Part shown: positions 1 to 17,605 of the stretch, one piece after another
Numbering within the stretch: the first letter of the stretch is position 1
How the letters are laid out: every line of letters starts with the position of its first letter
Assembly (NCBI GenBank): GCA_035703635.1
Contig: DASSXV010000045.1
Span: 1 to 17,605, forward strand
Reading direction: 5' to 3'
Source: Trueperaceae bacterium
Lineage (GTDB): Bacteria; Deinococcota; Deinococci; Deinococcales; Trueperaceae
DNA length: 17,605 bases
Made by a program: the position numbers and the translations under genes
Notes under the pieces: model-generated
The model's database searches: none
The model's input: the letters and a program-made list of their open reading frames with translations, nothing else
Told to the model about the DNA's origin: nothing

Positions 1-106
1 GCTCGTCGTCGAACGGCCATGACGTCCAGGTGGCGGCGTGGGGTGCCCACTCGGGGGGCATGCGGTAGCCAAGCGAGGCTGGGGTGGGGTACGAAGTCGT
101 AGCCAT
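1..106 (-). CDS. aguA: Agmatine deiminase family protein, 5' portion (runs off the left edge; not in the ORF track)
   Basis: Manual translation from ATG at 106 gives MATTSYPTPASLGYRMPPEWAPHAATWTSWPFDDE, matching the AguA N-terminal pattern TP..GxRMPxEWxPHxATWxxWP. AGGAG lies just upstream (very short spacing). Divergent from speA. Confidence 0.88.
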   Translation of the reverse strand, partial: MATTSYPTPASLGYRMPPEWAPHAATWTSWPFDDE

Positions 107-273
107 GCTCCTGCCAGTTTAGGCCGGAGAGGAGGGCGCGGCGGTTCGTGTGAGGCTGCCTTGCCACGCGCTGGTGCGCTTGAGGGCTTCGACGCTCGTT
201 ATCCGCCGCGATGATGCCGGCACGGTGCTGTCGGGACTACGGCCGCGTCAAGACGAAATTCCGCACGTGGAAG

Positions 274-282
274 TGCTAGCGT
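274..282 (+). promoter_or_regulatory. Candidate extended -10 element (TGcTAGCGT) for speA
   Basis: TGn-TAnnnT pattern; would put the start of transcription near 288, where the structured leader begins. Confidence 0.4.
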
Positions 283-287
283 AGTCC

Positions 288-413
288 GTTCGGCGAGGTA
301 CGCGCTCCAAGAGACGGCGCTCGCGTTCCCACCGAACCCCAAGCCGTGCCCGTCCGTCGGCCGCGCGGCCCGAAGTAGCACGGCGGAGCGCCTCGCCAAG
401 TGGAGGACCAGAA
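288..413 (+). ncRNA. Candidate structured cis-regulatory 5' leader of speA (riboswitch-like, two alternative folds)
   Basis: Complementary segments: 288-293/332-337, 300-304/322-326, 343-349/378-384, and alternatively 292-298/391-397 plus 303-308/385-390. CCTC (391-394) is complementary to the SD GAGG (403-406). Confidence 0.5.
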
Positions 414-2327
414 GTGACCAGACCCACCCTCGACCCAGGTTTCAGCATCTCAGACGCCGATGAGCTTTACAGCATCAAGGCGTGGTCGGCCGGGTTCTTC
501 GGGGTGTCTAAAGAGGGTCAGCTCACGGTGTCGCTCAAGGGTTCGCCTGCGGTTGCCCTCACGAGCATCGTCGACGGGCTTCTTGACGAGGGGCACGCGC
601 TTCCTCTGATCCTGCGTTTCCCTGACATCCTGGAGGACAGGCTCGACCGCATCAACGACGCCTTCGCTGCGGCGATAAGAGAGGCGGGCTACCAGAACCG
701 CTACCAGGGCGTGTACCCCATCAAGGTCAACCAGCGGCGCGTGGTCGTCGAGACCATCGCGTCTTACGGCGCCAAGTACCGCACGGGTCTCGAGGCTGGC
801 AGCAAGGCAGAGTTGGCCCTGTGCCTCGCGCACGACACGCACGATGACGCCCTCATCTGCTGCAACGGCTTCAAGGACGACGACTTCATTCGCTTGGCGT
901 TGTGGGGCCGCAAGCTGGGCCGCAACACCATCATCACGCTGGAGAAGGCAGGCGAACTCGAGCGGGTGCTGCGCATCAGCAAGGAAGTGGGCGTGGAGCC
1001 GCTGCTCGGCGTGCGCTTCAAGCTTCACGCGCGGGGCAGCGGGCAGTGGGAGGCCTCGGGCGGCGACGACGCCAAGTTCGGCCTCACCGCCTCTGAACTC
1101 ATCCACGTCGCGCAGCGGGTGCAGGAAGAGGGCCTGGGCCACGCGCTCGTGCTGCTGCACTGCCATGTTGGCAGCCAGCTGACCGACATCAGGCGCATTA
1201 GGTCCGCGGTCCGCGAAGCGGCGCAGGCGTACGTCGAGTTGGCCGAGATGGGCGTCGGTGTCAAGTACCTCGACGTTGGTGGCGGCCTCGCGGTCGATTA
1301 CGACGGTTCGAAGACGACCTACTACACCTCCGCCAACTACGGCCTGCGCGAGTACGCAGACACGGTCGTGTACACCATCATGGAGTCGTGCCAGGAGTGG
1401 GAGGTCGCGCACCCGATCATCGTCACCGAGTCGGGGCGTGCGTTGACTGCGCACCACTCCGTGATCGTCGTGCCCGTCGTGGACGCGCTCGGGCCAACGC
1501 GCGAGCCCGTCAACCTGCCGCCCCTCACCGGCGAGGTCAACGCGCTGCTGCGTGACATGCAGGAACTCGACAGCGCCATTACCGTCAAGACCTACCGCGA
1601 GGTCTTCAACGAGGCCGTGAGCAACAAGGAGACCATGCACAGCCTCTTCGATCTGGGCTACCTGAGCCTCCTCGAGAGGGCGCACTTCGAGCAGCACTAC
1701 AACCGCATCCTCGAGCGCGTAGCCAAGGTCGTCAGCGGCCTCGATTACGCGCCTGAGGAGTTCGAACTCCTCCCCCAGATGCTGGCCGACAAGTACGTCG
1801 TCAACTTCTCGCTGTTCCAGAGCCTGCCCGACCACTGGGCCATCAAGACGCTCTTCCCGATCGTGCCGTTGCAGCGCCTCGCCGAGCGGCCGACGCGCAA
1901 CGCTACGCTCGTAGACATAACGTGCGACTCGGACGGCAAGATCGAGAGGTTCATCGACTTGCGCGACGTGCGCTCCACGCTGCCGGTGCACGATCTGCGG
2001 CAGGGTGAGCCGTACTACCTCGGTGTCTTCCTAACCGGCGCCTATCAGGACGTGCTGGCGAACGCCCACAACCTCTTCGGGCGCGTCAACGAGGCACACG
2101 TGCGTCTCGGTTCAGACGGCGCCGAACTCGAGCTTTACATCGAGGGGCAGAAGGCAAGGCGCGTGATCCACAACATGGGTTACGAGACGCCGGAACTTCA
2201 CGCGGCGGTGCAGCGCCAAGCTGAGGAGTTGAGGGCAGCGGGGGCCATCTCGGCAGAGGAAGTCAAGGAGTTCCTCGAGATGTACGACCGCGAGCTCGTC
2301 GGCTACACATACCTAGAAGCCTTGTGA
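414..2327 (+). CDS. speA: Biosynthetic arginine decarboxylase
   Basis: 637 aa; YPIKVNQ (PLP lysine), GLEAGSKAEL, KFGL, HCHVGSQ, DVGGGL, TESGRA, DITCDSDG, GAYQ..HNLFG; SD GGAGG at 402-406. Confidence 0.97.
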   Translation: MTRPTLDPGFSISDADELYSIKAWSAGFFGVSKEGQLTVSLKGSPAVALTSIVDGLLDEGHALPLILRFPDILEDRLDRINDAFAAAIREAGYQNRYQGVYPIKVNQRRVVVETIASYGAKYRTGLEAGSKAELALCLAHDTHDDALICCNGFKDDDFIRLALWGRKLGRNTIITLEKAGELERVLRISKEVGVEPLLGVRFKLHARGSGQWEASGGDDAKFGLTASELIHVAQRVQEEGLGHALVLLHCHVGSQLTDIRRIRSAVREAAQAYVELAEMGVGVKYLDVGGGLAVDYDGSKTTYYTSANYGLREYADTVVYTIMESCQEWEVAHPIIVTESGRALTAHHSVIVVPVVDALGPTREPVNLPPLTGEVNALLRDMQELDSAITVKTYREVFNEAVSNKETMHSLFDLGYLSLLERAHFEQHYNRILERVAKVVSGLDYAPEEFELLPQMLADKYVVNFSLFQSLPDHWAIKTLFPIVPLQRLAERPTRNATLVDITCDSDGKIERFIDLRDVRSTLPVHDLRQGEPYYLGVFLTGAYQDVLANAHNLFGRVNEAHVRLGSDGAELELYIEGQKARRVIHNMGYETPELHAAVQRQAEELRAAGAISAEEVKEFLEMYDRELVGYTYLEAL

Positions 2328-2809
2328 GCGCGTTTCCCGAGCCCGAACACCGGCTGCCTGACGGGCGCCGCGCCTTGGCCGGAGCAGTGCTACTCCACCC
2401 CGACGGGCGCGTCCTCCTGCAACTGCGGGACGATAAACCGGGAATAGATGCCCCTGACCAGTGGTCGCTGTTCGGCGGTGGCATGGACGCAGGCGAGTCG
2501 CCGGAGGCGGGCATGCTGCGCGAGGTGGCTGAAGAGATCGGCTTCACGGTGCGCCACTACCGTCCCCTGCTCGTGTTCGACGGCTGGCGCGGACGCTTCC
2601 ACATCTACCTCGCGGCCATCGATGAGCCGCTAGAGCGCCTGACGCTTACGGAGGGCGCCGGGTTCGACTACTGGCGGGTGCCTGACATCTTGGCTGAGAC
2701 GCGGGTGTCAGACTTACTGCGATTGAGCCTCACGGCGTTGGAGGCGTTGCAGCGGCAACGCGCCGCGGCTAACCCTGGCGCCGAACTAATACCGGGCGCG
2801 GGCTACTAG
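2324..2809 (+). CDS. NUDIX hydrolase
   Basis: Complete Nudix box G-GMDAG-E-SPEAGML-REVAEEIGF; LLQLRDDKPGI..P.QW.LFGG subfamily pattern; GTGA overlap with the speA stop. Confidence 0.9.
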   Translation: MSAFPEPEHRLPDGRRALAGAVLLHPDGRVLLQLRDDKPGIDAPDQWSLFGGGMDAGESPEAGMLREVAEEIGFTVRHYRPLLVFDGWRGRFHIYLAAIDEPLERLTLTEGAGFDYWRVPDILAETRVSDLLRLSLTALEALQRQRAAANPGAELIPGAGY

Positions 2810-2827
2810 CACGCGGCGTCCGCCCGC

Positions 2828-2857
2828 GAGGTCCTAGAAGTAGAGGTCCTAGAAGTA
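2828..2857. repeat. Perfect 15-bp tandem duplication (GAGGTCCTAGAAGTA x2) spanning the stop codon of the RNase Z-like gene
   Basis: Copies read directly at 2828-2842 and 2843-2857. Confidence 0.9.
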
Positions 2858-3601
2858 GTAGACGGCCCCGTCGCGCCCGAGTTCCGTGGCGGGGAACAGC
2901 TCGCGGGCGCTTGCGAGCGTTGCCTCGCCGTCGTCCGCCATCGGCGGCAAGTGAACCAGCACGAGGCGCTCGACTCGCGCCGCCGCTGCTACCTTGGCGG
3001 CGTCCGCGGCGCTGGAGTGGCCGGGGTGAGCTCCGCTCGCCTCGTGCAGCAGCAGGTCCGAGCCAAGGGCAGCCTCGACCACTCGCTCGGAGCGCGCGGA
3101 GTCCGCCGAGTAGGTGAGCACCCCGTCGCTGCCGAGGTCCGTCACCCTGATGCCGCATGACGGCACCGAGTGGTCGCCAGGGACTGCCGTGATCGAGAAG
3201 TCGGGCGTGGTCACGACCTTGGCTCCTGAGACGAGCGGCACTGAGTGGTAAACGATGTTCGGGTAGCCGGGCCAGGTCGAGGTGTCGAAGGCGTCGTGAA
3301 CCCTGCGAGCCTGGTCCAACGCCGGCTGAATGCCGTAGACGTGAAAGTCGCCCTTGTGGCCCGCCAGCCACAGGCGCTCCATCAGAAGTGCGAAGCCGCC
3401 GACGTGGTCCGCGTGCTCGTGCGTGACGATCAACCCGGTGACCTTCGTGAGGTCGAGGTCCTGCGCCAGCAGCCTTTGCGCGGCGTCGCCGCCGCAGTCG
3501 ACTATTAGCAGCGTGGCGTCGCCCTCGAGGGCAAGCATGGTCGTCGTCCTCTCCTTGCCGGATAGGGCCGCGCCCGTGCCGAGTAGATGTACTCTGCCCA
3601 C
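2849..3601 (-). CDS. Metallo-beta-lactamase-fold hydrolase, RNase Z/ElaC-like (short form)
   Basis: LLGTG N-terminus, VDCG, THEHADH (HxHxDH), DHSVP, YSADS, LHEAS, GHSS, LVHL; SD AGGAGG and a TATAGT -10-like hexamer upstream (3620-3625, minus strand). Confidence 0.85.
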   Translation of the reverse strand: MGRVHLLGTGAALSGKERTTTMLALEGDATLLIVDCGGDAAQRLLAQDLDLTKVTGLIVTHEHADHVGGFALLMERLWLAGHKGDFHVYGIQPALDQARRVHDAFDTSTWPGYPNIVYHSVPLVSGAKVVTTPDFSITAVPGDHSVPSCGIRVTDLGSDGVLTYSADSARSERVVEAALGSDLLLHEASGAHPGHSSAADAAKVAAAARVERLVLVHLPPMADDGEATLASARELFPATELGRDGAVYYF

Positions 3602-3702
3602 CTGGACCTCCTGGTCGCGACTATACGGCTGCCACGCAGTTAGCGTGCGGCGAGCGGCACAACCGGAAACACAACGCGCGCGTTAGTCATGCCGCGCCCC
3701 GA

Positions 3703-4158
3703 TCATCGTTCTCGCTCGTCCGCGGCGGCTTGTGCGGCCGCGAAGCGTTCCCGCAGCCGCGCGAAGCCGCGCTCGAGCACACTGGTTGGCACGACTACCT
3801 GGACGGTGGTGCCCTCCCCGACGACGTCGCCTAGCTCGTTGACGGCGACGCAGGTGGCGTGAACCCGGTTGCCTGTCACGTGCTCGCAGCGCGCCGTTAG
3901 CGTCACGCGCATGCCTGGCAGGGCGGACGCCAAGTGGCGCACGCTGACGGCGTGGCCGATGCCGTCCTCACCCTCCTCGAGGAACGGCAGGATGAGCTTG
4001 CGGCTCGTCAACTCCATGTGCTTGACCAGCCAGTAGGTGGCGTAAACCGCGTGGAGCTGCCCGAGGCGCGCGTCCGTGCGGTCCTCGAAATCGACGGTCA
4101 TGGCGGGGGTCACGAGGATCTCGTGGCTAGCCTCGAAGCCTGGCGGTAGCGGCCGCAT
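3703..4158 (-). CDS. Hotdog-fold thioesterase, fluoroacetyl-CoA thioesterase (FlK)-like
   Basis: VYATYWLVKHME...GIGHAVSVRHLAS retains the Thr/Glu/His triad pattern; starts 1 nt after the paaH-like stop. Confidence 0.82.
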   Translation of the reverse strand: MRPLPPGFEASHEILVTPAMTVDFEDRTDARLGQLHAVYATYWLVKHMELTSRKLILPFLEEGEDGIGHAVSVRHLASALPGMRVTLTARCEHVTGNRVHATCVAVNELGDVVGEGTTVQVVVPTSVLERGFARLRERFAAAQAAADERER

Positions 4159-4159
4159 G

Positions 4160-5689
4160 TCAGCCGCCCAGCGGGCTTGTGCCGTGGGTCACATGCCGCC
4201 GCAGGAGCGAGCTAGGTGCGTAGCGCTCCATCCCGAACTCACGCTGCAGGGCGCTGAGCCCAGCCATCACGTCTGCCAAGCCCAACTCGACCGCCCACGC
4301 TAGCGGTCCTTCCGGGTAGTTCACGCCCAGGCGCATGGCGAGGTCGAGCGTGGCGGCGTCGGCCAGGCCTTCCGCTAGGGCGATGAACGCCTCATTGATG
4401 AGCCCAGCGACCAGCCGGAACGCCACCCCGCCAGGCTGATCCGGCACCACTAGCGTGACGAGTCCGGCGGCGTTGAGCAACCCACGTACCCGCTCGCCAG
4501 TTGGCCCGGTGGGCGCGAGGAGCTCGACGGTCGTACTCTCGGCAGCTAGGCGTGCGGGCGGCGGCACGACGCTGAAACCTACGCCCTCCGCCGGCGCCGT
4601 CCTTGCCCAGCACAGGGTGAGGTCGGGCGTGCGCTCAGCGGTGGTCGAGTCCGCTGCAACGCGAGCGTCGATCACTAGGTCAGCTGCGGCAGAGGGCGGC
4701 ACGGCGAGGAAGCGCGTGCGTAGCCACGCGGCAACCGGCCCGGAGCCGAGCACGTGCGCGCTCGGGAGCCTGGCGGCGGGCGCCGTCAGGGCCGCCGCGC
4801 CCGGCTCCGACCTCGCGGGCGCAACGGGTTCTCCGGCCTCGTAGCGGTAGAACCCCCACCCCGTCTTGCGCCCGAGCCTGCCTGCCGTCACCAGCGCGCG
4901 CTGCATTGGGTGCGGGCGGTAGCGCGGCTCCTGATAGAACCCTTCGTAAACGCTGGTGCTGGCGGCCAAGTTCACGTCGAGCCCGATGAGGTCAAGGAGC
5001 TCGAATGGCCCCATGCGGAAGCCCGTTGCTCGCATGGCCGCGTCGACGGTGGCGACGTCTGCGCCCTCCGCGGCCAACCGGATGGCCTCGAGGTAGAAAG
5101 GCCGCGCGAGGCGGTTGACGATGAAACCCGGCCGGTCCTGCGCCACGACCGGGCTGCGCCCGAGGCTGCGCGCCATGGCGACCGCCGCCGCCGTCAGCTC
5201 CGGCGGCGTATGCGCGCCAGGCACGATTTCGACGAGCTGCATGAGCGGGGCTGGGTTGAAGAAGTGCACGCCGACGACGCGCTCGGGCCGCTTGCATGCC
5301 GCGGCCACGGCGGTCACGGAGAGAGTCGACGTGTTCGTAGCGAGGTAAGCGCTTGGCGCGCGCCGCTCCACCTCGGCGAACAGGGCGCGCTTGATGGCGA
5401 GGTCCTCTGGGGCCGCCTCGAACACCCACTCCGCACGGTTGCCGTGCGGCAACTCCTCGGCAACCGCTAGCCACTCCAGGAGTCGCTCTGGGCGCTCCTC
5501 AAGCCGGCCCTTCGCGTGGAGCTTGGAGAACGTCTCTTCGAGGCTCGCCTTAGCCGCGGTGGCCGCGCCAGGCAGAGGGTCGACAAGCAACACCGGTGCC
5601 CCGGCCTGCAAGAGTAGCTGCACGATGCCGCGGCCCATCGTGCCGCCGCCAAGGACGACCGCACCACCTGCGCTCCAACGCCCGCTCAT
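4160..5689 (-). CDS. paaH: 3-hydroxyacyl-CoA dehydrogenase, PaaH (3-hydroxyadipyl-CoA dehydrogenase)-like, long form
   Basis: GGGTMGRGI (NAD-binding), EAAPEDLAIK, ATNTSTLS, GVHFFNPAPLMQLVE, PGFIVNR, MGPFELLDLIGLDVN, GRLGRKTG, second C-terminal domain LGVNYPEGP; 509 aa. Confidence 0.85.
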   Translation of the reverse strand: MSGRWSAGGAVVLGGGTMGRGIVQLLLQAGAPVLLVDPLPGAATAAKASLEETFSKLHAKGRLEERPERLLEWLAVAEELPHGNRAEWVFEAAPEDLAIKRALFAEVERRAPSAYLATNTSTLSVTAVAAACKRPERVVGVHFFNPAPLMQLVEIVPGAHTPPELTAAAVAMARSLGRSPVVAQDRPGFIVNRLARPFYLEAIRLAAEGADVATVDAAMRATGFRMGPFELLDLIGLDVNLAASTSVYEGFYQEPRYRPHPMQRALVTAGRLGRKTGWGFYRYEAGEPVAPARSEPGAAALTAPAARLPSAHVLGSGPVAAWLRTRFLAVPPSAAADLVIDARVAADSTTAERTPDLTLCWARTAPAEGVGFSVVPPPARLAAESTTVELLAPTGPTGERVRGLLNAAGLVTLVVPDQPGGVAFRLVAGLINEAFIALAEGLADAATLDLAMRLGVNYPEGPLAWAVELGLADVMAGLSALQREFGMERYAPSSLLRRHVTHGTSPLGG

Positions 5690-5733
5690 GTGATGCGACT
5701 ATAGCCCCTGCAGTTCGCGGCGCTGCGCGCGGC

Positions 5734-7245
5734 CTATTCGTGCGCCACGTAGCGCGTGGCCAGCCACAGGCGGGCTAGGTTCTTCGGGCTCGAGAGTGGC
5801 GCGCCGACTAGCTCCTCGATGCGCTTCAGGCGGTAACGCAGCGTGTTCACGTGCAAGCCGAGCTGTGCGGCGAGGGCGTTCAAGTCGTTCGGGGCGGCGA
5901 GGTAGGCGGTGAGGGTGGCGAGGAGCTTGCCGTGGTGATCAGCTTCGAGCAGCGGGGCGAGGATGCGCCGTTGCAGTGGCCCGAGCCCGGGTTGTTGCCG
6001 TGAGAGCAGCACGTCGATCGGGTCAACGTCGTCGAACGAGAAGAGGCCGCCACCTGGCGGCGCACCCTCCAGGGCGAGGCGCGCCTGCTCGTTGGCCTCT
6101 GCCACCTCCGCGAGGGTCGAGTGGACCTGGCTCAGGCCGATGCGCGCGCTGCCTGCCGTTCCTAGCGCGGCGTCGGCGGCTTCGATCAGCGCCTCGGCCT
6201 GTTCGTGGCTTGGTTGGCCGCCTGGGACACTGAAGGCGAACGTTGCCGTGGCGCCTTCGCTGCCTGCCAGCACGGCGACGCCGCGCTGCTGGAAGTAGTC
6301 CTCTCCCGCCTCGCGTATCAGCGCGGCGGCGCGGTGGCTGGCGCCGCCGTCAGCTATGGCCACCTGATACGGCGTGCCAGCGCTGAACCCGGCGGCTGCG
6401 AGGCGCGGCGCTAGCGCGGTGATGCTCGGCGCTGCCAGCCACGCTGTTAGGAGGACCTCGCCCGCCGCCGCGACTGCTCTCACTTCCGACGCGGTAACCG
6501 CCGCCGCGGCGGTTAGGAAGCTGCGCGTGAGTTCCAGCCACGGGCGCGCCGCATCCGGCGCCTCGAACGCGAGCAGTACGCCCTGGAGCCTGCCAGCAAC
6601 CTCGACGCGGTAGAGGTGGGCTGGGCGCCCCCCGAGGCGCACCGCGCCCTCCTGCCAAGTCGTAACGGGCGCCGCGCTGGCCTTGGGCGTTTGCGGCCGC
6701 CATGCGCCCGTCCCCGCGCGCGCCAGGACCTCACCCCATGGGCTGACGAGCACCAGGTCAAGGCCGGTGAGGCGGTTGAGGCGGTCGAGGAGGTCGCGCT
6801 CGGGCTTGGCCGCCGCCATGCCAGCAAGCAAGTAGGACTGCGGCGCGGCCAGCGCGGGCCCAACGCCCGCCGTTAGCGCGACGAGCCCGCGCAACGCCGC
6901 TACCTCGACGATTCCAGGCGCCACGTCGGGCGGGGCCGTGACGAGCGCGGCGCCGGCTGCCGCGACCCTGCTGGCCAGTTGCCCTGGGAGAGTGCGGCTT
7001 GTTGGGGTGAGGGCGTAGACGATGACGGCCGGCGCGGCGCGTAGCAAGTTGTCGTGCGAGGCCGCGCCGGCCGCTTCGTCTGCTAGCGCGATCCTGAGGT
7101 CGCCTGGCGCCAACCACGCCCTGTCTGGCAGGCGCTCTGCCCACCTAACGGAGCGGTAGCGGGCGTCCGCCGGTCCGGCCACCAGGGTGAGACCGAGTTC
7201 CGCCTGCGCGAGCAGCTCGGATAGCGGCGACCCCGTGGGAAACAC
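5734..7245 (-). CDS. PucR/CdaR-family transcriptional regulator
   Basis: C-terminal HTH LLATLTAYL...AAQLGLHVNTLRYRLKRIEEL; N-terminal PucR-like region. Start moved from 7305 to GTG 7245, 6 nt downstream of TACAAT (leaderless geometry). Confidence 0.88.
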   Translation of the reverse strand: MFPTGSPLSELLAQAELGLTLVAGPADARYRSVRWAERLPDRAWLAPGDLRIALADEAAGAASHDNLLRAAPAVIVYALTPTSRTLPGQLASRVAAAGAALVTAPPDVAPGIVEVAALRGLVALTAGVGPALAAPQSYLLAGMAAAKPERDLLDRLNRLTGLDLVLVSPWGEVLARAGTGAWRPQTPKASAAPVTTWQEGAVRLGGRPAHLYRVEVAGRLQGVLLAFEAPDAARPWLELTRSFLTAAAAVTASEVRAVAAAGEVLLTAWLAAPSITALAPRLAAAGFSAGTPYQVAIADGGASHRAAALIREAGEDYFQQRGVAVLAGSEGATATFAFSVPGGQPSHEQAEALIEAADAALGTAGSARIGLSQVHSTLAEVAEANEQARLALEGAPPGGGLFSFDDVDPIDVLLSRQQPGLGPLQRRILAPLLEADHHGKLLATLTAYLAAPNDLNALAAQLGLHVNTLRYRLKRIEELVGAPLSSPKNLARLWLATRYVAHE

Positions 7246-7252
7246 GCCGTTA

Positions 7253-7298
7253 TTGTAGCGGCCTACAAGTGCAGCCGTGAGATTGTGCGAACCTACGA
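7253..7298. promoter_or_regulatory. Two candidate operator sites for the PucR-family regulator
   Basis: Perfect inverted repeat TTGTAG-cggc-CTACAA (7253-7268) and a degenerate copy TTGTgc-gaac-CTACgA (7283-7298), 30 bp apart; the first overlaps the regulator's own TACAAT. Confidence 0.65.
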
Positions 7299-7335
7299 TT
7301 CCCAAGACTTCCGTGGCTAGTTACGCTAGGCGGCA

Positions 7336-7881
7336 GTGAACGCGACTACCTCCCACATCGACCACCGCACCTACCGTGACGCCCTCGGTCGCTTCGCCAC
7401 CGGCATCACGGTCGTGACGACAAGCGTCCCGCGCCAACCCGACGCGCCGATGACCGAACTCGACCCGCTCTTCCACGACCGCGAGACCCTCGGGATCACC
7501 GTCAGCTCCTTCATGGCCGTATCGTTGGACCCGCCCCTGGTGGTCGTGTCCATCGACAAGCACGCCAAGGCGCACGCCACGCTGCAAACGGCCGAACGGT
7601 TCGGGATCAGCGTCCTCGCGGAGGAACAGGGGTACCTCTCCGACCTCTTCGCTGGCAGACCGGTGGCCCGTCCAGGCCAACCGTTCGAGGAGCTAGCTGG
7701 CTTCCCCGTCGTGAAGGGCGCCCTCACCCAGCTGGTCGTGAGCCGCCACAGCGCCTTCGAGGCCGGCGACCATACCCTCTACTTCGGCAAGGTCGAGGCC
7801 GTCAGGCAGCAGGACGGCGAACCGCTCCTCTACTTCCGTAGCGCCTACCACCGCCTGCCTGCGCCCGTCCAACCCCGCTAG
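7336..7881 (+). CDS. Flavin reductase, HpaC/DIM6-NTAB family (reductase partner of a two-component monooxygenase)
   Basis: [63 protein letters not shown] 8 nt upstream. Confidence 0.92.
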
Positions 7882-7957
7882 CAGGCGCGGGCGACCCGCG
7901 GCGCCGTTTGGTAGCTTTGACGCTGGTGTAAGACCATCAGAGAAGGCGGTAACCAAC

Positions 7958-9361
7958 GTGAGCGAAGCACTCGCACGGGCCTTAGGGGCAGCAACCGAAG
8001 CGGCAGAAGACCAAGTCAAGCAGCTCATGGAGTTCGTGAGGATCCCGAGCGTCAGCACCGACCCAGCGCACGGCGCCGACATAACAGCCGCAGCCGACTG
8101 GCTGGCAGAGCGCATGCGCCAAGTTGGCGTGCCGGACGTGAGCGTCATGCCAACGGCAGGCAACCCCGTAGTGCTCGGCCGTTGGCACCACGACACCGCA
8201 CTGCCGACCGTCATCATCTACGGGCACTACGACGTGCAACCACCCGAACCGCTCGAACTCTGGAACTCGCAGCCGTTCGACCCGGTGTTGAGGGACGGCC
8301 GCCTCTACGGTCGCGGGGCAAGCGACGACAAGGCCGGCGTGCTGATCGCGCTAGGCGCCGTGGCAGCCACTGCCAAGGCTGGCGGAACGCCCCCGGTCAA
8401 CGTCACCCTGCTCGTCGAGGGTGAGGAGGAGATCGGCAGCCCCAACCTGTCCGCGTTCTTGGCAGCAAACAGGGAACTCCTGCGAGCCGACCTGGCGATC
8501 AGCGCAGACGGCGGCATCTTCGACGTCGGCGTGCCGTCCGTTACGGTCGGTTCGCGCGGGTTGGCTGGCGTCGAGGTGACAGTGAACGGCGCGAACGCCG
8601 ACCTGCACTCAGGCATGTTCGGCGGCGCGGTCGCCAACCCCATCATGGCGTTGGCGCACATCCTCTCGTCGTTGCAAGACGAGCAGGGCCGCGTGCTGGT
8701 CGCGGGCTTCGAGGACGGCGTCGAGCCGTTGAGCCAAGACCTGCGCGCCGCCGTTGCCGCGGTGCCGGAAGAGGGCGCCGGGCCGGCCGCGCTAGGACTG
8801 AAGGGCTGGTGGGGCGACCCGAACTACACGCCAGCTGAACGCCGGGTCGTGCGCCCAACCCTCGAGGTCAACGGCATGTGGGGCGGCTACCAGGGCGGCG
8901 GCATCAAGACCGTGCTTCCGAAGGAGGCGCACGCCAAGATCACGTGCCGCCTAGTCGTCGGCCAAGACCCTGACCGGGTGGTCGAGGCGCTAAGCGAGCA
9001 CATCCACAAGCACGCACCCGCCGGAGTGACGGTGACGGTCAAGCCGCTGGCCGGGAAGGGCCGCGCCTACCTCATGCCGCTCGACCACCCGGTGCTCGCC
9101 CTCGCGAGCGATGCCATGGAGGCCGCGTACGGGCCGCGACCGTTCCCCGTTTTCACGGGCGGCACCGTGCCAGTGGCCGAGCAGTTCGGCAGCGTGCTCG
9201 GCATGTGGTGCCTCTACTTCGCGTTCGGCGAACCGGACAACGGACTTCACGCGCCGAACGAGTTCTTCAGGGTAGCGGCGTTAGCGCAAGGCACCGACGC
9301 CACCGTCAGGCTCCTCTACTCGCTCGCGCGCTCACCAGAGGCGCTCGTAGCCCTAACCTGA
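7958..9361 (+). CDS. M20 family metallo-dipeptidase/amidohydrolase (ArgE/DapE/CNDP-like)
   Basis: [51 protein letters not shown]. Confidence 0.92.
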
Positions 9362-9382
9362 CGGCAGAGGAGGCGACCAACT

Positions 9383-10840
9383 ATGGCGGTGCGCAGCGGC
9401 GAGCAGTTCCTGGAGGGCCTGAGGCGCTCACCGCCTAACCTCTACGTGGACGGGGTGCGCGTCCTCGACCCAGCCGCGCACCCAGCTACCGGAGCCGCGG
9501 CGCGCGCGATCGCGGAACTCTACGACCTACAGTTGCGCCCCGACCTGTTGGAAGGCATGACGTTCGCCGGCGCGGACGGCGCGCGCTTTGGCATGAGCTT
9601 CCTCGAACCGTCGACGGTCGACGACCTGCGGCGCCGATCGCGCATGCACCGCACGTGGGCGAGGCACTCGTTGGGGTTCATCGGGCGCAGTCCCGACTAC
9701 CTCAACGTCAACCTCATGGCTAGCGCTCGCGCCGCCAGCTACTTCGCCCGCGGCGACGAGCGCTTCGGCGCCAACATCCGGCGCTACTTCGAGCATGTGC
9801 GAGGCAACGACCTGTGCCTCACGCACGCCCTCACGGACCCGCAAGTCAACCGCGCAGTGGCCACCGACCGCCTCCCCGACCCTTACATCGCGTTGGGGGT
9901 CGTCCGTGAGACGGGCGAAGGGGTCGTCGTGCGCGGCGCGCGCATGCTCGCCACCCTGCCCATCGCGGACGAACTGCTCATCTTCCCGGCGCCGGGCGGA
10001 CAGACGGCCGTCGACCCGACGCGCTACGCCCTGGCTTTCGCGGTGCCTTGCAACACGCCCGGGCTGACGTTCATCGCGCGCGAACCGCTGTGGCCGCGCC
10101 GCAGCCGCGTAGACCACCCGCTAGGCTCGCGCTTCGACGAGCTAGACGCGCTAGTCACCTTCGACGATGTGCTCGTGCCGTGGGAGAGGGTCTTCCTCCT
10201 CGGCGACCCCGAGCTCGCTGCCGGGGTGTACGGGGCAACGAACGCCGCGTACCAGATGGGTCACCAAGTCCTCAACGTCAAGATCGTGAAGGCGCAGGCG
10301 TTCCTTGGGGTGGCGGAGCTCATCGTGCGCGCCATCGGCAGCGCCCAGTTCCAGCACGTGCAACAGAAGATGGCCGAACTGATAACCGTCCTCGAGACCC
10401 TCGAGTCGCTCCTCACCCGGGCAGAAGAACGCGCCACCCCGGACGAACACGGCACCATGACGCCGGACCGCGCCACCATGAACACGGCGCGCGCGTACTT
10501 CCCGCAGGTTTACCCGCGCATGGTCGAGATCCTGCAACTGCTAGGCGCCAGCGGCATGATCATGCTGCCGAGCGAAGGCGAACGCTCAGGGCCGATGGCC
10601 GACGCCATCGACAAGTACCTGCAGTCGAGCACCCTGGCGGCGGGCGAGCGGCTGCGGCTCTTCCGCCTCGCGTGGGACATGACCATCTCCGCCTTCGGCG
10701 GGCGCCAGAACCTCTACGAGAAGTTCTTCTTCGGCGACCCGGTCCGCAACCAGGCGGCGCTTTACCACGCGTACGACATGAGCGGCCCCCTCGCCCTCGT
10801 CGAAGCGTTCCTCGGCGCAAGCGACCAGACGGATGCCTAA
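9383..10840 (+). CDS. hpaB: 4-hydroxyphenylacetate 3-monooxygenase oxygenase component-like protein (HpaB family, FADH2-dependent); substrate may differ
   Basis: GRSPDYLN, THALTDPQVNR, RGARMLAT, SRFDELDA..FDDVLVPWERVF, FGGRQNLYEKFFFGDP; SD GAGGAGG upstream. Confidence 0.9.
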   Translation: MAVRSGEQFLEGLRRSPPNLYVDGVRVLDPAAHPATGAAARAIAELYDLQLRPDLLEGMTFAGADGARFGMSFLEPSTVDDLRRRSRMHRTWARHSLGFIGRSPDYLNVNLMASARAASYFARGDERFGANIRRYFEHVRGNDLCLTHALTDPQVNRAVATDRLPDPYIALGVVRETGEGVVVRGARMLATLPIADELLIFPAPGGQTAVDPTRYALAFAVPCNTPGLTFIAREPLWPRRSRVDHPLGSRFDELDALVTFDDVLVPWERVFLLGDPELAAGVYGATNAAYQMGHQVLNVKIVKAQAFLGVAELIVRAIGSAQFQHVQQKMAELITVLETLESLLTRAEERATPDEHGTMTPDRATMNTARAYFPQVYPRMVEILQLLGASGMIMLPSEGERSGPMADAIDKYLQSSTLAAGERLRLFRLAWDMTISAFGGRQNLYEKFFFGDPVRNQAALYHAYDMSGPLALVEAFLGASDQTDA

Positions 10841-10904
10841 GCCTGGGTACGCCCAAGACGGAGTCCGTGCGGTCGGCATGCGAGTATCGTGCCTAGACTG
10901 AGGT

Positions 10905-10928
10905 ATGAGGAGGCGGGGCCGCGCGTGA
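10905..10928 (+). other. Possible leaderless Arg-rich micro-ORF (MRRRGRA*) overlapping a GC hairpin in the leader of the solute-binding protein gene
   Basis: ATG AGG AGG CGG GGC CGC GCG TGA, 5 nt after TAGACT (10894-10899); hairpin arms 10919-10925/10930-10936. Confidence 0.3.
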
Positions 10929-10969
10929 GCGCGCGGTGCGCCGCCGCGACCAAGTCCCTGGAGGGAATC

Positions 10970-12184
10970 ATGCGTAAGTTGAACAGTCGTCCAACCTTCC
11001 TCGCGACGCTCGCCTTGGCCGTCTTCGGCTGGGCCCTGGTCGTGCCCGCCACGACCGGGTTAGGCGTGGCCCACGCCCAGTCGCAAGTCCTGCGCGTTGG
11101 GGCCGTGATCTCCAGCACCGGAGAGTCCGCGGCCCTCGGAGCGAGCGAGGCCAACACTCTCGCCCTCCTCGCCGACCAGCTAGCTGGCCGCAGCGGGGTG
11201 CAGGTCGAGTTGAGCGTGCTCGACGACGGCTCGCAGGTCGAAAAGACGATCGAGCTCGTCAACGGGTTGCTAGCCGCGAACGAGGTAGACGCCATCATCT
11301 GCTGCACGCGCTCGGAGGCCGCCCTGGCCGTGGTTGCGCCCATGCAGGCTGCGCGGGTCCCGCTCATCAGCCTCGCGGCAGCAGCGCCGATCGCCAACCC
11401 GGCTGAGTCGCGCCGCTGGGTCTTCTCGACCGCGCCGTCCGACACTCTCATCCTGCACGGCGTAGTGGCCGACATGCGCGCCCGTGGCGTGAGCGACATG
11501 ACCTTCGTTGGCCTGGCCGACGCTTTCGGGGAGAGCGGCCTAGTCGAGTTGCAGCTCCTCCTCCCAGGCAGTGGCATCACCCTTGACACCGTCGTGCGCT
11601 ACGACGCTCAAGCCACGTCCTACACGGCGCCCGTGCTTGCCGCCACGCTGTCGCGCCCGCAAGTGGTGCTCGTGTGGGGCATCGTCGACGACTCGGCGCG
11701 CATGGTCAGAGAACTGCGGACCCTAGGGTTCGGCGGCGACATCTACGTCAGCCACGGGGTCGGCAACCACCGCTTCATCGAACTAGCCGGCGCAGCCGCA
11801 GAAGGCGTGCGCTTGGCGGTAGGACCGCTGCTCGTCGCGGCAGACCTCGCGGCCACCGCCCCAGGGCGAGACGTGAGCTTGGCGTACGCCAACGCCTACG
11901 CCGCCGCCTACCCGGGTGAGACGGCCACTACTTTCGGCGGGCACGCATACGACGCCGTGATGGCGCTCGTGAACGCGGCCGACTTCGCTGATGCGCGTGG
12001 GGCGTTCGACACCGCTGACCACGTCGCCAGGCGCTTGGCGTTGCGCGACGCCATCGAGGGCATGGGCCCGTTCGTCGGCATCGGCGGGGTGTTCGACTTC
12101 ACCGGCACCGATCACTCGGGTCTTGACGACCGCGCTTACGTGATCGCGGAGATCAAGGACGGCGCCTGGCGCTTGGCTGACTGA
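10970..12184 (+). CDS. ABC transporter substrate-binding protein, LivK/HAAT type; resembles the aromatic-binding RPA1789/CouP-like subfamily
   Basis: Signal peptide ending AHA-Q; AVISSTG..AALG, DAFGESGL, YVSHGVG, TTFGGHAYDA, GVFDFTGTDHSGLD; start moved to ATG 10970 after GGAGGG. Confidence 0.85.
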   Translation: MRKLNSRPTFLATLALAVFGWALVVPATTGLGVAHAQSQVLRVGAVISSTGESAALGASEANTLALLADQLAGRSGVQVELSVLDDGSQVEKTIELVNGLLAANEVDAIICCTRSEAALAVVAPMQAARVPLISLAAAAPIANPAESRRWVFSTAPSDTLILHGVVADMRARGVSDMTFVGLADAFGESGLVELQLLLPGSGITLDTVVRYDAQATSYTAPVLAATLSRPQVVLVWGIVDDSARMVRELRTLGFGGDIYVSHGVGNHRFIELAGAAAEGVRLAVGPLLVAADLAATAPGRDVSLAYANAYAAAYPGETATTFGGHAYDAVMALVNAADFADARGAFDTADHVARRLALRDAIEGMGPFVGIGGVFDFTGTDHSGLDDRAYVIAEIKDGAWRLAD

Positions 12185-12201
12185 CCAGCACCGAGGTAAC
12201 T

Positions 12202-12237
12202 AGTGGGCCGCGGCGCCGTTCCTGGCCGCGGCCCACT
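12202..12237. terminator. Hairpin between convergent genes, probably a bidirectional terminator
   Basis: Perfect 13-bp stem AGTGGGCCGCGGC / GCCGCGGCCCACT with a 10-nt loop; no strong U-tract. Confidence 0.7.
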
Positions 12238-12246
12238 CGTGTGTGG

Positions 12247-12738
12247 TTAACCGATCGGGTTGTCGAGGCCGGCAGCGCGGCGGTAGAGCATCAGCTGACC
12301 TAGGTGGTAGGTCTCGTGCCACACGAGGAACTCGAGGCGCTCACGCACCGTCCTGCGGCTGGCTGGCGCGGCCAACTGCTCCGGCGTAAGCGCCGCGATC
12401 GCCGCGAGCAGCGGCACGTTGGTCAGGTCGTACGCCCTCACCTGCTCGGCTAGGGTCGCCGTGGCCTCAGCGGCAGGCTTGCTGCCGTAGCCGAAGGCCT
12501 CGTCCACCTCCTCAGGGCGCACGCGCCCTACTCCAAGGAGCGCGAGGATGGAGTCACGGTTGCCGACCAGGTGCCCGACCAACCAGTTCATGTGACTGCC
12601 GTCCTCCACCAAGGAGACGAGGGAGGCCGCCTCTGGCATGTCCGCGGTCAGTTGCAGCACGATCCGATGATTACGGGTCAAGGTGTCTGCGAGGGTGGTG
12701 CGCAGGAACGCGGCCGTCAGTTGGTCTTGGTCTGTCAC
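12247..12738 (-). CDS. DinB/YfiT family protein (putative metal-dependent thiol transferase fold)
   Basis: HMNWLVGHL and WHETYHLGQL His motifs; start probably GTG 12738 (SD GAGGTG) or GTG 12747; directly follows nfo. Confidence 0.82.
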   Translation of the reverse strand: MTDQDQLTAAFLRTTLADTLTRNHRIVLQLTADMPEAASLVSLVEDGSHMNWLVGHLVGNRDSILALLGVGRVRPEEVDEAFGYGSKPAAEATATLAEQVRAYDLTNVPLLAAIAALTPEQLAAPASRRTVRERLEFLVWHETYHLGQLMLYRRAAGLDNPIG

Positions 12739-12748
12739 GAGTGTCACC

Positions 12749-13591
12749 TCAGAGGAATGCACGGAGCTTCTCCATATCGCGGGCGTGGCCAAGGTCGTCG
12801 TCGCCCAGCGGCGTCTCGAGCAGTTTTGGTACCGCTGCAAGGCGCCCGTCGTTGACGATCACGGCGAATGCCTCTGCGCCGATCTCGCCGTCACCGATGT
12901 TCTCGTGACGATCCTTGTGTGAACCGAGCGGGTGCTTGGAGTCGTTGAGGTGCACGCACAACAGCCGCTCGATTCCGACGATGCGGTCGAACTCCTCGAG
13001 TACGGCCTCATAGCCAGCTGGGGTCCTGAGGTCGTAGCCAGCCGCGAAAGCGTGGCAAGTGTCAAGGCAGACGCCGACCCTCTCCGGCTGGTCGAGCAAA
13101 GCGATGATGCTGGCTAGCTCCTCGAAGCGCACCCCGATGGTCGAACCCTGCCCCGCTGTGTTCTCGAGCAGGAGCTTGGTGCGCACATCCGGGCTGGCGG
13201 CAAGCACGGCGTCCATGTTGCGCGCGACGTCCTCCACGCCGACTAAGACCCCAGCGCCGAGGTGCGCCCCCGGGTGGAACACGAGGCCGGCAACGCCGAG
13301 TAGATCGCAGCGCGCGAGCTCGTCAGCCAGCCCGGCGCGTGACTTCTCGGAGATGTCCTCCTTCTGCGACGCGAGGTTGATGAGGTACGCGGCGTGCGCG
13401 GTCACCGGCCACGGGTGGGTGGCGTGCGCCTCGTGGAACTTCTGCACGTCGGCGGGGTCGATGGCCTTAGCCCGCCACTGGTTAGGGCTCTTGACGAAGA
13501 TCTGCAGCGCCGTGCAGCCGATCTCCAGGCCGCGTTCGAACGCCTTGTAACTGCCCCCGGCAGTGGAAACGTGAGCGCCAATGAGTGCCAT
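12749..13591 (-). CDS. nfo: Endonuclease IV (AP endonuclease)
   Basis: IGAHVSTAGG, AHAAYLINL, FHPG, LLENTAGQG, CLDTCHAFAAGYD, HLNDSK, DRHENIG, ETP; start moved to ATG 13591, 7 nt after TAAACT. Confidence 0.96.
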   Translation of the reverse strand: MALIGAHVSTAGGSYKAFERGLEIGCTALQIFVKSPNQWRAKAIDPADVQKFHEAHATHPWPVTAHAAYLINLASQKEDISEKSRAGLADELARCDLLGVAGLVFHPGAHLGAGVLVGVEDVARNMDAVLAASPDVRTKLLLENTAGQGSTIGVRFEELASIIALLDQPERVGVCLDTCHAFAAGYDLRTPAGYEAVLEEFDRIVGIERLLCVHLNDSKHPLGSHKDRHENIGDGEIGAEAFAVIVNDGRLAAVPKLLETPLGDDDLGHARDMEKLRAFL

Positions 13592-13647
13592 GAGGATGAG
13601 TTTACCTAGCGCTCGGCCAGCTCGCCCGCGTTGATACACTCGCCTGC
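13592..13647. promoter_or_regulatory. Back-to-back promoters for leaderless nfo and nucS transcripts
   Basis: Minus strand TAAACT-N7-ATG; plus strand TGa-TACACT-N7-GTG (13632-13650); neither gene has an SD. Confidence 0.65.
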
Positions 13648-14406
13648 GTGGTAAGAGACCTGCTGACCGACCCGGGCCCGGAAGAGCTAGTAGCGTTCCT
13701 AGACGAGCACTTGCGCGCTGGTGGCGAACTCGTTCAAGTGGTTGGGGAGTGCGAAGTCCTCTACAGCGGGCGCGCGGCCAGCGTCGCAGAGGCCGGGGCT
13801 TACATCGTGCTCGTCAAAGCGGACGGCAGCGTGCAAGTACAGGGGCCGCGCGGCGTGAAGCCCGTGAACTGGCAACCACAAACGGACGACGTGCGCGTCA
13901 CCATGGAGGACGGTTACGCCGTGCTGGTCGCGGAGCGCTTCAGCCCGGCCGAGTTCGTCAGGGTGGCGTTCCAAGTGCCAGTTCTCGCGCTCGCCATGCG
14001 GCTCGAGGAGAGCGGCAACTTCGTGCTCATGGGCAGTGAGGCCGACATGCAACGCGCCCTCGCGCGCGACCCGGAGATCATCGAACCCGGCCTGGTCGTC
14101 ATCGAGCTCGAGCTTCCCACGGACGTCGGTGGCATCGACCTCTTCGCGCGCGACAGCGAGGGGCGCCTGGTCGTCGTCGAGCTCAAACGCGGCAAGGCCA
14201 ACCACGAGGCCGTCCACCAGCTTGATCGCTACGTCAAGAGCGTGCGCGCCCGCTACCCGGGTGAGGTGCGGGGAGTGCTCGCTGCCCCGGCCGTGACGGC
14301 GCCCGCGCTTAACCGCCTCGGCGCGTTAGGGCTCGAGTTCCGCGAGGTCACCGCTTTGCCTGGCGCCGCCGATGAACCAGCAGCGCAACCTGGCCTGTTC
14401 GGGTGA
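13648..14406 (+). CDS. nucS: Endonuclease NucS/EndoMS (mismatch-specific endonuclease), full two-domain form
   Basis: YSGRA, VKADGSV, KPVNWQP, SEADMQ, IDLFARD, VVVELKR, AVHQLDRY; C-terminal QPGLFG. Confidence 0.92.
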   Translation: MVRDLLTDPGPEELVAFLDEHLRAGGELVQVVGECEVLYSGRAASVAEAGAYIVLVKADGSVQVQGPRGVKPVNWQPQTDDVRVTMEDGYAVLVAERFSPAEFVRVAFQVPVLALAMRLEESGNFVLMGSEADMQRALARDPEIIEPGLVVIELELPTDVGGIDLFARDSEGRLVVVELKRGKANHEAVHQLDRYVKSVRARYPGEVRGVLAAPAVTAPALNRLGALGLEFREVTALPGAADEPAAQPGLFG

Positions 14407-14420
14407 ATAGTGCGGCGCGG

Positions 14421-14431
14421 ATGAATTTCAT
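14421..14431. promoter_or_regulatory. AT-rich palindrome ATGAA-T-TTCAT upstream of the GalT-like gene, possible operator
   Basis: Perfect 5-bp inverted repeat in a GC-rich background, about 25 nt upstream of TAGACT (14457-14462). Confidence 0.3.
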
Positions 14432-14470
14432 AACGACTAGCGCGGCAACGCCGGATTAGACTGGCTTCGC

Positions 14471-15472
14471 ATGCCGTTCTTCAGGAAGGATCCCTTCGGG
14501 CGCGCCTGGGTGTTGCTCTCTCCAGAACGTGGGCTCGAGCCCTCCGACTTCGGAAGCGTCGCTCCCTCGGCTGAGCGTTCGCGCCTCTCGCCTGGCGGCG
14601 AGGGCGTAGGGGTCGAGATCGCCGCGCTTAGGCCGGCTAGCTCTCAAGCCGGGGGTCCTGATTGGCGGGTGCGTGCCCTCAGCCACCCTGCTCAGCTCGT
14701 GAGCGCCAGGCCGACCGACGTCGACGCCGGCGACGCTCTCTTCAAGCAAGCCGCGGCGTACGGCTATCACGAGATAATCGTCGAGCACCCTGACTCCAGG
14801 AAGCGTCTCGAGACCATGTCGAGCGAGCACCTCACCGACGTCCTGCGCTTCTACCGCGAGCGCATCGCCGTGGCGGCGGGGCGGCCGGGCATCAGGCACG
14901 TGCAGCTCACCCGCAACGTCGGGCGCGCAGCTGGTGCCGTTTACGACCACCCTCACTCCCAACTGCTAGCGGTGCCCGTTACTAACCGCTGGGTGGAGGA
15001 GGAAGTCTCGGTCGCCGCCGCGCACTACGTGGAGCATGGACGCTGCCTCTTCTGCCAAGTGCTAGAGCGTGAGATCGCGGCTAGGCAGCGGGTCGTCACG
15101 CAGAACGATGCCTTCGTCGCCATCGCGCCCTTCGCTTCCAAGACTCCGTTCGAGACGTGGATCTTGCCGCGGCACCACGGCAGCTCCTTCGCATCCGTGG
15201 CTGCCAACACGCTGCCTGCGTTAGCGGAGATCCTGCAGAAGCTCGTGCGCGCCTTCAACGACGCCCTCGACCAACCGCCTTACAACCTTATGCTGCATAT
15301 GGTGGTCGAGGAGGGGAGACCGGACTTCCACTGGCACATCGAGTTGCTGCCGCGCCTCACCAACCAGGCGGGTTTCGACTGGGGTACTGGTTACTTCGTG
15401 AACCCAACCATGCCAGAGGACGCCGTGCGCTTCTTGCGCGAGGCGCTCGCCATGCAGGAGGTGCGCGTATGA
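14471..15472 (+). CDS. GalT-family (HIT-like) nucleotidyltransferase/phosphorylase with a divergent N-terminus
   Basis: RKDP..W, GYHEIIVE, DHPHSQL (HxHxQ), CLFC, PFAS.TPFETWILP, FHWHIELLPRL, AGF..GTG..VNP..PE. Confidence 0.85.
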   Translation: MPFFRKDPFGRAWVLLSPERGLEPSDFGSVAPSAERSRLSPGGEGVGVEIAALRPASSQAGGPDWRVRALSHPAQLVSARPTDVDAGDALFKQAAAYGYHEIIVEHPDSRKRLETMSSEHLTDVLRFYRERIAVAAGRPGIRHVQLTRNVGRAAGAVYDHPHSQLLAVPVTNRWVEEEVSVAAAHYVEHGRCLFCQVLEREIAARQRVVTQNDAFVAIAPFASKTPFETWILPRHHGSSFASVAANTLPALAEILQKLVRAFNDALDQPPYNLMLHMVVEEGRPDFHWHIELLPRLTNQAGFDWGTGYFVNPTMPEDAVRFLREALAMQEVRV

Positions 15473-15798
15473 CGGCGCCCCGCCAGGCCGACCTCGAGCC
15501 CCCTCAGGCTCCGCGCAGACAGAAGCTGAACCTCGTCATCGTCGTCCTCGCCACGCTTGGCCTGCTGCAGCTCCTGTACCTGACCTTCGTTGAGAGCGAC
15601 CGCATGTTCGTGACCAGGCGCGAGGTCGCGAGGCTCGAGGCGGACGTGGCGCGCCTGCAGGCCGAGCAGCAGGGCCTGCTCGACGTGGCCGCGCACGCCG
15701 CCGACCCCATCTTCCGCGAGCAACTCGCGCGCCTGCAGGGCTTCATCGGGCCGGACGAGTTGCGCGTAGTCACGTCACCCCTGAGCACCGGCGACTAA
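15469..15798 (+). CDS. Septum formation initiator family protein (FtsB/DivIC-like)
   Basis: 109 aa from ATG 15469 (ATGA overlap, SD AGGAGG); one hydrophobic helix, a coiled coil, then EQLARLQGFIGPDE. Confidence 0.75.
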   Translation: MTAPRQADLEPPQAPRRQKLNLVIVVLATLGLLQLLYLTFVESDRMFVTRREVARLEADVARLQAEQQGLLDVAAHAADPIFREQLARLQGFIGPDELRVVTSPLSTGD

Positions 15799-15876
15799 CC
15801 CAAGCGAGAAAGTTAGCGTGATTGCGTCTGGGGCGGGGTATCCTCACCAGCAACGAGCAGCAGGAGGCAATCACGC

Positions 15877-17442
15877 GTGGCAGACGACACCATCACCTGG
15901 ATGAACGAGCTCACCGCCGAGATGGAGGAGCGCCGCAAGAAGATCGAGGCCGGCGGCGGCGAGCAGCGGCTCAGAAAGCAGCGGGAATCTGGTCGCCTAA
16001 CGGCGCGAGAGCGCGTCGCCGCGCTCCTCGACCATGGCAGCTTCGTCGAGCTTGGCGTGTTCGTCGCGCACCGCGGTGGTGACCTCATGGACGGAGTCTC
16101 CGCACCCGGCGAGGGGGTCGTCACGGGCTACGGCACCGTCAACGGCCGCACCGTGTTCGTGTTCTCGCAGGACTTCACCGTCCTCGGCGGCAGCCTCGGC
16201 AAGATGCACGGGCAGAAGATCGCCAACGTCATGGACTTGGCCGTGCGGACGGGCGCGCCCATCGTCGGCCTCAACGACTCGGCGGGCGCGCGCATTCAAG
16301 AGGGCGTCGACTCGCTGTCTGGTTATGGCGACGTGTTCTTCCGCAACGCGCGCTACTCGGGCGTGGTGCCGCAGATCTCGGCGATCCTGGGGCCGTGCGC
16401 TGGCGGCGCCGTGTACAGCCCAGCCATGACGGACTTCGTGCTCATGGCGCGCGGCACCTCGTACATGTTCATAACCGGCCCCGAGGTCATCAAGTCGGTG
16501 ACCAAGGAAGTCGTCACGCTCGAGGAGCTCGGTGGGGCCGACGTGCACGCGAAGCTCTCCGGCGTGGCTCACTTAGAGGGCGTAGACGACGCCGACGTGC
16601 TCGCCACCATCCGCCAGCTGCTCGCATACTTGCCGCAATCGGCGCGGGAGAAGCCGCCGCTCCGCGCGACCAAGGACCCTGACTCGCGCGAGACGTCCGA
16701 GCTCCTCGCAGTCGTGCACCCTGACCAGCGCAGGCCGTACCCCATGATCGACGTCGTCAAGGGTGTGGTCGATGACCGCGAGTTCCTCGAGATCCAACCG
16801 GACTTCGCCAAGAACATGATCGTCGGCTTCGCGCACCTTGGCGGACAGGCCGTTGGCGTGGTGGCGAACAACCCACGGCACCTCGCGGGCACCCTAGACA
16901 GCGATGCTTCCGACAAGGCGGCGCGTTTCATCCGCACCTGTGACGCCTTCAACGTGCCGATCGTGACCTTCGTGGACGTTAGCGGTTTCATGCCAGGCGT
17001 CGCCCAGGAGCACGCTGGGATCATCCGCCACGGCGCCAAGATGCTGTACGCGTATGCCGAAGCGACCGTGCCGAAAGTGACGCTCATCGTGCGCAAGAGT
17101 TACGGCGGTGCGTACCTCGCGATGAACTCGCGCGACATGGGCGCGGACGTGGTGCTCGCCTGGCCGACTGGCGCCGTGGCAGTGATGGGCGCGGAGGGCG
17201 CCGCCAACATCATCTACCGCCGCGACATCCAGAAGGCGCAAGACCCGGCTGCCACGCGCGCCGCCCGCATCGCGGAGTACAAGCGGCGCTTCGACAACCC
17301 GTACGCTGCCGCGGAACGCGGTTACATCGACGACGTAATCGACCCGAAGGACACGCGCCGCAGGCTCATCAGCAGCCTACGGATGCTAGAGGGCAAAGAA
17401 GTGCAGGTGCCCTACAGGAAGCACGGCAACATTCCGCTTTAG
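15877..17442 (+). CDS. pccB: Acyl-CoA carboxylase carboxyltransferase (beta) subunit, propionyl-CoA carboxylase type
   Basis: GRLTARER, QDFTVLGGSLG, DSAGARIQEGV, GPCAGGAVYSPAMTD, MFITGP, KAARFIRTCDAFN, RKSYGGAY, AVMGAEGA, KHGNIPL; SD AGGAGG and TATCCT (15839-15844) upstream. Confidence 0.93.
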   Translation: MADDTITWMNELTAEMEERRKKIEAGGGEQRLRKQRESGRLTARERVAALLDHGSFVELGVFVAHRGGDLMDGVSAPGEGVVTGYGTVNGRTVFVFSQDFTVLGGSLGKMHGQKIANVMDLAVRTGAPIVGLNDSAGARIQEGVDSLSGYGDVFFRNARYSGVVPQISAILGPCAGGAVYSPAMTDFVLMARGTSYMFITGPEVIKSVTKEVVTLEELGGADVHAKLSGVAHLEGVDDADVLATIRQLLAYLPQSAREKPPLRATKDPDSRETSELLAVVHPDQRRPYPMIDVVKGVVDDREFLEIQPDFAKNMIVGFAHLGGQAVGVVANNPRHLAGTLDSDASDKAARFIRTCDAFNVPIVTFVDVSGFMPGVAQEHAGIIRHGAKMLYAYAEATVPKVTLIVRKSYGGAYLAMNSRDMGADVVLAWPTGAVAVMGAEGAANIIYRRDIQKAQDPAATRAARIAEYKRRFDNPYAAAERGYIDDVIDPKDTRRRLISSLRMLEGKEVQVPYRKHGNIPL

Positions 17443-17457
17443 CGTCACGCTGGGCGG

Positions 17458-17605
17458 TCAGTCGACCTCGCGCAGGTCGCTCATGAGCTGCCAACCGACG
17501 TCTGCTGGGGTGGCGTTGAGGCGCTCCTCGAGCCGTTCGGCCATCTCGGGAAGCAGGTCAGCCGGGTCTTGGCCAGGCTGCACGATGGCCACTACCGTTA
17601 GCTGG
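17458..17605 (-). CDS. 3' end of a hypothetical protein (runs off the right edge)
   Basis: Open frame ...QLTVVAIVQPGQDPADLLPEMAERLEERLNATPADVGWQLMSDLREVD* with host-like codon usage, convergent on pccB. Confidence 0.6.
   Translation of the reverse strand, partial: QLTVVAIVQPGQDPADLLPEMAERLEERLNATPADVGWQLMSDLREVD

Follow-up and report, generated by a model that had tools for sequence, protein, structure and literature searches.

A reduced hpa operon in a Trueperaceae bacterium, possibly retuned to a phenol other than an aryl-carboxylate

Why a gene for an M20 metallopeptidase should lie between those for the flavin reductase (FlR) and the oxygenase of an HpaBC-like phenol hydroxylase is the question raised by a gene cluster of a Trueperaceae bacterium. 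The cluster resides in a window of 17,605 nt (the whole stretch of DNA that was analysed), which is an entire contig. In the ORF reading, the gene for a PucR-type regulator is divergent from those for FlR, M20, HpaB, and a solute-binding protein (SBP), which are all encoded on the opposite strand (Table 1), and the FlR/M20 and M20/HpaB gaps are 76 and 21 nt, respectively. The gene order, ORF positions, and spacing agree with a preliminary description of the locus, in which the M20 gene was noted to lie between the two halves of the monooxygenase.

Table 1. Positions of the genes and sequence features of the cluster and its neighbourhood in the window.
Feature	Position	Strand	Family or remark
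FlK-type thioesterase	3703-4158	-	Downstream of the regulator gene, same strand
PaaH-like 3-hydroxyacyl-CoA dehydrogenase	4160-5689	-	Downstream of the regulator gene, same strand
PucR/CdaR-type transcriptional regulator	5734-7305	-	Pfam HTH_30 + GGDEF_2; divergent from the reductase gene
NAD(P)H-flavin reductase, HpaC-like small component (FlR)	7336-7881	+	Pfam Flavin_Reduct
M20 metallopeptidase, cluster-specific paralog of the PRK08201 'dipeptidase' family	7958-9361	+	NF006053
Predicted HpaB-family FADH2-dependent phenol ortho-hydroxylase, apparently descended from 4-HPA 3-hydroxylase	9383-10840	+	TIGR02309
Codons of HpaB residues 201-208 (FPAPGGQT), remodelled beta8-beta9 loop	9983-10006	+	
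HpaB-SBP spacer with a semi-conserved element including TAGACT (10894-10899)	10841-10969	+	
Orphan periplasmic SBP, aromatic-acid (B-III) branch of the LivJ family	10970-12184	+	Peripla_BP_6
Codon of SBP Ala213 (IadK2 Arg199 column)	11606-11608	+	

The SBP gene more likely starts at the ATG at 10970 than at the beginning of the ORF as first given (10889-12184, plus strand), because a GGAGGG sequence is located 5-6 nt upstream of this ATG and a signal-peptide-like N-terminus follows it; with this start, the HpaB-SBP spacer is 129 nt long. A GGAGG sequence is found 9 nt ahead of the HpaB ATG, and for the regulator, the GTG at 7245 offers an alternative start codon. The regulator contains the C-terminal HTH and the middle domain of the PucR/CdaR family (Pfam HTH_30, 66.1 bits, cut-off 27; GGDEF_2, 31.2 bits, cut-off 24.5), and its best NCBIfam score among the named equivalogs PmfR, AdeR, and CdaR was only 42.7 bits against a cut-off of 800. 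Its orthologs adjoin the hpaB locus in 13 of the 30 loci examined, across four families of the order, and PucR-type control is thus nothing special to this cluster. The reductase, encoded by a single-copy gene in the genome, scored 112.8 bits with Flavin_Reduct (Pfam), and its best NCBIfam match was HpaC_Thermus (116.6 bits, under the cut-off of 200). HpaB was assigned by HpaB_N (294 bits) and HpaB (219.3 bits) in Pfam, by HpaB-1 TIGR02309 in NCBIfam (635.5 bits, cut-off 480.2), and by its match to Thermus HpaB 2yyg (E = 1.5e-151 over residues 3-478). The M20 protein matched Peptidase_M20 (120.5 bits) and M20_dimer (71.2 bits) in Pfam and the NF006053 'dipeptidase' model in NCBIfam (500.8 bits, cut-off 441), and its relatives in PDB are Sso-CP2 (9e-57), CNDP2 (3e-53), and DUG1. 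GLHAPNE is readable in its translation; this and a second M20 stretch are presumably the metal-ligand or catalytic motifs of M20 enzymes. In a tree of 112 rows, the M20 proteins of the cluster form their own clade (support 100, stem 0.52); the order has at least three further M20 lineages, all separate from it.

The same genes are found in sister Trueperaceae-like lineages, where they lie on either side of a canonical homoprotocatechuate operon (FlR-M20-hpaI-hpaG-hpaE-hpaB-hpaD-SBP). HpaI, HpaG-C, HpaE, and HpaD, all scoring above the NCBIfam cut-offs, surround the HpaB ortholog in three loci (L122, L126, and L131); the gene order in L001 is PucR-FlR-M20-HpaI, and ten further metagenome loci contain FlR and/or M20 followed by hpaIGE. 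SpeA, MBL, DinB, Nfo, NucS, and GalT are common to the flanks of the long and short forms. The same flanks around both forms, together with the HpaB tree, indicate that the cluster is descended from the hpa operon typical of the order. Because the sister lineages keep hpaI-hpaG-hpaE between M20 and hpaB, the adjacency of M20 and HpaB appears to be secondary, generated by deletion of hpaIGE, and M20 would not lie between the two halves by design. The 3-hydroxyacyl-CoA dehydrogenase (3HCDH) gene is probably another leftover of the ancestral cluster because hpa clusters in two further families of this order contain it.

The hpaD, hpaE, hpaG, and hpaI genes were not found in the window, as previously described, and no homoprotocatechuate ring-cleavage genes were found elsewhere in the genome (97.65% complete). 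HpaD gave no tblastn match at E≤1e-5 and no TIGR02295 match in this genome, and the tblastn matches of HpaI, HpaG, and HpaE were only paralogs with 28-42% identity. LigB, intradiol dioxygenase, homogentisate dioxygenase, and catechol 2,3-dioxygenase (best score, 19.6 bits) were not found in the genome, and neither was HPPD, which makes homogentisate and does not cleave it. No HpaD turned up in the 10 short-cluster genomes (0 of 10), one of which consists of a single contig, and of the 21 genomes from which the non-short HpaB rows derive, 20 have it. Judging from the enzyme families searched, the organism would not open the ring, a ring-cleaving enzyme of a novel type aside.

The substrate pocket of HpaB was compared among 48 HpaB rows (≥60% identity), comprising 20 short and 28 long rows. 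Arg102, Tyr106, and His148 of the window HpaB align with the catalytic Arg100, Tyr104, and His142 of the Thermus enzyme, which bind and activate the phenol hydroxyl according to PMC10537072. Ser197 and Thr198 of Thermus HpaB, which hydrogen-bond the carboxyl group of 4-hydroxyphenylacetate (4-HPA; PMC10537072), are replaced by Ala203 and Pro204, and the remodelled loop contrasts with the FPSTVLKE found in all operons still holding ring-cleavage genes. The Pro-Ser-Thr motif is present in 28/28 long rows and has been replaced in 17/20 short rows, in two separate lineages. Six of the 14 invariant columns of the beta8-beta9 loop have changed, compared with 28 of 237 overall (P = 0.0025). Asn152 has additionally become Asp and Lys207 Gln or Ser in the clade of the window, and its pocket has lost positive and gained negative charge. 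Mutations at the homologous positions of Escherichia coli HpaB are described in PMC10537072 to shift activity to tyrosol, tyramine, and tyrosine. With both residues replaced and the loop rebuilt, the oxygenase of the window's clade is, by its sequence, no longer an ordinary 4-HPA hydroxylase, in line with the earlier expectation.

The SBP (Peripla_BP_6, 134.2 bits) showed its best PDB matches to 3sg0 (5.6e-47), 4dqd, 7ylt, and 3tx6/4fb4, with E values ranging from 5.6e-47 to 5.3e-34. According to PMC10374108, IadK2 and 4FB4 are assigned to B-III, and Arg199 of IadK2 is required for IAA binding. In this column, Ala is present in the window and Ala or Ser in 14/14 clade-A loci, whereas Arg is present in 21 of the 25 loci that keep Ser-Thr in HpaB (3/3 short and 18/22 long); the pocket Phe (IadK2 F308) is conserved in the window SBP. 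Because the two carboxylate-binding residues of HpaB have been replaced and the pocket Arg of the SBP has been lost, 4-HPA is probably not the preferred ligand. The replacements in the two proteins share one stem branch and thus represent one evolutionary event, not a statistical correlation. No ABC permease or ATPase gene lies next to the SBP gene in the window, where a DinB gene follows on the opposite strand, and Liv-type genes are present elsewhere in the genome. The SBP orthologs in relatives are located after hpaD and before LivH/LivG genes, and LivH/LivG-type genes follow the SBP gene in L126, L131, and L168-L174. It is possible, as a weak hint, that the spacer upstream of the SBP gene serves as an internal promoter. 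The element with TAGACT is semi-conserved among related spacers.

The short state requires at least three changes on the HpaB tree, and with the flanking markers Nfo+NucS+GalT, monophyly of the 8 short rows in the marker set, which leaves out L124, is rejected (p-AU 0.00015). On the HpaB tree alone, L121 and L124 join the clade of the window (support 84-94), and an AU test limited to HpaB is indecisive (p 0.51); the substitutions that L121 shares with the window may have been inherited from a common ancestor or transferred, and need not be parallel changes. The cluster surroundings also vary: 3HCDH and thioesterase genes are missing from some clade members, SBP is missing in L176 and L117, and L004 has kept FlR-M20 and lost HpaB, SBP, and PucR.

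The M20-hpaB synteny in relatives, a check suggested in the preliminary description, holds within a narrow range. Of the 18 genomes in the genus of the window, 17 have the cluster-type M20 (≥65% identity), as does one genome from a sister genus, but hpa clusters elsewhere in the order, in other genera and families, lack it, and at 77 of 80 loci of M20 homologs in other organisms, no HpaB, FlR, or PucR is found nearby. The gene has been kept alongside HpaB and FlR in 19/20 short rows, the 20th of which (L082) is truncated upstream. M20 has undergone 12 changes at 213 invariant columns; four are common to clade A, and none of these four occurs in the other short lineages. Its sequence thus shows no remodelling to match that of HpaB and SBP. 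These data bear on the pathway that had originally been proposed, in which the SBP imports an amide-linked phenolic (a Tyr-dipeptide, N-acyl-tyrosine, or aroyl-amino acid), M20 cleaves the amide, and HpaB hydroxylates the freed phenol. The co-linearity and close spacing of the M20 gene, the GGAGG before hpaB, the cluster-specific M20 clade, the retention of M20 in every independent reduction seen, and an RNA-library contig spanning M20 and HpaB are all in its favour, and zwitterionic free tyrosine would suit the altered charge of the HpaB pocket. The PDB relatives also include the carboxypeptidase Sso-CP2, which reportedly accepts N-blocked amino acids as well. However, this pathway seems unlikely, given the secondary adjacency, the residence of M20 in the operon while the HpaB site was still canonical for 4-HPA, its lack of parallel change, its persistence in L004 in the absence of HpaB, SBP, and PucR, its narrow distribution, and its score as an ordinary 'dipeptidase' equivalog.

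Rather improbable is an ordinary 4-HPA 3-hydroxylase, by which 4-HPA would be taken up and hydroxylated and the homoprotocatechuate excreted or consumed by community neighbours. The TIGR02309 score well above the cut-off, the intact catalytic triad, and the occurrence of the organism in mixed sludge, leachate, and soil communities are consistent with this explanation. Since Ser-Thr and the SBP Arg persist in short-form L121, L124, and L185, with the entire canonical HpaB loop in the latter two, 4-HPA hydroxylation without ring cleavage would also be a viable state. In the window's clade, however, the losses of both carboxylate-binding residues, the canonical loop, and the SBP Arg, as well as the changes at Asn152 and Lys207, argue against it.

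Comparison of the window with loci L111-L116, which belong to its clade and likewise have the short cluster, yielded dN/dS values of 0.12-0.23 for HpaB, 0.18-0.21 for M20, 0.23-0.42 for SBP, 0.25-0.65 for FlR, and 0.35-0.46 for PucR, and 0.07-0.12 for the neighbouring NucS and GalT, the ratios being rough at dS values of 0.7-1.1, which are near saturation. The retained genes thus appear to be under purifying selection, and their reading frames are intact in 20/20 short rows. RNA libraries from two studies cover the cluster and include contigs spanning the FlR-M20 and M20-HpaB junctions, although these contigs may represent carried-over DNA and a single transcript is not demonstrable from them. 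One RNA-library contig starts at 10907, inside the HpaB-SBP spacer. A decaying remnant whose genes are being lost without useful function, as the progressive erosion around the core (down to FlR-M20 in L004) and the lack of ABC permease genes beside the SBP might suggest, is highly improbable in view of the intact frames, the low dN/dS of HpaB over this dS, the conserved catalytic residues, the preserved Shine-Dalgarno sites, and the RNA coverage.

The reading we prefer, with a probability of roughly 0.6, is that the reduced hpa operon is a 'hydroxylate-only' module retuned to a phenol other than an aryl-carboxylate. The ancestor would have carried PucR divergent from FlR-M20-hpaI-hpaG-hpaE-hpaB-hpaD-SBP, possibly followed by ABC permease/ATPase genes, and two deletions (hpaIGE and hpaD) would have left the regulator, reductase, M20, oxygenase, and SBP. 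The reductase, as inferred from its family, would supply reduced flavin to HpaB, which, with the catalytic Arg, Tyr, and His conserved, is predicted to ortho-hydroxylate a phenol to a catechol; the ring would stay unopened, since no dioxygenase was found in the families searched. The preferred ligand is probably no longer 4-HPA but more likely a phenol whose tail is neutral or positively charged, although some of the change in HpaB and SBP might instead stem from relaxed constraint on tail binding. M20, already resident in the operon and probably co-expressed, need not supply the oxygenase substrate. More tentatively, it is possible that several Trueperaceae-like lineages independently made a regulated 'catechol-maker' from a catabolic hpa operon by dropping ring cleavage and keeping the regulator, reductase, M20, and HpaB, and that in the window's clade SBP and oxygenase then became co-adapted to a different phenol, one whose tail is neutral or cationic (for instance, tyramine, tyrosol, tyrosine, or a phenol derived from peptides), with the catechol as a useful end product. 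If so, the catechol would not be an intermediate but would serve, for example, in metal binding, redox protection, or as a pigment.

Compared with the canonical hpa operons of the sister lineages, the regulator, reductase, hpaB, and SBP genes of the window are orthologous and in the same order and strand, whereas hpaI, hpaG, hpaE, and hpaD have been deleted and are not found elsewhere in the genome, so that only a remnant of the pathway persists. The M20 protein exceeds the family cut-off of the dipeptidases and carboxypeptidases represented by CNDP2, DUG1, and Sso-CP2 (NF006053, PRK08201), but it falls into a paralog clade of its own that occurs only in this operon, in two genera. The closest PDB matches of the SBP are B-III proteins, namely Variovorax IadK2 (7ylt), Rhodopseudomonas palustris 3sg0, 4dqd, and 3tx6/4fb4, with which it has the pocket Phe in common; it differs from IadK2 by the Arg199 to Ala replacement and is not followed by transporter genes. 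HpaB/HpaC of Thermus thermophilus HB8 (PDB 2yyg-2yym) likewise pairs its oxygenase with a small flavin reductase in a two-component system and is of the same family and, by sequence, the same fold; in the window, however, the reductase gene is upstream of hpaB with the M20 gene between them, ring-cleavage genes are absent, and the Ser197/Thr198 pair that holds the 4-HPA carboxylate has given way to Ala/Pro in a rebuilt beta8-beta9 loop. The window has changed at positions homologous to those altered in engineered E. coli HpaB (S210/A211/Q212, loop 207-217), variants of which are more active on tyrosol, tyramine, tyrosine, or larger phenols, and the small flexible Gly-Gly of its loop resembles E. 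coli variants taking other substrates (PMC10537072); unlike those variants, the replacements in the window are natural and lineage-fixed, with a putative effect on specificity.

The positions given for the five genes of the cluster in the preliminary description proved right when the ORFs of the window were read (see the table), as did the spacing of 76 nt between the genes for the flavin reductase (FlR) and the M20 peptidase and of 21 nt between those for M20 and HpaB. The ATG of hpaB is preceded by GGAGG. The gene for the solute-binding protein (SBP) most likely starts at ATG 10970, judging from the GGAGGG in front of it, in which case the HpaB–SBP spacer is 129 nt long. This spacer (10841–10969) contains a GCA..ATCGTG..TAGACT-like element, found again in related spacers, from which the SBP gene may be separately transcribed or controlled (an internal promoter or operator). 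A scan of positions 5600–12400 for sigma-70 promoters and intrinsic terminators, which is uninformative for this phylum, returned none of either.

Genes of the cluster in the window and the basis of their assignment
Gene product	Position	Strand	Basis
PucR-type regulator	5734-7305	-	PucR-type HTH and GGDEF-like domain
Flavin reductase (FlR)	7336-7881	+	domain search
M20 peptidase	7958-9361	+	NCBI 'dipeptidase' model NF006053, 500.8 bits (cut-off 441)
HpaB, Thermus type	9383-10840	+	TIGR02309, 635.5 bits (cut-off 480.2)
Solute-binding protein (SBP)	ATG 10970 (likely start)	+	Peripla_BP_6

RNA libraries of two studies yielded contigs, which may hold DNA, over most of the cluster. FlR and M20 are bridged by one such contig (7288–8446) and M20 and HpaB by one as well (9133–9573); these may also hold DNA and cannot show a single transcript. 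Another, which may likewise hold DNA, starts at 10907, 8 nt past the TAGACT in the HpaB–SBP spacer. Contig depths and the parts of the cluster left uncovered in single RNA runs were excluded from the evidence. One contig (run X15) omits 43 nt between the SBP stop codon and the DinB gene (window 12207–12251), which may be an intergenic strain variant. Three adjacent DNA-repair genes, encoding a DinB-family protein, endonuclease IV (Nfo), and NucS, are located at 12247–14406; at their longest, the frames of DinB and Nfo share 92 nt, and the DinB start is therefore probably further downstream than 12840.

Neighbourhoods extending 6 kb to either side of the HpaB ortholog were compared in 30 relatives. 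The gene order of the window was also found in other members of the same genus (loci L111–L116, L121, and L124). In three further loci of this genus (L117, L120, and L122) and one of the sister genus (L123), the M20–hpaB interval spans ∼3.5 kb, and all four have ∼1 kb downstream of hpaB; these extra stretches encode HpaI, HpaG-C, HpaE, and HpaD, all scoring above the NCBIfam cut-offs. A further locus, L001, reads PucR–FlR–M20–HpaI up to the contig end. In another genus (L126), FlR, PucR, hpaI-G-E-B-D, SBP, and LivH/LivG genes are present without M20, and two other families of the order contain hpaI-G-E-B-FlR-D-(3HCDH)-SBP-permease. From these gene orders we infer that the ancestral state was an ordinary homoprotocatechuate operon, that M20 is an addition present in two genera, and that the form seen in the window arose via deletion of hpaIGE and hpaD. 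The cluster is thus a descendant of an hpa operon. When the M20–HpaB and HpaB–SBP junctions of clusters without hpaI, hpaG, hpaE, and hpaD (short forms) were compared for deletion breakpoints, the spacers were too diverged to tell. Downstream of the regulator, the minus strand of the window (3703–5689) carries genes for an FlK-type thioesterase and a PaaH-like 3-hydroxyacyl-CoA dehydrogenase. In two other families of the order, the dehydrogenase gene is part of the hpa cluster itself, placed between hpaD and SBP; within the window's clade the pair has been lost stepwise, the dehydrogenase being absent from L111 and L116 and both genes from L113–L115. Literature searches found nothing tying PucR to homoprotocatechuate, 4-hydroxyphenylacetate (4-HPA), or Thermus, and nothing on Truepera together with 4-HPA.

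The deleted functions were not found elsewhere in the window's genome (97.65% complete, with the window as one entire contig). With tblastn, HpaD had no match at E ≤ 1e-5, and the matches of HpaI, HpaG, and HpaE were no more than paralogs of 28–42% identity. Family searches of the same genome detected no HpaD, LigB, intradiol dioxygenase, or homogentisate dioxygenase, no catechol 2,3-dioxygenase (best score 19.6 bits), and neither HPPD, the product of which is homogentisate, nor group II (PLP) decarboxylases. HpaD was found in none of 10 short-cluster genomes, although one of these is a single contig (98% complete) and another has a completeness rating of 100%. The remaining HpaB sequences come from 21 genomes, of which 20 yielded HpaD, the lone exception being 67% complete. 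The known ring-cleavage families searched for are lacking genome-wide, and the organism seems to be without the usual tyrosine and phenol breakdown routes.

A metagenome scan added 70 loci to the comparison. The genomes compared are mostly MAGs, and the relatives are not independent. At ≥60% identity, 48 HpaB sequences (44 distinct) were obtained, 20 from short forms and 28 from operons that still contain ring-cleavage genes (long forms). Three or more changes are needed to explain the short state on the tree of HpaB, three of them being forced by branches with good support. Among these changes are L176 (PucR–FlR–M20–HpaB followed by Nfo, without SBP), nested among the long forms of the sister genus, and L185, at the base of the genus. 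A tree of the flanking Nfo, NucS, and GalT genes placed the short-form L121 within a long-form clade (support 99/98), and the same markers rejected a single clade of the eight short rows of that set (p-AU 0.00015), to which L124 does not belong. When L124 was brought in, which limited the markers to Nfo and NucS, one short-form clade was not rejected (p-AU 0.09), leaving a separate loss in L124 unsupported. The AU test on HpaB data alone leaves short-form monophyly undecided (p 0.51), and losses within the genus were not counted from the HpaB tree alone. A single nested origin of L124, L121, and the window's clade was hinted at by HpaB-only trees; the flanking markers reject a single short-form clade. 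Reduction of the operon has therefore recurred. One locus, L004, retains solely FlR and M20 between the same flanking genes; the two lie between MBL and DinB genes (3937–5931), HpaB, SBP, and PucR having been lost, and its SpeA and NucS are 79 and 64% identical, respectively.

HpaB of the window aligns with Thermus HpaB at E = 1.5e-151 and keeps Arg100, Tyr104, and His142 (Thermus numbering). In the same alignment, Ser197-Thr198 is replaced by Ala-Pro and the loop FPSTVLKE reads FPAPGGQT. The review PMC10537072 describes S197 and T198 as hydrogen-bonding the carboxyl group of 4-HPA and the β8–β9 loop (193–213) as setting the substrate range of HpaB, and reports many-fold higher activity on tyrosol, tyramine, or tyrosine for E. 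coli mutations at homologous positions. The Pro-Ser-Thr motif is present in 28/28 long and 3/20 short rows (L121, L124, and L185) and is replaced in the other 17 short rows by two separate events, one in L176, which has Ala-Ala, and one shared by the 16 rows from the window's clade. The carboxylate-binding residues have thus been lost from the window's HpaB. In total, 28 changes were identified in the window's HpaB at 237 columns invariant among long rows; they include 6 of 14 invariant columns of the β8–β9 loop (hypergeometric P = 0.0025) and five changes at 276–288, a segment chosen after the data had been seen. Throughout the window's clade, Asn152, four residues past the catalytic His (His148 of the window), is Asp, and Lys207 is Gln or Ser. 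L121 has changes in common with the window at 8 of its 12 changed positions, including Tyr61Phe, Tyr136Phe, Val276Pro, Arg281Gly, and Ala282Val, which reflect either parallel change or shared descent. Across the HpaB family at large, sampled with 150 representatives, the loop is too variable for safe alignment, and these sequences were used only as background ('ST' in 15 of ∼150 rows on that unsafe alignment).

The best solved relatives of the SBP are the aromatic-acid binding proteins 3sg0, 4dqd, 7ylt, and 3tx6/4fb4. According to PMC10374108, IadK2 of Variovorax and 4FB4 form an aromatic B-III group, and indole-3-acetate binding by IadK2 requires Phe168, Trp172, Arg199, Phe308, and Tyr311. 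Chain 7ylt was taken as IadK2 because all five residues fall on the right letters at a single offset. Ala213 of the window's SBP aligns with Arg199. At this position, 14/14 loci of the window's clade have Ala or Ser, and Arg is the residue in 3/3 short and 18/22 long loci whose HpaB keeps Ser-Thr. By this alignment the SBP has lost its pocket arginine, which would bind the carboxylate. The HpaB and SBP changes lie on one stem and are thus counted as one event.

The remnant cluster is under purifying selection. Compared with six other members of its clade (L111–L116), the window gave dN/dS ratios, rough because dS is 0.7–1.1, of 0.12–0.23 for HpaB, 0.18–0.21 for M20, 0.23–0.42 for SBP, 0.25–0.65 for FlR, and 0.35–0.46 for PucR; the neighbouring NucS and GalT gave 0.07–0.12.

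In the preliminary description, M20 was coupled to HpaB, the peptidase cleaving an amide-linked phenolic and HpaB then ortho-hydroxylating the released phenol. The 15 cluster M20s do group together in a single clade (100* support, stem 0.52), whose closest rows come from Chloroflexota, Thermomicrobia, and Gemmatimonadales; three or more other M20 lineages of the order are separate from it. Copies at ≥65% identity are carried by 17/18 genomes of the genus and also occur in one sister genus. Matches in other genera reach just 42–46% at unlinked places, a paralog class not found in the window's genome, and the gene-neighbourhood search found HpaB, FlR, and PucR all missing near 77 of 80 M20 homolog loci of other organisms. 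The window's M20 has 12 changes at 213 columns invariant among 13 long-form M20s; the four clade members tested have just four changed positions in common, and L121, L124, L185, L176, and L004 share none of them. These comparisons indicate that M20 was in the operon before its reduction, outlasts HpaB in L004, and did not change jointly with HpaB and SBP, all of which make the proposed coupling unlikely. Away from the window's lineage, just one of the 80 loci has M20 and HpaB as neighbours, namely that of Bacillus horikoshii (L028, 5331–12293), where genes for an M20 homolog (45%), HpaB (43%), an amidase, GDPD, and, on the opposite strand, a PLP enzyme with Ala_racemase_N and D-ser_dehydrat domains occur together without hpa ring-cleavage genes; it was not counted as support for the coupling. 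A second M20 paralog of the window's genome (contig C23, 91457–92776; 37% identical) is conserved across the genus.

We favour a reading in which HpaB and the reductase would still turn a phenol into a catechol, with the catechol as the end product, and in which the ligand would no longer be an aryl-carboxylate, a neutral or cationic tail fitting the charge changes. For catechols such as hydroxytyrosol, dopamine, and L-DOPA, HpaB enzymes have been widely engineered at exactly this loop. Nature seems to have repeated this engineering in a 4-HPA hydroxylase freed from its catabolic pathway, which stayed under selection while its two carboxylate-binding residues changed and, on the same branch, the cognate SBP lost its pocket arginine. 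The window's HpaB is a candidate for activity on a new range of substrates, and the natural, dated series that leads from canonical enzymes (L122/L124) through L121 to the remodelled one of the window provides material on specificity shifts. The cluster also raises the physiological question of why a regulated phenol hydroxylase is kept where no enzyme for aromatic ring cleavage could be detected, and warns that the label '4-hydroxyphenylacetate 3-monooxygenase' can be functionally wrong when given from profile score alone. Set against what is known, the window holds a new form of both the hpa system and HpaB rather than a new kind of system.
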